Of a DNA stretch of 64,000 bases, positions 1-64,000 are shown in pieces. Positions within the stretch are counted from its first letter, which is position 1. Each line of letters starts with the position of its first letter. Source of the DNA: an uncultured Mollicutes bacterium (GTDB lineage: Bacteria > Bacillota_I > Bacilli_A > RFN20 > CAG-826); NCBI GenBank assembly GCA_900540365.1, contig UQFN01000001.1, positions 103,636-167,635 on the forward strand, read 5' to 3'. The notes beneath the pieces were generated by a model. The model was not told the DNA's origin. It did not search any database and saw only the letters and a list, made by a program, of their open reading frames with translations. The position numbers and the translations under genes are program-made.

Positions 1-832
1 GAATTGAAACAGTTAAACCTTTTAAAAATCTTGTGACTAATCTTTTGTCTAAACCGTTTAATTCGTTAGGTAAACGATCACAAGTAAGAACTATTTGTTT
101 ATTTCTTTTAATCATTATTTCAAAAATACTAAAGAAAAATTCCTCAGTTTTTGATTTATCTTGCAACATTTGAATATCATCAATAAGTAAAGCATCAAAA
201 CTAGTAATGAAATCTTTTAAATTCTCATCGCTTTTATCTCCACTAACATATTTAATATATTCATCAATGAATTCTTGAGAAGAGCAAAACAACACTTTTA
301 AATTTGGATTGTTTTCTTTTATATAATTTCCGATCGCGTTTAATAAATGGGTTTTACCTAATCCAGATTGAGAGTATATAAACAAAGGATTATATAAAGT
401 GCCACAATTTTTTGCGACAATTAAAGAAGCTTGTGTTGCTTCTTTATTTGATACTCCAACAACATAATTTTCGAAATTATAGTGGGGATCTAGACGGTTA
501 TTCTTAAAAAATGGCACTTTTTCAACATTGTTTTGAAATGAAAAATTTTCTTTACTATCAGTGATTTGATCTTGTGAAAGAAACGAAATTTTAAATACTT
601 GATTCTTTGTAGTTAACAACGCTTCAGAAATTAAATCTTTGTATCTATTTTCTAAAACACTTGTCGATAAAGAAGAATCACAACCAATAACAATTTGATC
701 ATCTTCTAAAGAATAAATATAAGTGTCTTTAAAAAAAGCATCAAAAGCTCTTTTGTCTCCAAGTTGCTCAGAAACAACCTTCAAAACCTTTTTCCAAAGC
801 ATATTAATTTCACTAATAGTTAACGTAGCCAT
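1..832 (-). CDS. dnaA: Chromosomal replication initiator DnaA, N-terminal part (gene runs off the window start)
   Basis: Open-ended, so absent from the ORF track. The minus strand from ATG (830-832) reads MATLTISEINMLWKKVL... and later PLFIYSQSGLGKTHLLNAIG (DnaA Walker A). DnaA boxes lie directly upstream. Confidence 0.9.
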   Translation of the reverse strand, partial: MATLTISEINMLWKKVLKVVSEQLGDKRAFDAFFKDTYIYSLEDDQIVIGCDSSLSTSVLENRYKDLISEALLTTKNQVFKISFLSQDQITDSKENFSFQNNVEKVPFFKNNRLDPHYNFENYVVGVSNKEATQASLIVAKNCGTLYNPLFIYSQSGLGKTHLLNAIGNYIKENNPNLKVLFCSSQEFIDEYIKYVSGDKSDENLKDFITSFDALLIDDIQMLQDKSKTEEFFFSIFEIMIKRNKQIVLTCDRLPNELNGLDKRLVTRFLKGLTVSI

Positions 833-900
833 AATTAAAACCTGTGTATATTTTATCACTAGATATTTAAGAAAAAAGACAAAAATCGAAAACAAAAAAG

Positions 901-1096
901 TTTTCCACACTACTTCTTAAATTAATCAAGAATACATCAAATTTATTGACTTTCAACATTTTTTGAATGTGGATAAATGTGGAATTTTATTAACAGTTTC
1001 TACAAGAATGTTAATAAGTGAAAAGTTTTCCACATAATTAACATATTTGATTTATAAAAATGGATGATTTAATCGTTATTTTTTTAGTTTTCCACA
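901..1096. promoter_or_regulatory. oriC-type DnaA-box cluster between divergent dnaA and rpmH
   Basis: TTTTCCACA at 901-909, 1026-1034 and 1088-1096. TGTGGATAA (reverse of consensus TTATCCACA) at 968-976 and TGTGGAATT at 978-986. Confidence 0.8.
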
Positions 1097-1176
1097 TTGT
1101 TAAAAAACACATTTGTTAATCGATGTAAATAGATGATTTTTGCGGACTTATTAAATTTCAAAATATTTTTAAATGT

Positions 1177-1206
1177 TTGACATATATGTATATATACATA
1201 TATAAT
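1177..1206 (+). promoter_or_regulatory. rpmH promoter (-35 TTGACA 1177-1182, -10 TATAAT 1201-1206, 18-nt spacer)
   Basis: Near-consensus sigma-70 hexamers about 30 nt upstream of the rpmH SD (AAAGGAGG). The spacer is a perfect AT palindrome at 1182-1203. Confidence 0.6.
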
Positions 1207-1236
1207 TTTAAATACTTGTTAAAAGGAGGTTTTAAT

Positions 1237-1371
1237 ATGAAAAGAACTTATCAACCAAGCAAATTACATCATGTAAGAGTACATGGTTTTAGAAGCAGAA
1301 TGTCTACTGCTAACGGAAGAAAAGTTTTAGCTGCTAGAAGAGCAAAAGGCAGAAAAACTTTAGTTGCTTAA
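1237..1371 (+). CDS. rpmH: 50S ribosomal protein L34
   Basis: [22 protein letters not shown]... preceded by AAAGGAGG. The track ORF 1177-1371 is a TTG-extended version whose extension is promoter DNA. Confidence 0.95.
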
Positions 1372-1375
1372 TTCA

Positions 1376-1723
1376 ATGAAAAAAGTAAACACAATTAAAA
1401 AATATCGAGAATTTAAAGAAATTTTAAATAAGAAGAAATTTTTAAAAAACGATCTGTTTTGTTTATATTTTAGGAACAATGATTATGCTTATACACGTAT
1501 TGGCATACTCGTTACAAAGAAAAACGGAAACGCAGTAATTAGAAACAAAATTAAAAGGCAAACACGAAGTATTATTGATTCATTAACAAATTACGATGTT
1601 CCTATCGATGTAATTGTTGTAATCAATAAAAAATACGATGTAAACAATTTTTGGAAAAACAAAGAGCAACTTGCATCTGTATTTAACAAAGTTTTAGGAG
1701 AAAAAAATGAAAAAAAGATCTAA
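1376..1723 (+). CDS. rnpA: Ribonuclease P protein component
   Basis: Position after rpmH and basic motif AVIRNKIKRQTRS. ATG at 1376 preferred over the track TTG at 1364. Confidence 0.85.
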   Translation: MKKVNTIKKYREFKEILNKKKFLKNDLFCLYFRNNDYAYTRIGILVTKKNGNAVIRNKIKRQTRSIIDSLTNYDVPIDVIVVINKKYDVNNFWKNKEQLASVFNKVLGEKNEKKI

Positions 1724-3566
1724 ACAAATATTTGGATTTTTAGGAATATTAGCAACTTTAGGCATTTTAACTTCATGTAACTCTTTTTGTAGTGTTGAAG
1801 ACAGCGCAGCTTACCGTTATGCATACGATCCAGTAAACACTATTTTCTTCGAAAGTGAAGATGACGCAGCCGATTATTTATTAAATTCTTTATCAAAAGA
1901 AAATCAAACCGTATATTTTAAATCAAATAACGAGGTAGTATCTTTAGAAAGTTTAAAAAATTACAATTTAAAAATATTTAATGAAAACGGCGAAGTTGTC
2001 ACAACTAAATTAATAGATAATGCTTCTATTTTTACAAATGAATATACTTCTTCACTTAGTAGCTCTAGTAACGCTGATTTTAGTCAAATCTATTTTATTA
2101 GAACTACTACTATCGAAACTTATACTTTAAATGAAAACGAAGAAAAAACAGAATATACATTTAAAGTTTCAAAAAATAGTTATGTGCAAAGTGTAGAAAC
2201 TAGCAGTAATTCTTTTGGATTTAATCGCCCAGCTGATCAATATTGGACAGATTTAGATAGTAAAGTCATTTCTTATATTTCTAAACGTGCAAAAGAAGAC
2301 CAATTTTATAGTGATAAAACATATTCTTCTGCTTTCGAATTACTTTATGGTTATACTTCAAAAGCATATGCAGATTACGAAGCTAATCAAACAAACGAAA
2401 ACTTGCAAATTATGTTAAATGGTGGTGAATATGTTTTTGCAGATGGTACCAGTGAGACTTTATTAGGAAGAAATAATTCTTTGCTCACTAGATATGGTAA
2501 GTACAAATATTTGGAACCAGAAACCGAAGATGGTCTAAACATGGCTGAAGGTAATTATTGGACAAACATAGAAAATTGGAACTACGAAATTAAAACATCA
2601 CGTAATATTAGTGGTTACACAATGGAAGATGATTTCTTTAGTTTATATAAGACTAATTTAGATAATAAGGTGTCTACATTAAAGAGTTGTTTTAGTTTAG
2701 ATGATGGTTTCTATGGGCATACTAGTGATAATGTTTTAGATGATACTGTTCAATTAACTGATAAATCAAGTTGGGGAGATGCTTGGAGTCATGGTTGGCT
2801 TGAAGGTTTATTAGTCTATCCAATTGCTTATTTAGTTGAATACTTCTCACATGCGTTTGGTATGGCAGGTTGGGGACAAATTGCATCTGTTTTATTAGTT
2901 ACAATTATTGTTCGTGCCTTCTTTATGCTTATTACATTTAGTTCAACACTGTCTCAACAAAAGATGCAAATGTTACAACCTGAAATTGCTAGGTTGCAAC
3001 AAAAATATCCAAATAGTACAACAAATCAATATGAAAAACAAAGATTAGCTCAAGCACAAATGGCTCTTTATAAAAAACATAAAGTACATCCATTTAGTTC
3101 GCTACTTGTATTAATTATTCAATTCCCATTATTTATTGCGGTTTGGAATGGTATGAGTGGAGCAGCTTCGTTATCGGTTGATGCTGTTTTAGGATTAAGA
3201 TTAAGTGATACTATCGCTTCTGTTTTAGCTAATTTTAGTGGATGGCCTTCAAATCCAGGTTGGTGGACAGCGTTAATTTTAATTTTACTCATGTCTGCTG
3301 GACAAATTGTTTCTATGAAATTACCTCAATGGTTACAAAAATCAAGAATGGATAAAGTTACTAAACTTGGAAAGAGCCCTGCTGAAACTAGTTCACAAAA
3401 ACAAATGAAGTGGGTTTCATGGATTATGACAATATTTATTATTATCATGGGCTTTACATTACCAGCAGCAATGGGAGTTTATTGGTTTGCAGGAGCATTA
3501 TTCTCAATAATGCAAACTTTGATTTTACATTTTGTTATGAATAGAAAAACAAAGGAGAAAAAATAA
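1707..3566 (+). CDS. yidC: YidC/Oxa1 membrane protein insertase with a long N-terminal lipoprotein domain
   Basis: Lipobox LTSC at residues 21-24. C-terminal insertase core (QQKMQMLQPEIARLQQKY, YKKHKVHPFSS, multiple TM helices). Synteny rpmH-rnpA-yidC-jag. Confidence 0.85.
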   Translation: MKKRSKQIFGFLGILATLGILTSCNSFCSVEDSAAYRYAYDPVNTIFFESEDDAADYLLNSLSKENQTVYFKSNNEVVSLESLKNYNLKIFNENGEVVTTKLIDNASIFTNEYTSSLSSSSNADFSQIYFIRTTTIETYTLNENEEKTEYTFKVSKNSYVQSVETSSNSFGFNRPADQYWTDLDSKVISYISKRAKEDQFYSDKTYSSAFELLYGYTSKAYADYEANQTNENLQIMLNGGEYVFADGTSETLLGRNNSLLTRYGKYKYLEPETEDGLNMAEGNYWTNIENWNYEIKTSRNISGYTMEDDFFSLYKTNLDNKVSTLKSCFSLDDGFYGHTSDNVLDDTVQLTDKSSWGDAWSHGWLEGLLVYPIAYLVEYFSHAFGMAGWGQIASVLLVTIIVRAFFMLITFSSTLSQQKMQMLQPEIARLQQKYPNSTTNQYEKQRLAQAQMALYKKHKVHPFSSLLVLIIQFPLFIAVWNGMSGAASLSVDAVLGLRLSDTIASVLANFSGWPSNPGWWTALILILLMSAGQIVSMKLPQWLQKSRMDKVTKLGKSPAETSSQKQMKWVSWIMTIFIIIMGFTLPAAMGVYWFAGALFSIMQTLILHFVMNRKTKEKK

Positions 3567-3567
3567 T

Positions 3568-4194
3568 ATGAAAAAATATAGTGCAAAAACTTTAGATGAA
3601 GCAATTAAAATTGCCTGCACTGATTTAGATATAAATACTGAAGACTTAATTTATGAAGTCGAAGAAGAGAAAAAAGGTTTATTTAAAAAAGCAGTAATTT
3701 CAGTTTATGAAGTTGCTGACATTATTGAATATGCTGAAAATTATATTAAAGATGTTATTAATGGAATTGGTTTAGAAACTTCACTTAAAACATTTTACCG
3801 TGATGGAGTTGCAAAAATTTTAATTGAAACTAATAAAAATTCCTTATTAATTGGTAAAAATGGTGCTACTTTACAATCATTAAATGAACTTGTTAAATTA
3901 GCATGTAATACTAAATTTAAAAGAAAGATTAGAATTTTATTAGATATTGGCGATTATAAAGATAAAAAATATCATCGTGTAATTTCTGAAGCTAAAAAGG
4001 CTGTTAAAGAAGTTATGAAAACTCATATTGACATTAAATTAACTCCTATGACACCTGATGAAAGAAAGAAAGTACATAACGCTTTAAGTTCTTATAAAAA
4101 TATTAAAACTGAATCTATCGGTGATGGAAAAGATCGTGCTATCGTTATTAAATACGTTAGTAATAAAGATACAAAACCATCAACAGCAGAATAA
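3568..4194 (+). CDS. jag: Jag/KhpB RNA-binding protein (Jag_N-KH-R3H)
   Basis: Conserved position after yidC. KH-like GKNGATLQSLNEL and a C-terminal R3H-like segment PMTPDERKKVHNAL. Confidence 0.8.
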   Translation: MKKYSAKTLDEAIKIACTDLDINTEDLIYEVEEEKKGLFKKAVISVYEVADIIEYAENYIKDVINGIGLETSLKTFYRDGVAKILIETNKNSLLIGKNGATLQSLNELVKLACNTKFKRKIRILLDIGDYKDKKYHRVISEAKKAVKEVMKTHIDIKLTPMTPDERKKVHNALSSYKNIKTESIGDGKDRAIVIKYVSNKDTKPSTAE

Positions 4195-4196
4195 TT

Positions 4197-5525
4197 ATGT
4201 TAGAAAAAACAATCGTAGCTTTATCTACTCCGCCATTTAGGAGTGCCTTGGCAATCGTAAGATTAAGTGGAGACGATTGTTTTTTAGTTGTTTCTAAAAT
4301 GTTTAGTAAAAATTTAACTAAATATACAACTAATAAAATAATTCATGGGTATATTAAAGATAAGGAAACTATCGTTGATGAGGTAGTTCTTCTACTTTAT
4401 GTTGCACCACATTCTTTTACTGGTGAAAATAGTGTTGAAATTATTTGTCATGGCAATCCAATTATCTTTAATAAAATAATTTCTTTAGCAATTAGCAATG
4501 GTGCTAGAATGGCTGAAAGAGGAGAATTTTCTAGCAGAGCTTACTTAAATAATAAAGTTGACTTAATTCAAGCAGAATCTATTAATGATTTAATAAATGC
4601 TGAAACTGAAGAAAGTAAAAACATTTGTTTAAATTCTTTAACCGGAAAAACTAGCGAACTTATTTTACCAATTAAAAAACAAATTGGAGATTTATTAAGT
4701 AACATTGAAGCTAACATTGATTATTCAGAATATACAGATATCGAAGAATTAGATTCACAAAAAATAGTTGAGTTTTGCAAGGAAATTATTAAAAATATCA
4801 ATATTTTAATCCAAGAAGGTAATAAAGGGAAAATTATTAAAGATGGTATTAATGTAGTTATCGTTGGAAAACCTAATGTTGGAAAATCATCTTTATTAAA
4901 CGCACTTCTTCATGAAGAAAAAGCTATTGTAACCGATATAAAAGGAACTACTCGTGATGTCGTTGAAGGAAAAATTAATCTTTCAGGTATTATATTAAAT
5001 TTATATGACACCGCTGGAATTAGAGAAAGCGAAGATATAATAGAAAAGATTGGTATTAATAAAAGTAAAGAATTAATTGAAAAAGCTGATTTAATAATTG
5101 CTTTATTTGAAAACGAAAATTTTGATGACGAGGATAAAGAAATTTTAGAACTTATTAAAGATAAAAATTACATTAAAGTTTTTAATAAAAAAGATTTAAT
5201 AAAAGATATTAAAGAAAATGAAATTTATATATCTGCTAAAAATCAAGATATTAATTCTTTAAAAGAAAAAATCTTTGAAATTTTAGGTATTAAAGAAGAA
5301 AACTTTAGTAATCCATCACTAGCTAATTCAAGAGAAATAGGTTTACTTGAAAAAGCTAATTTTGAACTTACTACTACTATCGAGTTAGCTAATCAAGGGA
5401 TTACAATTGATATTTTAAATGAACACATTAAAAACGCTTATTTAGCGATTTTAGAAATTCTTGGCGAAGATAATAATTTTGATGTGGCAAAAGAGATTTT
5501 TTCTCGTTTTTGTTTAGGAAAGTAA
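4197..5525 (+). CDS. mnmE: tRNA modification GTPase MnmE
   Basis: G1 GKPNVGKSSLLNAL, DTAGIR, and the C-terminal CLGK tetrapeptide typical of MnmE. Confidence 0.95.
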   Translation: MLEKTIVALSTPPFRSALAIVRLSGDDCFLVVSKMFSKNLTKYTTNKIIHGYIKDKETIVDEVVLLLYVAPHSFTGENSVEIICHGNPIIFNKIISLAISNGARMAERGEFSSRAYLNNKVDLIQAESINDLINAETEESKNICLNSLTGKTSELILPIKKQIGDLLSNIEANIDYSEYTDIEELDSQKIVEFCKEIIKNINILIQEGNKGKIIKDGINVVIVGKPNVGKSSLLNALLHEEKAIVTDIKGTTRDVVEGKINLSGIILNLYDTAGIRESEDIIEKIGINKSKELIEKADLIIALFENENFDDEDKEILELIKDKNYIKVFNKKDLIKDIKENEIYISAKNQDINSLKEKIFEILGIKEENFSNPSLANSREIGLLEKANFELTTTIELANQGITIDILNEHIKNAYLAILEILGEDNNFDVAKEIFSRFCLGK

Positions 5526-5526
5526 A

Positions 5527-6303
5527 ATGATATTTGATACTCATATACATTTAAACGATAAGAAAATCTATGAAAACTTAGATTTTTATATTCAAGATGC
5601 TTTAAATAAAGGTGTTAAAAAGTTTTTGTGTGTTGGCTATGACTTAGAAAGCAGTAAGATAGCAATTGAAATTGCAAATAAATATCATGAAGTTTATGCT
5701 TCGATTGGAATTATTCCTACCGAATATAAACAATATAACGATGATTCAATTAACAATTTAAGAAAATTAATGGATAAATCAAATAAAATTGTTGCAATCG
5801 GAGAAATTGGACTCGATTATTATTGGGAAAAAGAAGAAAGTGTAAGAACTTTGCAAAAGAAGATTTTTATTGAACAAATTGAATTAGCAAATGAATTAAA
5901 CTTACCAATAAGTATACATTGTCGAGACGCTTATAAAGATACTTTAGATATATTAAAAGAACATACATGCATTAAAAAAGGAATTATGCATTGTTTTAGT
6001 GGATCTCTTGAGAGCGCTAAAGAATTTATTAAATTAGGATATTTAATAGCTTTTGGTGGAGTCCTTACTTTTAAAAATTCTATTAAAACTAAGGAAGTTT
6101 TACAAAATGTCGATTTAAAAGATGTTGTTTTTGAAACTGATGCCCCATATTTAGCTCCTACTCCTTTTAGGGGCAAAATTAATATTCCCTCATATATAGT
6201 TGAAACAATTAAATATGCTTCTAGTTTATTAAATTGTCCAAAAGAGACTCTTGAAGATATTACTTACAAAAATAGTTTGAGAATTTTAAATATAAATGAA
6301 TAA
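5527..6303 (+). CDS. tatD: TatD-family metal-dependent hydrolase
   Basis: DTHIHL, GEIGLDYY, HCRDA and ETDAPYL motifs. Confidence 0.9.
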   Translation: MIFDTHIHLNDKKIYENLDFYIQDALNKGVKKFLCVGYDLESSKIAIEIANKYHEVYASIGIIPTEYKQYNDDSINNLRKLMDKSNKIVAIGEIGLDYYWEKEESVRTLQKKIFIEQIELANELNLPISIHCRDAYKDTLDILKEHTCIKKGIMHCFSGSLESAKEFIKLGYLIAFGGVLTFKNSIKTKEVLQNVDLKDVVFETDAPYLAPTPFRGKINIPSYIVETIKYASSLLNCPKETLEDITYKNSLRILNINE

Positions 6304-6841
6304 GTTACATTTAAATGAATTAATAGTTGTCGAAGGTAAAACTGATATTGATTTTTTGTCTTCTTTTATAGAGGCAGATTTTTATAGTGTTAATGGGTCA
6401 GCAATTTCTTCTAAGGACATTTCGTTTTTAAAAGAAATCGAGAAAAATAGACCCATTATAATACTTACTGATCCTGATTTCCCAGGTAAAAAGATTAGAG
6501 AAATATTAAATTCAAATTTAACAAATGTATATAATGCTTATGTTAGAAAAGAGTTCTCAATAAAAAATCATAAAGTTGGGGTAGCTGAAAGTACAATTAA
6601 CGAAGTTTTATTAGCCTTAAACAATTTAAAAAAGTTTGAAACAAACGTAAATAGCGATTTAACCATGAATGATTTATATGAATTAAATTTAAATGGATCT
6701 AAAAATTCAAAACAATTAAGAAAGACAATATGTGATTACTTACATATTGAATATTTAAATGCAAAACAATTATTAAAAAAACTCAAAATGCTTGGATTAA
6801 ACAAGAACGATTTAATGGAGATTATTAAAAATGCTAAGTGA
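6296..6841 (+). CDS. rnmV: Ribonuclease M5 (Toprim)
   Basis: VVEGKTD and DPDFPGKKIR Toprim motifs. Synteny tatD-rnmV-rsmA. Confidence 0.85.
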   Translation: MNKLHLNELIVVEGKTDIDFLSSFIEADFYSVNGSAISSKDISFLKEIEKNRPIIILTDPDFPGKKIREILNSNLTNVYNAYVRKEFSIKNHKVGVAESTINEVLLALNNLKKFETNVNSDLTMNDLYELNLNGSKNSKQLRKTICDYLHIEYLNAKQLLKKLKMLGLNKNDLMEIIKNAK

Positions 6842-7652
6842 AAATGAAATAAAAGAATATTTTTTATTAGTTAATTCCCATGCAAAAAAAGAACTTGGAC
6901 AAAATTTTTTACTTGATGAGGATGTAACTAAAAGTATTTTAGAGGCCTTAGAGTTGAAAAAGAAAGATAGATTATTAGAAATAGGTCCTGGACTTGGTTC
7001 ATTAACTGAGCAATTAGTAAACAAAACAAAAACATATGTTGCTGTTGAATTTGATAAAAAGTTTGTAGAATTTTTAAATAAATCTTTTGATAAAACTAAT
7101 TTGATAGTAGAAAATTATAATATTTTAAAATATAAAAATTATGATTTTAATAAAGTAGTTGGAAATTTACCATATTATATTTCAACCGATATTTTAAATT
7201 ATGTTATTAAAAATTTTAATGATTTAGAAATCGGTGTTTTTATGGTTCAAAAAGAATTTTATGAAAGAATCACTACTAAAGATAAACGTTACAAGACTGC
7301 TGTAAATTATTTTATTGAATACTTATATAAAATAGAAAAAATTATGACCGTTCCAAAAAATGCCTTTTTTCCTCAACCTAAAGTCGATTCTATAATTTTC
7401 AAAATTACCAAAAATCCAATAAAAGATGTCGATTCTGCAAGGTTTTTGTTTAAAATAATCGAAATTTCATTTTTAAATAGACGAAAAAATATAAACAATA
7501 ATTTAAAGCATTTAATTAATGATAATGAGATTAGAAAAGAAGTAATTTTAAAAGCAAATTTAGATCTTAATGTTAGAAGTGAAGATTTAACTATTGATGA
7601 TTTTATTAATTTAACAAATGAAATATTGAAAGTTGGGAATATAAAATTATAA
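6831..7652 (+). CDS. rsmA: 16S rRNA (adenine1518/1519-N6)-dimethyltransferase
   Basis: KKELGQNFL, SAM motif EIGPGLGSLT, and GNLPYYIS. Confidence 0.95.
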   Translation: MLSENEIKEYFLLVNSHAKKELGQNFLLDEDVTKSILEALELKKKDRLLEIGPGLGSLTEQLVNKTKTYVAVEFDKKFVEFLNKSFDKTNLIVENYNILKYKNYDFNKVVGNLPYYISTDILNYVIKNFNDLEIGVFMVQKEFYERITTKDKRYKTAVNYFIEYLYKIEKIMTVPKNAFFPQPKVDSIIFKITKNPIKDVDSARFLFKIIEISFLNRRKNINNNLKHLINDNEIRKEVILKANLDLNVRSEDLTIDDFINLTNEILKVGNIKL

Positions 7653-7654
7653 TT

Positions 7655-8512
7655 ATGGTTATGATAGAAAAAGCTTATGCTAAAGTGAATTTAGCTCTTA
7701 ACGTATTTGAAAAAAACGAAAACAATTATCACGATTTAGAATCAATTATGTTGCCACTCCAATTACACGACACAATTGAGATAGCAATTTTACCTCCTGA
7801 GAACACAGATGATTTTATTACTTGCGATGATTACTCATTAAAAGTAGTTAAATATAATTTGTGTCATAAGGCAATTGATGTTTGTAGAAAAAGATGGAAC
7901 TTTAAGGAAAAATTCCGTGTTGTTATACATAAAAGAATTTTTATTCAAAGTGGTTTAGGTGGAGGAAGCGCCGATGCCGCCGCTACTATTCGTGGAATTA
8001 TTAAATTATTAAAATTAAATCCTACTGATCAAGAATTAATTGAAATTGGTATTGAACTTGGCTCAGATGTACCATTTTGTTTATTTTCAAAACCTTCAGT
8101 TGTTAAACAAATTGGTCAAAGTTTAACTTTTTTTGAACATAAAAGAGATGATTATGTTTTAATAGTTAAATATCCACTTGGATTATCTACTCAAGAAGTT
8201 TTTGAAGAAAGCGATAAACATGAACTTGATTCTTGCAATCTTGAAGAAGTTAAGAGTGAGTTTATAAATGGTAATCCAAATCTAAAAAATAGCGCTGTTA
8301 ATGCTTTGCAAAAAGTTTCGTTTGGTATGCTCCCTGAACTTGAAAAACTTTATAATTTGTTAAAAGAAGAAAATTTTGATTTTGTACAAATGACTGGTTC
8401 TGGAAGTGCAATTTTTTGTTTGACTAAGAACAAAAAGTTAGCAAACAAGATGGAAGAAAAATATTTTAAAAAAGGTTATCAAGTAGAATTAACAAAATTC
8501 TTAATAAATTAA
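7655..8512 (+). CDS. ispE: 4-diphosphocytidyl-2-C-methyl-D-erythritol kinase homologue (GHMP kinase)
   Basis: AYAKVNLALNV N-terminus and GHMP motif GLGGGSADAAA. Synteny after rsmA as in Bacillus. Confidence 0.85.
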   Translation: MVMIEKAYAKVNLALNVFEKNENNYHDLESIMLPLQLHDTIEIAILPPENTDDFITCDDYSLKVVKYNLCHKAIDVCRKRWNFKEKFRVVIHKRIFIQSGLGGGSADAAATIRGIIKLLKLNPTDQELIEIGIELGSDVPFCLFSKPSVVKQIGQSLTFFEHKRDDYVLIVKYPLGLSTQEVFEESDKHELDSCNLEEVKSEFINGNPNLKNSAVNALQKVSFGMLPELEKLYNLLKEENFDFVQMTGSGSAIFCLTKNKKLANKMEEKYFKKGYQVELTKFLIN

Positions 8513-8562
8513 AATTTAAAAAAATAATTGAGTTTTAAAGACTTTTTATAAAAAACAATAAA

Positions 8563-8588
8563 AAAAGGCTCGAATTAACGAGCCTTTT
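8563..8588. terminator. Bidirectional intrinsic terminator between convergent ispE and ppdK
   Basis: AAAAGGCTCG-aattaa-CGAGCCTTTT: a 10-bp stem with an A-run on one side and a T-run on the other. Confidence 0.8.
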
Positions 8589-8603
8589 AATTTTGTTTAA
8601 TTA

Positions 8604-11264
8604 TTATTTCTTTTTATTTTCTCTTTGTAAGAGAATTTCAGCTTGAGCAGCAGCAAGTCTAGCAATTGGGACTCTAAATGGTGAGCAAGAAACATAATCT
8701 AATCCAACTCTATTGAAGAATTCGATTGATTTTGGATCTCCACCATGTTCACCACAAACACCACATAATAATGTAGGTCTTGTAGCTCTTCCATCAGCAA
8801 CAGCCATCTTAATTAATTTGCCAACGCCTTTTTGATCAACAGTTTGGAATGGATCTTCTTCAAAAATCTTATTTGAATAGTAATCAGGTAAGAATTTAGA
8901 AGCATCATCACGGCTAAATCCAAAGGTCATTTGAGTTAAGTCATTTGTACCAAAGCTATAGAATTCAGCTTCGCTAGCAATTTCACTACTTAATAGGGCA
9001 GCACGTGGAATTTCAATCATTGTACCAATATGATATTTCATCTTAGCATTATTTTCTTTTAAGACTTTTTCAACTTCGTCAACAATTATTTTCTTAACGA
9101 ATTTGAATTCTTTAACATCTAAGGTTAAAGGAATCATAATTTCAGGTTCAATGTCTTTCTTTAAATCCTTACTTGCTTTAATAGCAGCTTCAATAATTGC
9201 TCTTGCTTGCATTCTACCAATTTCAGGATAAGAGACGTCTAATCTACAACCTCTATGCCCCATCATTGGGTTGAATTCATGTAAGTAGTTAATTCTATCT
9301 TTAACTTGTTGGACAGTAATATCTAAAGCTTTTGCTAACTCTTCAATCTTATCTTCTTCTTGTGGTAAGAATTCGTGTAGAGGTGGATCGAGTAATCTAA
9401 CATTAACTTCGATTCTTTCTAATGAACCCATTGCCATATATAATCCATAGAAGTCATCTCTTTGATATGGTAATAATTCAGCTAAAGCAGCTTCACGATC
9501 TTTAACATTGTTACTTAAGATCATTTTTCTCATATGGAAGATTCTATCTTTATCAAAGAACATATGTTCTGTTCTACATAATCCAATACCTTCAGCACCA
9601 AATTTAGCAGCTTGAATTGCATCACGTGGAGTATCTGCATTAGTTCTAATAGTTAATCTTCTATATTTATCAGCAGCTTTCATCATTCTACCAAAGTTTC
9701 CATCTAAGCTAGCTGGAACCATCTTGACAGCGCCAGCAAATACTTCACCAGTACTACCATTGATAGAAATTGTATCTTTTTCAGTATAAACTTTACCATT
9801 AATTGTTAAAGTTCCTGCTTCTTCATCAACAATTGCTGCACTACAACCAGTGACACAGCATTTACCCATACCACGAGCAACAACTGCAGCGTGTGAAGTC
9901 ATACCACCACGCATTGTTAAGATACCTTCAGCAGCAACCATACCTTCGATATCTTCTGGTGAAGTTTCTGCTCTAACTAAGACAACTTTTTCACCATTTG
10001 CATGTCTTTCTTCAGCATCTTTAGCATTGAATGATAAGTGACCAACTGCAGCACCTGGAGATGCTGGGTTACCATTTGCAATAACTTCTGCTTCTTTTAA
10101 AGCTTTTGTATCAAATGTTGGGTGTAAAAGTGTATCAAGTAATTTAGGTTCAACTCTTAAGACAGCTTCATCTTCAGTAATTAATCCTTCATCAACTAAA
10201 TCCCAAGCAATTTGTAAAGCAGCAGCAGCTGTTCTTTTACCATTTCTAGTTTGTAAGAAATAAAGTTTTCCGTTTTCAACGGTATACTCCATATCTTGCA
10301 TATCTTTATAATGTTTTTCCATCATTTTGATGGTTTTTTCGAATTGATCGTAAACTTCTGGCATTCTCTTCTTTAATTCTGAAATGTGTAAAGGAGTTCT
10401 AATACCAGCAACGACGTCTTCTCCTTGAGCATTTGGTAAATATTCAGCATAAATTTCTTTTTTACCAGTAGATGGGTCACGAGAGAAAGCAACACCAGTA
10501 CCACTTTGTTCGTTTAAGTTACCAAAGACCATTGATTGAACGTTAACTGCAGTTCCCCATTCATAAGGAATTCCGTTCATCTTACGATAAACATTAGCTC
10601 TTGGGTTATCCCAGCTTCTAAAGACTGCGGTAACTGCTTCATGTAATTGAACATATGGATCAGTTGGGAAATCTTCGTTAAATGTTTTCTTGTAATATTC
10701 CTTATATCTTTCAACTAAATCTTTTAATTGATCAGCTGTAACTTCAGTATCTAATTTATATCCGTGTTTTTCTTTGATTTCATCTAACATTCTATCCATA
10801 TCGGTTCTTGGATGACCTTTTGCGATGTTAGTGAACATTAAGATAAATCTACGATAGCTATCATAAGCAAATCTTTCATTTTCGTTGTTAGCACCAGCTA
10901 ATAATTTAACAGTATAATCATTTAAACCTAAGTTTAATATAGTATCCATCATTCCTGGCATTGATACTCTAGCACCACTTCTAACAGAAACTAAGAGTGG
11001 GAACTTACCATCTTTACCACCAAATGATTTTCCGCTTTCTTTTTCAATAGCATGAATTCCTTCATCAATTTGATTGATGAGATCTTGTGGCATTGTTTTA
11101 CCACTTTCATAATAAAGAGTACAAGCTTCTGTGCTGACTGTAAAACCTTGTGGGATTGGTACGCCAATATAAGTCATTTCAGCAAGACCTGCACCTTTAC
11201 CTCCAAGAAGTTCTTTTCCTAAGCCATGAGCTTCTTTGAAGAGATAAACGTATTTCTTTGACAT
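8604..11264 (-). CDS. ppdK: Pyruvate, phosphate dikinase
   Basis: 886 aa. Phosphohistidine loop GGMTSHAAVVARG, GLCRTEHMFF and CGEHGGDP. Confidence 0.95.
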   Translation of the reverse strand: MSKKYVYLFKEAHGLGKELLGGKGAGLAEMTYIGVPIPQGFTVSTEACTLYYESGKTMPQDLINQIDEGIHAIEKESGKSFGGKDGKFPLLVSVRSGARVSMPGMMDTILNLGLNDYTVKLLAGANNENERFAYDSYRRFILMFTNIAKGHPRTDMDRMLDEIKEKHGYKLDTEVTADQLKDLVERYKEYYKKTFNEDFPTDPYVQLHEAVTAVFRSWDNPRANVYRKMNGIPYEWGTAVNVQSMVFGNLNEQSGTGVAFSRDPSTGKKEIYAEYLPNAQGEDVVAGIRTPLHISELKKRMPEVYDQFEKTIKMMEKHYKDMQDMEYTVENGKLYFLQTRNGKRTAAAALQIAWDLVDEGLITEDEAVLRVEPKLLDTLLHPTFDTKALKEAEVIANGNPASPGAAVGHLSFNAKDAEERHANGEKVVLVRAETSPEDIEGMVAAEGILTMRGGMTSHAAVVARGMGKCCVTGCSAAIVDEEAGTLTINGKVYTEKDTISINGSTGEVFAGAVKMVPASLDGNFGRMMKAADKYRRLTIRTNADTPRDAIQAAKFGAEGIGLCRTEHMFFDKDRIFHMRKMILSNNVKDREAALAELLPYQRDDFYGLYMAMGSLERIEVNVRLLDPPLHEFLPQEEDKIEELAKALDITVQQVKDRINYLHEFNPMMGHRGCRLDVSYPEIGRMQARAIIEAAIKASKDLKKDIEPEIMIPLTLDVKEFKFVKKIIVDEVEKVLKENNAKMKYHIGTMIEIPRAALLSSEIASEAEFYSFGTNDLTQMTFGFSRDDASKFLPDYYSNKIFEEDPFQTVDQKGVGKLIKMAVADGRATRPTLLCGVCGEHGGDPKSIEFFNRVGLDYVSCSPFRVPIARLAAAQAEILLQRENKKK

Positions 11265-11355
11265 TTAATATCCTCCTAAAACAATGTTATAAAACATCTT
11301 TATGATTATATCATAAAAAAAGTAATTTTTGATATAATTTCACACATATAATATA

Positions 11356-12930
11356 ATGTTTTTTAACATGGAAAAGGATTTAGTACTAAGTATAGATTAT
11401 GGAACACAGTCTGTTCGCGTGTCTATTATCGATAAAAAAGGCAATTTTTTAGCTTTTGAACAAGTAAAATATAAGGAACCATATTTTTCATCAAAACCAG
11501 GTTATTGTGAACAATATCCTGATTATTACTACACTTGTATGGTTGAAGCTGCAAAAAAAGTTTCTAGTAAACACCAAGATTTATTAGAACGTTGTATGGC
11601 TGTTAGTTCAACTTGTTTTAGAGATACTGCTGCATATTTAGATGAAAATTATAAAGTTTTAAGACCTAGTATTATTTGGTTAGATCAACGTTTTGCAAAA
11701 GGAACAAAAAAATTACCTTTTATTTATCGAGCAATTTATTTTGTTATCGGAATGGGTCCAACGGTTGATATGAATCGTAAAAGAACTCCAGCAATGTGGT
11801 TACAAGAAAATGAACCAGAAATTTATAAAAAAATAAAATATTATGCTCCAATAAATTGTTATTTTAATTATAAAATGACCGGAGTTTTATCAGATAGTGC
11901 TTCAAATATGATTGGACATTATCCAATTTCTTTTAAAAATAAAAAAATACAATCCAAAATGAATTTAGTTGGCATCGCTTATGGTATTGATCCTAAACTA
12001 ATTCCTCATATTACCGAAACTGGTAAATTATTAGGATACATAACTCATGAATGTGCGTTAGAAACAGGATTTCCTGAAGGACTCCCTTATATAACAACTG
12101 GTAATGATAAAAGCTGTGAAGCCTTAGGATGTGGTTCCATTGATTCCACTACCGCTCATATTAGTTATGGAACTGCTAGTAGTATTTCTGTGGTAAGTAA
12201 AAGATATTTTTCTCCAGAAATGTTTTTGCCTAGTTATGCTGCGTGTGTTGACAAATATTATTCAGGTGAAGTTCAAATTTATCGTGGTTATTGGATGTTA
12301 AAATGGTTTGCTGAAGAATTTGCTAATGAGGAAAGTGTTGAAGCTGGTATTGAAAATTTAGCAGTCGAAGAATTTTTAAATCAAAAATTAATGTCAATTG
12401 GTCCTGGAAGTGATGGTTTAGTCCTTCAACCATATTGGGGGCCAAGTTTAAAAAGACCTACAGCTAAAGGTAGTATTTTAGGATTTTATGATACTCATAC
12501 AAAGTTTCATGTCTACCGTGCCATTATTGAAGGTATTGCTTATGGTTTAAAAGAAGGCTTAGATACAATTTTAGGAAGAACACATTTTAAAATTAAGTAT
12601 TTAACTATTAGTGGCGGTGGTAGTCGAAGCGATGCTATTTGCCAAATTACAAGTGATATTTTCAATATTAAAGTTAGAAAAAGTCAAACTTATGAAAGTT
12701 CTTCTTTAGGATGTGCTATGGCTACTTATATTGCCCTAGGTGTTTATAAAAATGTTTATGAAGCTAAAGAAAATATGATTCATTACATTAAAGAATTCAA
12801 TCCAAACAAAAAAGCTGTTAAGCAATATAAATATTTGTATAAAAATGTTTATAGAAAAATATATCCAAAACTAAAACAAATATATAAAGATTTAACAAAA
12901 TATCAACAAAATTTCGTGCAAAATAGTTGA
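11356..12930 (+). CDS. FGGY-family carbohydrate kinase
   Basis: N-terminal SIDYGTQSVR and C-terminal ISGGGSRSD, typical of FGGY kinases. The start may be the second ATG at 11368. Confidence 0.8.
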   Translation: MFFNMEKDLVLSIDYGTQSVRVSIIDKKGNFLAFEQVKYKEPYFSSKPGYCEQYPDYYYTCMVEAAKKVSSKHQDLLERCMAVSSTCFRDTAAYLDENYKVLRPSIIWLDQRFAKGTKKLPFIYRAIYFVIGMGPTVDMNRKRTPAMWLQENEPEIYKKIKYYAPINCYFNYKMTGVLSDSASNMIGHYPISFKNKKIQSKMNLVGIAYGIDPKLIPHITETGKLLGYITHECALETGFPEGLPYITTGNDKSCEALGCGSIDSTTAHISYGTASSISVVSKRYFSPEMFLPSYAACVDKYYSGEVQIYRGYWMLKWFAEEFANEESVEAGIENLAVEEFLNQKLMSIGPGSDGLVLQPYWGPSLKRPTAKGSILGFYDTHTKFHVYRAIIEGIAYGLKEGLDTILGRTHFKIKYLTISGGGSRSDAICQITSDIFNIKVRKSQTYESSSLGCAMATYIALGVYKNVYEAKENMIHYIKEFNPNKKAVKQYKYLYKNVYRKIYPKLKQIYKDLTKYQQNFVQNS

Positions 12931-12993
12931 GTTTTGCAGGGTTTTGTAAAAAAAATAAAATAAAAAGTTTCTTTTGCAAGAGACTTTTATTTT

Positions 12994-14859
12994 TTAAGAT
13001 TCTTCAACTTCTGAGTTATTTTCAGTAAGATTATTACCAATAAATTGTGAGTTATAAAGTTCAGCATAGAAACCATTTCTTGCAAGCAATTCTTTATGAT
13101 TTCCAGTTTCAACAATATTTCCTTTTTTCATAACAATAATTAATTTTGCATTTTTAATTGTTGATAAACGGTGAGCAATAATGAAACTTGTTTTATTTTG
13201 CATAATGTTATCAAGTGCATCTTGAATTTGTTGTTCAGTTCGAGTATCAACGCTTGAGGTAGCTTCATCTAAAATCATAATCTTAGGTTTAGAAATTATT
13301 GCCCTAGCAATTGTAAGAAGTTGTCTTTGACCTTGAGAAATATTTGTACCATCTTCATTTAAAACAAAGTCATATTTTCCTGGCAATGTTTCGATGAAAT
13401 GGTCGACATGAGCCTGCTTACAAGCAGCTTTGATATCTTCAAAGGTGGCATTTTCATCACCATATAGTAAATTTTCTCTAATGGTTCCTCTAAATAACCA
13501 AGTATCTTGTAAAACCATGCCAATGCTTCCTCTTAAAATATTACGTTTATAATCTTTAGTATCAACTCCATCAAGTTTAATTGTACCTTCATTAATCTCA
13601 TAGAATCGCATAATTAAATTAACTAAAGTAGTTTTTCCAGCGCCAGTTGGACCAACAATTGCTACAGTATCACCAGCATTTATTTTTAAATTAAAGTTTT
13701 GAATTAATGGTTTTTCAGGAACATAACTGAAATAAACATTGTTAAATTCAAATTTACCAAGAATATTTTCATCAGTATCAATGGCATTAACAGGATCAGG
13801 TTCAAATTCTTTTTCTTCTAAAAGATCATAAATTCTTTCTCCACTAGCAACAACTGATTGAATAATATTAACAATTTGGCCAATTTGTTGGAAAGGACGC
13901 GAGAACATATTTAAGAAGATAAAGAAAGTAATCATTGCACCTGGATCTTGTAATAATCCACCAACGACAGCAATCCCAACATAAGCTAAATTATTAATAA
14001 AGTTTGTTGTTGGGAAAATTAAACCTGATAAGAATTGTGAAATTTTATCAGAATTAGACATTTTTGCGTTAGTAACTTCAAATTCATTAATTGAATCTTG
14101 TTGTTTATTAAATAATTTAATTATTAAATAACCGGCATAATCTTCTTCTACTTGTCCGTTAAGATCGCCTAATTCTTTACGATAAATTCTAAATTGTTTT
14201 TGTGAAAACTTTGAAACAAGAATAACGATTAAAATAGTAAATGGTAATGAAACAATTGCGACTAAAGCTAATTGCCATTTTGTTATTAACATTGCAATAA
14301 ATGTACCAACGAATAAAGTAATACTATTACATGTTTGAACAATAATTGTTTGTAAATTTCTACTAATATTATCTACATCGTTAGTTCCTATAGATAATGT
14401 ATCTCCATATGGAACTTTATCAAAATATGACAAAGGTAATCTATCAAGTTTTGCTTTTACTCTTTCACGCATGTCATAAGAGAATCTTGCACTTATTGAA
14501 ACTGTAATAAATTCAGCAAGGAAAGTTAAGAAAGCACTTAAAACATATAATCCAAGCATTAAACCAAATCTTGAAAAGAAAAATGGCCAATTAATTTGTA
14601 CATATTGCATTCCATCTTGATTTACTAATACTTCAAATAATGCTGAAGAACTACTTCCATCAGAAAGAGAGGCAGAATTTAATAAATTTTGGAGAACTAA
14701 AGGTGATAAAATGCTCAAAACCGCACTCAAAATCGATAAAATTATTACGATTACAAGTAAAACATACTCTTTTTTAAAATCTTTAAGCATTTTCTTTAAT
14801 GTTTTAGAAAAATTTTTAGGTTTTGCAATTGTCATTTGTCTTGGTGGCATATTATTCAC
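12994..14859 (-). CDS. ABC exporter, fused permease/ATPase (half-transporter, partner 2)
   Basis: Six-TM N-terminal half. Walker A GPTGAGKTT, signature ISQGQRQ, Walker B IMILDEATS. Overlaps the upstream partner by 8 nt. Confidence 0.9.
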   Translation of the reverse strand: MNNMPPRQMTIAKPKNFSKTLKKMLKDFKKEYVLLVIVIILSILSAVLSILSPLVLQNLLNSASLSDGSSSSALFEVLVNQDGMQYVQINWPFFFSRFGLMLGLYVLSAFLTFLAEFITVSISARFSYDMRERVKAKLDRLPLSYFDKVPYGDTLSIGTNDVDNISRNLQTIIVQTCNSITLFVGTFIAMLITKWQLALVAIVSLPFTILIVILVSKFSQKQFRIYRKELGDLNGQVEEDYAGYLIIKLFNKQQDSINEFEVTNAKMSNSDKISQFLSGLIFPTTNFINNLAYVGIAVVGGLLQDPGAMITFFIFLNMFSRPFQQIGQIVNIIQSVVASGERIYDLLEEKEFEPDPVNAIDTDENILGKFEFNNVYFSYVPEKPLIQNFNLKINAGDTVAIVGPTGAGKTTLVNLIMRFYEINEGTIKLDGVDTKDYKRNILRGSIGMVLQDTWLFRGTIRENLLYGDENATFEDIKAACKQAHVDHFIETLPGKYDFVLNEDGTNISQGQRQLLTIARAIISKPKIMILDEATSSVDTRTEQQIQDALDNIMQNKTSFIIAHRLSTIKNAKLIIVMKKGNIVETGNHKELLARNGFYAELYNSQFIGNNLTENNSEVEES

Positions 14860-16969
14860 CTCCTTCTAAAACATAATCTTTATTTAAATTAATTGTTTTC
14901 TCAATTTCATCGCTATCAAGTTGAGATTTAACGATGTCTTGATAAACATTGCAACGTGCAATCAATTCTTGGTGAGTGCCTTGATCAACAATTTTTCCTT
15001 CATGAAGGACAATGATGTTATCAGCATCTAAAATTGAAGAAACTCTTTGAGCAACTACAATTATTGAGCTATTTCCAACATAGCCTTTTAAAGCATTTCT
15101 TAACTTAGCATCAGTTTTAAAATCTAGAGCACTAAATGAATCATCAAAAACATAAACTTCAGGTTTTTTAACTAAGGCTCTAGCAATACATAATCTTTGC
15201 TTTTGTCCACCAGAAAAGTTTTTACCGGATTGAGAAACGAATGTATCAAGTTGATCTGGAAGTTTATCAATGAAGTTTTTTGCTTGAGCTACTTTTAAAA
15301 CTTCCTTAATTTCTTCATCAGTAGCATCTTTTTTACCAAATTGAATATTACTTCTAATTGTTCCTTTAAATAATAAAGCTGTTTGAGGAACAAAACCTAA
15401 ATGTTCACGAACACATTCGCTTGGAACATCTTCTAAATTAACTCCATCAAAAAGAATTTCACCACTAGTTGGTTTATAAAACTTAGGAATTAAATTAATA
15501 ATTGTTGATTTTCCACTACCGGTTGAACCAATGATAGCAGTTGTTTTCCCAGGTTTAGTTTTAAAAGAAATATTTTCTATACAAGGGGTATCTGTATCAG
15601 GATATGAGAAAGTTACATTTTTAAATTCAATAACACCATTTATATCAGATTTAGCAATTAAGTCATTTTCTTTTGAAGTATCAGCACCATCAGAAACATG
15701 ATTTTTAAAAGCTTCTCTAATCTTTTTACGCTTTAAATGATATTCTTGATGAATTTTTTCATATTTAAGTAAATATGCTAATTCTTTGTTGTTTTTATAT
15801 TCTTCTTTTGAACTAATTTCAAGTTGATATTTTAGTAATGAAATATTAAATTCTTTGTTAAATTCTTTCTTATATTTTTCTAATAATGGTTTAGTTAAAG
15901 ATTCTTCTTTTTTATAAAGTTCTTCAATTTTGGCTTTGTATTCATTATATTTGGAATCATCTTTGTAAATTGTGTTTTTATCTTTATTAGAATCTATATT
16001 TAATACTTCATTAACACGTCTAGCAGATGCAAGTGCTTGTGGCATCATAATGAAAATCATTGCAAACATCAAAAACGACATCATTATTTGTGAACTATAT
16101 TGAGCAACGACTGTAATATCGGTAACAAGTTCACCAATTTGAGTATACATTTTGAGTGTATCATCAGATGTAATTCTACTTAATAAATAGAAACCAAAAG
16201 CATAAATTCCAATGAAGCATAAATTAAATAAGATATTAATGAAAGGATTGGTAAACGACATTATTCTATTAACTTTAACAGTAGTTTGAACTAAATCTTT
16301 ATTAGCTTTGCTAAATTTTTTAGATTCAACAACTTCTTGATCGTAAGCTCTTACAACTCTGACACCAGTTAAATTTTCTCTTAAAACAATCGTAACATTA
16401 TCAATCTTTTCTTGAATTTTCTTAAAATAAGGAGCTGTCACATATAAGATTATTAATAAGAAAATAATAATGATTGGTAAAATAACACCTAAAACTAAAA
16501 GCAAACTTGGACGCTCTTGAGCAGTTTTAATTATTGCAATAATCATCATTGTTGGTGACATAACTAAAATTCTTAAGGCCATTAAAGTGAAGTTTTTAAT
16601 TTGTTCAACATCGTTAGTAGTTCTAGTAATTAAAGTTGCAGTACCAAATTGATTGTAGTCACTAAGGGAAATGCTATTAACTTTTTTAAACATTTCAGTT
16701 CTTAGCTTTTGTCCAACATAAGCTGAAACAGTTGAAGCACTATAAAATTGTATAAAAGCAAGACAAACTACTGCTGCACTTAAGCCAATCATACAGCCAC
16801 CATATCGCCATATCTCATCAAAATTCACATCAACTGAACGAATTTGATTTTGAATGTTTCCCATATATTCTGGGAGCATCAATTGGCAATAACATTGAAG
16901 AATAATGGCAATTGCAAGAATAACAATTAAGTACCATTTCTTTCCTAAATGAACAAAAATTTTCTTCAT
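14852..16969 (-). CDS. ABC exporter, fused permease/ATPase (partner 1) with a ~115-aa Lys/Glu-rich linker insertion
   Basis: Walker A GSTGSGKST, signature FSGGQKQR, Walker B VFDDSFSALD. The insertion covers residues ~327-442. Confidence 0.9.
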   Translation of the reverse strand: MKKIFVHLGKKWYLIVILAIAIILQCYCQLMLPEYMGNIQNQIRSVDVNFDEIWRYGGCMIGLSAAVVCLAFIQFYSASTVSAYVGQKLRTEMFKKVNSISLSDYNQFGTATLITRTTNDVEQIKNFTLMALRILVMSPTMMIIAIIKTAQERPSLLLVLGVILPIIIIFLLIILYVTAPYFKKIQEKIDNVTIVLRENLTGVRVVRAYDQEVVESKKFSKANKDLVQTTVKVNRIMSFTNPFINILFNLCFIGIYAFGFYLLSRITSDDTLKMYTQIGELVTDITVVAQYSSQIMMSFLMFAMIFIMMPQALASARRVNEVLNIDSNKDKNTIYKDDSKYNEYKAKIEELYKKEESLTKPLLEKYKKEFNKEFNISLLKYQLEISSKEEYKNNKELAYLLKYEKIHQEYHLKRKKIREAFKNHVSDGADTSKENDLIAKSDINGVIEFKNVTFSYPDTDTPCIENISFKTKPGKTTAIIGSTGSGKSTIINLIPKFYKPTSGEILFDGVNLEDVPSECVREHLGFVPQTALLFKGTIRSNIQFGKKDATDEEIKEVLKVAQAKNFIDKLPDQLDTFVSQSGKNFSGGQKQRLCIARALVKKPEVYVFDDSFSALDFKTDAKLRNALKGYVGNSSIIVVAQRVSSILDADNIIVLHEGKIVDQGTHQELIARCNVYQDIVKSQLDSDEIEKTINLNKDYVLEGGE

Positions 16970-16995
16970 ATTCTCTCCATTTTTTAAAAAATAGT

Positions 16996-17937
16996 TTAGT
17001 TTTGCAGGCTTTTTTTCTTTTTTTCATAGAAAAAGAAAAATAAAGTAATAGCAAAACCTACTACAAATAAAACGATTCCTAGAGGTAAATCAAGTACCAT
17101 ATTCCCATCATTACTTGCCCAAGATAAGTAAACTTGATAAATATCAGGATTAAATAAAATGGCAAATATTGAACCGACAACAAATCCACAAATCATAAAG
17201 AATGTGGTAATTTTAAACTTAGACAACAAATAATTTATTAATTTAGAAACAACAATTATTCCAATAATGAATCCTAAAATTAAGCATAAATAAATTAATA
17301 AATAAAGAGGATGTTCTTTTAAAAAACTTATACTAACAGAATTAACTAGATGATTAAAATAGCCAATAGACATTAAAAATGCACTCGCACTTAAACCAGG
17401 AATTAGTTGTGTAATTGCAACGACAAAACCAATTAAAATGCAAAGAGGATATTGGTAATAATCTTGATCTAAAACTAAACTAGTTTCATTTTTTGAATAT
17501 AAAGTTGTAACAACTGTTAGAATAACTGGTAATAAAATTCCAACTATTAACAAAATGATTCTGAATAAACTAAACTTTTGCCCCTTTATTTCATTAAAAA
17601 CAGTTGGAGCACTTCCACTCATTAAACCTGCAAATAAGCCGCTAACCGCAAAAGGAATTAAATTTATTAATTCTTTAATTGTGAAAAATCCTAAAACGAT
17701 TCCAACTAAACCGCCAATTATGATTGGCAACAAAAATAAGAAACAAGAAGTAAATTTTTTTAAAATATTTCCTAAAGCATAAATTAATTTATTATAAAGT
17801 TTAAAAAGAATAGCAATTGTTGAACCACTAATTCCAGGAACAATAATTGCTAACCCTATAAAAAAACCTAAAACAGATGATTTGAACCAACTTTTTAGAT
17901 TATATTTTTCTAATACTACTTCATTCGAATCTTCCAT
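16996..17937 (-). CDS. DUF368-family membrane protein (family implicated in undecaprenyl-phosphate translocation)
   Basis: Two internal repeats with PGISGSTIAILFKLY and PGLSASAFLMSIGYF. Polytopic membrane profile. Confidence 0.7.
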   Translation of the reverse strand: MEDSNEVVLEKYNLKSWFKSSVLGFFIGLAIIVPGISGSTIAILFKLYNKLIYALGNILKKFTSCFLFLLPIIIGGLVGIVLGFFTIKELINLIPFAVSGLFAGLMSGSAPTVFNEIKGQKFSLFRIILLIVGILLPVILTVVTTLYSKNETSLVLDQDYYQYPLCILIGFVVAITQLIPGLSASAFLMSIGYFNHLVNSVSISFLKEHPLYLLIYLCLILGFIIGIIVVSKLINYLLSKFKITTFFMICGFVVGSIFAILFNPDIYQVYLSWASNDGNMVLDLPLGIVLFVVGFAITLFFFFYEKKKKSLQN

Positions 17938-17995
17938 AATTATACCTTTAGATTGTTGTAAATTATAACATTAAAAAGTAATATAATAAATAATT

Positions 17996-18562
17996 ATGAA
18001 AATTATTTATTTAATAGTTGGTTTAGGTAACCCCGGAAAGAAATATGAGCATACAAGACATAATGTCGGATTTGATTTTGTTGATGAATTTGCTAACAAA
18101 TTAGGAATAGATATAGATAAAGATGGGTTTAAAGGAAAATATGCACTTTGCAAATATTTTGACAAAGACATTATCTTATTGAAACCACAAACATTTATGA
18201 ATAATAGTGGTGAATCTATTATAGAAATAGTTAATTATTTTAAAATCGATATTGATAATATTTTAGTTGTTCATGATGATATGGATTTTGAGCCTGGAAC
18301 TTTAAAAATTAAAGAATCAGGATCAAGTGCAGGACATAATGGTATAAAAAGTATTATTCAATATTTAAAAACTGAAAATTTTAAACGTATTCGAATAGGC
18401 ATTGGAAAATTTGATAACAATATTATTGATTATGTTTTAAGTAAACCTTCCAAAGAAGATAGTGAACTTATTCATATGGCTATTTTAAAAGCTATTGATG
18501 CAACTAAAGTTTATTTGAATGAATCTTTCAACAAAGCGATGAGCATATATAATCAAAAATGA
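17996..18562 (+). CDS. pth: Peptidyl-tRNA hydrolase
   Basis: GLGNPGKKYEHTRHNVGF N-terminus. Confidence 0.95.
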   Translation: MKIIYLIVGLGNPGKKYEHTRHNVGFDFVDEFANKLGIDIDKDGFKGKYALCKYFDKDIILLKPQTFMNNSGESIIEIVNYFKIDIDNILVVHDDMDFEPGTLKIKESGSSAGHNGIKSIIQYLKTENFKRIRIGIGKFDNNIIDYVLSKPSKEDSELIHMAILKAIDATKVYLNESFNKAMSIYNQK

Positions 18563-21500
18563 TAAGCAATGATTTATTAGAAATAGTTCTAAAAAAATAT
18601 AATTTAAAAAACTTCAATTTTTATGGTGATGAAATAATTAATTCTTTTTTTCTTGGACTTAAATTACTTCAAAATAACAAAGATAAAAATGTATTAATTC
18701 TTACTAAAAATAATTATATTTCTAATAAATTATACAATGCATTTTCATTAATATTACCTAAAGAAAAAGTAATTTTAATGCCAAGTGATGAGTTAATCAG
18801 GGTAGAATATATTTCTCAAAGCAAAGAAATGCTAGCTCAGCAAGTAAACTCTTTAAATGAAATAATTAAAAGTAAAAATAGTATTGTAATAGCTTCAATT
18901 CAATCTTGTTTTCGCTTTTATCCAACAAAAAAAGTTTTTTTAGACTCAATAATTAAACTTAAAGTTGGAGAAGAAATTGACTTAGATTTTTTAAAACATA
19001 AAATCACAGAAATTGGATATTATCGTGTTAATAAAATTGATCAATCTTTACAATTTGCTAGCAGAGGAGATATTTTAGATATTTATTCATTAAATTATGA
19101 CGATCCAATTCGTATTGAATTTTTTGATAATGTCATTGAATCAATAAGATTTTTTCATGTTAATGATCAAAGTTCATATACTAAAACTGATAGTGTAGAA
19201 ATCTTACCTGCTACTTTAAATTTGCTTTCAGAAGATGAAATTAAAAATGCAAAAAATACAATTTTACAACAATGTGAAAAAGATCTTAAGCACTTTTTAA
19301 ATCAACAAGACAGAGATGAGTTTATTAACAATGTAAATAATGAAATAGAAAACTTTGAAGAAAATAGATATTCTAATCAATTTTATAAATATATTGGCTT
19401 TTTGCAGGGTTTTCATTGCAATTTAACAGATTTTTTTAATGAAGACTATTTAATTATTTCAAATAAAATTGAAAATGAAGCTAATTTATCACGCTTAATA
19501 AGTGAGTCTGATTCCTTTTTAAATGAGCTTTTTGAATTAAGAAAATGCATATCAAATTTGCATTATTTTTCATTAGATAATTGTAATTTAAACAAATCAC
19601 TTATTATATATGAAAATGAAAACTTAATTAAAGATGAAAGAAATATAACAGCGAACATTACTCCTCCTAGATATGTTTTTTCAAAACAATCAGTTGGAAT
19701 TAATATTTTTGATGTCTATAAAAAAGATGGTTATAAAATAATATGTTTTATCGAAAATTTAATATTTTATAAAAAGACAGTTGAGCTATTAAATTCGTTA
19801 AATTATGCATTTTCAAGTGAAGATAATCTAGATTTAAATTTTAATATTCAAATAGTTAATAAAGAATTTCCTTTAAGCTTTGAATTATTAAACGAAAAAA
19901 TTGTAGTTTTAACAGAAAAAGAACTTTATGGTATAAAAAGACATAAATCTACCTACAAATCGATATTTAAAGAAGGCGTAATAATAAATTCTTATGAAGA
20001 ATTGACTCGAGGAGATTTTGTAGTTCATGAAAACTATGGAATTGGAGAATATTTTGGCATTACTACTATTGAACTAAATAATATTCATCAAGATTATATG
20101 GAAGTTCATTACGCTAATAATGAAAAATTATTTGTCCCACTTTATCAATTTAATTTGATTAGAAAATATGTTGGTAGAGAAGGTAAAAAACCTACTTTAA
20201 GTCGACTTGGAACAAATCAATGGGAAAAAACTAAAAAGAAAATTAAAGAAAGAGTAAATGTTTTAGCTGATAGACTCCTTCTTCTTTATCAAGAACGAAG
20301 CAAGATTAAAGGCTTTTCTTTTAAAATCGAAGATGAATTACAAAAAGAATTTGAAAATGAATTTGATCATGAATTAACAATTGATCAGAAAAAAGCTATT
20401 GAAGATATTAAAAAAGATATGGAGAAAGATACTCCAATGGACCGTTTATTATCAGGTGATGTTGGTTTTGGGAAAACTGAAGTTGCTTTTAGAGCAGCAT
20501 TTAAAGCTTTAAATAATGGCAAACAAGTCGCTTTGATGTGTCCTACTACTTTATTAGCTCGTCAACACTACGAATTAGCTTTAAATCGTTTTAAAAATTT
20601 CAATTTTGGTATTGGCTTAATTTCAAGATTACAAAGCGAAACTCAAAACAAAAAAACTTTAGAAAACTTAAAAACTGGAAAAATTAATTTTATAATTGGT
20701 ACTCATAAATTATTATCTAAAAAAGTACTCTTCAAAGATTTAGGTTTGTTAATTATCGATGAAGAACAGAGATTTGGTGTTGAACAAAAAGAAAAAATTA
20801 AAGAAATGTGTAATAACATTGATGTTTTAACTTTAAGTGCCACTCCAATTCCAAGAACATTGCAATCTACCTTAATTGGAATAAAAACAATTTCATCTAT
20901 AACAACACCGCCAAAAGAAAGAATGCCAATTCAAACCTATGTAATTCCTTATGATAATAAAGTTTTAAAAGAAATTATTCAAAGAGAGCTTTCAAGACAA
21001 GGACAAATCTTTTTTGTTCATAATGAAATCGCGACAATATACGAAAGAGCTGATGAAATCCAATCTTTATTACCTTCTTGCAAAATCGGAATTATCCATG
21101 CAAAGATGGATAAATCTGACATCGAAGATGTAATGGTTGAATTTTATAATGGTGAAATTGACTTACTTATAGCAACATCAATTATTGAAAACGGTATTGA
21201 TGTTAGAAATGCTAATTTAATTATTATTGATAATGCAGATAAATTTGGTCTTGCTCAATTATATCAAATAAAAGGAAGAGTTGGACGTGGAGATAGGATG
21301 GCTTTTGCTTATTTACTTGTTGATAGAGACAAAGCTTTAAATGAAGGGGCACAAAAAAGATTAAAGGCAATTACAGAATTTACTGAATTAGGAAGCGGGA
21401 TTAAAATTTCACAACGCGATTTATTAATAAGAGGAGCAGGAGATATATTAGGACCAGAGCAAGCAGGATTTATTGATACTGTCGGAATTGACATGTATAT

Positions 21501-22023
21501 AAAAATATTAAATGAAACTATAGAAGAAAAAAGTCATTTACATAAATTGTCAGTCAAAGCTAAACAATTTAATTTAAATATCAATGGATATATTCCTAGT
21601 TCGTTTGTTAATGATGAAAATAAATTACAAATTTATCAAGATGTTCTAAAAGTAAATACGCTTGATGAACTCGATGAAGAAAAAGATAACATTAGAGATG
21701 TCTATGGTAAAATTCCTGAAGAAGTAGAACTTTTATTAATAAAAAGAAAAGTGGAGATTTATTTAAATTATGATTGCTTTGAATCTCTTAAAGAATTTGA
21801 AACAAACATACAACTTGTTTTGAGTGAAAAATTTTCTATGATAGAAGGAATAGGTAGCTCTTTGTTTACAGCCTTAATTTCCTTATTAAAATATTTGAAA
21901 ATATCTTACATAGATAAAAAAATAAATATTTCAATTTCAAAGAATAGCGATTATGTTTTTGTACTTTTAAATGTTTTTGAAATTGTTTATAAATTGTATA
22001 ATATTAATGCAAATGAGAATTGA
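18559..22023 (+). CDS. mfd: Transcription-repair coupling factor
   Basis: 1154 aa. SF2 helicase motifs (GDVGFGKTEVA, IIDEEQRFGV), a CarD-like segment (FVVHENYGIGEY), and synteny pth-mfd. Confidence 0.95.
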   Translation: MISNDLLEIVLKKYNLKNFNFYGDEIINSFFLGLKLLQNNKDKNVLILTKNNYISNKLYNAFSLILPKEKVILMPSDELIRVEYISQSKEMLAQQVNSLNEIIKSKNSIVIASIQSCFRFYPTKKVFLDSIIKLKVGEEIDLDFLKHKITEIGYYRVNKIDQSLQFASRGDILDIYSLNYDDPIRIEFFDNVIESIRFFHVNDQSSYTKTDSVEILPATLNLLSEDEIKNAKNTILQQCEKDLKHFLNQQDRDEFINNVNNEIENFEENRYSNQFYKYIGFLQGFHCNLTDFFNEDYLIISNKIENEANLSRLISESDSFLNELFELRKCISNLHYFSLDNCNLNKSLIIYENENLIKDERNITANITPPRYVFSKQSVGINIFDVYKKDGYKIICFIENLIFYKKTVELLNSLNYAFSSEDNLDLNFNIQIVNKEFPLSFELLNEKIVVLTEKELYGIKRHKSTYKSIFKEGVIINSYEELTRGDFVVHENYGIGEYFGITTIELNNIHQDYMEVHYANNEKLFVPLYQFNLIRKYVGREGKKPTLSRLGTNQWEKTKKKIKERVNVLADRLLLLYQERSKIKGFSFKIEDELQKEFENEFDHELTIDQKKAIEDIKKDMEKDTPMDRLLSGDVGFGKTEVAFRAAFKALNNGKQVALMCPTTLLARQHYELALNRFKNFNFGIGLISRLQSETQNKKTLENLKTGKINFIIGTHKLLSKKVLFKDLGLLIIDEEQRFGVEQKEKIKEMCNNIDVLTLSATPIPRTLQSTLIGIKTISSITTPPKERMPIQTYVIPYDNKVLKEIIQRELSRQGQIFFVHNEIATIYERADEIQSLLPSCKIGIIHAKMDKSDIEDVMVEFYNGEIDLLIATSIIENGIDVRNANLIIIDNADKFGLAQLYQIKGRVGRGDRMAFAYLLVDRDKALNEGAQKRLKAITEFTELGSGIKISQRDLLIRGAGDILGPEQAGFIDTVGIDMYIKILNETIEEKSHLHKLSVKAKQFNLNINGYIPSSFVNDENKLQIYQDVLKVNTLDELDEEKDNIRDVYGKIPEEVELLLIKRKVEIYLNYDCFESLKEFETNIQLVLSEKFSMIEGIGSSLFTALISLLKYLKISYIDKKINISISKNSDYVFVLLNVFEIVYKLYNINANEN

Positions 22024-22285
22024 TAAATATTTAAAGTTAACTAGATTAATTAAAAGAAGAACAGTCGCAAAAGAACTCCTTGATAGAGGGCTTTTTAAAA
22101 TTAACGATAAAATAGCTAAACCTTCTTCGGAAGTTGAAATTGGCGATCATATTTTGCTTGTTCTTGGTAGAAGAATTTTAGAAATAGAAGTTTTAATGAC
22201 TTGTGATTATTGCAAAAAAGAAGAATCTAATAATCTATACAAAATTATAAGAGAAGAAATTATACCTAATGCTGAAATTAGATAA
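22013..22285 (+). CDS. S4-domain RNA-binding protein (YabO/Hsp15-like)
   Basis: MRIDKYLKLTRLIKRRTVAKELL S4 signature. The track ORF (21971) is extended into the mfd 3' end. Confidence 0.75.
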   Translation: MRIDKYLKLTRLIKRRTVAKELLDRGLFKINDKIAKPSSEVEIGDHILLVLGRRILEIEVLMTCDYCKKEESNNLYKIIREEIIPNAEIR

Positions 22286-23486
22286 GAAAAAGAAATATAT
22301 TTTAGGATGTAGTTTTGGGCCAGATTCGATGGCTTTGTTTTTTATGTTATTAAAAGAAAATTATGACTTTGTTGTGTGCAATATTGATTATAATTATCGA
22401 CCAGAAAGTAAGCGGGAAACAGATTCAATAGAAGCTGTTTGCAAACAAAAAAATATCCGTTTTTACACAAAAAATGTCTTATTCTCAACTAATTTTCACA
22501 ATTTTGAGGCCCGGGCAAGAAAAATTAGATATGATTTTTTCAAAGAAATCGGTAGAAAAATTGGGTATTATAATATCTTAATTGCACATCAAAGAGATGA
22601 CCTAATTGAGACTTATTTGATGCAAAAAGAAAGAAAAAGTATAGTCACCTATTATGGTTTAAATAAAAGCTATCAAAGTGAAAAATTCACAATACATAGA
22701 CCATTATTAAAATACACAAAGAAGCAATTAATAGAATATTGTAAAAAATACAAAATTGAATATTCTATTGACCCTACAAACTTTGATCAAAGTTTAAGAA
22801 GAAATTTTTATAGACACAGCGTTCTTCCTACTTTTTCTGAAGAAAAAACAAAAGAAACTTTACAAGAAATTAAAGAAGCAAATAAATTAATACTAAAAGA
22901 AGAAAGATATATAGAAAAACACCTTAAAAATGATAAAATTTTACTTAAATACTTATTAAATAAGAATGATGAATTTATAGTTAGAACATTAATTTATATT
23001 CTCGAAAAAAACAATTTATTTGTTGAAGTAAGTTTTGGGACAGCGAAGGAATTAAAAAAATCTATTGATAATAATAAACCATGGATATGGAAAATTAATA
23101 GTGATTATGAAATAAGAATTGACTATGACTTTTTAGCTTTAATTAATAAAAAAATTAATTATTCATTACCAACTGAAAACGAAATTATCAAATTAAATAA
23201 ATCATCTAATCTATTTGATTTATTAAAAAAACACGATATTTTAGAAATAAAGCCTGCAAAAGTTGGATATTTTTATAAAATTAATGGAAATAAGAAGACA
23301 ATTAATAGAATATTCATAGATCAAAAAATGCCACATTTTATTAGAAATATTTGGCCTGCAATTTTTGACAAAAATAACAATATTGTCTATATGCCTAGAT
23401 ATAGGAAAAAATATAAAATAAATAATAATAGTTTATTAATTTTTGATGTCGATGAACTTTATGAATTCGTAAAAAAAGAACATTAA
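22269..23486 (+). CDS. tilS: tRNA(Ile)-lysidine synthase
   Basis: PP-loop variant GCSFGPDSMALF. Position immediately upstream of ftsH. Confidence 0.85.
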   Translation: MLKLDKKKKYILGCSFGPDSMALFFMLLKENYDFVVCNIDYNYRPESKRETDSIEAVCKQKNIRFYTKNVLFSTNFHNFEARARKIRYDFFKEIGRKIGYYNILIAHQRDDLIETYLMQKERKSIVTYYGLNKSYQSEKFTIHRPLLKYTKKQLIEYCKKYKIEYSIDPTNFDQSLRRNFYRHSVLPTFSEEKTKETLQEIKEANKLILKEERYIEKHLKNDKILLKYLLNKNDEFIVRTLIYILEKNNLFVEVSFGTAKELKKSIDNNKPWIWKINSDYEIRIDYDFLALINKKINYSLPTENEIIKLNKSSNLFDLLKKHDILEIKPAKVGYFYKINGNKKTINRIFIDQKMPHFIRNIWPAIFDKNNNIVYMPRYRKKYKINNNSLLIFDVDELYEFVKKEH

Positions 23487-23567
23487 AAATGCTTATTACT
23501 ATACTATTTTTGAAATTTGCTTTATTATATAAAGCATAATAAAAAGCAATGTAAGAAGGAGATATTA

Positions 23568-25610
23568 ATGGAAAACAAAAAAAGATCAATATGGTTTAGT
23601 TTATTAATCTACTTATGCATCGGTGTTGTAGCAGCTCTTTTAATATATACAATCGTTGATAGAGCAACTGAAAAGTATACTGCTGTTAGTTCCGAAACAG
23701 GTATTAAATACATTCGAGATAAGGAAGATAATAAAACAATTACAGGAGCTTATGTAGAAATTAATGGTAGTGAAGCTACTGTAATGTTAGATTTAAAAGA
23801 TACCGAAAACAAAAATTATTATTATACTTTTACAATGTATGCTGGTCCATGGGCAGATCCTGCTAGCAATAGTTACTTTGTGGCTATTGGAAGTGTTGGC
23901 GATACTATTCAAGATGGCCAATCTTATAATTTATATCAATTAATTAATGCTGATGGTGCTACTGCTCCAGTTCCTACTGTTTATCACGAAAGTGCTTTCT
24001 GGAGTTGGTTACCTACTATCATTTCAACTTTAGTAATCATTGTTATTTGTATCTTCTTCTTTAGATTATTAATGTCAACAGCTGGTGGAAACCAAAAAGC
24101 ATTAGACTTCAACAAATCAAGAGCAAAACGTGTTGATGATTCCAAAGTAAAATTCAAAGATGTTGCTGGCTGTGATGAAGAAAAAGCTGAAATGATTGAA
24201 ATTGTTGACTATTTAAAAGATCCAAAGAAATTTACAAAATATGGCGCTAAGTTGCCAAAAGGTATTTTATTAGTAGGGCCACCAGGAACTGGTAAAACTT
24301 TACTTGCTAAAGCAGTTGCTGGTGAAGCTGGTGTTCCTTTCTATAGTATTTCAGGTAGTGATTTCGTAGAAATGTTTGTTGGTGTTGGTGCTGGTAGAGT
24401 TAGAGATTTGTTTAAAACTGCAAAGCAAAATGCTCCTTGTTTAATCTTTATTGATGAAATTGATGCTGTCGGTCGTCAAAGAGGTGCTGGACTTGGTGGT
24501 GGTAACGACGAAAGAGAACAAACTTTGAACCAATTACTTGTTGAACTCGATGGTTTCGAAGAAAATAGTGGAATTATCGTAATCGCTGCAACTAATAGAG
24601 ATGACGTTTTAGACCCAGCCTTATTAAGAGCAGGTCGTTTTGATAGACAAATTACTGTAAATTTACCAGATAAAGAAGGTAGAGCTGCTATCTTTAAAGT
24701 TCATGCTCGTAATAAACAATTAGATCCTAATATCGATTTCAATCAATTAGCAAAAAGAACTGTTGGATTTAGTGGAGCTGATATTGCAAACATTTTAAAC
24801 GAAGCGGCAATTTTAGCTGTTCGTGCTAATCGTGGACAAATTACAATGGCTGATATTGATGAAGCTATTGATAGAAGAATCGCTGGACCTGCAAAATCTT
24901 CTAAGGGAATGAATGAAAAAGAAAGAAAACAAGTCGCTTATCACGAAGCAGGACACGCAATTATTGGTCTTACTTTAAAAGATAGTGATAAAGTTAGAAA
25001 AATTACAATTATTCCTAGAGGAAGAACTGGCGGACATGTCTTAATGGGTCCAGAAGATGATAGGTTCTTACTTACAAAGAGTGAATTAAATGCAAGAATT
25101 GTTGGTTATTTAGGCGGTCGTAGTAGTGAAGAAATATTCTTTAAAGATGTTTCAACCGGTGCTAGTAACGATATTGAAGTAGCAACTAGTATTGCTAGAT
25201 CAATGGTAGTTGAATATGGTATGTCTTCTCTTGGGCCAATTCAATACGAAAAGAATACCGGAAGTGTTTTCTTAGGTAGAGATTATACAAACGCTCAAAA
25301 GAATTTCTCGGTATCTGTTGCAGATGAAATTGATAAAGAAATCCGTAAAATTATTGAAACAGCTCATGATGAAGCCTTACGCATTATTAAAGAAAGAAAA
25401 GATGATGTAATTTTAATCGCTGAAACTTTGCTTGAATACGAAACTATTAATGAAGAGCAAATTTCTTATTTATTAGAAAATCGTAAAATGCCTGATGGCG
25501 CAAAACAAATTGATTCAGCTTTGACTACTAAAAATAGTCATGAAGAACCAGTTGACAATAGCAACGATCCGGTTGAATCAACATTAAATTCTGAACACAT
25601 CGAAGAATAA
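23568..25610 (+). CDS. ftsH: ATP-dependent zinc metalloprotease FtsH
   Basis: SD AAGGAG before ATG 23568. [21 protein letters not shown] and zinc site HEAGHA. Two TM helices flank a ~120-aa external domain. Confidence 0.95.
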
Positions 25611-26563
25611 TGAGTTTCTTCATTGGCGATATTGAAATTAAAAGTAAAGTTATTCTCGCTCCAATGGCGGGAATAACTTCTTTTTCTTATAGAAAGTTTT
25701 TATCAAAATTTTTAAAAACACTAACTTATACAGAAATGATTTCCGATAGTGGTTTAATTTATGATAATAAAGAAACAAATTCTTTAATTTACACTGATGG
25801 GAGCGAATTTCCCCTTGCTTTACAACTTTTTGGTTCAAATATAGACAAAATGTTAAAAGCAATTGATATTTTAGAAGAAAAGAAAGTTCAATACGATATT
25901 TTGGATATTAATTTAGCATGTCCTGTTAATAAAGTTACGAAAACTGGTGCTGGTAGTGCTTTATTAAAAAATCTAGATTATTTATATGAATTCATGTCTA
26001 AAATATGTAAACAATCAAAAAAACCAGTTACTGCAAAAGTTCGCTTAGGATATGAAAAAATTGACATTGAAAATATAGTTCAAGTTCTCGAAAAAGCTGG
26101 AGTTAAATTTATAGCGATTCATGCTAGAACTCAAAAAGAACTTTATTCAGGAGCCCCTCATTTTAACGAATTAAAAAACATCAGAGATTTAATTAGTATC
26201 CCATTTGGAGTATCAGGTAATATTTTTTCTACTAAAGATGCTTTGGAGGCTTTAAAAGCGACCCGTGCAGATTGTGTTTTACTTGCTCGAGGTTCGATAG
26301 GGAATCCTAAACTTATATATAATATAGATCAAGCTTTTAAAGGAAATAAAATAAGTGAAGAATTAACTTATGAAGAGCAAAAAGCATTCTTATTAGATTT
26401 TGCTAAAATGCTTATTTTAGAAAAAGGAGAAAAAAGAGCAATCTCTTTATTAAAAGGAATTGCTCCAAAATTTTTTGTTAATTTGCCAAATTCTAAACAA
26501 ATAAGAATTAAATTATCACAAGAAATGAATAGTTATGATGATTTAATTAAAATTATATCTTAA
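25610..26563 (+). CDS. dus: tRNA-dihydrouridine synthase
   Basis: ILAPMAGITS start and a TIM-barrel Dus pattern (NLACP, KVRLG, IHART). Confidence 0.85.
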   Translation: MSFFIGDIEIKSKVILAPMAGITSFSYRKFLSKFLKTLTYTEMISDSGLIYDNKETNSLIYTDGSEFPLALQLFGSNIDKMLKAIDILEEKKVQYDILDINLACPVNKVTKTGAGSALLKNLDYLYEFMSKICKQSKKPVTAKVRLGYEKIDIENIVQVLEKAGVKFIAIHARTQKELYSGAPHFNELKNIRDLISIPFGVSGNIFSTKDALEALKATRADCVLLARGSIGNPKLIYNIDQAFKGNKISEELTYEEQKAFLLDFAKMLILEKGEKRAISLLKGIAPKFFVNLPNSKQIRIKLSQEMNSYDDLIKIIS

Positions 26564-28682
26564 ATTCATCAATTTCTTTGATATATTCTTGATAATTGAC
26601 GTCACTTGCCATTCGCCAGTCTCCTCGAGGAGAAACTGAAACGGGAGTGATTTTTATTCCATCAGGTAAACAGTTTCTTTTAAATTGATTTGTAAAGAAA
26701 CGTTTAATGAAAGTCTTAAAAGTATTTTTAATATATTCGTTAGAATATTTATCTTTAAAAGTAGAAGTTGCTAACAAATATATTTTCTTTAAAGAAAAGT
26801 TATAATTTAAAAAATAATAAATAAAGAAATCATGTAATTCATAAACACCAATTGATTCTTCAGTTTTTTGGATAATATCATCATTTAATTCTGCTTTTGG
26901 AAGTAATTCAGGTGAAATTGGGGTATTTAAAATAGAATAAAGAACTTCCTTATATTCTTCGTGTAAATCAGCATAATCTTTAACTACAGCTTGAATTAAT
27001 GTTTTTGGTAAAGAAGCATTAAGTCCATAATTTGAAAGGTGATCCCCTCCAAAAGTTGTAAAACCAAGGCATAATTCACTTAAATCACCAGTTCCTATCA
27101 TTATGGCGTTAATATCATTACAATAATCCAAAACGATTTGTGTTCTTTCACGAGCTTGTGCATTTTCAAAAGCAACATTAGCGTTAGTGATATCGTGATC
27201 AATATCTTTAAAATGTTGAATTAAAGAATCTTTAATATTTATTTCTTTAAAAGTAGTATTTAACTCTTTTGCAAATTTACAAGCGTTTTGGTAAGTTAAA
27301 GAACTTGTACCAAAGGAAGGTAGTGTTAAAACATGGATGTTTTCTATTGGTAAATTCATTAATTTAAAAGCTTCATATGTAGAAATTAAAGCCAACGTTG
27401 AATCTAATCCACCTGAAAAAGCTAAAACGACTTTATTGCAATTTATTGCCTTTAATCTTTGAATTAGACTTTTTGCTTGCATTAGAATAATTTGCTTACT
27501 ATTTTTAACTCTAGTTTCTTTGGAAGATGATATAAAAGGATATTTAGAATATTTTCTATCTAAAGGCTTATTTTTTAACTCCATTTTAAAATATATATAG
27601 TCACAATCAGATCTTTTATCTTTAAAAGAAGTGTTTTTGATTCTTTCATTTTCAATTAATTCTAAATCAATATCAGAAATAGTCATTTCATTTTCAAAAA
27701 GTTTACTTTCTTTTAAAATCGTACCATTTTCACATATTAAATTATGGCCACTAAAAATTAAATCAGTAGTAGATTCACCATCCCCTGAAGAACAATAAAT
27801 ATAAGCACACATTAATTTAGCACTTGTTGCTTTTAATAAAGTTCTTCGATATTCATCTTTGTTAATTGTTTCATTTGAAGCACTTAAATTTAAAATCACA
27901 TTAGCGCCATTTTTAGCCAAATTAGTAGCAGGAGAATCAGGAGCCCATAAATCTTCACATATTTCCATGCCTAAACGTAATTTTAAATAATTCAGATTTT
28001 GGAAAATTAATTTTTTTCCAAACGGAACTTGAATATCGGAAATCTCGATTAAATCGTTATTTTCAGGAGCTGATTCAAAATATCTTTTTTCATAAAATTC
28101 ATTGTAATTAGGAATATAAGATTTTGGAATTGCACCTAAAATTTGATTGTTAAAAATAACTACACCACAGTTATAAATTTTAGAACGATATCTTAATGGT
28201 GCACCAACAACAAATAATATATTTTTGTCTTTACTAAAATCTTTTAATTCGACTAAAGCTGCTTCACATTTATTTAATAAGTCGTTAGTAGATAATAAAT
28301 CATTTGCGGTATATCCACATAGTGTTAACTCCTGGAATACTAAAACATCAACTTGTTTATTTAATGCTTCTAAAATGTTTTTCTTAATTTCTTCAAGATT
28401 ATTTGAAATATTTCCTACACTTATTTTAATGGTAGCTGCAGCAATTTTAACAAACCCAAAAATATCAGATTGTTTACACATCTCATATTCACTTTTTATT
28501 TTTTTAGCTGGGTTTTGCAGACTTTTTTGTGAAATAATAAGGTTTTGATAACATAAATCAGACATTAATACCATATCTTCGTAACCATTTTTTGTTACGA
28601 AGATAGGTTCATTTAATGTCTTACATAAATTTGAGATTTTGTTTGTATCTCTTAAATCTTTAATAGGAATAATTTTGCTCAT
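26553..28682 (-). CDS. nadE: Glutamine-dependent NAD+ synthetase (CN-hydrolase + NAD synthase) with an in-frame N-terminal Phd/YefM antitoxin-like domain
   Basis: Residues 68-709: CN hydrolase (VLVFQELTLCGY, MEICEDLW) plus PP-loop (AFSGGLDSTLA). Residues 1-67 resemble a Phd/YefM antitoxin (IPIKDLRDTNK...EPIFVTKNGYEDMVLMS). Confidence 0.85.
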   Translation of the reverse strand: MSKIIPIKDLRDTNKISNLCKTLNEPIFVTKNGYEDMVLMSDLCYQNLIISQKSLQNPAKKIKSEYEMCKQSDIFGFVKIAAATIKISVGNISNNLEEIKKNILEALNKQVDVLVFQELTLCGYTANDLLSTNDLLNKCEAALVELKDFSKDKNILFVVGAPLRYRSKIYNCGVVIFNNQILGAIPKSYIPNYNEFYEKRYFESAPENNDLIEISDIQVPFGKKLIFQNLNYLKLRLGMEICEDLWAPDSPATNLAKNGANVILNLSASNETINKDEYRRTLLKATSAKLMCAYIYCSSGDGESTTDLIFSGHNLICENGTILKESKLFENEMTISDIDLELIENERIKNTSFKDKRSDCDYIYFKMELKNKPLDRKYSKYPFISSSKETRVKNSKQIILMQAKSLIQRLKAINCNKVVLAFSGGLDSTLALISTYEAFKLMNLPIENIHVLTLPSFGTSSLTYQNACKFAKELNTTFKEINIKDSLIQHFKDIDHDITNANVAFENAQARERTQIVLDYCNDINAIMIGTGDLSELCLGFTTFGGDHLSNYGLNASLPKTLIQAVVKDYADLHEEYKEVLYSILNTPISPELLPKAELNDDIIQKTEESIGVYELHDFFIYYFLNYNFSLKKIYLLATSTFKDKYSNEYIKNTFKTFIKRFFTNQFKRNCLPDGIKITPVSVSPRGDWRMASDVNYQEYIKEIDEFKI

Positions 28683-28709
28683 GACAAAATTATAGCATAT
28701 TTATGTTTT

Positions 28710-29255
28710 TTATCTAGTTAAAGCACTTCCTAAAACGAAACCACTTGAAAGTAATCCACTAACGAAGAATAAGATAGCACCAACTCCTAAATCAAATTCT
28801 CCATAATTATCTGTGAAAGAAGAAGTAAGACCTTGATAAGCAAGATCACTACCACAAGTAAGAACAGCCATCATTAAGCAAGCACCTACTAAAATTACAA
28901 GGAAAGTAAAAACACAAATGACTTTGGCTTGTCTTTTTAAGAATAAAGCAAGTAAAGTAGCTACTAAGCCAATAGCAACTAATATAAAACCAATGAGTCC
29001 TAAATAACTCAAACCGCCTTCAAAAACCATTGAAGTTGAACCAGCTGAGCTGACTGTAACTATCCGTTCTGGATTGCCAAAAACTAATCCATAAAGAATT
29101 ACTTTAGTTTCAGTAGTGATCGTTTGTCCTAAAACTGTGACTGTTGAAGTGTTAATGCATCCTGGTAAGAAAATGCATAAGATTGCTAAAACAGCAAAAA
29201 GCATACCGAAACATAAAAGTAAATTTGAAATAAATCTTGTTTTACTTTTTTTCAT
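28710..29255 (-). CDS. Hypothetical small polytopic membrane protein
   Basis: 181-aa ORF with 4-5 hydrophobic helices. No family recognised. Confidence 0.5.
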   Translation of the reverse strand: MKKSKTRFISNLLLCFGMLFAVLAILCIFLPGCINTSTVTVLGQTITTETKVILYGLVFGNPERIVTVSSAGSTSMVFEGGLSYLGLIGFILVAIGLVATLLALFLKRQAKVICVFTFLVILVGACLMMAVLTCGSDLAYQGLTSSFTDNYGEFDLGVGAILFFVSGLLSSGFVLGSALTR

Positions 29256-29366
29256 TTTAAATGTCTCCTTATTAATACTTATATCATAATATATTTAAAT
29301 AAATATTTTTATTCTTTTATGAAATAATTAATTAATTTATAATAAATAGCGCATAAGAGGTTGTTT

Positions 29367-30851
29367 ATGGAAGAAAAATTAAATGATCAAGAAATTATTA
29401 GAAGAGAAAAATTAAAGAAACTTGAAGAGCTTGGAGTTAATCCATGGGGAGAAAGATTTGATCGAACTGATACTACAAAATCTGCAAGAGAAAAATCTAA
29501 CGGAAAAACAAATGAAGAACTTGATGCTGAACATGTTTATGTAAAATTAGCAGGAAGAATCATGTCTTTAAGAAAGATGGGAAAAGCATCTTTCTTAAAT
29601 ATTCAAGATAAATTTGGCAAGATTCAAGGCTATATATCTATTGATACTGTTGGCCAAAATGAATATGAAATTTTTAAAATTTGCGATATTGGTGATATCG
29701 TTGGACTTTATGGAAGATTAATGTTAACAAGGACTGGTGAATTAACAATTCGTGTTGAAGAATTTACTTTTTTAACTAAGTCTTTAAGAGTTTTACCAGA
29801 AAAATTTCATGGATTAACCGATGTTGAAGAACGTTATAGACATCGTTATGTTGATCTTATAATGAATGAAGAGGCAAAAAACGTCGCTTTATTAAGACCA
29901 AAAATCTTACGTAGCATGCAAAGATATTTTGATAATTTAGGTTTTGTTGAAGTTGAAACTAGTGTTCTTTCTCCGATTCTTGGAGGGGCGAACGCAAGAC
30001 CTTTTGTTACTCATCATAATACATTAAATAAAGATTTTTATTTAAGAATAGCAACTGAATTACCATTAAAACGTTTAATTGTTGGTGGATTAGAGAAAGT
30101 ATACGAATTTGGTAGACTTTTTAGAAATGAAGGAATGGATATTAAACATAATCCTGAATTTACTACTGTTGAACTTTATGAAGCTTATGGCGATTTACAA
30201 TCAATGAGAGAAATTTGCGAAGGTGTTATTAGAAATACTTGTCAAGAGGTTTTAGGTACAACAAAAATTACTTATTTAGATAAAGAAATTGATTTTACAC
30301 CTGAATTTAGATGGGTTTCTATGAGTGAACTTGTTAAAGAAAAAACTGGAGTTGATTTTACTTCAAATATTACTTTAGAAGAAGCTCAAGAACTTGTTAG
30401 TAAATATGGTATTAAAATTGAAAAACACTGGACTAGTACTGGATATTATTTAAATGCTTTATTTGAAGAACTTTGTGAAGAAGATTTAATTCAACCTACC
30501 TTTGTTTATGGCCATCCAATTGAAATATCTCCGCTTACAAAGAAAGGTAAAGATCCACGTTTTACTGAAAGATTTGAACTTTATATTAACGCTACAGAAT
30601 ATGCTAATGCTTATAGCGAATTAAATGATCCTATCGACCAAAAAGAAAGATTTATCGCTCAACTTAAAGCTAAAGAATTAGGCGATGATGAAGCTAATGA
30701 AATGGATAATGACTTTATCGAAGCTTTAGAATATGGAATGCCACCAACTGGAGGTATTGGTATTGGGTTTGATAGATTTGTAATGTTATTAACAAATCAA
30801 AAATCAATTCGAGAAGTTATTCTCTTCCCAACAATGAAAGACGAAAAATAA
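29367..30851 (+). CDS. lysS: Lysine--tRNA ligase (class II)
   Basis: FRNEGMD and GGIGIGFDR class II motifs, plus an OB-fold N-terminal region. ATG 29367 preferred over the track TTG 29361. Confidence 0.95.
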   Translation: MEEKLNDQEIIRREKLKKLEELGVNPWGERFDRTDTTKSAREKSNGKTNEELDAEHVYVKLAGRIMSLRKMGKASFLNIQDKFGKIQGYISIDTVGQNEYEIFKICDIGDIVGLYGRLMLTRTGELTIRVEEFTFLTKSLRVLPEKFHGLTDVEERYRHRYVDLIMNEEAKNVALLRPKILRSMQRYFDNLGFVEVETSVLSPILGGANARPFVTHHNTLNKDFYLRIATELPLKRLIVGGLEKVYEFGRLFRNEGMDIKHNPEFTTVELYEAYGDLQSMREICEGVIRNTCQEVLGTTKITYLDKEIDFTPEFRWVSMSELVKEKTGVDFTSNITLEEAQELVSKYGIKIEKHWTSTGYYLNALFEELCEEDLIQPTFVYGHPIEISPLTKKGKDPRFTERFELYINATEYANAYSELNDPIDQKERFIAQLKAKELGDDEANEMDNDFIEALEYGMPPTGGIGIGFDRFVMLLTNQKSIREVILFPTMKDEK

Positions 30852-30857
30852 AAAAAT

Positions 30858-30909
30858 ATCCCCCCAACAAGTCAAAATATACGCGACTTGAATATAAGGG
30901 GGATTTTTT
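30858..30909 (+). terminator. lysS intrinsic terminator (nested hairpin)
   Basis: Outer stem ATCCCCC/GGGGGAT and inner stem CAAGTC/GACTTG, followed by TTTTTT. Confidence 0.75.
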
Positions 30910-30932
30910 ATAGGCTTAGCAAACTCAAATAC

Positions 30933-30961
30933 TTTACAAAAGATATTATTTTATATAAAAT
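30933..30961 (+). promoter_or_regulatory. Candidate rpsF-ssb-rpsR promoter (-35 TTTACA, 17 nt, -10 TAAAAT)
   Basis: Hexamers at 30933-30938 and 30956-30961. The ~80-nt leader contains hairpin GCTATAT-aagaa-ATATAGC (30991-31009). Confidence 0.45.
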
Positions 30962-31041
30962 AATAACACGTTTTTAAACGTAACTTCTCTGCTATATAAG
31001 AAATATAGCCAGAAAATATTGACCAAAGGGAGGTAAAAGGT

Positions 31042-31329
31042 ATGAAAAAGTACGAAATTATGTACATTTTAAAAGCCAACTTAGAAGACGCACAAAGAAA
31101 AGAAGTTATTGAAAAATTACATTCTCTTCTTACAAACGAAGGTGCTAAAGTCACTAACGTTAATGAATGGGGTCTTCGTGACTTAGCATATCCAATTAAA
31201 AAAGAAACAAAAGGATATTATGTTGTCATTAAAGTTGAATGCGAACCAAATGCTACAAAAGAGTTTGATCGTAAAACAAAGATCAACAATAACGTATTAC
31301 GTTATTTAATTACCGTTGATCAAGAATAG
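31042..31329 (+). CDS. rpsF: 30S ribosomal protein S6
   Basis: MKKYEIMYILKANLED... and synteny rpsF-ssb-rpsR. Confidence 0.95.
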   Translation: MKKYEIMYILKANLEDAQRKEVIEKLHSLLTNEGAKVTNVNEWGLRDLAYPIKKETKGYYVVIKVECEPNATKEFDRKTKINNNVLRYLITVDQE

Positions 31330-31346
31330 CAAAAGGAGGACTCTAT

Positions 31347-31772
31347 ATGATTAATAGAGTTGTAATTGTCGGAAGAATTACAAAAGATCCAGAATTAAGA
31401 TCAACTACTAGCGGCAAAAAAGTAACAAGCGTAACTGTTGCCGTAGATAACCTTACAAAAAACGCTGATGGGAGTAAATCAACAAGTTTTATTCCAGTAA
31501 CTGCTTGGAATAATTCAGCCGAATATTTAACTAAATATGCCAAAAAAGGCTCTTTAGTTGGAGTTGAAGGTAGAATTACTCAACGCTCATATAAACGAAA
31601 CGATGGTACAAATGCTTCAGTAGTCGAAGTTATTGCTGATAATATTACATTATTGGAAAGCAAAGGTGCTAGAGAAAATAATGCAAATAATGGATTTGAA
31701 CCAGATCAAGAAAGTGATGTTGTCGCTGATCTTGAAAGTACAGATTTAGCCGACGACGATTTACCATTTTAA
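31347..31772 (+). CDS. ssb: Single-stranded DNA-binding protein
   Basis: MINRVVIVGRITKDPELR OB-fold start and acidic tail DDDLPF. Confidence 0.95.
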   Translation: MINRVVIVGRITKDPELRSTTSGKKVTSVTVAVDNLTKNADGSKSTSFIPVTAWNNSAEYLTKYAKKGSLVGVEGRITQRSYKRNDGTNASVVEVIADNITLLESKGARENNANNGFEPDQESDVVADLESTDLADDDLPF

Positions 31773-31790
31773 TAAAGAAAGGAAACAAAC

Positions 31791-32018
31791 ATGGCCTATT
31801 TAAAAAAGAGAACCCGCAAAAAGGTTTGTTATTTTACAAAAAATAAAGTTAAATACATTGATTATAAAGATGTTGAAACTTTAAAAAAATTTATTACCCC
31901 AAGTGGTAAAATTGCTCCACGTAGATTAACTGGAACAAGTGCTAAATATCAAAGAGAACTCGCAAGAGCTATCAAAAATGCAAGATATATGGCATTATTA
32001 CCATTTGTTGCTGATTAA
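31791..32018 (+). CDS. rpsR: 30S ribosomal protein S18
   Basis: [18 protein letters not shown]...[12 protein letters not shown]. Confidence 0.95.
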
Positions 32019-32037
32019 TAATTAAATTAACAACCTT

Positions 32038-32060
32038 GACCCTTTTAAAGGGTCTTTTTT
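32038..32060 (+). terminator. rpsR intrinsic terminator
   Basis: GACCCTT-tta-AAGGGTC followed by TTTTTT. Confidence 0.8.
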
Positions 32061-32116
32061 ATTATTTTGAAAAAATAGTTGAGTTTTAAAGGGTTTTTTC
32101 TTAAAAACAAAAGATT

Positions 32117-32145
32117 TTGACTAATTCCTAAGTACCTAATAAACT
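32117..32145 (+). promoter_or_regulatory. Candidate gdpP promoter (-35 TTGACT, 17 nt, -10 TAAACT)
   Basis: Hexamers at 32117-32122 and 32140-32145. This would give a ~70-nt leader containing the 24-bp palindrome. Confidence 0.4.
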
Positions 32146-32191
32146 AACAATTAATTATCATTAATAAGTTTCTTTTCTATTTTTTTAAAGT

Positions 32192-32215
32192 CCTTTCTAT
32201 TATATAATAGAAAGG
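32192..32215 (+). promoter_or_regulatory. Perfect 24-bp palindrome whose right arm is the gdpP Shine-Dalgarno
   Basis: CCTTTCTATTAT|ATAATAGAAAGG. AGAAAGG lies 9 nt before ATG 32225. Confidence 0.6.
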
Positions 32216-32224
32216 TATCGAATT

Positions 32225-34249
32225 ATGAACCGTAAAATTAAACATTTAAGAATTGTTTCACTTGTAATTTATTCTATCCAAATAATTGGAGTTATTTTAG
32301 TTACTCTTTTATATGTCTTTAATGTTTTTAATTTAAAAAGCTTAATGCTTCCTGAATACTTTGCTTTTATTGCTGCAGGGTTAACAGTATTCAATTCTTT
32401 TTATATTTTAATCGTTTTACATTCAATTTATAAAATACGTCAAAAAAGTGATATTCGAACTGTTGATATTGTTGGAAGTGATATCAAAGAAGCTTATATG
32501 TTTGGTAAATTAGGTTTTGCTATTACAGATGAAAATAATAAAGTTTTGTGGACAAGTGATTTATTACAACAAAGACAAATTAATATCATTAATAAAAATA
32601 TTTACGACTGGTGTCCAAAATTAAAAGATTTAATAGATAAAGATGTTGGGGATGTAGTAAAAGTATTTCAAAATAATAGTTATTACGAAGTTAAATATTT
32701 AAGAAATGCCAACTTATTCATTTTTAAAGATATTAGTGATTACGTTACTCTTGATAAATTTTCTAAAGAACAATCAATTTGTATTGGAATTATAATGATT
32801 GATAATTATTCTGATGTTGTTGGAACAAATGATGATTATAATGATTTAATCGCTAGAGTTAAAAATGTCATTTTTGATTATGCTAAGGAATACAACATTT
32901 TATTAAGACATTTTAGAAATGATGCTTATTTTTGCGTATGTAACTATGCTTCATTAGAAAAAATGATTGATGATGAGTTTAGTTTATTAGATAAAGCTAG
33001 GTCTTTAGGTATAAGTGAAAATAACCAAGCAACTTTATCAATTGGTTTTGCTCATGATTTCCCTGATGTAAATAAATTAAATTCAATGGCTTCTAATGCA
33101 ATCGATATTGCAATGTCACGTGGTGGTGACCAAGCAGTAGTTTCTAGATATGGAAGTGAGTTAGAGTTTTTTGGTGGTAAAACTGAAGCTATAGAAAAAC
33201 GTAATAAAGTTAAAGTTCGTGTTGTTGCTGATTCTTTAACAGGATTAATTAGTAGAGCAAGCAACATTATCATTATGGGCCATACCGATATGGATATGGA
33301 TGCAATTGGTAGTGCTTTAGGAATTAAGGCTATTTGTGATAGTTTTAATAAAAGTTCTGCAATTGTTTATGATCCTAAATACGCTGAAAAGAAAGTTCGT
33401 ACTGCAATGGCTAGTTTATTTACTAATGATCAACTAACTAAAATGATTGTTTCAATTAAAGAAGCTAAGGAAAAAGTTAAACCTCAAACATTAGTTATTG
33501 TTGTTGATGTATCTAAACCAAGCATGGTCATGGCTCCTCAAGTTTTAGAAGTATGTGATAAAGTCGTTGTTATTGACCATCACCGTCGTGCCGAAGAGTT
33601 TATTGAGAATCCAGTTTTAAGTTATATTGAACCAAGTGCCTCAAGTGCTAGTGAACTTGTTGCAGAAATTATTAAATTTTCTACTGCCAATTCCAATATT
33701 AAACTTGATCCAACATTTGCTACGATTATGCTTTCTGGTATTTTCTTAGACACTGGATTTTATAAATCGCGTACAGTTGGTTTAAGAACATTTGAAGCTT
33801 CAGGTGTTTTAAAAGAATATGGTGCTGATAATGCTGTTGCTGATGATTTATTAAAAGATGAATATGAAGAATATGCTCTTGTTAATAAAATTCTTGCTTC
33901 ATTAAAGACACCATATTATGGTGTTGTATATTGTAATTCTGGAGATGATGATATTGTTGAAAGATCAACTTTAGCAAAAGTTGCTAATCAATGTATGCAA
34001 TTAAAAGGAATTAATGCTTGCTTTGTAATTGGTAAGACAAATAACAACGAAATTCGTATTAGTGCTAGAAGTGATGGTACAATTAATGTACAAGTATTAT
34101 GTGAAAAACTAGGTGGTGGAGGTCATTTTTCAATGGCTGCCGCAGCATTTAAGGATAAAAATTCTAAACAAGTTGAAAGTTTATTACTTGAAACTTTAGA
34201 TGAATATTTATCAGATGCAAGAGCGCAACAAGCAAAGAAGGAGGATTAA
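32225..34249 (+). CDS. gdpP: GdpP-type cyclic-di-AMP phosphodiesterase (TM-PAS-degenerate GGDEF-DHH/DHHA1)
   Basis: Two N-terminal TM helices. DHH motifs ([20 protein letters not shown]), DHHA1 GGGGH, and synteny gdpP-rplI-dnaB. Confidence 0.9.
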
Positions 34250-34251
34250 TT

Positions 34252-34701
34252 ATGGAGATTATTTTATTAAAAGATGTTAAAGGTGTTGGCAAAAAAGGCG
34301 AATCTAAAAATGTTAGTGATGGATATGCTAATAACTTTTTAATTCCTCGTAAACTTGCTGTAATTAAAACTGAAGCTAGTCTTGCTACCTTGGAAAAAGA
34401 AAAAGAAAATTATCGATTAGAACAAGAAGAGTTAGAAAAGAAAGCTAACGAAAATAAAAAACTTTTAGAATCAATGACTTTTGAATTTACTGCCAAAGCA
34501 CAAAAAGATGGTCGTATGGCTGGAACTATTTCAACAAAAGTTATTGTTGAAAAGATTAAAAAAGATTTAAATATTGAACTCGATAAAAGAAAATTTATCG
34601 ATAAAATTGTTGTTAATGCTTTTGGTGTTACTAATTTGAAAATTGAGTTATTTAAAGGTATTTTTGCTACATTAAAAATTCATGTTAGTGAGGAAAAATA
34701 A
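34252..34701 (+). CDS. rplI: 50S ribosomal protein L9
   Basis: [17 protein letters not shown]...[13 protein letters not shown]. Confidence 0.95.
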
Positions 34702-36164
34702 TGGCTAGTTCAAATAAATTACCTTGTGATACATTTACTGAAAATACAGTTTTAGGTTTGATGTTAAGTGATAATAAAATGGCAACTGCTATTTTATCAA
34801 ATATTACACTTGAAGATTTTTATGAAGAAAATTATCAAAATCAAACTGTTTTTAGAGCAATTAAAAGAGTAAGTGATCGTGGTGATATTATTGATATTAC
34901 AAGCGTAGTTAGTGAACTCGTCTTAATGAAGGAGCTTGATAATGTTAGTGAATCTTATATTTATAATTTAGTTGAACAAACAATTTCGACAACAAATTAT
35001 GAGTATTATGTAAATATTTTAAAAGACTATACTTTATTAAGAAACTTTATAAAGGCTGTTAATGAAATTAAAAACGAATATGAAACTAAAGACATTAAAA
35101 ATATTAACGATTTCATTTCAAAAAGTGGCGAAAAAATAAACGAAATTATTAAAAATAGAAGAGTTAGTGGATTCAAAAAAGGTGAAGAAGTCGCTACTTT
35201 TGTTACAGATGAATTAGTAAATCGAATCGCGGACGATTATGAAACTCTTCCTGGAATAACTACTGGATTTGAAAATCTTGACCGTATTACTGGAGGATTT
35301 AAAAAAGGTGAATTAATTTATTTAGCTGCTCGTCCTTCGGTTGGTAAAACTGCTCTTGCTTTAAATTTATGTTATAACGCTGCTAGTAAATCTCATCGAC
35401 CTGTTGCTATGTTTGAAATGGAAATGAGAGCTGAGACCTTATTTAAGAGATTACTAGCTTCAAGAAGTACTGTTGAACTTGATAGAATAAATAAAGGTTT
35501 TTTAAGTAAACAAGATAAGTTAAAAATTAGAGAAGCTTCTAATGAAATTTCAAAAGTCCCTTTATACATTGATGATAGTACTAGTACAACAATCGAAGAT
35601 ATTATTGTTAAATCAAGAAAACTTAAAAACGAAATTGGCGATTTAGGTTTAATTATGATTGACTATATTGGTATTATTAGTGATTCAAAATTTGTTAATA
35701 AAAATGATTCTAGACAAAATATAGTTTCATCTTATTCAAGAAAATTAAAAGAATTAGCTATTGAATTAAATGTTCCGATTTTAGTTTTATCGCAATTAAC
35801 CAGAAAGGTTGATGACCGTGAAGGTAAAAAACCTCAATTAATTGACTTAAGAGAATCTGGTTCGCTTGAACAAGACGCTGATCAAGTTTTATTAATTTAT
35901 CGTCCAGCATATTATACAGATCAAGGTATTTCAATTAATGGAGATAATAAAAAATATAATCGTAATGAAGACAATAGCATAAAAGCTCAAGAAAATCCTG
36001 AAGTACGTAGTAGTGATGGTGGAGATATTGTTAACTTAAATTTGGCAAAAAATAGAAATGGTCCTATTGGTAATGTTAACTTGTTGTTCTTTAAGAGTTA
36101 TGGAAGATTTACTGCTCCAGCAAAGGCTACTGAAGAAATTATTAGTGGTTTCCAAGAGGGTTAA
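34701..36164 (+). CDS. dnaB: Replicative DNA helicase
   Basis: GFENLDRITGGFKKGELIYLAARPSVGKTALALN, SQLTR, and LRESGSLEQDAD. Confidence 0.95.
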   Translation: MASSNKLPCDTFTENTVLGLMLSDNKMATAILSNITLEDFYEENYQNQTVFRAIKRVSDRGDIIDITSVVSELVLMKELDNVSESYIYNLVEQTISTTNYEYYVNILKDYTLLRNFIKAVNEIKNEYETKDIKNINDFISKSGEKINEIIKNRRVSGFKKGEEVATFVTDELVNRIADDYETLPGITTGFENLDRITGGFKKGELIYLAARPSVGKTALALNLCYNAASKSHRPVAMFEMEMRAETLFKRLLASRSTVELDRINKGFLSKQDKLKIREASNEISKVPLYIDDSTSTTIEDIIVKSRKLKNEIGDLGLIMIDYIGIISDSKFVNKNDSRQNIVSSYSRKLKELAIELNVPILVLSQLTRKVDDREGKKPQLIDLRESGSLEQDADQVLLIYRPAYYTDQGISINGDNKKYNRNEDNSIKAQENPEVRSSDGGDIVNLNLAKNRNGPIGNVNLLFFKSYGRFTAPAKATEEIISGFQEG

Positions 36165-36166
36165 TA

Positions 36167-36904
36167 ATGAATTTACATGTTATTGCTAGTGGTTCAAAAG
36201 GAAACGCGGCAATTGTTTATGATGAAAAAACCCATATTTTAATTGATGTTGGTATTTCAAAACAAGAATTAATAAACGGTTTAAAAGAGATAAAATTATC
36301 TTTAAAAGATATTGATTTTGTATTGATTACACATGATCATTCTGATCATATTAAAAATGTTCATATTTTTAATATGAATAAATGTTATGCTCCACTAGGA
36401 GTTTTACCTCTTAAAAATAGTAATATTTTAATTCCGTTTAATGAATATAACTTTAATTCAATTACAGTAAAAGTTATAAAATCATCTCATGATGCTACAA
36501 ATTCATGCGGATTTATTTTTAAAAATAATAATGAAGAATTAGTATATTTAACTGATACAGGTTATATTCCAAGTGAAACTTTAAAAATAATTAAAAATAA
36601 AGAATATTACTTTATAGAATCTAATCATGATGTTGGTATGTTATTAGAATCTTCTAGACCTAATTTATTAAAAAGAAGAATTTTATCATTTAAAGGTCAT
36701 TTATCTAACGAACAATGTGCCTATTATTTAGTTGAATTAGTTGGTGAAAAAACTAAAAAAGTTTTATTAGCTCATATTAGTGAAGAATGTAATAGCTTTG
36801 AGAAAATATTTGAAACATTTGAAGATGTTTTTAATGAAGAAAACTTTAAGTATAAACAAATTGAGTTCTTTGTAACTTTTCAACATAAAAGTGTCGATTT
36901 ATGA
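36167..36904 (+). CDS. MBL-fold metallo-hydrolase (YycJ/WalJ-like)
   Basis: ITHDHSDHI metallo-beta-lactamase motif. Confidence 0.8.
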   Translation: MNLHVIASGSKGNAAIVYDEKTHILIDVGISKQELINGLKEIKLSLKDIDFVLITHDHSDHIKNVHIFNMNKCYAPLGVLPLKNSNILIPFNEYNFNSITVKVIKSSHDATNSCGFIFKNNNEELVYLTDTGYIPSETLKIIKNKEYYFIESNHDVGMLLESSRPNLLKRRILSFKGHLSNEQCAYYLVELVGEKTKKVLLAHISEECNSFEKIFETFEDVFNEENFKYKQIEFFVTFQHKSVDL

Positions 36905-37383
36905 TAAGAATAAATATTTATACGATTGGTACATTAAAAGAAAAATATCTTAAGGAAATGTCCTTAGAATTTTTAAAAAGGCTGCAAAAGTTCACTAAAA
37001 TTTCTGTTCTTGAATTTGAAGAACTTGATATTAATCGTTTAAACTCTTATAAAAATGTAAATGATTTTTTAGAAAAAGAAGATAAAATTATTCTTTCAAA
37101 AATTAAACCTAACGATTATTTAATTTTACTTGATTTACATGGAAAAGCTTTATCAAGTGAAGACTTTGCAAAGATGATTGAAGATGTTTCTTCTACTTTA
37201 AGAGGTGACTTAAATTTTGTAATTGGTGGAACATTAGGAGTTTCAAATTCTTTAAGAGAAAGAGCAAACTTTTCATTAAAAATAAGTGATTTAACTTTTA
37301 CACATCAAATGACTAGAGTTATTTTACTTGAACAAATATATCGTGCTTTTAAAATTATTAATCATGAAGCATATCACCATTAG
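36901..37383 (+). CDS. rlmH: 23S rRNA (pseudouridine1915-N3)-methyltransferase
   Basis: 160-aa SPOUT protein with the conserved end LLEQIYRAFKI..H.YHH. Confidence 0.9.
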   Translation: MIRINIYTIGTLKEKYLKEMSLEFLKRLQKFTKISVLEFEELDINRLNSYKNVNDFLEKEDKIILSKIKPNDYLILLDLHGKALSSEDFAKMIEDVSSTLRGDLNFVIGGTLGVSNSLRERANFSLKISDLTFTHQMTRVILLEQIYRAFKIINHEAYHH

Positions 37384-37391
37384 GAGAATAT

Positions 37392-37727
37392 ATGAATTAC
37401 GAATTATTTAAAGACTTTGAAAGTTTTGAGGACGAAGCAAGTAGAACTTGCGGTTGTTTTAAAATTGATGATAACTTTTTTATTGTTGAACCTAATTTTT
37501 ATACACAATTACTTGGAATGAAAGAACATCATTTAGATAAATTTGATTTAATATTTAATAGTTTAATTGAGATTGTAAAGAAAAATAAAAAAGTCATTTT
37601 TACAGCGGATTATGAATTTCCAGCTTGTTATAAAAATGACTTTATTTATCGAGAAATAACCGATATTACAGATCCTTTATTGATTTTTGTTGAAGATAAA
37701 TCAAGAGGAAGTGATTACGGAGATTAA
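37392..37727 (+). CDS. Hypothetical acidic protein
   Basis: 111-aa ORF with an SD (TAGGAGAA) upstream. No family recognised. Confidence 0.5.
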   Translation: MNYELFKDFESFEDEASRTCGCFKIDDNFFIVEPNFYTQLLGMKEHHLDKFDLIFNSLIEIVKKNKKVIFTADYEFPACYKNDFIYREITDITDPLLIFVEDKSRGSDYGD

Positions 37728-38842
37728 TTAGTATATTGCGGACGCAAACTTCTCATTGTCATCCACATTACTCTAAATCCAAAGACCATTACATAAACCA
37801 TAATAGCCATACTTGAAATAACAAATCCTAATATTAAGGTAATTAAAGCAGGAGTTAAAGCAGCATAAAAAGCAATGAGCAAACATTGATAAAATTTAAT
37901 TGAACGATTTGGATTTGATTTACCTCTAGTCATTAAAAATACAATTAAACCTAAAAGTAATGTAATTCCAGCATTGACTCCTAGACTTAAGCCAGTTTGA
38001 ATCCAAATTAAATTTGTGCGATTATTTTTGTAAGCTAAATCAGAGAATATTTTTAAATTTTCATAAATTTGATTAGCGATTTCAGCCCCAGTTAATGAAG
38101 AAGTATTTTGAAGTAAATAAGCTTCAAAATTAACATTTTCAATGTAATTATAATCGCCAGAAAAACCTATCTTTGCAGAAGTAGAAGTGTCTCCTGGTTG
38201 GAAAATTGAAATAGCAAAATAATTTTTTGCAAAAAGAATATATGAAACACTTCTAGTTGTGTTATGTGCACCATTAAAATTAACTCCACCATCATGACCT
38301 AAATAATCATACATTGTAGAATTTATTTCACTAACAATTTCATTAAAAGAATAGATTGAATCATCTTTAGCATAATAAATATCTAAATCTCTTTTGTATG
38401 TATTTTGAGTTGTATCAGTGTTATATAAAGATTCATGGTATCCTAAATAATAGAATTTATCTGTACCATTATAAGTTGGGTTAATTGGATTATTTAAATC
38501 AATATTAAGTTTAGCTTCATGATCAACTATATCGATATCACTTAAATATCCTTGAACTGCTACATAGTGGTCATCTAAAACAACATCAGTAATAGCTTCT
38601 TTAAATCCATATGTATTTCCACTTAAATAAGTTGCACCTGTTTGTTTACTAGCAGAAACAGTTAATGGAATCATTGCAACTAAGATAGATACTATAAAAA
38701 TTATAATTGCCCAATACCAAGGTTTTTTAGTTCCACATTCAATACATGCATCGTTAGAATATAAAGTGCGAAAATAAGGAACAAAACTAGATAAATTGAA
38801 TTTTGAATTTCTTTTCTTTGAATTCATTGGTTTCGCTTTCAT
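37724..38842 (-). CDS. Hypothetical membrane protein (N-in TM, ~220-aa external domain, C-terminal TM bundle)
   Basis: 372-aa ORF with SD AAGGGAG. Its stop overlaps the convergent 37392-37727 ORF by 4 nt. No family recognised. Confidence 0.55.
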   Translation of the reverse strand: MKAKPMNSKKRNSKFNLSSFVPYFRTLYSNDACIECGTKKPWYWAIIIFIVSILVAMIPLTVSASKQTGATYLSGNTYGFKEAITDVVLDDHYVAVQGYLSDIDIVDHEAKLNIDLNNPINPTYNGTDKFYYLGYHESLYNTDTTQNTYKRDLDIYYAKDDSIYSFNEIVSEINSTMYDYLGHDGGVNFNGAHNTTRSVSYILFAKNYFAISIFQPGDTSTSAKIGFSGDYNYIENVNFEAYLLQNTSSLTGAEIANQIYENLKIFSDLAYKNNRTNLIWIQTGLSLGVNAGITLLLGLIVFLMTRGKSNPNRSIKFYQCLLIAFYAALTPALITLILGFVISSMAIMVYVMVFGFRVMWMTMRSLRPQYTN

Positions 38843-38864
38843 TTAATTACTCCCTTTCTTTATG

Positions 38865-38888
38865 CTTCATTAGTATATACTAATGAAG
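38865..38888. promoter_or_regulatory. Perfect 24-bp palindrome in the 5' region of the 37724-38842 gene
   Basis: CTTCATTAGTAT|ATACTAATGAAG, 23 nt upstream of the start codon. Confidence 0.5.
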
Positions 38889-39129
38889 TTAATTTCACAA
38901 ATAAATATAAAATATTTTGAATTTTGTATTTATTAAAAATGATTAAATAAGAATTAAATTTTGTAAAAATATTTGAGTTTTAAAGGTTTTTTGCTTAAAT
39001 TAACGCTTTTTTAGTTTTGCAATTAGGATTAGAATGAGGATTTCGTTTATTAATTATAAAAAATTAAGAAAACAGAATTTTTAATAGAATTAAATTGTAA
39101 CATTAACTACATAAATAAATCTTACTTAA

Positions 39130-39157
39130 TTGATTTTTATAATAAAAAGTATATTAT
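39130..39157 (+). promoter_or_regulatory. Candidate ssrA promoter (-35 TTGATT, 16 nt, -10 TATTAT)
   Basis: Hexamers at 39130-39135 and 39152-39157. The predicted mature 5' end at 39166 lies 9 nt downstream. Confidence 0.5.
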
Positions 39158-39165
39158 TATCTCAT

Positions 39166-39527
39166 GGGTTAGTTCAGGCTTCGACATGAGAAGACTTGGC
39201 AAGAATTGCAGTCGAGTAATGACGTAATCATTAACAAAAATTATCTGGCAACAGAAATCAATCATTCGCATTTGCTGCTTAAGCACTCGTTATCTTTAAG
39301 ATAAGATGCGACACATTCTAAGGTTTCATCTTCTCACGCTTAGAAAATGTGTCATACCAAGAAGATAGATTATAGATATGATTGTGTTCTTTAATCGAAA
39401 ATTTACAATCTAGCAGGTAAAAGTTTGTTAGGTTTGATAAACTGCGAAATTTAAAACACTAACTAAACTGTAGTAGTTTTTGTAGGGTCTCTTGTGGACC
39501 AGGGTTCGACTCCCTGCTAATCCACCA
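39166..39527 (+). ncRNA. ssrA: tmRNA (SsrA), about 362 nt, tag (A)GNRNQSFAFAA
   Basis: 5' GGGTTAG pairs with 3' CTAATCC, giving a G3:U wobble, followed by ACCA. GGCTTCGACA 5' motif. T-arm CAGGG-TTCGACT-CCCTG. Tag frame GGC AAC AGA AAT CAA TCA TTC GCA TTT GCT GCT TAA at 39247-39282. Confidence 0.9.
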
Positions 39528-39539
39528 AATTGAAACAAC

Positions 39540-39571
39540 AGGATTGATACCAAAAATATCAGTCCTTTTTT
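39540..39571 (+). terminator. ssrA intrinsic terminator
   Basis: AGGATTGATA-ccaaaaa-TATCAGTCCT (10-bp stem, one G-U pair) followed by TTTTTT. Confidence 0.8.
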
Positions 39572-39823
39572 CATTTTATAGGTCTATTTCGCTTATTTTA
39601 GGCATAAATTGCTTAATTTTTGGCGGAGTAACCCTTTTTCTTTGCCTGTTTTAAAAGAAGGCAATTTATCAAAAGCACGAATATACTTTAACCCCTGTTA
39701 ATAGGTCTCTAGGGAAAGATGTTTAAGGTCTTTTTTGTGATTATATGGAAGTTGGCCACCAAATTTTTGGATGTTTTCTAAACTTTCCTTGAACAATTAA
39801 GGGCAAAATGATAGATAAAACTA

Positions 39824-39837
39824 GTACTATATAGTAC
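39824..39837. promoter_or_regulatory. 14-bp perfect palindrome, candidate MarR operator upstream of the radical-SAM operon
   Basis: GTACTAT|ATAGTAC lies 21 nt before ATG 39858 and overlaps -10-like TATAGT/TACAAT hexamers. Confidence 0.4.
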
Positions 39838-39857
39838 AATATATCAGGGGTGATTGA

Positions 39858-40523
39858 ATGGTTATTAGCATTAAGGATAAGATTAAGAACATCAACGCGG
39901 TCATCGGCTGCAACATCGGCTGCAGGTACTGCTACGCCAAAGCGGTGGCAAATAGATTCCACCTGACAGACGATTTCTCTAAGTCAATTGCAGATTTACA
40001 TAAATTGGAAAGATTAAAAAAGTCCGGAGTATATTTTCTGACGGGAATGTCCGATTTGTACCTATGGAAAAAGGAGTGGCTTGATAAATCGTTCGAATTA
40101 TTGAAGGAGTATCCGAAAACGGTTGGGATATATTTGACTAAAGCCCCAAATAAAATAAAGCTTGACAACGTTCCCGATAATGCTTGGATGGGGGTAACTA
40201 TCACATCGAAATCGGATTTATGGAGATTGAAAGCATTAAAGGAAAATATTAAATGCAAGAACTATCACGTCACGTTTGAGCCGTTGTTCGAGGATCTGGG
40301 CGACATTGATTTATCGGGAATCAAATGGATAGTCATCGGAACAGAGACCGGGAAATGCAAGGGCAAGATAGATGCCAAAAAGGAATGGGTCGATCATTTG
40401 GTGGATGTCTCTAGAAAATGCGGCTGCAGGATTTTTTTCAAAGAAGAGCTCGTCCATAAAATCATTGGCGAAGAAAACGCAATCCAAGAGCTCGCTTTAG
40501 AAATGGAGGAAGCATTGAAATGA
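39858..40523 (+). CDS. Gp37/Gp68 (DUF5131)-like protein with a canonical radical-SAM CxxxCxxC motif
   Basis: SD AGGGGTGA. C18-x3-C22-x2-C25 (GCNIGCRYCYA). Spaced motifs MSDLY, LTKAP, NAWMGVT, FEPL, IKWIVIGTETG, EWV and FFKEE, recalled from the phage Gp37/Gp68 family. About 48% GC. Confidence 0.6.
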   Translation: MVISIKDKIKNINAVIGCNIGCRYCYAKAVANRFHLTDDFSKSIADLHKLERLKKSGVYFLTGMSDLYLWKKEWLDKSFELLKEYPKTVGIYLTKAPNKIKLDNVPDNAWMGVTITSKSDLWRLKALKENIKCKNYHVTFEPLFEDLGDIDLSGIKWIVIGTETGKCKGKIDAKKEWVDHLVDVSRKCGCRIFFKEELVHKIIGEENAIQELALEMEEALK

Positions 40524-40951
40524 AGAAGCACTATGGTGGAACTCTTATCTCCCAAATTAAACAGCTTCAAGATAGGATTTTCAACAAGATTCTAAAAGAA
40601 GAGGGCATATACGAATTCAATGGCCAACAAGGGAGAATTCTATTTTCTTTATGGAAAGACGAGAAACTCTCCTTGATTGAATTATCGAAAAGGACTTCTC
40701 TGGCTAAAACAACATTGTCCTCGATGGTGGAGAGGATGAAGAACGACGGCCTTTTGATTGTCGAGGAATCTAAAGAGGACAAAAGAAGTCTAATTATCTA
40801 TTTAAGCGACAAGACGCTGTCACTTGAAAGTAAGATAAACAGGGCCACGAAAAGAATGGGCGATATTTTCTACAAAGGTCTTAGCGAAGAAGAGGCAAGT
40901 AAGTTGGACAGATTGTTGAACAAAGTAAAGGAGAATCTAAAAGATGAATAA
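40520..40951 (+). CDS. MarR-family transcriptional regulator
   Basis: 143 aa. Winged-helix core LSLIELSKRTSLAKTTLSSMVERMKNDGLL...DKRSLIIYLS. ATGA overlap with the upstream gene. Confidence 0.85.
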   Translation: MKKHYGGTLISQIKQLQDRIFNKILKEEGIYEFNGQQGRILFSLWKDEKLSLIELSKRTSLAKTTLSSMVERMKNDGLLIVEESKEDKRSLIIYLSDKTLSLESKINRATKRMGDIFYKGLSEEEASKLDRLLNKVKENLKDE

Positions 40952-41858
40952 GAACGTAATCATAAGGCAAATCCAAGTCAAAGACGTAATGACCAAGTCC
41001 AACGCTCCTATCGGCGGATATTGCGTCAACCCTTATATCGGATGCACACATGGCTGCAAATACTGCTATGCCTCATTCATGAAAAGATTCACAGGCCACA
41101 CGGAAGAATGGGGAACGTTTTTGGATGTCAAAAACTGGCAGCCGATCAAGAATCTTGATAAATTCAAAGGCGAGCATATCATCATTGGGACTGTGACCGA
41201 TGGGTATCTGCCAGAAGAAGCCAAATACAAGAACACTAGAAAACTATTGGAACAATTGGTGGGCGTTGACGCAGAACTGTTGATATGCACGAAATCCGAT
41301 TTGGTAATTAGGGATTTGGATTTGTTAAAGAAATTCGACAAAGTCACGGTTTCTTGGTCAATTAACACCTTAGACGAAGACTTCAGAAGTGATATGGACG
41401 ATTCTGTGTCAATAGAAAGAAAATTAAAAGCAATGAAGGAAGTGTATGATGCTGGGATTAGAACGGTATGCTTCATTTCGCCAGTATTCCCAGGCATCAC
41501 GGATTTCAAGAAGATATTCGAATTGGTTAAAGATCAATGCGATTTAATATGGCTTGAAAACCTTAACCTAAGAGGTGGATTTAAAGGAAAAATAATGGAT
41601 TATATCAAAGAAAAACATCCCGATTTGTATCCTTTATACGAAAATATATATAATAAAAAAGATAGGAGCTATTTTGAAGAATTAGAAAAAGAGGCTGTGC
41701 AATTAGCCAAAGACAACGATTGTCCATTCGTGGATAACGAAACACCATATGGAAGAGCCAAAAAAGGTCATCCAGTAATCGTTGACTATTTCTATCACGA
41801 AGAGGTTAGAGGTTCAGACAACACAGGAAAAAGAAATAGGAAGCAAGAGGGAAGATAA
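40944..41858 (+). CDS. Radical SAM protein of the SPL-like / COG1533 (SplB, DNA photolyase-like) type
   Basis: C34-x3-C38-x2-C41 in NPYIGCTHGCKYCYASFMKRFTGH. About 300 aa. 8-nt overlap with marR. Confidence 0.7.
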   Translation: MNKNVIIRQIQVKDVMTKSNAPIGGYCVNPYIGCTHGCKYCYASFMKRFTGHTEEWGTFLDVKNWQPIKNLDKFKGEHIIIGTVTDGYLPEEAKYKNTRKLLEQLVGVDAELLICTKSDLVIRDLDLLKKFDKVTVSWSINTLDEDFRSDMDDSVSIERKLKAMKEVYDAGIRTVCFISPVFPGITDFKKIFELVKDQCDLIWLENLNLRGGFKGKIMDYIKEKHPDLYPLYENIYNKKDRSYFEELEKEAVQLAKDNDCPFVDNETPYGRAKKGHPVIVDYFYHEEVRGSDNTGKRNRKQEGR

Positions 41859-41859
41859 C

Positions 41860-42224
41860 TTGAAGGCAGCAATCACATATGATGCAAAAAAACAAATAGC
41901 GCTTTCCATTATTTTAGAATAACTGAATATTTTTTATATATTTAATACCGAAACAAACGAAGAAAAGGTAATAGATAATGGTGGATATACCATCATAATC
42001 TAGCCGCATATCTAAAGTTGCTTGGCGCATCAACCTTAATTTGTGGTGGGATTGGCCTCTTGCAGAGTTGAAACTGCGAATGCTTCAGGCCTTGATTTAA
42101 TATTAGGAGCCGCTTGGTGATATCAAAGACGTAATTAAAGCGTTTAAAGATGAAAACTTACATGGTAATCCAAATGCCATGCATCGGTGAAGCATTGAAG
42201 GACATCATCACGAACGTTAATTGA
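41860..42224 (+). pseudogene. Frameshifted remnant of a NifX/NifB-C-terminal-like (dinitrogenase FeMo-cofactor-binding domain) gene
   Basis: Pieces in three frames: LKAAITYDAKKQIA, LAAYLKLLGASTLICGGIG, ANASGLDLILGA, GDIKDVIKAFKDENLHGNPNA and a His-rich end SIEGHHHER. Several stops or frameshifts interrupt them. Confidence 0.45.
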
Positions 42225-42272
42225 ATAATACACCATTTTTCGGCAAGATGAGTGGCTTTTTGATAAGGTAGG

Positions 42273-42295
42273 AAATGTTATGTTACTAGACAAAT
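42273..42295 (+). repeat. Direct repeat copy 1 (left boundary of the ATPase cassette)
   Basis: AAATGTTATGTTACTAGACAAAT matches 44032-44054 at 21 of 23 positions. It sits at the GC-rich to AT-rich transition. Confidence 0.6.
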
Positions 42296-42388
42296 AGAAT
42301 GAATAAGCTTTATACGAATAAAGTGTTAAGCCTTTTATTTTATAGTGTTAATTCATATAAAAATTTATTTATAAATGCGTTTATTCCT

Positions 42389-42457
42389 TTGAAAAAAGTG
42401 CACTTACATGCTTGAAAAAAGTGCACTTATATGTTTGAAAAAAGTGCATTATTATAG
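42389..42457 (+). repeat. Three tandem 23-bp repeats, each starting with a TTGAAA -35-like box
   Basis: TTGAAAAAAGTGCACTTACATGC / TTGAAAAAAGTGCACTTATATGT / TTGAAAAAAGTGCATTATTATAG. Only the third is followed (17-nt spacer) by a -10, TAGAAT at 42458-42463. Confidence 0.85.
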
Positions 42458-42484
42458 TAGAATCATATTGAAAGGTGATTAACT

Positions 42485-43792
42485 ATGCCAATTAAACTTG
42501 AAAATTATAAAGAACGATTAATTGATAAAACTATTGAGCTATATTTAAAAACATTTAAAGCAATTCAAATTGTTGGTCCAAAATGGTGCGGCAAAACATG
42601 GACTAGTATGCATCATGGCAATTCTATTGTTAGATTAACTGATATAGAGAAAAGAAAACTAGCTATACTTAATCCGAAGTTAATTTTAAATGAGAATATT
42701 CCAGAGGTTATTGATGAATGGCAACTAGTGCCAGAATTGTGGGATGCTATTAGAAATGAATGTGATCTGAGGGTATCAAAAGGGAATTTTATTTTAACAG
42801 GCTCAACCGCTTTACTAGATAAGGAAGAGAAATCTAAGATTAAGCATACTGGTACTGGTAGAATTATTAAAATAAATATGTTTCCTATGACAACATTAGA
42901 ATTAGGTAAATCTCTTAATAATATTTCTTTAATGGATATGTATGAAGGAAAGGTAATTAATAAATTAGTTGATCCTTTTGATATTTATGAAATTACTAGA
43001 CTTATTATAAATGGTGGATGGCCTGAAAATTTAGGTCTTTCGAATTTAGAAAGTGATGGTTTACTAGCACGTGAATATATAAAGTCAGTTGTAGAAAATG
43101 ACGTTAATGAAAATTACAATGATGATAAATTCTTGTTTGACTCACAAAAAATGATGATGATTCTTAAGTCATTAGCAAGAAATGAGTCAAGTTATGCAGC
43201 AGAAGCAACTATTTTGAGAGATTGCTTTAATTTTAGTAATGGCGAAGAACAAACATTAAATAAAAGAACATTATCTAGATATTTAGACATTCTAGAAAAG
43301 TTATACATTATAAATAATCAAGAAGCTTATTCAACTAATTATAGATCTAGTTCAAGGGTTGGCAAAAAGGCAAAGAGAAGATTTGTTGATCCGTCACTTG
43401 CGGCTGCTCTTTTAGGCTTAACATCTGAAAAACTAATTAATGATTTAAATACATTTGGATTATTGTTTGAGTCTTTAGTGGTTAGAGATTTAAATGTGTA
43501 TATGGAATATTATAGAGGGCACGTTTATGCTTTTAGAGATAATCTAAGTAATGATGAGGTTGATGCTATAGTTGAATTTAGTGATGGTGAATTTGGCGCA
43601 ATTGAAATTAAATTAGGAGATAATCAAATAGATGAAGCAATAAAATCATTAACCAAATTTAATGATAATGTCGCTAAAAAGCCTAAATTTCTATGTGTGA
43701 TTGTAGGTATAGGATCTGGACTTACAAGAGATCCTAAATCTGGTGTATATGTTGTTCCATATAATACATTAGGAATGCATTTTAATGTCTAA
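42485..43792 (+). CDS. COG1373-type AAA ATPase with a C-terminal DUF4143 (PD-(D/E)xK-like) domain
   Basis: Walker A GPKWCGKT, Walker B-like VIDEWQLVPELW, ILTGS, GTGRIIKINMFPMTTLE. C-terminal DEVDAIVEF...GAIEIK pattern. About 22% GC. Confidence 0.75.
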   Translation: MPIKLENYKERLIDKTIELYLKTFKAIQIVGPKWCGKTWTSMHHGNSIVRLTDIEKRKLAILNPKLILNENIPEVIDEWQLVPELWDAIRNECDLRVSKGNFILTGSTALLDKEEKSKIKHTGTGRIIKINMFPMTTLELGKSLNNISLMDMYEGKVINKLVDPFDIYEITRLIINGGWPENLGLSNLESDGLLAREYIKSVVENDVNENYNDDKFLFDSQKMMMILKSLARNESSYAAEATILRDCFNFSNGEEQTLNKRTLSRYLDILEKLYIINNQEAYSTNYRSSSRVGKKAKRRFVDPSLAAALLGLTSEKLINDLNTFGLLFESLVVRDLNVYMEYYRGHVYAFRDNLSNDEVDAIVEFSDGEFGAIEIKLGDNQIDEAIKSLTKFNDNVAKKPKFLCVIVGIGSGLTRDPKSGVYVVPYNTLGMHFNV

Positions 43793-43904
43793 ACTAATTA
43801 ATTTTAAATGTGACAAATACGTTGAAGTTGAAGGAGATAAGATTTCTTTAACTAAAACAACTTCACCAGAAGCACCATCAAGAAAAAACTTGAAGACAAA
43901 ATAA
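43785..43904 (+). CDS. Possible 39-aa ORF overlapping the ATPase stop (ATGTCTAA)
   Basis: MSKLINFKCDKYVEVEGDKISLTKTTSPEAPSRKNLKTK. No SD and no recognisable family. It may be a remnant. Confidence 0.2.
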   Translation: MSKLINFKCDKYVEVEGDKISLTKTTSPEAPSRKNLKTK

Positions 43905-43976
43905 AAGACTTATTCAAAGGATAATATTAATAAGCATAGTGTAAAGGATTGAAATGACAATCTAGTATCACAAAAT

Positions 43977-44064
43977 GGTACGAAACTAGTTCAAGGGTAC
44001 GAACTTTTATGAAGAGGTACGAAATTGTATCAAATGTTATGTTTCTAGACATATTTGTACGACA
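43977..44064 (+). repeat. Phased GGTACGAA direct repeats
   Basis: GGTACGAAA at 43977, GGTACGAAC at 43996, GGTACGAAA at 44016, and TGTACGACA at 44056. Spacings are 19, 20 and 40 bp. Confidence 0.7.
44032..44054 (+). repeat. Direct repeat copy 2 (right boundary of the ATPase cassette)
   Basis: AAATGTTATGTTTCTAGACATAT, a 21/23 match to 42273-42295. Confidence 0.6.
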
Positions 44065-44130
44065 TGTCTGATACATTTTATGTGAACTAAATGGGGTTCA
44101 GTTCAGCAAGGGTGTTATAATATCCGATAT

Positions 44131-44160
44131 AAGTGCTCAGTCCCGGGCACTTTTTTATTT
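44131..44160 (+). terminator. Intrinsic terminator
   Basis: AAGTGCTC-agtccc-GGGCACTT followed by TTTTTATTT. Confidence 0.65.
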
Positions 44161-44470
44161 ATCGTTTTGCCACTAGGAATTCGGCCATATTCCTGGAAGA
44201 TACCAACACAGGATAATCAAATGCTGGCCCTTTTCCGATGACCGACTTCAAAAACCGCGACACCCCACGACACCCCTGCAAAAATCCCAAGTTTGTCTCG
44301 GCTCAATCCCGCATCAGTCTCAATATAGTCTCACTTTTGGAGAGAATGCTTGATTCAAAAAGCCACTTCTAACAAAAGTCATTTCCAGCCCACGCGGAGA
44401 TGGCTTTTGGGAGGCAGGATTGTAGAGATGGGATTTTTAATTAACGGCTTCTTTTTATAACCCTATGCAG

Positions 44471-44499
44471 ATGACTCGGCTACGCTGTTACGCTATAAT
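44471..44499 (+). promoter_or_regulatory. Candidate promoter of the CPBP gene (-35 ATGACT, 17 nt, -10 TATAAT)
   Basis: Hexamers at 44471-44476 and 44494-44499. They would give a very short leader before ATG 44515. Confidence 0.45.
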
Positions 44500-44514
44500 A
44501 ATAGTAGTACGAAT

Positions 44515-45273
44515 ATGAAAGCAGTTTTGAAATATCTGATTATTACTTTTGCCATAACTTATGCTTGTTGGTGGGGCGTAGCTGCGCTTGTAGCATATAC
44601 TGATTTTGTATATGGCGACATATTACCAACATTTATATACGTTATAGGCAACTTTGGCCCGGCTATTGCCACATTATTTTGCATTGACGGCAGACCCTAC
44701 CTAACTTCATTGAAAAAATTTTTATTCTCCTACAAAAAACGCGGAATATGGTTTTTCCTTTTATTCGTCTCCCTCGTTACGCTCACCGTAGGACTTTCTT
44801 CAATGGAATGGAATCCGCAAATGACGGGGTTGAATTTTTTTATCTCGTTGCTCGGTTCCATCTTTGTTTACGGAGGTGAGGAAGAACTTGGCTGGCGAGG
44901 AATTTTACAGCCCACCTTATCTAAGAAAATGACATTCCCGCTTGCCGCGCTTGCGTGTGGCGTGATATGGGCGTTATGGCATTTACCGCTTTGGTTTATA
45001 GAAGGCCACCCCAACCAGTCAATGCCCTTCTGGGTACAAGCAACGCTCGGCATATTTCTTTGCTTTTGGCTCGGCACAATTTATGAGCGTTCAAAATGTC
45101 TGCCGCTGTGTATGCTCTTCCATGGTTTTGCCAATGTGATGTTGTCGTCATTCGTCTTAAAACTGAACTGGATATTGGTTGCCGGGATCATACTGACGAC
45201 AGCCGTTGCAATCGTTCTTTGGTTGCTTGACTTAAAACAGGCAAAAGGTATAAATAACCAGCCGACAAGATGA
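44515..45273 (+). CDS. CPBP-family (CAAX/Abi-type) intramembrane glutamic protease
   Basis: EELGWRG (EExxxR), WALWHLP (FxxxH-type) and LFHGFAN motifs in a polytopic membrane protein. About 52% GC in a sampled line. Confidence 0.8.
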   Translation: MKAVLKYLIITFAITYACWWGVAALVAYTDFVYGDILPTFIYVIGNFGPAIATLFCIDGRPYLTSLKKFLFSYKKRGIWFFLLFVSLVTLTVGLSSMEWNPQMTGLNFFISLLGSIFVYGGEEELGWRGILQPTLSKKMTFPLAALACGVIWALWHLPLWFIEGHPNQSMPFWVQATLGIFLCFWLGTIYERSKCLPLCMLFHGFANVMLSSFVLKLNWILVAGIILTTAVAIVLWLLDLKQAKGINNQPTR

Positions 45274-45277
45274 TAAA

Positions 45278-45397
45278 GACGAATACAAAATTAATGAGTT
45301 GCTTAAAATAATACATTTAAAACGTTCAATATATTTTTATGAAATAAAAAGACTAAACTTTGACAAATACTTAACTATAAGGAAAATCATTAAATAA
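45278..45397 (+). pseudogene. Possible fragment of an IS3/IS150-type transposase N-terminal HTH region
   Basis: The open frame DEYKINELLKIIHLKRSIYFYEIKRLNFDKYLTIRKIIK* resembles the ...L..L.vSRStYYY..kr...D.y...I..I pattern. It has no start codon and sits at the GC-rich/AT-rich junction. Confidence 0.2.
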
Positions 45398-45511
45398 ATT
45401 AACATTTATAATTGGCATCAGGAAGTTATATATTTTAACAAAAGTAAATAATTCTTTACTTTTATATTAATATCTTGTGCTTATGTGTATTTGTGTGTTT
45501 AAATAAAAGCC

Positions 45512-46426
45512 ATGGGTAATAAGATTATTGAAATTAATAATTTATATAAAAGTTTTGGCGAAAATAAAGCTGTTAATGGAATTAGTTTTCACTTAAATCA
45601 AGGTGAGTTGTTTTCTTTTTTAGGTGTTAATGGAGCCGGCAAATCTACAACTATTAACATCATTGTTGGAGTTTTAAAAAAAGATAGTGGTGAATGTTTT
45701 GTAGATGGTTATTCCACTCAAGAAAGTGAAAAAATTCTACCCGAAATAGGTATAGTATTTCAAAATTCAGTATTAGATAAAAAACTATCGGTACTTGATA
45801 ATCTTAAATATCGTGCTTATTTATATGGAATGAATAAAATCGAATTTAAAAAAAGGTTAGAGTTCTTTTCAAAAAAACTTGATTTAGAAAATCTGCTTAA
45901 AAGACCTTTAGGTTTGTTAAGTGGTGGCCAAAAGAGAAAAATTGACATTACTCGAGCTTTATTGCATAAGCCTAAAATTCTGATTTTAGATGAACCGACG
46001 ACCGGATTAGATCCACAAATAAGGAAAAATGTTTGGGAATTAATTGATGAGCTAAGAAAGAAGGAAAAATTAACCGTCTTATTAACAACTCATTACATGG
46101 AAGAAGCTTCTAAAAGTGATTATGTTGTAATAATTGATAAAGGCGTGATAGTTGCAGAAGGAAAACCTTCTGATTTAAAAACAAAGTTTGCTTATGATTA
46201 TCTAAAAATCTATAAATATAATGAAGATTTGAAGGGTTTATTAATCAAAAACAATATTAAATATTCTTTAGAAAGCAACTGTTTAGAGATTAAATTTGAG
46301 TCGACTAAAGAAGCTAAAGATTTTGTTAGCGATTATAAAGATTATATCTATGATTTAGAAATAATTAAAGGAACCATGGATGATGTATTTCTTACTGTGA
46401 CAGGAAAGGAGTTAAATAATTTATGA
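45512..46426 (+). CDS. ABC transporter ATP-binding protein (ABC-2/DrrA-like subfamily)
   Basis: Walker A GVNGAGKST, signature LSGGQKRK, Walker B ILILDEPTTGLD. Confidence 0.9.
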   Translation: MGNKIIEINNLYKSFGENKAVNGISFHLNQGELFSFLGVNGAGKSTTINIIVGVLKKDSGECFVDGYSTQESEKILPEIGIVFQNSVLDKKLSVLDNLKYRAYLYGMNKIEFKKRLEFFSKKLDLENLLKRPLGLLSGGQKRKIDITRALLHKPKILILDEPTTGLDPQIRKNVWELIDELRKKEKLTVLLTTHYMEEASKSDYVVIIDKGVIVAEGKPSDLKTKFAYDYLKIYKYNEDLKGLLIKNNIKYSLESNCLEIKFESTKEAKDFVSDYKDYIYDLEIIKGTMDDVFLTVTGKELNNL

Positions 46427-47331
46427 AACAAGATGCGATTAAATTATTCTATTTAACTTCACGTAATCTAAAGCTTTATTTTAAAGATAAAATGGTATTT
46501 TTGGTTTCTTTAATTACACCAATGATCCTTTTAGTTTTATTTATAACTTTTCTTAAAAGAACATACGAAGCTTCGATTATTGAAACTATCGGTTCTTTTA
46601 CATTAAGTGATGAATTATTAAACGCATTTAGTGGTGGATGGCTTTTCTCTTCGGTTTTATCAACCTCTTGTGTTACAGTTTCCTTTTGTTCAGGGATGAT
46701 GACGCTTGATAAAGTTAGCGGTGCTGATATCGATTTTAAAGTAATGCCAATTAAAAAATCTATTGTAACTTTTAGCTATGTATTTGCTAATTATCTCGCT
46801 ACATTAATTGTCTGTTTTATCCTTTTAATTATCGGCTTTATTTATTTAGGAATTGTTGGATTTTATCTAAGTTTTGTGGACATTTTAATTGTAATTGCAA
46901 ATATTTTACTAACAAGTTTATTTTCAACAATAATCGCAAATATTATATGGACTTTTACCAAAACCCAAGGCGTTGTTAGTGGGATTTGCACATTGCTCTC
47001 AGCTTTATATGGGTTTATTTGTGGAGCCTATATGCCAATAAATTCCATGGGTGAAGGCTTTGCAAAATTTACATCTTTTCTACCAGGAACCTACTCAACA
47101 GTTATCTTTCGAAAAGGATTTTTAAATAATGTTTTAAGCGAAATGAAAGAAACATTACCTGAAGAAATGGTTAACGGAATTGCAAATGGTTTTGATGTTA
47201 ATTATTCATTTTTTAAGCATGACATAAGCCTTTGGATGATGTTTTTGATTTCTATAATCTCGGTTGTTATTGCGTGTATCGCTTTACTTCTAGTTACGTA
47301 TTTAAAGGATAAAACAAAATTAAAGAAATAA
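46423..47331 (+). CDS. ABC-2 type transporter permease
   Basis: 302 aa with about 6 TM helices. ATGA overlap with the ATPase gene. Confidence 0.75.
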   Translation: MKQDAIKLFYLTSRNLKLYFKDKMVFLVSLITPMILLVLFITFLKRTYEASIIETIGSFTLSDELLNAFSGGWLFSSVLSTSCVTVSFCSGMMTLDKVSGADIDFKVMPIKKSIVTFSYVFANYLATLIVCFILLIIGFIYLGIVGFYLSFVDILIVIANILLTSLFSTIIANIIWTFTKTQGVVSGICTLLSALYGFICGAYMPINSMGEGFAKFTSFLPGTYSTVIFRKGFLNNVLSEMKETLPEEMVNGIANGFDVNYSFFKHDISLWMMFLISIISVVIACIALLLVTYLKDKTKLKK

Positions 47332-47441
47332 TTTTTAAAGCGATTTAATTGTCTAAATATTAAATTTAGTGTTACAAGCTGATAAAAATTTTAAGTTTGT
47401 AACACATATTTGAAATATTTGGCATAATCAAAATAGAATAA

Positions 47442-47744
47442 AATAAGTATATTAAAAGAGAATATTATTTAGAGATAATTAGAAGATATTACGACCCAAA
47501 CTTAATTAAAGTGCTTAGTGGAGTAAGAAGATGTGGGAAAAGTGTTTTACTTTTGCAAATTAAAGATGAAATACTTTATCTTGGCAAAGCAAATGAAGAA
47601 CATATCATTTTTATAAATTTAGAAGATTTTAAATTTATGTCTTTAAATAATGCAAATAAATTAAATTCCTACATAAATAAACTAATTAAAGACGATAAGA
47701 AGTATTTTATTTTTATTGATGAAATTCAACATATTAATCAATAA
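47442..47744 (+). pseudogene. Truncated N-terminal remnant of a second COG1373 AAA ATPase
   Basis: The in-frame stretch NKYIKREYYLEIIRRYYDPNLIKVLSGVRRCGKSVLL...FIFIDEIQHINQ* has no ATG at the ancestral start (ATT at 47451). It stops right after Walker B, whereas full-length relatives are about 400 aa. Confidence 0.6.
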
Positions 47745-47821
47745 TAATTTATATATCATTTGATGTTTTAACTAACAGAAATTTATTAAATGTGATAAAT
47801 TTAATAGTCGTAGTGGTTTTT

Positions 47822-49125
<1,304 letters not shown>

Positions 49126-49129
<4 letters not shown>

Positions 49130-50403
49130 AAAGTATTTTAGTTTTAGGTAGTCAATGGGGCGATGAAGGAAAAGGTAAGGTAACTAATTTATATTCTTCT
49201 AAAGCTGATATTGTTGTAAGATATCAAGGAGGAAATAATGCTGGACATACTGTTAAATTTAATGGTTTAGAGTTTCATTTACAAACTATACCAAGCGGGA
49301 TATTTAATAAAAATACTTTAAATATATTAGGTAATGGAATGGTTATAAATCCATTAGCGTTATATCAAGAAATGCAAACATTAATTAATGCTGGATTTGA
49401 TTGTTCGAATTTAGTGATATCATCAAGAGCTCACGTAGATCTTGATTATCATTTAGTTCTTGATGGTTTAAATGAAATAAATTTAAAGGAAAATAAAATT
49501 GGTACGACAAAAAAAGGAATTGGCCCATGTTATACTGATAAAATATCTAGATTCGGTATAAGATTTTGTGATTTTATTAGTGAAAAATTTCCATTAATTT
49601 ATAAAAGACATTTAGAGGTTAAAAACGAAGAAATAAGTCGTTTAAATGGTGAAACTTTAGATTATGAAACTTCATTAAATAAATATTTGGAGATTATAGA
49701 TTTTTTAAAACCATTTGTAAAAGATACTGTTAGTATATTAGCTAAAGCCAAAGAAGAAAATAAAAAGATTTTATTTGAAGGCGCTCAAGGTACGATGCTA
49801 GATGTTGATTTTGGGACTTATCCTTATGTTACTAGTTCAAGTTGTACTAGTGGTGGAGCTATTAGTGGAAGTGGAATTGGTTTGAATTATATTGAAGGAG
49901 TAGTTGGAATTATTAAAGCATATACTACTAGAGTTGGAGAAGGACCTTTTGTTACCGAACTTTTTAATGACACTGCTAGTTTAATTAGAGAAAAAGCCCA
50001 TGAATATGGAGTTGTAACAAAAAGACCACGTCGAATTGGTTGGTTAGATTTAGTCCAGTTAAAATATTCTTGTAATGTTAATGGAACAAAATATGGTGCC
50101 TTAATGTTATTAGATATTTTAGGAAATATAGGTGATATTGAGGTTTGTACTCAATATGAATTAGATGGTAAAGTAATTGATTATTTCCCGGCCTCTTTAA
50201 ATGAATTAGTTCGAGTTAAACCTATATATAAAACATTTAAAGGACGGGATGAAGATATAAGTAAAATAAAAACTTATGAAGAATTACCACTAAATGCAAG
50301 AAATTATATTGAATTTATTGAAAAATATTTAGGAATTAAGATTGTAGTTATTTCTGTAGGTCCAGATCAAAAAGAAACAATTATCCGTGAAGAAGTTTTT
50401 TAA
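49126..50403 (+). CDS. purA: Adenylosuccinate synthetase
   Basis: GSQWGDEGKGK, GGNNAGHT, and GTTKKGIGP. Confidence 0.95.
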
Positions 50404-50479
50404 AATACATTTAAATTAAAATAAATTTATATATTTAATATATTAACAAGCACATTAAATAGGAGTAGAATAACCAATT

Positions 50480-51784
50480 GTGATTGCGGCGATTGTTATT
50501 TCTATTTTATCTATTGTTGGAATGATTTGCTTAGTCTTGTTCTTTCCAGTTATTAAAATTAAAAAGGTTCAAATACAAACCTTCTGGTTTGCACCATTAA
50601 TTGGATCTATTTTACTTTTATCTTTTGGTTTAGTAGATTCAAATTTAGTTTTTTCATCATTAATTGCTCCAACAAGTGTTAATCCACTTGAGATTTTAGC
50701 AATTTTTATTTCGATGGTTTTTATTAGTGTAGTTTTAGATGAAGTTGGATTTTTTAAATATTTAGCCTCTGTTGCAGTTAAAAAAGCTAAAAATTCTCAA
50801 TTATCGATGTTTATTTTGTTATATTTTGTAGCTTCAATTTTAACTATTTTTACATCTAACGATATTATTGTAATTACTTTTACACCATTTATTATTTTCT
50901 TTTGTAAAAATACCAAAATTAATCCACTACCTTATTTAGTAGGAGAATTTGTTGGAGCAAATACTTGGTCAATGTTATTAATAATTGGTAATCCAACAAA
51001 CATTTATTTAGCTTCTTCGTTCAATATTGATTTTCTTGAATATATTACATACATGGCTTTACCAACGATATTTGCTGGACTTACTTCATTAGGAGTTATG
51101 CTTTTATTATTTAGAAAATATTTTAAAGTTCCCTTAGCAAATACATTAGAAGAAGATCATATATTAGATAAAAAAATATTTATTGTATCTTTAGTTTTAT
51201 TAATAAGTTGTATTATTTTACTATCTATTAGTTCGTGGGTTGGATTAAAAATGTGGATTATAGCTTTTGTTTCTGGCTGTAGTTTATTGATTTTTATTAT
51301 TGTATATTGCTTCTTTAAAAGACAAGAAATGTTTATTTTAAAAGAATCAATTTCTCGAATTCCTTTAAATCTAATTCCGTTACTTTTATCAATGTTTGTA
51401 ATTGTTTTAACTTTACATTCTTATGATATTAGTAAATATATATTTGATTTATTAAATAGCAATAACTTAATTTTAACTTATGGAACTTCTGGTTTTGTAA
51501 TTGCTAACTTAATTAATAATATTCCAATGAGTGTTTTGTATGTAGATATAATTGAAAATTTTGAAGTTGTGTCTAAGGAAGCAATTTTTGCAAGTGTTAT
51601 AAGTTCAAATATTTCAGCATTTTTTACTCCAATTGGAGCTTTAGCTGGTATGATGTGGATGGGCATATTAAAGAAGAATAATGTTCCGTTTTCATTTGGT
51701 AAGTTTTGTTTATATGGAGTAATTATAAGTGTGCCGACATTATTTGCTTCTTTAGGTGGTTTATATTTAAGTTTTTTAATTTGA
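50480..51784 (+). CDS. ArsB/NhaD-superfamily (citrate-transporter-like) permease
   Basis: 434 aa with about 11-12 TM helices and an internal two-fold repeat pattern. GTG start. Confidence 0.6.
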   Translation: MIAAIVISILSIVGMICLVLFFPVIKIKKVQIQTFWFAPLIGSILLLSFGLVDSNLVFSSLIAPTSVNPLEILAIFISMVFISVVLDEVGFFKYLASVAVKKAKNSQLSMFILLYFVASILTIFTSNDIIVITFTPFIIFFCKNTKINPLPYLVGEFVGANTWSMLLIIGNPTNIYLASSFNIDFLEYITYMALPTIFAGLTSLGVMLLLFRKYFKVPLANTLEEDHILDKKIFIVSLVLLISCIILLSISSWVGLKMWIIAFVSGCSLLIFIIVYCFFKRQEMFILKESISRIPLNLIPLLLSMFVIVLTLHSYDISKYIFDLLNSNNLILTYGTSGFVIANLINNIPMSVLYVDIIENFEVVSKEAIFASVISSNISAFFTPIGALAGMMWMGILKKNNVPFSFGKFCLYGVIISVPTLFASLGGLYLSFLI

Positions 51785-51934
51785 CCTTAGTTTTGCAGGG
51801 TTTTTTCTAAAAATAACGATTTTTTTAAATTAAAATAATATTTTTAAATGTTTTTATGGTACTTTTTTATTAGATTTTTTCATAATATTTAAAAAATATT
51901 TATTTGATATTTTAATTTTTTAATTTAATTTAGA

Positions 51935-51955
51935 TTAATTCCTCAAAGGAATTAA
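51935..51955. promoter_or_regulatory. Inverted repeat overlapping the -35 region of the glcK operon promoter
   Basis: TTAATTCCT-caa-AGGAATTAA lies 9 nt upstream of the extended -10 TGTTATAAT (51962-51970). Confidence 0.45.
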
Positions 51956-52004
51956 TATTTATGTTATAATTTCTTACGTAATTAATTAAAAGGGACTATT
52001 TGAT

Positions 52005-52961
52005 ATGGAAAAGGTAAATATTGGAGTAGATATTGGCGGAATGTCATTAAAGGCAGGGCTAGTTAATAAAGAAGGAAAAATTCTTTATAAAGAGACTATT
52101 AAGACTGATGTTAATAAGGGTGATAAATATTTTTTAGAATGCCTACATACCTTAATAGCTAACTTAATTAAGTATGCTAAAAATAATTCTTTAGAAGTTA
52201 ATGGTATTGGTCTTGGAGTACCTGGAATTGTTAATAATGATTTAAAAACTATGGAATATGCTCCAAATTTAAAAATAGAGAACTTATCTTTAAAAGATGC
52301 TTTAAAAGATTTTAATCTTCCTTTTTCTTTATCTAATGATGCAAATTGTGCAGCCTTAGCTGAACAAAAATTTGGAATCGCAAAAGGTTATAAAAACGTA
52401 ATTTTATTAACTTTAGGTACAGGAGTTGGTGGTGGAATCGTTATTGATAACAATTTATTTGAAGGAACTTCTGGCCAAGGTGCTGAACTTGGACATATGG
52501 TTATTAGATTAAATGGAAGAAAATGTGGTTGTGGTAGAAAAGGGTGCTTTGAAGCATATGCAAGCGCTTCGGCATTATTAAGATTAACGAAAGAAGAAAT
52601 GAAAAAGAATCCTCGCTCCTTAATGTGGGAATACGCTGATTTTAATCTTAACAATGTTAATGGTCTAACTTCTTTTGAATGTGCTAAAAAAGGTGATTTA
52701 TCTGCTAATAATGTTGTTAATAAATATGTTTATTATTTAGGAGAAGGAATTTTAAATTTCTGTAATATTTTTAGACCTGAAGTAGTTGTTTTAGGCGGAG
52801 GAGTTTCTAATCAAAAAGAATTTTTAATTTCAAAAGTAAAAAAATATTTAGAAGAAAATCATTATGGATTTAAGAAAACAAGAAGTGTTGATGTTTTAAT
52901 TGCATCTCTTGGTAATGATGCAGGGATAATTGGCGCTGCAAGTTTAATTTCGGTTGAATAA
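52005..52961 (+). CDS. glcK: ROK-family glucokinase
   Basis: GVDIGGMS N-terminus and ROK zinc motif CGCGRKGCFEAYAS. No N-terminal HTH. Confidence 0.85.
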   Translation: MEKVNIGVDIGGMSLKAGLVNKEGKILYKETIKTDVNKGDKYFLECLHTLIANLIKYAKNNSLEVNGIGLGVPGIVNNDLKTMEYAPNLKIENLSLKDALKDFNLPFSLSNDANCAALAEQKFGIAKGYKNVILLTLGTGVGGGIVIDNNLFEGTSGQGAELGHMVIRLNGRKCGCGRKGCFEAYASASALLRLTKEEMKKNPRSLMWEYADFNLNNVNGLTSFECAKKGDLSANNVVNKYVYYLGEGILNFCNIFRPEVVVLGGGVSNQKEFLISKVKKYLEENHYGFKKTRSVDVLIASLGNDAGIIGAASLISVE

Positions 52962-53892
52962 GATGAATAAAAATTATAAAGAAAATTTAAAATCAAGAAA
53001 TATTAAGTTTGATTCTTCTAAAAAGAAATTAGACATCAAGGAATATGTTGTTAGACATGATTCTTTACTTTTAGATTACTTAATTAATGATTTAGGTTAT
53101 AGCCGAAATAACGCTAAAAAATTACTCTCTAATAAATTAATTTCTATTGAGGGAGCACCTGTTTCCCAATTTGATTTTAAATTATTCAAAGGAGATAATT
53201 TAATTATTTCAAAAAAAAGAATTAAAACTAAACAAAGAAAGAACTTACCAATAATATTTGAAAACGATGAAATTATCGTCATTAATAAACCTGCTGGATT
53301 ACTTTCGATTGCTAGTGATAAAGAAAAAAGCAGCACTGCCTATCGAATGGTTATGGATTATTTACAATCAAAAGATAAGCATAATAGAATTTTTGTTGTT
53401 CATCGATTAGATAAAGAAACTAGCGGGATATTAATGTTTGCAAAAAACGAAACTATAAGAGATGAATTACAAAATAATTGGAATGATTTAGTTATTTCAA
53501 GAGGATATTATGCAATTTGTGAAGGAATTTTTGATAAGAAAGAAGATCATGTCGTTAATTATTTAAAAATGAATAGTTTAAATTTAATGTATGTTACTAA
53601 AAATGTTAAAGACTCACAAAAATGTATTACCGATTATAAAGTTATAAAAGAAAATAAGAATTATTCTTTATTAGATGTTCATATTTTCACTGGAAGAAAA
53701 AATCAAATTCGTGTTACATTAGGAAACTTAAATCATTATGTGTTAGGTGATGACAAATATGGATCACCTGAAAATCCTATTAATAGATTATGTTTGCATG
53801 CTTATGAATTAAAGTTTAAACATCCAAATTCTAAAAAAATATTTGAGTTTAAGACGGTTTTGCCACCAGAAATGGAGAATTTAATGAAATGA
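52954..53892 (+). CDS. RluA-family pseudouridine synthase with an N-terminal S4-like domain
   Basis: Catalytic motif HRLDKETSGILMFAK. Confidence 0.85.
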   Translation: MNKMNKNYKENLKSRNIKFDSSKKKLDIKEYVVRHDSLLLDYLINDLGYSRNNAKKLLSNKLISIEGAPVSQFDFKLFKGDNLIISKKRIKTKQRKNLPIIFENDEIIVINKPAGLLSIASDKEKSSTAYRMVMDYLQSKDKHNRIFVVHRLDKETSGILMFAKNETIRDELQNNWNDLVISRGYYAICEGIFDKKEDHVVNYLKMNSLNLMYVTKNVKDSQKCITDYKVIKENKNYSLLDVHIFTGRKNQIRVTLGNLNHYVLGDDKYGSPENPINRLCLHAYELKFKHPNSKKIFEFKTVLPPEMENLMK

Positions 53893-55445
53893 AAACATCG
53901 TTAAAATTATTATATGATAAATTGTTAGAAGCTTTTGTTTCGGTTGTTCCTATTGTGGCGATTGTTTTATTAATATTTGGATTACAATTCACAAGTGCTT
54001 TTCCAAATAACAATGTCATAAGTACAAATACTCTTTTAATTTTTATTGCCTCAATGATTACTTTAGCTTTAGGAATGGGTTTATTTACCTTAGGCAGTGA
54101 AAAATCTATGACTAAAGTTGGAATGCATATAGGTAGTTCAATTACTAAAAAACAATCGATAGTATTAATTGTTATAGTTTCTTTTGCCCTAGGTTTAATG
54201 ATAACAATTGCTGAACCTGACTTAACTGTCTTAGGTGATTTTGTAAGTGCAAATGGAATTATTAATTCATGGATTTTTAAACTTTGTATTGGTATTGGTG
54301 TTGGTATTTTTTTAGTAATAGGATTATTAAGAATTATTTTTCAAAAATCATTAAAATTATGGCTAATTTTCTTTTATGCTTTAATTTTTGGACTTGCTTG
54401 TCTATTAGGCAGTAACGGAAGCGCAATATGTGAGATTAGCTTTGATAGTAGCGGAGTTACTACTGGGCCAGTAACTGTTCCTTTCTTATTAACTTTTGGA
54501 GCTGGTGTTGCTAGTGTTCGTGGTGGTAAAAATAGTAGTGGAGACTCATTTGGTGTAACTGGATTATGTTCAATAGGTCCTATAATTATGTCATTACTTA
54601 TCTTTTTACCAATGCAAAATAGTGAAATTTTTGCCACTTTTAAAAACGAATTAAATACTTCTCCAGTTTTTATAAATGTATTAAGTAATGTGCTTTTAGA
54701 AGTACTAATAGCAATTTTGCCAATAGTATGTTTCTTTTATATTTATAATTTCATTTTTATAAAATTAAGTGTAAAAGAACTTATTAAAATAGGAATTGGT
54801 TTTTTATATACATATTTTGGATTGGTAATCTTTTTAGTAAGTGCGAAGGTGGGTTTGATTCCTCTTGCTAGTGAGCTAAGTAAAAATATTTTGTTAGGAG
54901 GAGAATCATATTATTACTTATTTATAATAATTGCCATTCTTGTAGGATGCTTTATTGTTTTAGCTGAACCTTCTGTCCATATTTTAGTTGAACAAGTCGA
55001 AGAAATTAGTGGTCGTTCAATTACTAAATGGAGTATTTTAATAAGTTTATCGGTTGGCGTTAGTTTAGCAATAGTTCTAGCAGTTGTAAGGATTGTTTAT
55101 GGAAATAACTTTAGCATAATGTATTATTATGTTCCTTTATTTTTGTTAGCTTTAGCATTAACTTTCTTTGTACCTGATATTTATGCTGCAATAGCTTTTG
55201 ATAGCGGTGGAGTTGCTAGTGGTACAATGGCGAGTTGTTTTGTCCTACCTTTTATAATCGGAATAGGGAGTAATAATGATTCTGTTAGTGGTTTTGGAGT
55301 TATTGGATTAATTGCAGTTGTTCCTATTATTTCTATTCAAGTTTTAGGTATTGTGGCTTCGCTTAAAGAGAAATATATTTTATTTACAGCTAGAAAACGT
55401 TTAATCGAAGAAAACGATGAACAAATTATTGTTTTTAAGGAGTAA
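53889..55445 (+). CDS. DUF1538-like polytopic membrane protein (internally duplicated)
   Basis: Two repeats carrying FDSSGVTTGPVTVPF and FDSGGVASGTMAS. ATGA overlap with the upstream gene and PII-like genes downstream. Confidence 0.55.
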   Translation: MKTSLKLLYDKLLEAFVSVVPIVAIVLLIFGLQFTSAFPNNNVISTNTLLIFIASMITLALGMGLFTLGSEKSMTKVGMHIGSSITKKQSIVLIVIVSFALGLMITIAEPDLTVLGDFVSANGIINSWIFKLCIGIGVGIFLVIGLLRIIFQKSLKLWLIFFYALIFGLACLLGSNGSAICEISFDSSGVTTGPVTVPFLLTFGAGVASVRGGKNSSGDSFGVTGLCSIGPIIMSLLIFLPMQNSEIFATFKNELNTSPVFINVLSNVLLEVLIAILPIVCFFYIYNFIFIKLSVKELIKIGIGFLYTYFGLVIFLVSAKVGLIPLASELSKNILLGGESYYYLFIIIAILVGCFIVLAEPSVHILVEQVEEISGRSITKWSILISLSVGVSLAIVLAVVRIVYGNNFSIMYYYVPLFLLALALTFFVPDIYAAIAFDSGGVASGTMASCFVLPFIIGIGSNNDSVSGFGVIGLIAVVPIISIQVLGIVASLKEKYILFTARKRLIEENDEQIIVFKE

Positions 55446-55447
55446 TT

Positions 55448-55876
55448 ATGGTTAAAAGAATTAATAAAAACATTACTAAACCAAAACAAAATACTTTAGA
55501 TTATTCAAAAGAATATGAAGTATCTCCTTTAAAACTATTAATCATAATAGTAAATAAATATCAAGGCGATTATTATCTTGATTTACTTATTAAAAAACAT
55601 AATGTTGCTGCTGCCTTTTTATGCAATGGTCATGGAACTGCAACTAGAGATATTTATGATTTATTAAATATTTCAGAAAATAAAAAAGATGTTGTAATTG
55701 CTCTTGTTAAAAGTAATCAAGTAGATATAGTTTTAAGCAAAATATTAGAAAGATTTAACGTTTCAAAAAACGCTAAAGGAATTGCTTTTACAATCAAACT
55801 AGATTCAATAATAGGAGTATTAACGTATCGATTCTTTACAGATACTAAACAAAATATTAAAAAAGAGGTGAAATAA
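55448..55876 (+). CDS. PII-like (GlnB-superfamily) protein, divergent
   Basis: 142 aa with a beta-alpha-beta pattern (LLIIIVNKYQGDYYLDLL...VVIALV...GIAFTIKLDS). Confidence 0.5.
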   Translation: MVKRINKNITKPKQNTLDYSKEYEVSPLKLLIIIVNKYQGDYYLDLLIKKHNVAAAFLCNGHGTATRDIYDLLNISENKKDVVIALVKSNQVDIVLSKILERFNVSKNAKGIAFTIKLDSIIGVLTYRFFTDTKQNIKKEVK

Positions 55877-56214
55877 TGGAAAAGACTTATAGTTTAATTG
55901 TTGCAATTGTTAATAATGGATATACCGATTTAGTTATGGAAGGAGCTAGACAAGGTGGAGCCAAAGGTGGAACTGTTTTAACAGCTCGTGGAACTGGGAA
56001 TATTGATTTAGAAAAATTTTATGGAATTCCAATTCAAAAAGATAAAGAAATGGTTTTGATAATTGTTGAAAACGAAGTTAAAGATGAATGCTTAAAAAAT
56101 ATTTATAAAACAGCTGGACTTGAAACTAAAGGTCAAGGAATTGCTTTTACCTTACCAGTAGATAATATTGTTGGTTTAAGTAGCGATACTGAAAATGAAT
56201 CAGTCAATGAATAA
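55876..56214 (+). CDS. PII-like (GlnB-superfamily) protein
   Basis: 112 aa: SLIVAIVNNGYTDLVMEGARQGGAKGGTVLTARGTG...MVLIIVE...GIAFTLPVD. Confidence 0.6.
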   Translation: MEKTYSLIVAIVNNGYTDLVMEGARQGGAKGGTVLTARGTGNIDLEKFYGIPIQKDKEMVLIIVENEVKDECLKNIYKTAGLETKGQGIAFTLPVDNIVGLSSDTENESVNE

Positions 56215-57021
56215 TTTTTTAATATAATTTTTATTGATTTTTAAAATAACTGAAGATGCTTTTATGGCATCTTTTTTATTTATACCTTCTTTAATTAATT
56301 CATTAACAGTATTAATAATTTCTTGATCAGAAAATTCATTAGAATTATTTTGATAACCTTCAACAAGAATTACCATTTCTCCTATAAGATTATTTAAATA
56401 TTTTTCATAATCATCTAAATTAAAACGTAAAAATTCTTCGTGAACTTTTGTTAATTCACGAGCGATTACTACTTTACGGTTTCCAAAAATTTTTTGCATT
56501 GAAGCAAGAGTTTCTTTAATTCGATGTGGTGATTCATAAAAGATTAAAGTGGCTCGAATTTTCAAAAAGCCTTTCAAAATGGCTTCTTTTTTTGAAATTT
56601 GAGGATCTAAAAAACCAATAAAATAGAAATTTGAAGTATCTAAACCACTTGCAATTAAAGCTGTTAAACTGGCACTTGGACCAGGAAGTGGAATTACATT
56701 AATATTATTTTTTATACATTCTTGAACTAACTTTAATCCTGGATCACTAATACAAGGAAGACCAGCATCACTTGCATAGCCAACATTTTTACCATTAAGT
56801 AAATCTTCAATAATTTTTTTAGAACCACTGATTTCGTTATGTTCATGCAAAGAAATTAAGCTTTTTTTAATGTTTAATAAATTTAATAATTTCAAAGTAT
56901 TTCTAGTATCTTCGCAAGCCAAATAATCTAAAGTATTTAAAACTTCAATCTCACGAAGTGTTACATCTTTTATATTTCCTAATGGTGTTGGAATTAAATA
57001 TAAATTACCTTTATTTTTCAT
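56200..57021 (-). CDS. rsmI: 16S rRNA (cytidine1402-2'-O)-methyltransferase
   Basis: GNLYLIPTPLGN start and a tetrapyrrole-methylase fold pattern. Confidence 0.9.
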   Translation of the reverse strand: MKNKGNLYLIPTPLGNIKDVTLREIEVLNTLDYLACEDTRNTLKLLNLLNIKKSLISLHEHNEISGSKKIIEDLLNGKNVGYASDAGLPCISDPGLKLVQECIKNNINVIPLPGPSASLTALIASGLDTSNFYFIGFLDPQISKKEAILKGFLKIRATLIFYESPHRIKETLASMQKIFGNRKVVIARELTKVHEEFLRFNLDDYEKYLNNLIGEMVILVEGYQNNSNEFSDQEIINTVNELIKEGINKKDAIKASSVILKINKNYIKKLFID

Positions 57022-57850
57022 TTTTATTTACACGTTCAAATTTAATTTCTTTTAAATTTACGAATTCAACAGTTTCTCCTTCTTCTAATTTCAAAATTTT
57101 AGTAAAGACATTAAATCCAGTAACTTTATATTTAGCATTTTTATAAGTAACAACTTGATTAATATTAGGAAATGATTTCTTTAATTCACTATATTGGTCA
57201 TCTTCGTATTTTAAACAACACATTAATTTACCACAAAGACCACTTAATTTAGGAATATTAATAGAAAGCATTTGATTTTTTGCTCTATTTAAAGAAATTC
57301 CCTCAAATGTTTTAAAAAAAGTAGTGCAACAAATAGGAAGGCCACAAACACCGATTCCTCCAATCATTTGTGCTCTTTCACGACTACTTATTTGACGTAA
57401 TTCAATTCGACAATGTAATTTAGATGCAAGAATTTTTAATAATTCTCTAAAATCTATTCGATCATCACTAGCATAAGTAAATAAAACTTTAACTCTATCT
57501 AAAGTGTATTCAGCATTTATTAGGCGCATATTTAAATTTAAATCATTAACAGAATCAATAAAAATAAGTCCAGCTTTATTTGCTAATACTTTATTTTCTT
57601 CGTGTATTTTTAAATCGCCTTTAACAGCTTTTCTTAAAATTGGAATAATTTCTTTAGAAAAATTTAAACTTTCTAAAGGTTTTGGGGTAGAAGTTACTTT
57701 TCCAATTTCTTTACCAATTGTTGTTTCAACAACAACATAATCTCCAATTTTTAAGTCATTTAAAATTGTAGAAAAATAGTATTCCTTATTTGTTGTTTCA
57801 AAAGTTACAGCTATATAATATTGATTTTGTTGTTCCATTTTATTCTCCAA
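57011..57850 (-). CDS. PSP1-domain protein (YaaT/RicT-like)
   Basis: Cys-rich CGLPICC...CGKLMCCLKYE. Synteny holB-yaaT-rsmI. Confidence 0.85.
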   Translation of the reverse strand: MENKMEQQNQYYIAVTFETTNKEYYFSTILNDLKIGDYVVVETTIGKEIGKVTSTPKPLESLNFSKEIIPILRKAVKGDLKIHEENKVLANKAGLIFIDSVNDLNLNMRLINAEYTLDRVKVLFTYASDDRIDFRELLKILASKLHCRIELRQISSRERAQMIGGIGVCGLPICCTTFFKTFEGISLNRAKNQMLSINIPKLSGLCGKLMCCLKYEDDQYSELKKSFPNINQVVTYKNAKYKVTGFNVFTKILKLEEGETVEFVNLKEIKFERVNKNEK

Positions 57851-58814
57851 AGATTTCGTTTATTGCTCTAATTACTAATAAATTAACTAAAAGATTAAAA
57901 TTTAGTTCATTACGAGCTTCAACAAGAGTTAAGATTGCCTTATCTAAAGCAGGTATATAATTAATTATACTCGTAATATACTCGATATAACTACTTAAAA
58001 AAGTTGTTTTATTAACTTTATATTTTAAACTTTCCTTGAAAAAAATAATAAGATAATCAAAGAAATTTTTAGTATCTTCCTTTGATTTTAATAAAGGAAG
58101 GAGATAAGTTTCTAAATAAAATATTGCATTATCTTTATTTTTAAATTTCTTAATAAAATTTAGTAAGGAATTTTTAATTTCAATGTATTCTTCTTTTAAA
58201 GATGATTCCTTTATAAGGGTTTCATCGTTATAAAAAAATGATAATAATTCCGCATCTTCTTTAGAAACATTTAAATTTATAGCATTATTTATTAATTCTT
58301 TTTGATCTAATAAAGAAAAATTAATAACTTCACAACGACTAATAATCGTTGGTAAAATATAAAACTTATTTAAAGTAGTTAAAATTGCATAAGTGTTTGC
58401 TGGAGGTTCTTCTAAAAATTTAAGAAGAGAATTAGTAGCATCTAAAGTCATATTTTCAACAAGATTTAAAATATAAATTTTAATTCCTTTTTTTTCATTA
58501 GCAGTATTAGAAAATTGGGAAATAATTGTAGAAATATCATCTTTTTTAATACTTTCCTTACTGCCATCAACGATAATTAAATCAACATAAGTTCCATTAT
58601 CAATCCTTTTACATGTATTACATTTATCACAACAAAAAGGATTTGCGTGTTCACAAAAAATAGATTTTGCGATGAATTTTGCGATTTCTAAAAGCGGAGT
58701 ACCAATGGAGCCATTTAATAAATAAGCATGAAAAAATTCATTCTTACTAAGTGAATTTTCTAAAATTTTATACGGGATCTGCTGGTTTTTTTCTAAATAT
58801 TCAACGATTTTCAT
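57840..58814 (-). CDS. holB: DNA polymerase III delta' subunit
   Basis: Position after tmk. HAYLLNG, zinc-module-like CDKCNTCKR, and SRC motif IISRCEV. Confidence 0.85.
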   Translation of the reverse strand: MKIVEYLEKNQQIPYKILENSLSKNEFFHAYLLNGSIGTPLLEIAKFIAKSIFCEHANPFCCDKCNTCKRIDNGTYVDLIIVDGSKESIKKDDISTIISQFSNTANEKKGIKIYILNLVENMTLDATNSLLKFLEEPPANTYAILTTLNKFYILPTIISRCEVINFSLLDQKELINNAINLNVSKEDAELLSFFYNDETLIKESSLKEEYIEIKNSLLNFIKKFKNKDNAIFYLETYLLPLLKSKEDTKNFFDYLIIFFKESLKYKVNKTTFLSSYIEYITSIINYIPALDKAILTLVEARNELNFNLLVNLLVIRAINEIFGE

Positions 58815-59427
58815 TAAGTTTATCTTTAATAATTTTATAGGTGATATTATAAACTTCTTCTAAAGGTAAAGAAGCATCGATCACTTTATAACGATTTTTA
58901 TAAGTTTTAGCTAAATCTAAAAATGTGGCTCTAACTTTGTTATAAAATTCAATTTTTTCTAAATCTAAACGGTTAACTTCACGATTAGAATTATCTGCAA
59001 TTCGTTTTAAACCTAATTCTGGTTCAATATCAAAAAGTAAAGTTAAATCAGGAAGTGTGTTGTTGGTTGCAAATAAGTTAATATTTAAAACCTCGCTTAC
59101 ACCAAGATTTTTCCCTCCGCCTTGATAAGCTAAACTACTATCTACATATCTATCGCAAAGAACTATTTTATTTTCTTTTAAAGCAGGATAAATTTTTTCG
59201 ACAAGTAATTGTCTTCTACTAGCTGCAAATAAAAGAGCTTCCGAACGGTCATCAAGTTCAACATTATCTTTATTTAAAATAATATTTCTAATTTGCTCGG
59301 AGATTTTTACACCACCTGGTTCGCGGGTTAATAAAATATCATAGCCTTCCTTAGTAAGTTGTTCATATACCATTTTTAAGATTGTAGTTTTCCCACAACC
59401 TTCGACACCTTCAGCAGTAATAAACAT
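58801..59427 (-). CDS. tmk: Thymidylate kinase
   Basis: FITAEGVEGCGKTT P-loop, and DRY...S.AYQG. Confidence 0.95.
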   Translation of the reverse strand: MFITAEGVEGCGKTTILKMVYEQLTKEGYDILLTREPGGVKISEQIRNIILNKDNVELDDRSEALLFAASRRQLLVEKIYPALKENKIVLCDRYVDSSLAYQGGGKNLGVSEVLNINLFATNNTLPDLTLLFDIEPELGLKRIADNSNREVNRLDLEKIEFYNKVRATFLDLAKTYKNRYKVIDASLPLEEVYNITYKIIKDKLNENR

Positions 59428-60035
59428 TATTTTATCTCCTTTTTGTAACTAGTACGATTATCAAAAGATCTTTTGATAGTTAACGAATCAGCATAATCTA
59501 ATTGGCCACCTACTGGTAAGCCAAAACCAATACGTGAAACGATTACATCTTTATTTTCTAAAATTTTTGCTAAATATAAAGCAGTAGTATCACCTTCAAT
59601 ATTTGGATTAGTGGCGATAATTATTTCTTTAATTTTTTCATCCTCAATTCTTTTAATAAGTTCTTGAATTTTTAACTTATCTGGAGTTAATCCATGATAA
59701 GAGGAAATCTCTCCACCTAAAACATGATATATGCCATGAAAATTCATTGATTCAAATAGAAGTGCATCCTTCGAAGAAGGTATAACGATACATTGACTAT
59801 GATCTCTATTTACATCTTTACAAACTTGACATTTATCATCTTCAGTTAAAATTCCACAAATAGGACATGGATGAATTTTAGTAGTAGCATTTTCAATAGA
59901 AGTAATTAAAAAATCAATGGATTGCTTATCCATATTTAAAATAGCATAAGCCATCCTTTCTGCTGTTTTAGCACCAATGCTTGGAAATTTTGAAAAAGCA
60001 TTAGTTAAATCAACAATTGATTTTAATTCATTCAT
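59427..60035 (-). CDS. recR: Recombination protein RecR
   Basis: HhH (PSIGAKTAERMA), zinc finger CPICGILTEDDKCQVC, and a Toprim domain. Confidence 0.95.
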   Translation of the reverse strand: MNELKSIVDLTNAFSKFPSIGAKTAERMAYAILNMDKQSIDFLITSIENATTKIHPCPICGILTEDDKCQVCKDVNRDHSQCIVIPSSKDALLFESMNFHGIYHVLGGEISSYHGLTPDKLKIQELIKRIEDEKIKEIIIATNPNIEGDTTALYLAKILENKDVIVSRIGFGLPVGGQLDYADSLTIKRSFDNRTSYKKEIK

Positions 60036-60346
60036 TAAAAACCAAATCCTCCAGGAACTTTAAATTTAGAAGCTAATTCTTCTTCTTTTTGTAAAATTTG
60101 ATTTCTTACATTGTCATAAGCAAGTTTTATCATATCTTGAATCATTTCTAAATTATCTTTTTCTAAAATATCTTCATCTAAAATCTTAATACTAACTAAT
60201 GACATATCACCTTTTAAAGTTAAGGAAATTACTCCATTAGCGATGTAATTAAATTCAGTTTCTTCGAGTATTTTATGTTCTTTTTCATACATTCTTTGCA
60301 TTTTTTGTACTTGTTGTAACATTTGTTGCATATTCATATTATTCAA
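60035..60346 (-). CDS. ybaB: YbaB/EbfC-family nucleoid-associated protein
   Basis: 103 aa. MQQMLQQVQKMQ start. Synteny dnaX-ybaB-recR. Confidence 0.9.
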   Translation of the reverse strand: MNNMNMQQMLQQVQKMQRMYEKEHKILEETEFNYIANGVISLTLKGDMSLVSIKILDEDILEKDNLEMIQDMIKLAYDNVRNQILQKEEELASKFKVPGGFGF

Positions 60347-62024
60347 TCTCCTCTGTAGTTATTTCTATTTCATCTATATCTTCACAAACAGGTAGTTTAT
60401 TTACTTGTTGTAAATTTAAAAATTTACTCTTTATATCGATATAACGCACTCTATTTAATGAATAGATAAATAGTTTATATCCACTAATTTTATCAATAAG
60501 GTCACTAAAAGAATTTTGATTTTTGCAAACATTTACTTTTTTAGTAGCAATATCATAATTATTAACAATAATTATATGTTTATCAGTTACGGCAAATAAA
60601 CTTGAGTCCATTAAGATAGTAGCAAATGGACCATATTTTTTATCGTCTAAATAATTTTCTAAGTTAGGCCATAAACTAGCGATTTTAGTGCGAAGATCTT
60701 TTTTTGCAATTGATAATAACTTAATTAAATTATCATCACTAATGAAATTTGATAAGCCTGAAGAATCAAGATTTATCTTTTTTAAGTCGACTTCTGCAGG
60801 GTTTTTTTGTAAAATTGCACGTTTTACAACAGTTTTCTTTACTTCTTGTTTTGGCGCAATTTCAACTTTTTCTTCGATAATTTCTTTTTGAGGTTGTTTA
60901 TTTATTACTTCTTTAACAACCTCTTTTTTAGTAATTTCAGGCTTAGAATTATTTAAAGAAGAAAGTTTAAGCAAATAAATTTCAAAAGTAAATAAAGGGT
61001 TATTTGAAATCTTAAATTCTTTATTACATTCCATTAATAAATCAATATAAGAATTAATTTCACTTTCATTAAGGAAACTTGCAAGTTCTTTAACACTGTT
61101 TAAAGAAGTAGATGTTAACAGTTCTAAATTATTAGTTTTTAAATAGATTAAAGCATCTTTTAAAACATTTAATAATTCATTAACAAGTCTAGATACATCA
61201 ACATTTCTAGCAATAAAATTTTGATATTTATTTAAAACATTTAAAGTATCATTTGCATGGATATATTTTAATAAAGTAATTTTTTCAGTAGCAGAAGTTA
61301 GTCCGAAAATTTTTTCAATATCCTGAGATACGATATTATTACCAGAATAAGCAATAATTTGATCTAATAAACTTAAGGCATCACGAGCTCCACCATTTGC
61401 TAATTCAACAACTAATCTAATTGAATCTTCATCGGCATTAATATTTTCTTTACTTAAAACATTTTTAATTAACTTAGTTAAATCTTTTTCATCAATTTTT
61501 TTAAATTCATATCTTTGACATCTAGAAATGATTGTTGGTAAAAGTTTATAAGGTTCAGTTGTACATAAAATAAAAACAACATAGCTTGGTGGTTCTTCTA
61601 ATGTTTTTAATAAAGCATTAAAAGCACTAGTTGTCATCATATGAACTTCATCAATAATATAAATTTTATATTGTCCTTCAATCGGAGAATATTTTACTTT
61701 TTCAATTAAATTTCTAATCTCATCGACTCCACTATTACTAGCAGCATCAATTTCAATTACATCAGGATGTTTGTTTTCACTGATAGCTAAACAACTTTGG
61801 CATCTATTACAAATATGTCCGACTCCTTCAGCACAATTTAAAGCTTTTGCAAAAAGTCTTGCAACAGAAGTCTTTCCTGTTCCGCGTGGTCCACTAAATA
61901 AGTATGCGTGAGAAATTTTGCCTTTTTTTAAGGCATTAAGTAATGTTTTAACAATCGCTTCTTGTCCAACTAATTCGTCAAAATTTTGCGATCTATATTT
62001 TCGATAAAGTGCTTTGTATGACAT
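60339..62024 (-). CDS. dnaX: DNA polymerase III subunit gamma/tau
   Basis: ALYRKYRSQNFDELVGQE, GPRGTGKTS, zinc module CNRCQSC, and SRCQRY. Confidence 0.95.
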   Translation of the reverse strand: MSYKALYRKYRSQNFDELVGQEAIVKTLLNALKKGKISHAYLFSGPRGTGKTSVARLFAKALNCAEGVGHICNRCQSCLAISENKHPDVIEIDAASNSGVDEIRNLIEKVKYSPIEGQYKIYIIDEVHMMTTSAFNALLKTLEEPPSYVVFILCTTEPYKLLPTIISRCQRYEFKKIDEKDLTKLIKNVLSKENINADEDSIRLVVELANGGARDALSLLDQIIAYSGNNIVSQDIEKIFGLTSATEKITLLKYIHANDTLNVLNKYQNFIARNVDVSRLVNELLNVLKDALIYLKTNNLELLTSTSLNSVKELASFLNESEINSYIDLLMECNKEFKISNNPLFTFEIYLLKLSSLNNSKPEITKKEVVKEVINKQPQKEIIEEKVEIAPKQEVKKTVVKRAILQKNPAEVDLKKINLDSSGLSNFISDDNLIKLLSIAKKDLRTKIASLWPNLENYLDDKKYGPFATILMDSSLFAVTDKHIIIVNNYDIATKKVNVCKNQNSFSDLIDKISGYKLFIYSLNRVRYIDIKSKFLNLQQVNKLPVCEDIDEIEITTEEIE

Positions 62025-62133
62025 AAAAAATCCTTGTTCTATTATACATTAAAAGTTCTTTTATTTAAACTATGATATACTTTTAAACTAATATTATTTT
62101 TGATATAATTTTTAGGAAATTAAAGGGATATTT

Positions 62134-63219
62134 ATGGATAAAAACATGCACGATAGGCTCGAAGCTAGCCAAAAAAGATTAAAAGAAATTGATGAATTAT
62201 TGCTCGATAATAGTGTTTGCAGTGACATGAAACAATTTAAAGATTTATCAAAAGAGAGATCACAACTTGAACCTATAGTTGAGAAGTTTTTAGAATACCA
62301 AACTTGTGAACAAAATAAAGAAGATGCATTATTAATGTCTAATGATCATGATCCTGAAATGTCTGCTTTAGGAAAAGAAGAATTTAAAAATTGTAGTGAT
62401 AAACTTCTTGAAATTGAAGACGAAATTAGAATTTTATTAATTCCAAAGGATCCAAATGATGGGAAAGATATTATTTTTGAAATAAAAGGAGCAGTTGGTG
62501 GTGATGAAGCAAATATCTTTGCAGGTGATTTATTTAGAATGTATGTGAAATATTGCGAAGCTAAAAACTGGAAATTAAAAATAATTGATGAAAGTCCTTG
62601 TGGAGTTGGAGGATATTCATATATTCAATTTGTTGTTAGTGGAGATAGCGCTTATTCAAGATTAAAGTTTGAAAGTGGTGTTCATCGTGTTCAAAGAGTA
62701 CCTAAAACAGAAGCTAATGGAAGAATTCATACATCGACTGCTACAGTTGTTGTTATGCCACAAGTAGAAGTAAATGAAATTAATATTAATCCAAGTGATT
62801 TAAGAGTGGATCGTTATCGTTCTCAAGGAGCTGGTGGACAAAATGTTAACAAAACTGAGTCTGCAGTTAGAATAACTCATATTCCTACTGGAATTGTTGT
62901 ATCATGCCAAACTCAAAAATCACAAATTCAAAACCATGAAATTTGTATGCAAATGTTAGCAAGTAAATTAGCTCAATTAGAAGAAGAAAAAAAGAGTCAA
63001 ACCGAAGCTCAATTTAGAAGTAAAATTGGTAGTGGAGACCGTAACGAAAAAATAAGAACTTATAATTATCCACAAAACAGAGTTACCGATCATCGAATTG
63101 GATTTACAATTCAACAATTAGACCGTGTAATGGAAGGTGATTTAGATAATATTATTGATGCATTAATTAATTTTGATCAAGAACAAAAAATTGCTGGTAA
63201 TAAAGATGGAGTTATCTAA
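62134..63219 (+). CDS. prfA: Peptide chain release factor 1
   Basis: GGQ motif (GAGGQNVNK) and RF1-type P-x-T tripeptide (PKT). Confidence 0.95.
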   Translation: MDKNMHDRLEASQKRLKEIDELLLDNSVCSDMKQFKDLSKERSQLEPIVEKFLEYQTCEQNKEDALLMSNDHDPEMSALGKEEFKNCSDKLLEIEDEIRILLIPKDPNDGKDIIFEIKGAVGGDEANIFAGDLFRMYVKYCEAKNWKLKIIDESPCGVGGYSYIQFVVSGDSAYSRLKFESGVHRVQRVPKTEANGRIHTSTATVVVMPQVEVNEININPSDLRVDRYRSQGAGGQNVNKTESAVRITHIPTGIVVSCQTQKSQIQNHEICMQMLASKLAQLEEEKKSQTEAQFRSKIGSGDRNEKIRTYNYPQNRVTDHRIGFTIQQLDRVMEGDLDNIIDALINFDQEQKIAGNKDGVI

Positions 63220-64000
63220 TCGAGATTTATATAATCGTGCTAAAGAAATTCTTTCTAAAAACAAAGATATAGAATACTTTGATGGTGAGATTTATGCCAT
63301 ACTTATGAAAGCATCTGGCTATGAATCGTTTACTGAATTAGTCCTAAATTTTGATAAAGAGTGTCCTAATCCCCAATATTTTTATAGAAATTTAAATAGA
63401 TTAATTGCTGGTGAACCACTTCAATACATCTTAGAGGAAGCACCATTTTTAGATTATATGATATCTATTAGTGAAGATGTTTTAATCCCTAGACCTGAAA
63501 CTGAAATGTTAGTTTTAGAGACTATAAAGTATATAAACAAAAATAACCTTAATCATAAAATAATTGCTGATGTTTGTACTGGTAGTGGGTGTATTGCTGT
63601 TGCTATGCAAAAAGAATATAAAAACTCAACTGTTTTTGCACTTGATAAATATGAAAATGTTTTAATGATAGCAAAAAAGAATTTTGAAAAATATCAATTA
63701 CCAATTATTTGTTTACAAGGTGATAAAGTTGAACCTTTAATTAAAAGAAATATTAAAGTAGATATTTTAATATCTAATCCACCATATGTAGAAAATATTA
63801 ATGATATTGAGAAAAAAGTTTTAGAGCACGAACCAATTAATGCTATCTATATTCAAGATGGGACAGCTTTTTATGAAAACTATTTTAAAAATTATCAAAA
63901 CATTATGAATAAAAACTTTTTAATGGCTTTTGAAATAAATTACGACCAAGAAGAAAAATTATCATTTTTAATTAAAAACTATTTTGATTTAAATAAAATT
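63206..64000 (+). CDS. prmC: Release-factor glutamine methyltransferase PrmC (3' end beyond the window)
   Basis: Open-ended ORF from ATG 63206 overlapping the prfA stop. SAM motif DVCTGSGCIAV and the NPPY motif. Confidence 0.9.
   Translation, partial: MELSNRDLYNRAKEILSKNKDIEYFDGEIYAILMKASGYESFTELVLNFDKECPNPQYFYRNLNRLIAGEPLQYILEEAPFLDYMISISEDVLIPRPETEMLVLETIKYINKNNLNHKIIADVCTGSGCIAVAMQKEYKNSTVFALDKYENVLMIAKKNFEKYQLPIICLQGDKVEPLIKRNIKVDILISNPPYVENINDIEKKVLEHEPINAIYIQDGTAFYENYFKNYQNIMNKNFLMAFEINYDQEEKLSFLIKNYFDLNKI

Follow-up and report, generated by a model that had tools for sequence, protein, structure and literature searches.

We assign the three-gene cassette described here, with a probability of about 0.9, to the 'radical SAM mobile pair', of which it is a divergent member with a rearranged gene order; it lies in an island that flanks the tmRNA gene (ssrA) of an uncultured Mollicutes bacterium. 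It is located in a stretch of 64,000 nucleotides, hereafter the window, and its genes are all read from the forward strand. The trio itself is already known, since NCBIfam/TIGRFAMs curates a protein A (TIGR04471), a protein B (TIGR04470) and a MarR-family regulator (TIGR04472) under this name and RefSeq annotates plasmid-borne trios accordingly, which overturns the claim of an earlier note on this DNA that the cassette was undescribed. No report on the function of the pair was found in the literature, from which the name is absent, nor any experiment on one of its members; a 2024 preprint on the plasmid pMMCAT merely lists possible roles. New here are the putative operator core present in both clades of the cassette, the variety of regulators over the A-B pair, the range of carriers and the kinship of B with the phage enzyme M6 gp53.

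The cassette as a variant mobile pair

The A, MarR and B genes form one translationally coupled operon. The gene for the protein A-like DUF5131 enzyme (39858..40523; 221 aa; TIGR04471, PF07505) shares an ATGA overlap at 40520-40523 with that of the MarR-family repressor (40520..40951; 143 aa; TIGR04472, PF01047), which in turn overlaps the gene for protein B (40944..41858; 304 aa; TIGR04470, PF04055) by the 8 nt ATGAATAA at 40944-40951. The SD-like sequences GGGGTGA, GGAGG and AAGGAG are located 5-10 nt 5′ of the A, MarR and B starts, respectively. The three genes, the two overlaps and an SD for each gene agree with the earlier note. Both the 4-nt and the 8-nt overlap are retained in the complete A-MarR-B loci retrieved from other genomes, and dN/dS values of 0.03-0.15 relative to the retrieved loci L001 and L004 (0.10-0.15 for A, 0.03 for MarR) are indicative of purifying selection on all three genes.

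The trio has a GC content of 39.2% (A 40.8, MarR 37.7, B 38.4) and a GC3 of 43-52%, against 27.3% GC and 10-13% GC3 in the remaining window. An earlier figure of about 48% GC for the trio does not hold, and only GC3 approaches it; since GC and GC3 both lie well above the remaining window, however, the argument for a foreign origin survives. Together with flanks that differ between genomes and leader borders at tRNA CCA ends, this composition indicates, as had been proposed, that the operon was horizontally acquired.

Profile searches assign each protein to its family with differing closeness. B scores 546 bits against TIGR04470, over the 410 cut-off (residues 7-291 of 304), and 65.2 bits against PF04055 (threshold 29.5). 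Its CxxxCxxC motif is formed by Cys34/38/41 in GCTHGCKYCYASF, and across the family C115, C176 and C260 never vary and C199 hardly does. MarR matches TIGR04472 over its full length with 136 bits, below the 240 cut-off, this being its best NCBIfam match by more than 90 bits; its 36.5 bits against PF01047 (threshold 24.6) bear out the MarR assignment of the earlier note. A has TIGR04471 as its sole NCBIfam match (248 bits, below the 355 cut-off; residues 3-218 of 221), and the NCBI label on its close relatives is only 'DUF5131 family protein'. Its identification as a DUF5131/Gp37-Gp68 protein is upheld by PF07505 (96 bits, threshold 28.9; E 3.4e-27), and it also matches phrog_2045 (E 1e-30). Against PF04055 it stays under the 29.5 threshold at 22.9 bits, though the CxxxCxxC motif is present as Cys18/22/25 in GCNIGCRYCYA, so that the cysteine motifs of both enzymes are as first described. 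A shares PF07505 and the N-terminal three-Cys motif with the DUF5131/phage Gp37-Gp68 proteins, including PDC-M30B and PDC-M41B, but differs from them in its compact 221-aa form and in being specifically partnered with a COG1533 enzyme.

A neighbourhood survey of the kind suggested in the earlier note showed the trio to be syntenic in many genomes. The order A-MarR-B occurs in about 20 loci and the canonical order MarR-A-B in more than 20, which marks the present cassette as a divergent variant. The MarR gene between the two enzymes, part of the original description, is thus a sub-clade trait rather than a general feature of the cassette: it stands here and in those approximately 20 loci, not in the canonical ones. 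Both forms comprise the same three protein families, with A and B adjacent and co-directional and the same CTATATAG core in the promoter, and both have a sporadic, mobile distribution. Identity to the canonical pair is far higher for B (71-75%) than for A (43-48%) or MarR (38-44%). The present form also has the 4-nt and 8-nt overlaps and an optional NifX-like fourth gene, and its carrier in RF39-like Bacilli and Erysipelotrichaceae is a recombinase-less island beside tRNA or tmRNA genes. B is kept and A lost in about 7 of 78 loci. Apparent A-B fusion proteins proved to be frameshift read-throughs and hence provide no evidence for an A-B complex.

Promoter palindrome and regulator

A promoter scan identified a sigma-70-type promoter, TAGATA-17 nt-TACAAT, at 39812..39840 on the forward strand (9/12 matches). 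This layout is kept in all A-MarR-B loci, and canonical MarR-A-B loci have TTGACA-17-TATGAT/TATAAT. The palindrome GTACTATATAGTAC at 39824..39837, noticed earlier as overlapping the promoter, spans the promoter spacer and the −10 element. Perfect 14-bp palindromes number 24 in the window against about 14 expected under a first-order Markov model, so the significance of GTACTATATAGTAC lies in its position and conservation and not in chance statistics.

Across 1.05 Mb of retrieved loci there are 50 copies of the octamer CTATATAG, the core of the palindrome. Between −3 kb and +0.2 kb of B it is found almost only in promoters of MarR-bearing cassettes, in both clades; every such cassette among the loci compared has the core in its promoter, and canonical loci have two inverted copies. 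Within the same interval it was never found in A-B loci regulated by HxlR or TetR. The octamer therefore tracks the presence of MarR and not that of A-B, which makes it a probable operator. Across the whole A-MarR-B clade, conservation of the upstream DNA is confined to promoter and palindrome, and the operator-like pattern extends over more than 40 loci, consistent with a probable role of GTACTATATAGTAC as the MarR operator.

On these comparative-genomic grounds we consider it likely that the cassette is controlled by a MarR dimer, which would bind GTACTATATAGTAC across the spacer and −10 element of the sole promoter. Given this position, binding would repress A, MarR itself and B together. 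The MarR protein contains zero cysteines, so release would probably occur via a bound small ligand rather than through oxidation.

The island and its carriers

The cassette lies in a 4.5-kb, recombinase-less island (39528-44054) directly 3′ of the tmRNA gene. This gene (39166..39527, forward strand) was missed by ARAGORN and is a full-length match to Rfam RF00023 (122.7 bits, E 1.8e-47); the island starts directly after its CCA end. The 'mobile-DNA hotspot' of the earlier note can accordingly be specified as the 3′ end of the tmRNA gene at 39166-39527. Both this tmRNA and the synteny upstream recur in Ca. Onthovivens (L146), a relative that lacks the cassette. The first 330 bp of the island (39528..39857, forward strand) are a conserved leader that travels with the cassette and is about 90% identical in L003-L006, L008 and L081. 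It contains a terminator-like hairpin (39540-39566, terminator scan), the promoter, the putative operator and one GCACGAA repeat (39675-39681), of which relatives have 3-4 copies. The leader directly follows the CCA of tRNA-Ala in L004, tRNA-Glu in L005, tRNA-Met in L006 and tRNA-Leu in L081; no tRNA was found at the leader border in L003 and L008.

Downstream of B, at ~41860..42220 on the forward strand, lies the remnant of a NifX/NifB-C-terminal-like gene (Nitro_FeMo-Co), recognised in three-frame translations with several frameshifts. Its hand-stitched translation matches PF02579 (E 5e-7, 30.3 bits, threshold 26.3), confirming the decayed NifX-like gene proposed for this position. An intact 118-aa copy follows B in L010 only (E 2e-18), and in most loci the gene is decayed or missing. 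The pseudogene closes a first module (A-MarR-B-NifX), divided from a second by a degenerate internal copy of the island's right end (42268..42295, forward strand; direct repeat D2, 86% identical to 44027-44054), and the same junction is present in L001, L003 and L004. Beyond this copy lie three direct repeats at 23-bp spacing (42373..42448, forward strand; repeat family D1, containing TTGAAAAAAGTGCACTTA), which overlap a promoter-like TTGAAA-17-TAGAAT at 42435-42463 (promoter scan) of the next gene. This gene, the cargo of the second module, encodes an AAA_14/DUF4143 ATPase (42485..43792, forward strand; PF13173 and PF13635) with a host-like GC3 of 16.5%. The right end of the island (43978..44054, forward strand) consists of a GYACGAA cluster of three GTACGAA repeats (43978, 43997 and 44017) and, after them, ATTGTATCAAATGTTATGTTTCTAGACATAT. 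Homology with L001, L005, L010 and L012 ends at 44053-44055. This right end recurs with different cargo in a further 19 genome contigs, and large serine recombinases are occasional in the elements that share it.

This architecture resembles SCCmec-type islands and CIMEs, in which tandem recombinase-less modules occupy one conserved site and each has a repeated end sequence, and the likeness extends to the large serine recombinases of some sister elements. Here, however, the target is the terminator region after tRNA/tmRNA genes and not rlmH, and the relation of recombinase to site is putative. The island would thus be mobilised in trans, in an SCC- or CIME-like manner, at the terminator hairpin that follows such genes. 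The genes that flank the cassette are different in every genome compared. It is also found as a moron in several prophage types, self-contained in at least three prophage backbones, and on plasmids such as pMMCAT, which would serve as its carriers in other lineages. Its hosts comprise Clostridia, Erysipelotrichia, RF39-like Bacilli, Negativicutes, Coriobacteriia and Bacteroidales.

Candidate substrates of the paired enzymes

The only experimentally tested sequence relative of B is the M6 gp53-type enzyme, as judged from the radical-SAM protein of this type in phage Lydia (27% identity, E 1e-13; hhalign 97%, within the radical-SAM core). M6 gp53 isomerises N-alpha-glycinylthymidine in DNA (PMC8989533). 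The motifs TD-x-(Y/F)LP-x-E and NPV-x-PGI are common to both, whereas the gp53-type proteins are about 480 aa long, are set between an amino-acid:DNA transferase, a PLP enzyme and a kinase, none of which is linked to the mobile pair, and lack the extra conserved cysteines of B. The closest named paralogous families in NCBIfam are PA0069 (E 7e-37, 127 bits, cut-off 360) and Rv2578c (E 3e-30, 105 bits, cut-off 430), both COG1533 proteins termed 'SplB-like DNA repair photolyase', to which B is related without being a member. They are chromosomal LexA/SOS genes (10.1101/2022.03.14.484287; PMC3381160; PMC8565304), unlike the mobile pair, which is under repressor and apparently ligand control and has a DUF5131 partner; the LexA box GAAC-N4-GTTC is absent from 80 of 80 loci between −2.5 kb and +1.2 kb of B. 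Inteins occur in COG1533 proteins, as they do in replication and repair proteins (PMC4760082).

The kinship of B with COG1533 claimed in the earlier note is thus retained through these sub-cut-off matches, while its spore-photoproduct-lyase (SPL) character is reduced to a weak fold resemblance. At the sequence level, membership of either enzyme in the SPL family was rejected: NCBIfam SPL models gave no match to A or B at E <= 0.01, and single-sequence and profile searches of all PDB sequences retrieved no SPL chain at E <= 10. The fold is weakly similar (TM 0.44-0.50). SPL 4fhf has the radical-SAM partial TIM barrel that A and B also have. In Foldseek it is the best PDB match of A (TMq 0.50, E 1.8e-3, weak; AF2 model pLDDT 91) and the longest aligned match of B (TMq 0.44, E 3.5e-4, weak; moderately confident model, pLDDT 70). 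DUF5131, MJ0683-like proteins and SPL have been grouped in one RadicalSAM.org megacluster (PMC9477430). Hosts of the mobile pair, in contrast to those of SPL, are not UV-exposed spore-formers.

From these relationships we propose, tentatively, that A and B carry out a ligand-induced radical repair of a damaged or adducted DNA base. Once induced, each enzyme would cleave SAM via its [4Fe-4S] cluster to yield a 5′-deoxyadenosyl radical, with electrons supplied by flavodoxin or ferredoxin of the host or, where other genomes encode a flavin reductase alongside, by that enzyme. Both would act on one common substrate, most probably a DNA base (a pyrimidine or another) that has been damaged or adducted. 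The lesion would arise from an electrophilic or genotoxic xenobiotic and be resolved by radical bond scission or rearrangement, comparable to the action of SPL and phage M6 gp53 at the thymine C5 substituent. Such an activity would make the cassette a transferable, inducible genotoxin-tolerance module. A DNA substrate is suggested by the gp53 homology, the SOS-gene kin, the SPL fold, the presence of both DUF5131 and COG1533 protein types in phage genomes and the genes for Tag 3-methyladenine glycosylase that adjoin the cassette in L025, L026 and L051; the phage locus L122 has remnants of Tag and B fused to each other, and the Tag association is limited to 3-4 loci. Speaking against DNA repair are regulators typical of small-molecule detoxification, the missing LexA box that sets the pair apart from its SOS-regulated relatives, the neutral pI of B (6.99), the lack of any recognisable DNA-binding domain in B (Pfam search) and the weakness of the fold matches (TM <= 0.5, E ~1e-3). 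Taken as a whole, the chain of identity, control, movement and substrate-level mechanism has slightly less than even odds, and its extension to the mobile pair at large, as a transferable, ligand-induced radical-SAM system outside SPL that repairs or reverses one specific base lesion, is doubtful.

The same regulators and neighbours that point to induction by a xenobiotic could also indicate that A and B directly cleave, reduce or rearrange a toxic xenobiotic or antibiotic sensed by MarR, the cassette then being an ordinary resistance gene. We regard this as rather unlikely. All regulators seen with the pair, namely MarR, HxlR (YodB-type electrophile sensors), TetR, Rrf2 and AraC, are one-component ligand or stress sensors; the neighbours include Flavin_Reduct (often adjoining the pair), FMN_red, aldo-keto reductase, hexapeptide acetyltransferase and MBL-fold hydrolase genes, and chloramphenicol acetyltransferase (CAT) adjoins the cassette on the Selenomonas plasmid pSRC6. 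The spread across phyla resembles that of a resistance gene, COG1533 is among the genes co-shared in gut mobilomes (PMC10782964), 'resistance to toxic molecules' is one option given by the pMMCAT authors, and the absence of LexA control fits as well. Against direct detoxification, DNA is the substrate of the tested relatives in this radical-SAM branch, SPL and M6 gp53 (PMC8989533), and the PA0069/Rv2578c relatives point to DNA as well through their SOS regulation. Both protein types are common in phages, where genes for xenobiotic catabolism are rare, and the loci compared show no consistent linkage to a transporter or efflux gene.

An improbable reading is anti-phage defence or DNA (de)modification, in which the pair would attack, remove or install a base modification on phage or host DNA to the benefit of the prophage or island that carries it. 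A matches the DUF5131 components of PADLOC PDC-M30B and PDC-M41B (E 2e-27), but at domain level only, with 94 bits against 248 for TIGR04471, and the partner models of PDC-M30 and PDC-M41 found no match among the five island proteins. The neighbouring ATPase matches PDC-S01 (E 1.1e-57) in an island at ssrA, and these PDC systems are candidates only. The self-contained morons, the Tag-like neighbours and the role of the related M6 gp53 in building DNA hypermodification (PMC8989533) would suit this reading; a ligand-sensing repressor and contexts with flavin reductase and HxlR are atypical of defence systems, and the loci compared have no linked nuclease, sensor or abortive-infection effector. 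Modification of rRNA or tRNA by A, B or both, conferring target-site resistance to a ribosome-directed antibiotic in the way of Cfr/RlmN, is very improbable. Cfr is a precedent for a mobile radical-SAM resistance gene, and the CAT gene on pSRC6, the extensive horizontal transfer in gut and rumen communities that are exposed to antibiotics and the basic pI of A (8.7) are compatible with it; neither enzyme, however, has NCBIfam or Pfam similarity to RlmN/Cfr, MiaB or other RNA-modifying radical-SAM families, RlmN is a weak fold match of A at rank 46 (Foldseek), and the model leaves the need for two different radical-SAM enzymes unexplained. Least probable of all is the biosynthesis or salvage of a cofactor-like metabolite in two sequential radical steps, with the NifX-like protein as carrier. 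CofG/CofH and MqnE/MqnC are paired enzymes of this sequential kind, the optional fourth gene encodes a carrier-like Nitro_FeMo-Co protein and flavin reductase is frequently co-encoded, but no further conserved biosynthetic genes surround the pair in the loci compared, most loci have only a decayed NifX-like gene or none, and repressor-controlled phage and plasmid morons are an unusual home for cofactor synthesis.

Carried on prophages, the pervasive pMMCAT plasmid and mini-islands, the cassette is among the most widely exchanged gene sets of gut anaerobes, and it brings together DUF5131 and non-SPL COG1533 proteins, long-standing blanks of the radical-SAM map. Its conserved putative operator and dedicated repressor offer a direct experimental handle, as the inducer should point to the substrate. 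If repair of xenobiotic lesions or inactivation of a toxin proves true, the cassette would count as a mobile resistance trait so far overlooked, with a bearing on drug-microbiome interactions. If the preferred reading of a DNA lesion is right, the pair would represent a new class of mobile genotoxin resistance, spreading via phages, plasmids and cassettes at tRNA flanks.

A named mobile cassette in a new gene order

Three plus-strand open reading frames form the operon in the window: A (39858-40523; 221 aa), a DUF5131-type radical-SAM enzyme, a MarR gene (40520-40951; 143 aa), and B (40944-41858; 304 aa), a COG1533-type radical-SAM enzyme. They lie exactly where the earlier note had read them from the sequence, with the two overlaps it described, ATGA between A and the MarR gene and 8 nt (ATGAATAA) between the MarR gene and B; both are kept in complete A-MarR-B loci from other genomes. 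The ribosome-binding sites it proposed are seen as SD-like sequences ahead of all three starts, and both enzymes carry the CxxxCxxC motif it named (Cys18/22/25 in A, Cys34/38/41 in B). The compositional contrast is real but smaller than its figure of about 48% GC suggested, as the trio has 39.2% GC (GC3 43-52%) against 27.3% in the rest of the window; GC3 in dnaB and purA, two genes of that remainder, is 10-13%. All three genes are under strong purifying selection (dN/dS 0.03-0.15). The decayed NifX-like gene reported to follow the operon is indeed present 3′ of B, interrupted by several frameshifts; its stitched translation matches PF02579 (E 5e-7), and L010, a related locus from another genome, has an intact 118-aa orthologue (E 2e-18) that starts 4 nt past B. 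As a whole, the earlier observation is largely correct.

By Pfam, A belongs to DUF5131/Gp37-Gp68 (96 bits), B to Radical_SAM and the gene between them to MarR. In NCBIfam, the top match of each gene is full length and belongs to one curated set: TIGR04470, "radical SAM mobile pair protein B" (546 bits, cut-off 410), TIGR04471, "protein A" (248 bits, below the cut-off of 355), and TIGR04472, [quoted passage not shown] (136 bits, below the cut-off of 240). Because these are the best full-length matches, the trio is a curated entity, and its names are in use in RefSeq for plasmid copies. The earlier note thus identified the parts rightly, but its claim that no such cassette had been described does not hold. 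Literature searches, full text included, returned no functional paper on the family names or accessions. RadicalSAM.org treats DUF5131 as an uncharacterised subgroup in a megacluster shared with MJ0683-like proteins and spore photoproduct lyase (SPL) (PMC9477430).

More than 8000 relatives of B exist in databases, with at least 532 confirmed in species-representative genomes, and a tblastn comparison of the best 80 loci separates two architectures. In L001-L021 the order is A-MarR-B, as in the window, with identities to the window of 78-94% for A, 79-98% for MarR and 87-97% for B; the hosts are RF39-like "Mollicutes/Bacilli", Ca. Enterosoma, Ca. Caccosoma, rumen Erysipelotrichaceae and a few Clostridiales- or Bacteroidales-labelled bins. 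In L022-L080 the order is MarR-A-B, or A-B under another regulator, and B retains 71-75% identity to the window while A reaches only 43-48% and MarR 38-44%; these loci come from Faecalibacterium, Gemmiger, Flavonifractor, Ruminococcus, Collinsella, Atopobium and others. This divergence explains why A and MarR fall below their equivalog cut-offs and why NCBI calls close relatives of A merely "DUF5131 family protein". In architecture, the window cassette is therefore a new variant of a mobile cassette that is already known and named, though functionally blank.

A conserved site that tracks the repressor

In the window, the DNA ahead of A reads as a promoter with a -35 TAGATA, a 17-nt spacer and a -10 TACAAT, and the perfect 14-bp palindrome GTACTATATAGTAC, present at 39824-39837 as the earlier note had claimed, falls within the spacer and runs into the -10. 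Its rarity is no argument, since perfect 14-mers number 24 against about 14 expected in this AT-rich window; we relied on conservation instead. Homology upstream of A is often lost in the A-MarR-B clade, yet a block of about 45 bp never is, and this block, TAGACAAAAyTAGTACTATATAGTACAATATA, spans the -35, spacer and -10. In canonical MarR-A-B loci, TTGACAATAAAACTCCTATATAGTATGAT is present and its inverted copy, CTACTATATAGGAG, comes 25 bp later. The octamer CTATATAG occurs 50 times in 1.05 Mb of fetched loci and, from -3 kb to +0.2 kb of B, is almost confined to these cassette promoters. No A-B pair under HxlR or TetR in place of MarR has it, so the site tracks the repressor and not the enzymes. 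The palindrome behaves as expected of a MarR operator, and its conservation leads us to infer strongly that MarR represses its own operon there. The absence of cysteine from the MarR protein of the window makes thiol oxidation a less likely mode of control than ligand binding.

Neither the leader nor the spacers gave an Rfam match to a structured RNA at permissive thresholds, and no LexA box was found near any cassette searched. The sole Firmicutes-type LexA-box-like palindrome in the window (GAAC-N4-GTTC), AGAACATATGTTCT at 9557-9570, falls inside the span of a minus-strand ORF at 8604-11264.

Islands, plasmids and prophages

In the window, the cassette sits in an island that begins right at the CCA end of a tmRNA gene (39166-39527; full-length Rfam match, 122.7 bits, missed by ARAGORN); the window holds no tRNA genes. 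In close relatives the same 330-bp leader directly follows tRNA-Ala, -Glu, -Met or -Leu genes, and the flanking genes are otherwise unrelated to one another. On the right, homology to other genomes stops at 44054/44055, where three GTACGAA repeats are followed by ATTGTATCAAATGTTATGTTTCTAGACATAT. At 42268-42295 a degenerate version of this end divides the island into module 1, with A-MarR-B and the NifX remnant, and module 2, with an AAA_14/DUF4143 ATPase gene (42485-43792) that matches PDC-S01, a single-gene defence candidate in PADLOC (E 1.1e-57). The GC3 of the ATPase gene (16.5%) is host-like, unlike that of the trio, and the two modules therefore have different histories. Three direct repeats at 42373-42448 (TTGAAAAAAGTGCACTTAyATGy, 23-bp spacing, each with the palindrome AAGTGCACTT) overlap a promoter-like site of the ATPase gene; the corresponding position in the related locus L003 carries an inserted IS110-like transposase gene. 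The island is flanked upstream by rlmH and dnaB and downstream by genes for a CPBP protease and an ABC transporter, purB and purA. Past its right end, a further compositionally foreign stretch without an Rfam match (44055-45273) includes the CPBP/Rce1-like intramembrane protease gene (44515-45273; 43% GC, GC3 46%), to whose left lie some 430 bp of non-coding DNA rich in GC (44080-44510).

The window, island and neighbours included, contains no integrase or recombinase gene, and no direct repeat of the tmRNA 3′ end that could serve as an att site. Ca. Onthovivens (L146), the sole genome with the same tmRNA 3′ end, loses synteny downstream and provides no empty-site reference. Another 19 contigs (L127-L145), from MAGs of RF39, Acholeplasmatales and Anaeroplasmataceae-type gut Bacilli, share this right end, and the cargo to its left varies. 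Across this family of small islands, the window's included, the cargo takes in A-MarR-B, DUF4143 ATPases and large serine recombinases. Where the left border was examined, it is formed by the CCA of a tRNA or tmRNA gene together with a terminator hairpin; the right border has one to four GGTACGAA repeats, mostly two to four, then ATTGTATYAAATGTTATGTTTCTAGACAT. Large serine recombinase genes (Resolvase, Recombinase and Zn_ribbon_recom domains) stand beside the right end in two contigs, L128, as a tandem pair, and L134. Several sister contigs continue from the right end into another tRNA-terminator-like hairpin, and L010 has two cassettes in tandem. The window and sister islands resemble the tandem arrays of SCC-type composite islands and CIMEs, and we infer that they may be mobilised in trans.

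At least three prophage backbones also carry the canonical cassette as a self-contained moron, with Dit and a tail protein on either side, amid two tail genes, or next to the portal gene. Plasmid carriers are Selenomonas plasmids (beside cat), a Lachnospira eligens megaplasmid and the pan-Bacteroidales pMMCAT. On Selenomonas pSRC6 (L082, 4479-8928) the pair lies between genes for a small serine recombinase and a chloramphenicol acetyltransferase; in Bacteroidales, as on Bacteroides pMMCAT (L083, 6548-8861), it forms an operon with an MBL-fold hydrolase, under divergent AraC regulators. Two loci share one prophage backbone: L085 (6780-8970) bears the cassette, whereas the interval from Dit to the tail protein in L122 (7940-8100) has a chimeric remnant, in which the first ~19 codons of a Tag-like glycosylase are joined to the last 31 of B. 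Among the IMG/VR contigs (L105-L126), many predicted phage contigs have at their start or end no more of B than its last 25-80 codons, followed in several cases by tail genes. Such fragments could have arisen where assembly broke at a multi-copy gene, could be left over from deletions like that in L122, or could mean that the 3′ end of B is an attachment site.

What the two enzymes may do

The AlphaFold2 model of A is confident (pLDDT 91) and among PDB structures matches SPL best (4fhf; E 1.8e-3, TM 0.50), with viperins next. That of B is of moderate quality (pLDDT 70.5) and matches NifB, SuiB and SPL at TM 0.36-0.44. No radical-SAM chain was retrieved from the PDB by sequence with A, B or a profile of either, so the label "SPL-like", given to B in the earlier note, stands as a remote statement about fold and has no sequence match behind it. 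An hhalign comparison of A with B gave 92.5% probability over just 29 columns, a local match that makes them distant relatives and not recent duplicates. Apparent A-B and MarR-A fusions were rejected as evidence of interaction, because inspection traced them to frameshift read-throughs in which the C-terminus of A is scrambled, to deletions, or to stop losses at the overlaps.

A tblastn match tells more than these fold comparisons: B matches a radical-SAM gene of Yuavirus phages; in phage Lydia the whole radical-SAM core aligns (27% identity, E 1e-13, hhalign 97%), and the gene is flanked by those for an amino-acid:DNA transferase, a PLP enzyme and a kinase. This neighbourhood equals the gp51-54 cluster of phage M6, whose gp53 has been demonstrated to convert N-alpha-glycinylthymidine in DNA into its C-alpha isomer (PMC8989533). 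The next named relatives in NCBIfam are the PA0069 and Rv2578c families, whose genes belong to the LexA/SOS set in Pseudomonas, Mycobacterium and Bacteroidetes (10.1101/2022.03.14.484287; PMC3381160; PMC8565304), and COG1533 proteins carry inteins, as do replication and repair proteins (PMC4760082). Given gp53, the SOS-regulated relatives and the inteins, the roles tested or inferred in B's branch all concern DNA.

Around the pair, only A, B and MarR are conserved (in 69, 77 and 43 of about 80 loci, respectively), and B is kept without an intact A in about seven. Regulators replace one another at different loci: MarR on the same strand, HxlR (the family of YodB-type electrophile sensors) or, in Collinsella, TetR, both of them divergent, then Rrf2, or, in Bacteroidales, AraC. 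A Flavin_Reduct gene lies directly upstream of the pair in 16 loci, and genes for FMN reductases, aldo-keto reductase, Mac-type acetyltransferase, patatin and Sir2-like proteins recur nearby. In three genomes a Tag 3-methyladenine glycosylase gene precedes HxlR-FlavinReduct-A-B. In a rumen MAG (L012), the sequence a few kb upstream of the cassette contains a large SRP RNA and two Gut-1 RNA (RF01706) matches (767-845 and 2375-2447).

The identity and synteny of the cassette, the selection on its genes, its horizontal origin and the borders of the island are shown; its function can be proposed only tentatively. Ligand-induced release of MarR would derepress the operon; A and B, both [4Fe-4S]/SAM enzymes, would generate 5′-deoxyadenosyl radicals and jointly resolve a DNA base lesion or adduct made by an electrophilic or genotoxic compound. 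We give this proposed activity a probability of roughly 40%. Among the rival readings, direct detoxification of a small molecule by A and B is conceivable, if rather unlikely. Anti-phage defence or DNA (de)modification by the pair is improbable in our judgement. RNA modification by the pair seems very improbable, and the synthesis of a metabolite slightly more so.

The interest of the cassette lies in its functional blank, together with the operator and repressor that now offer a handle for filling it.
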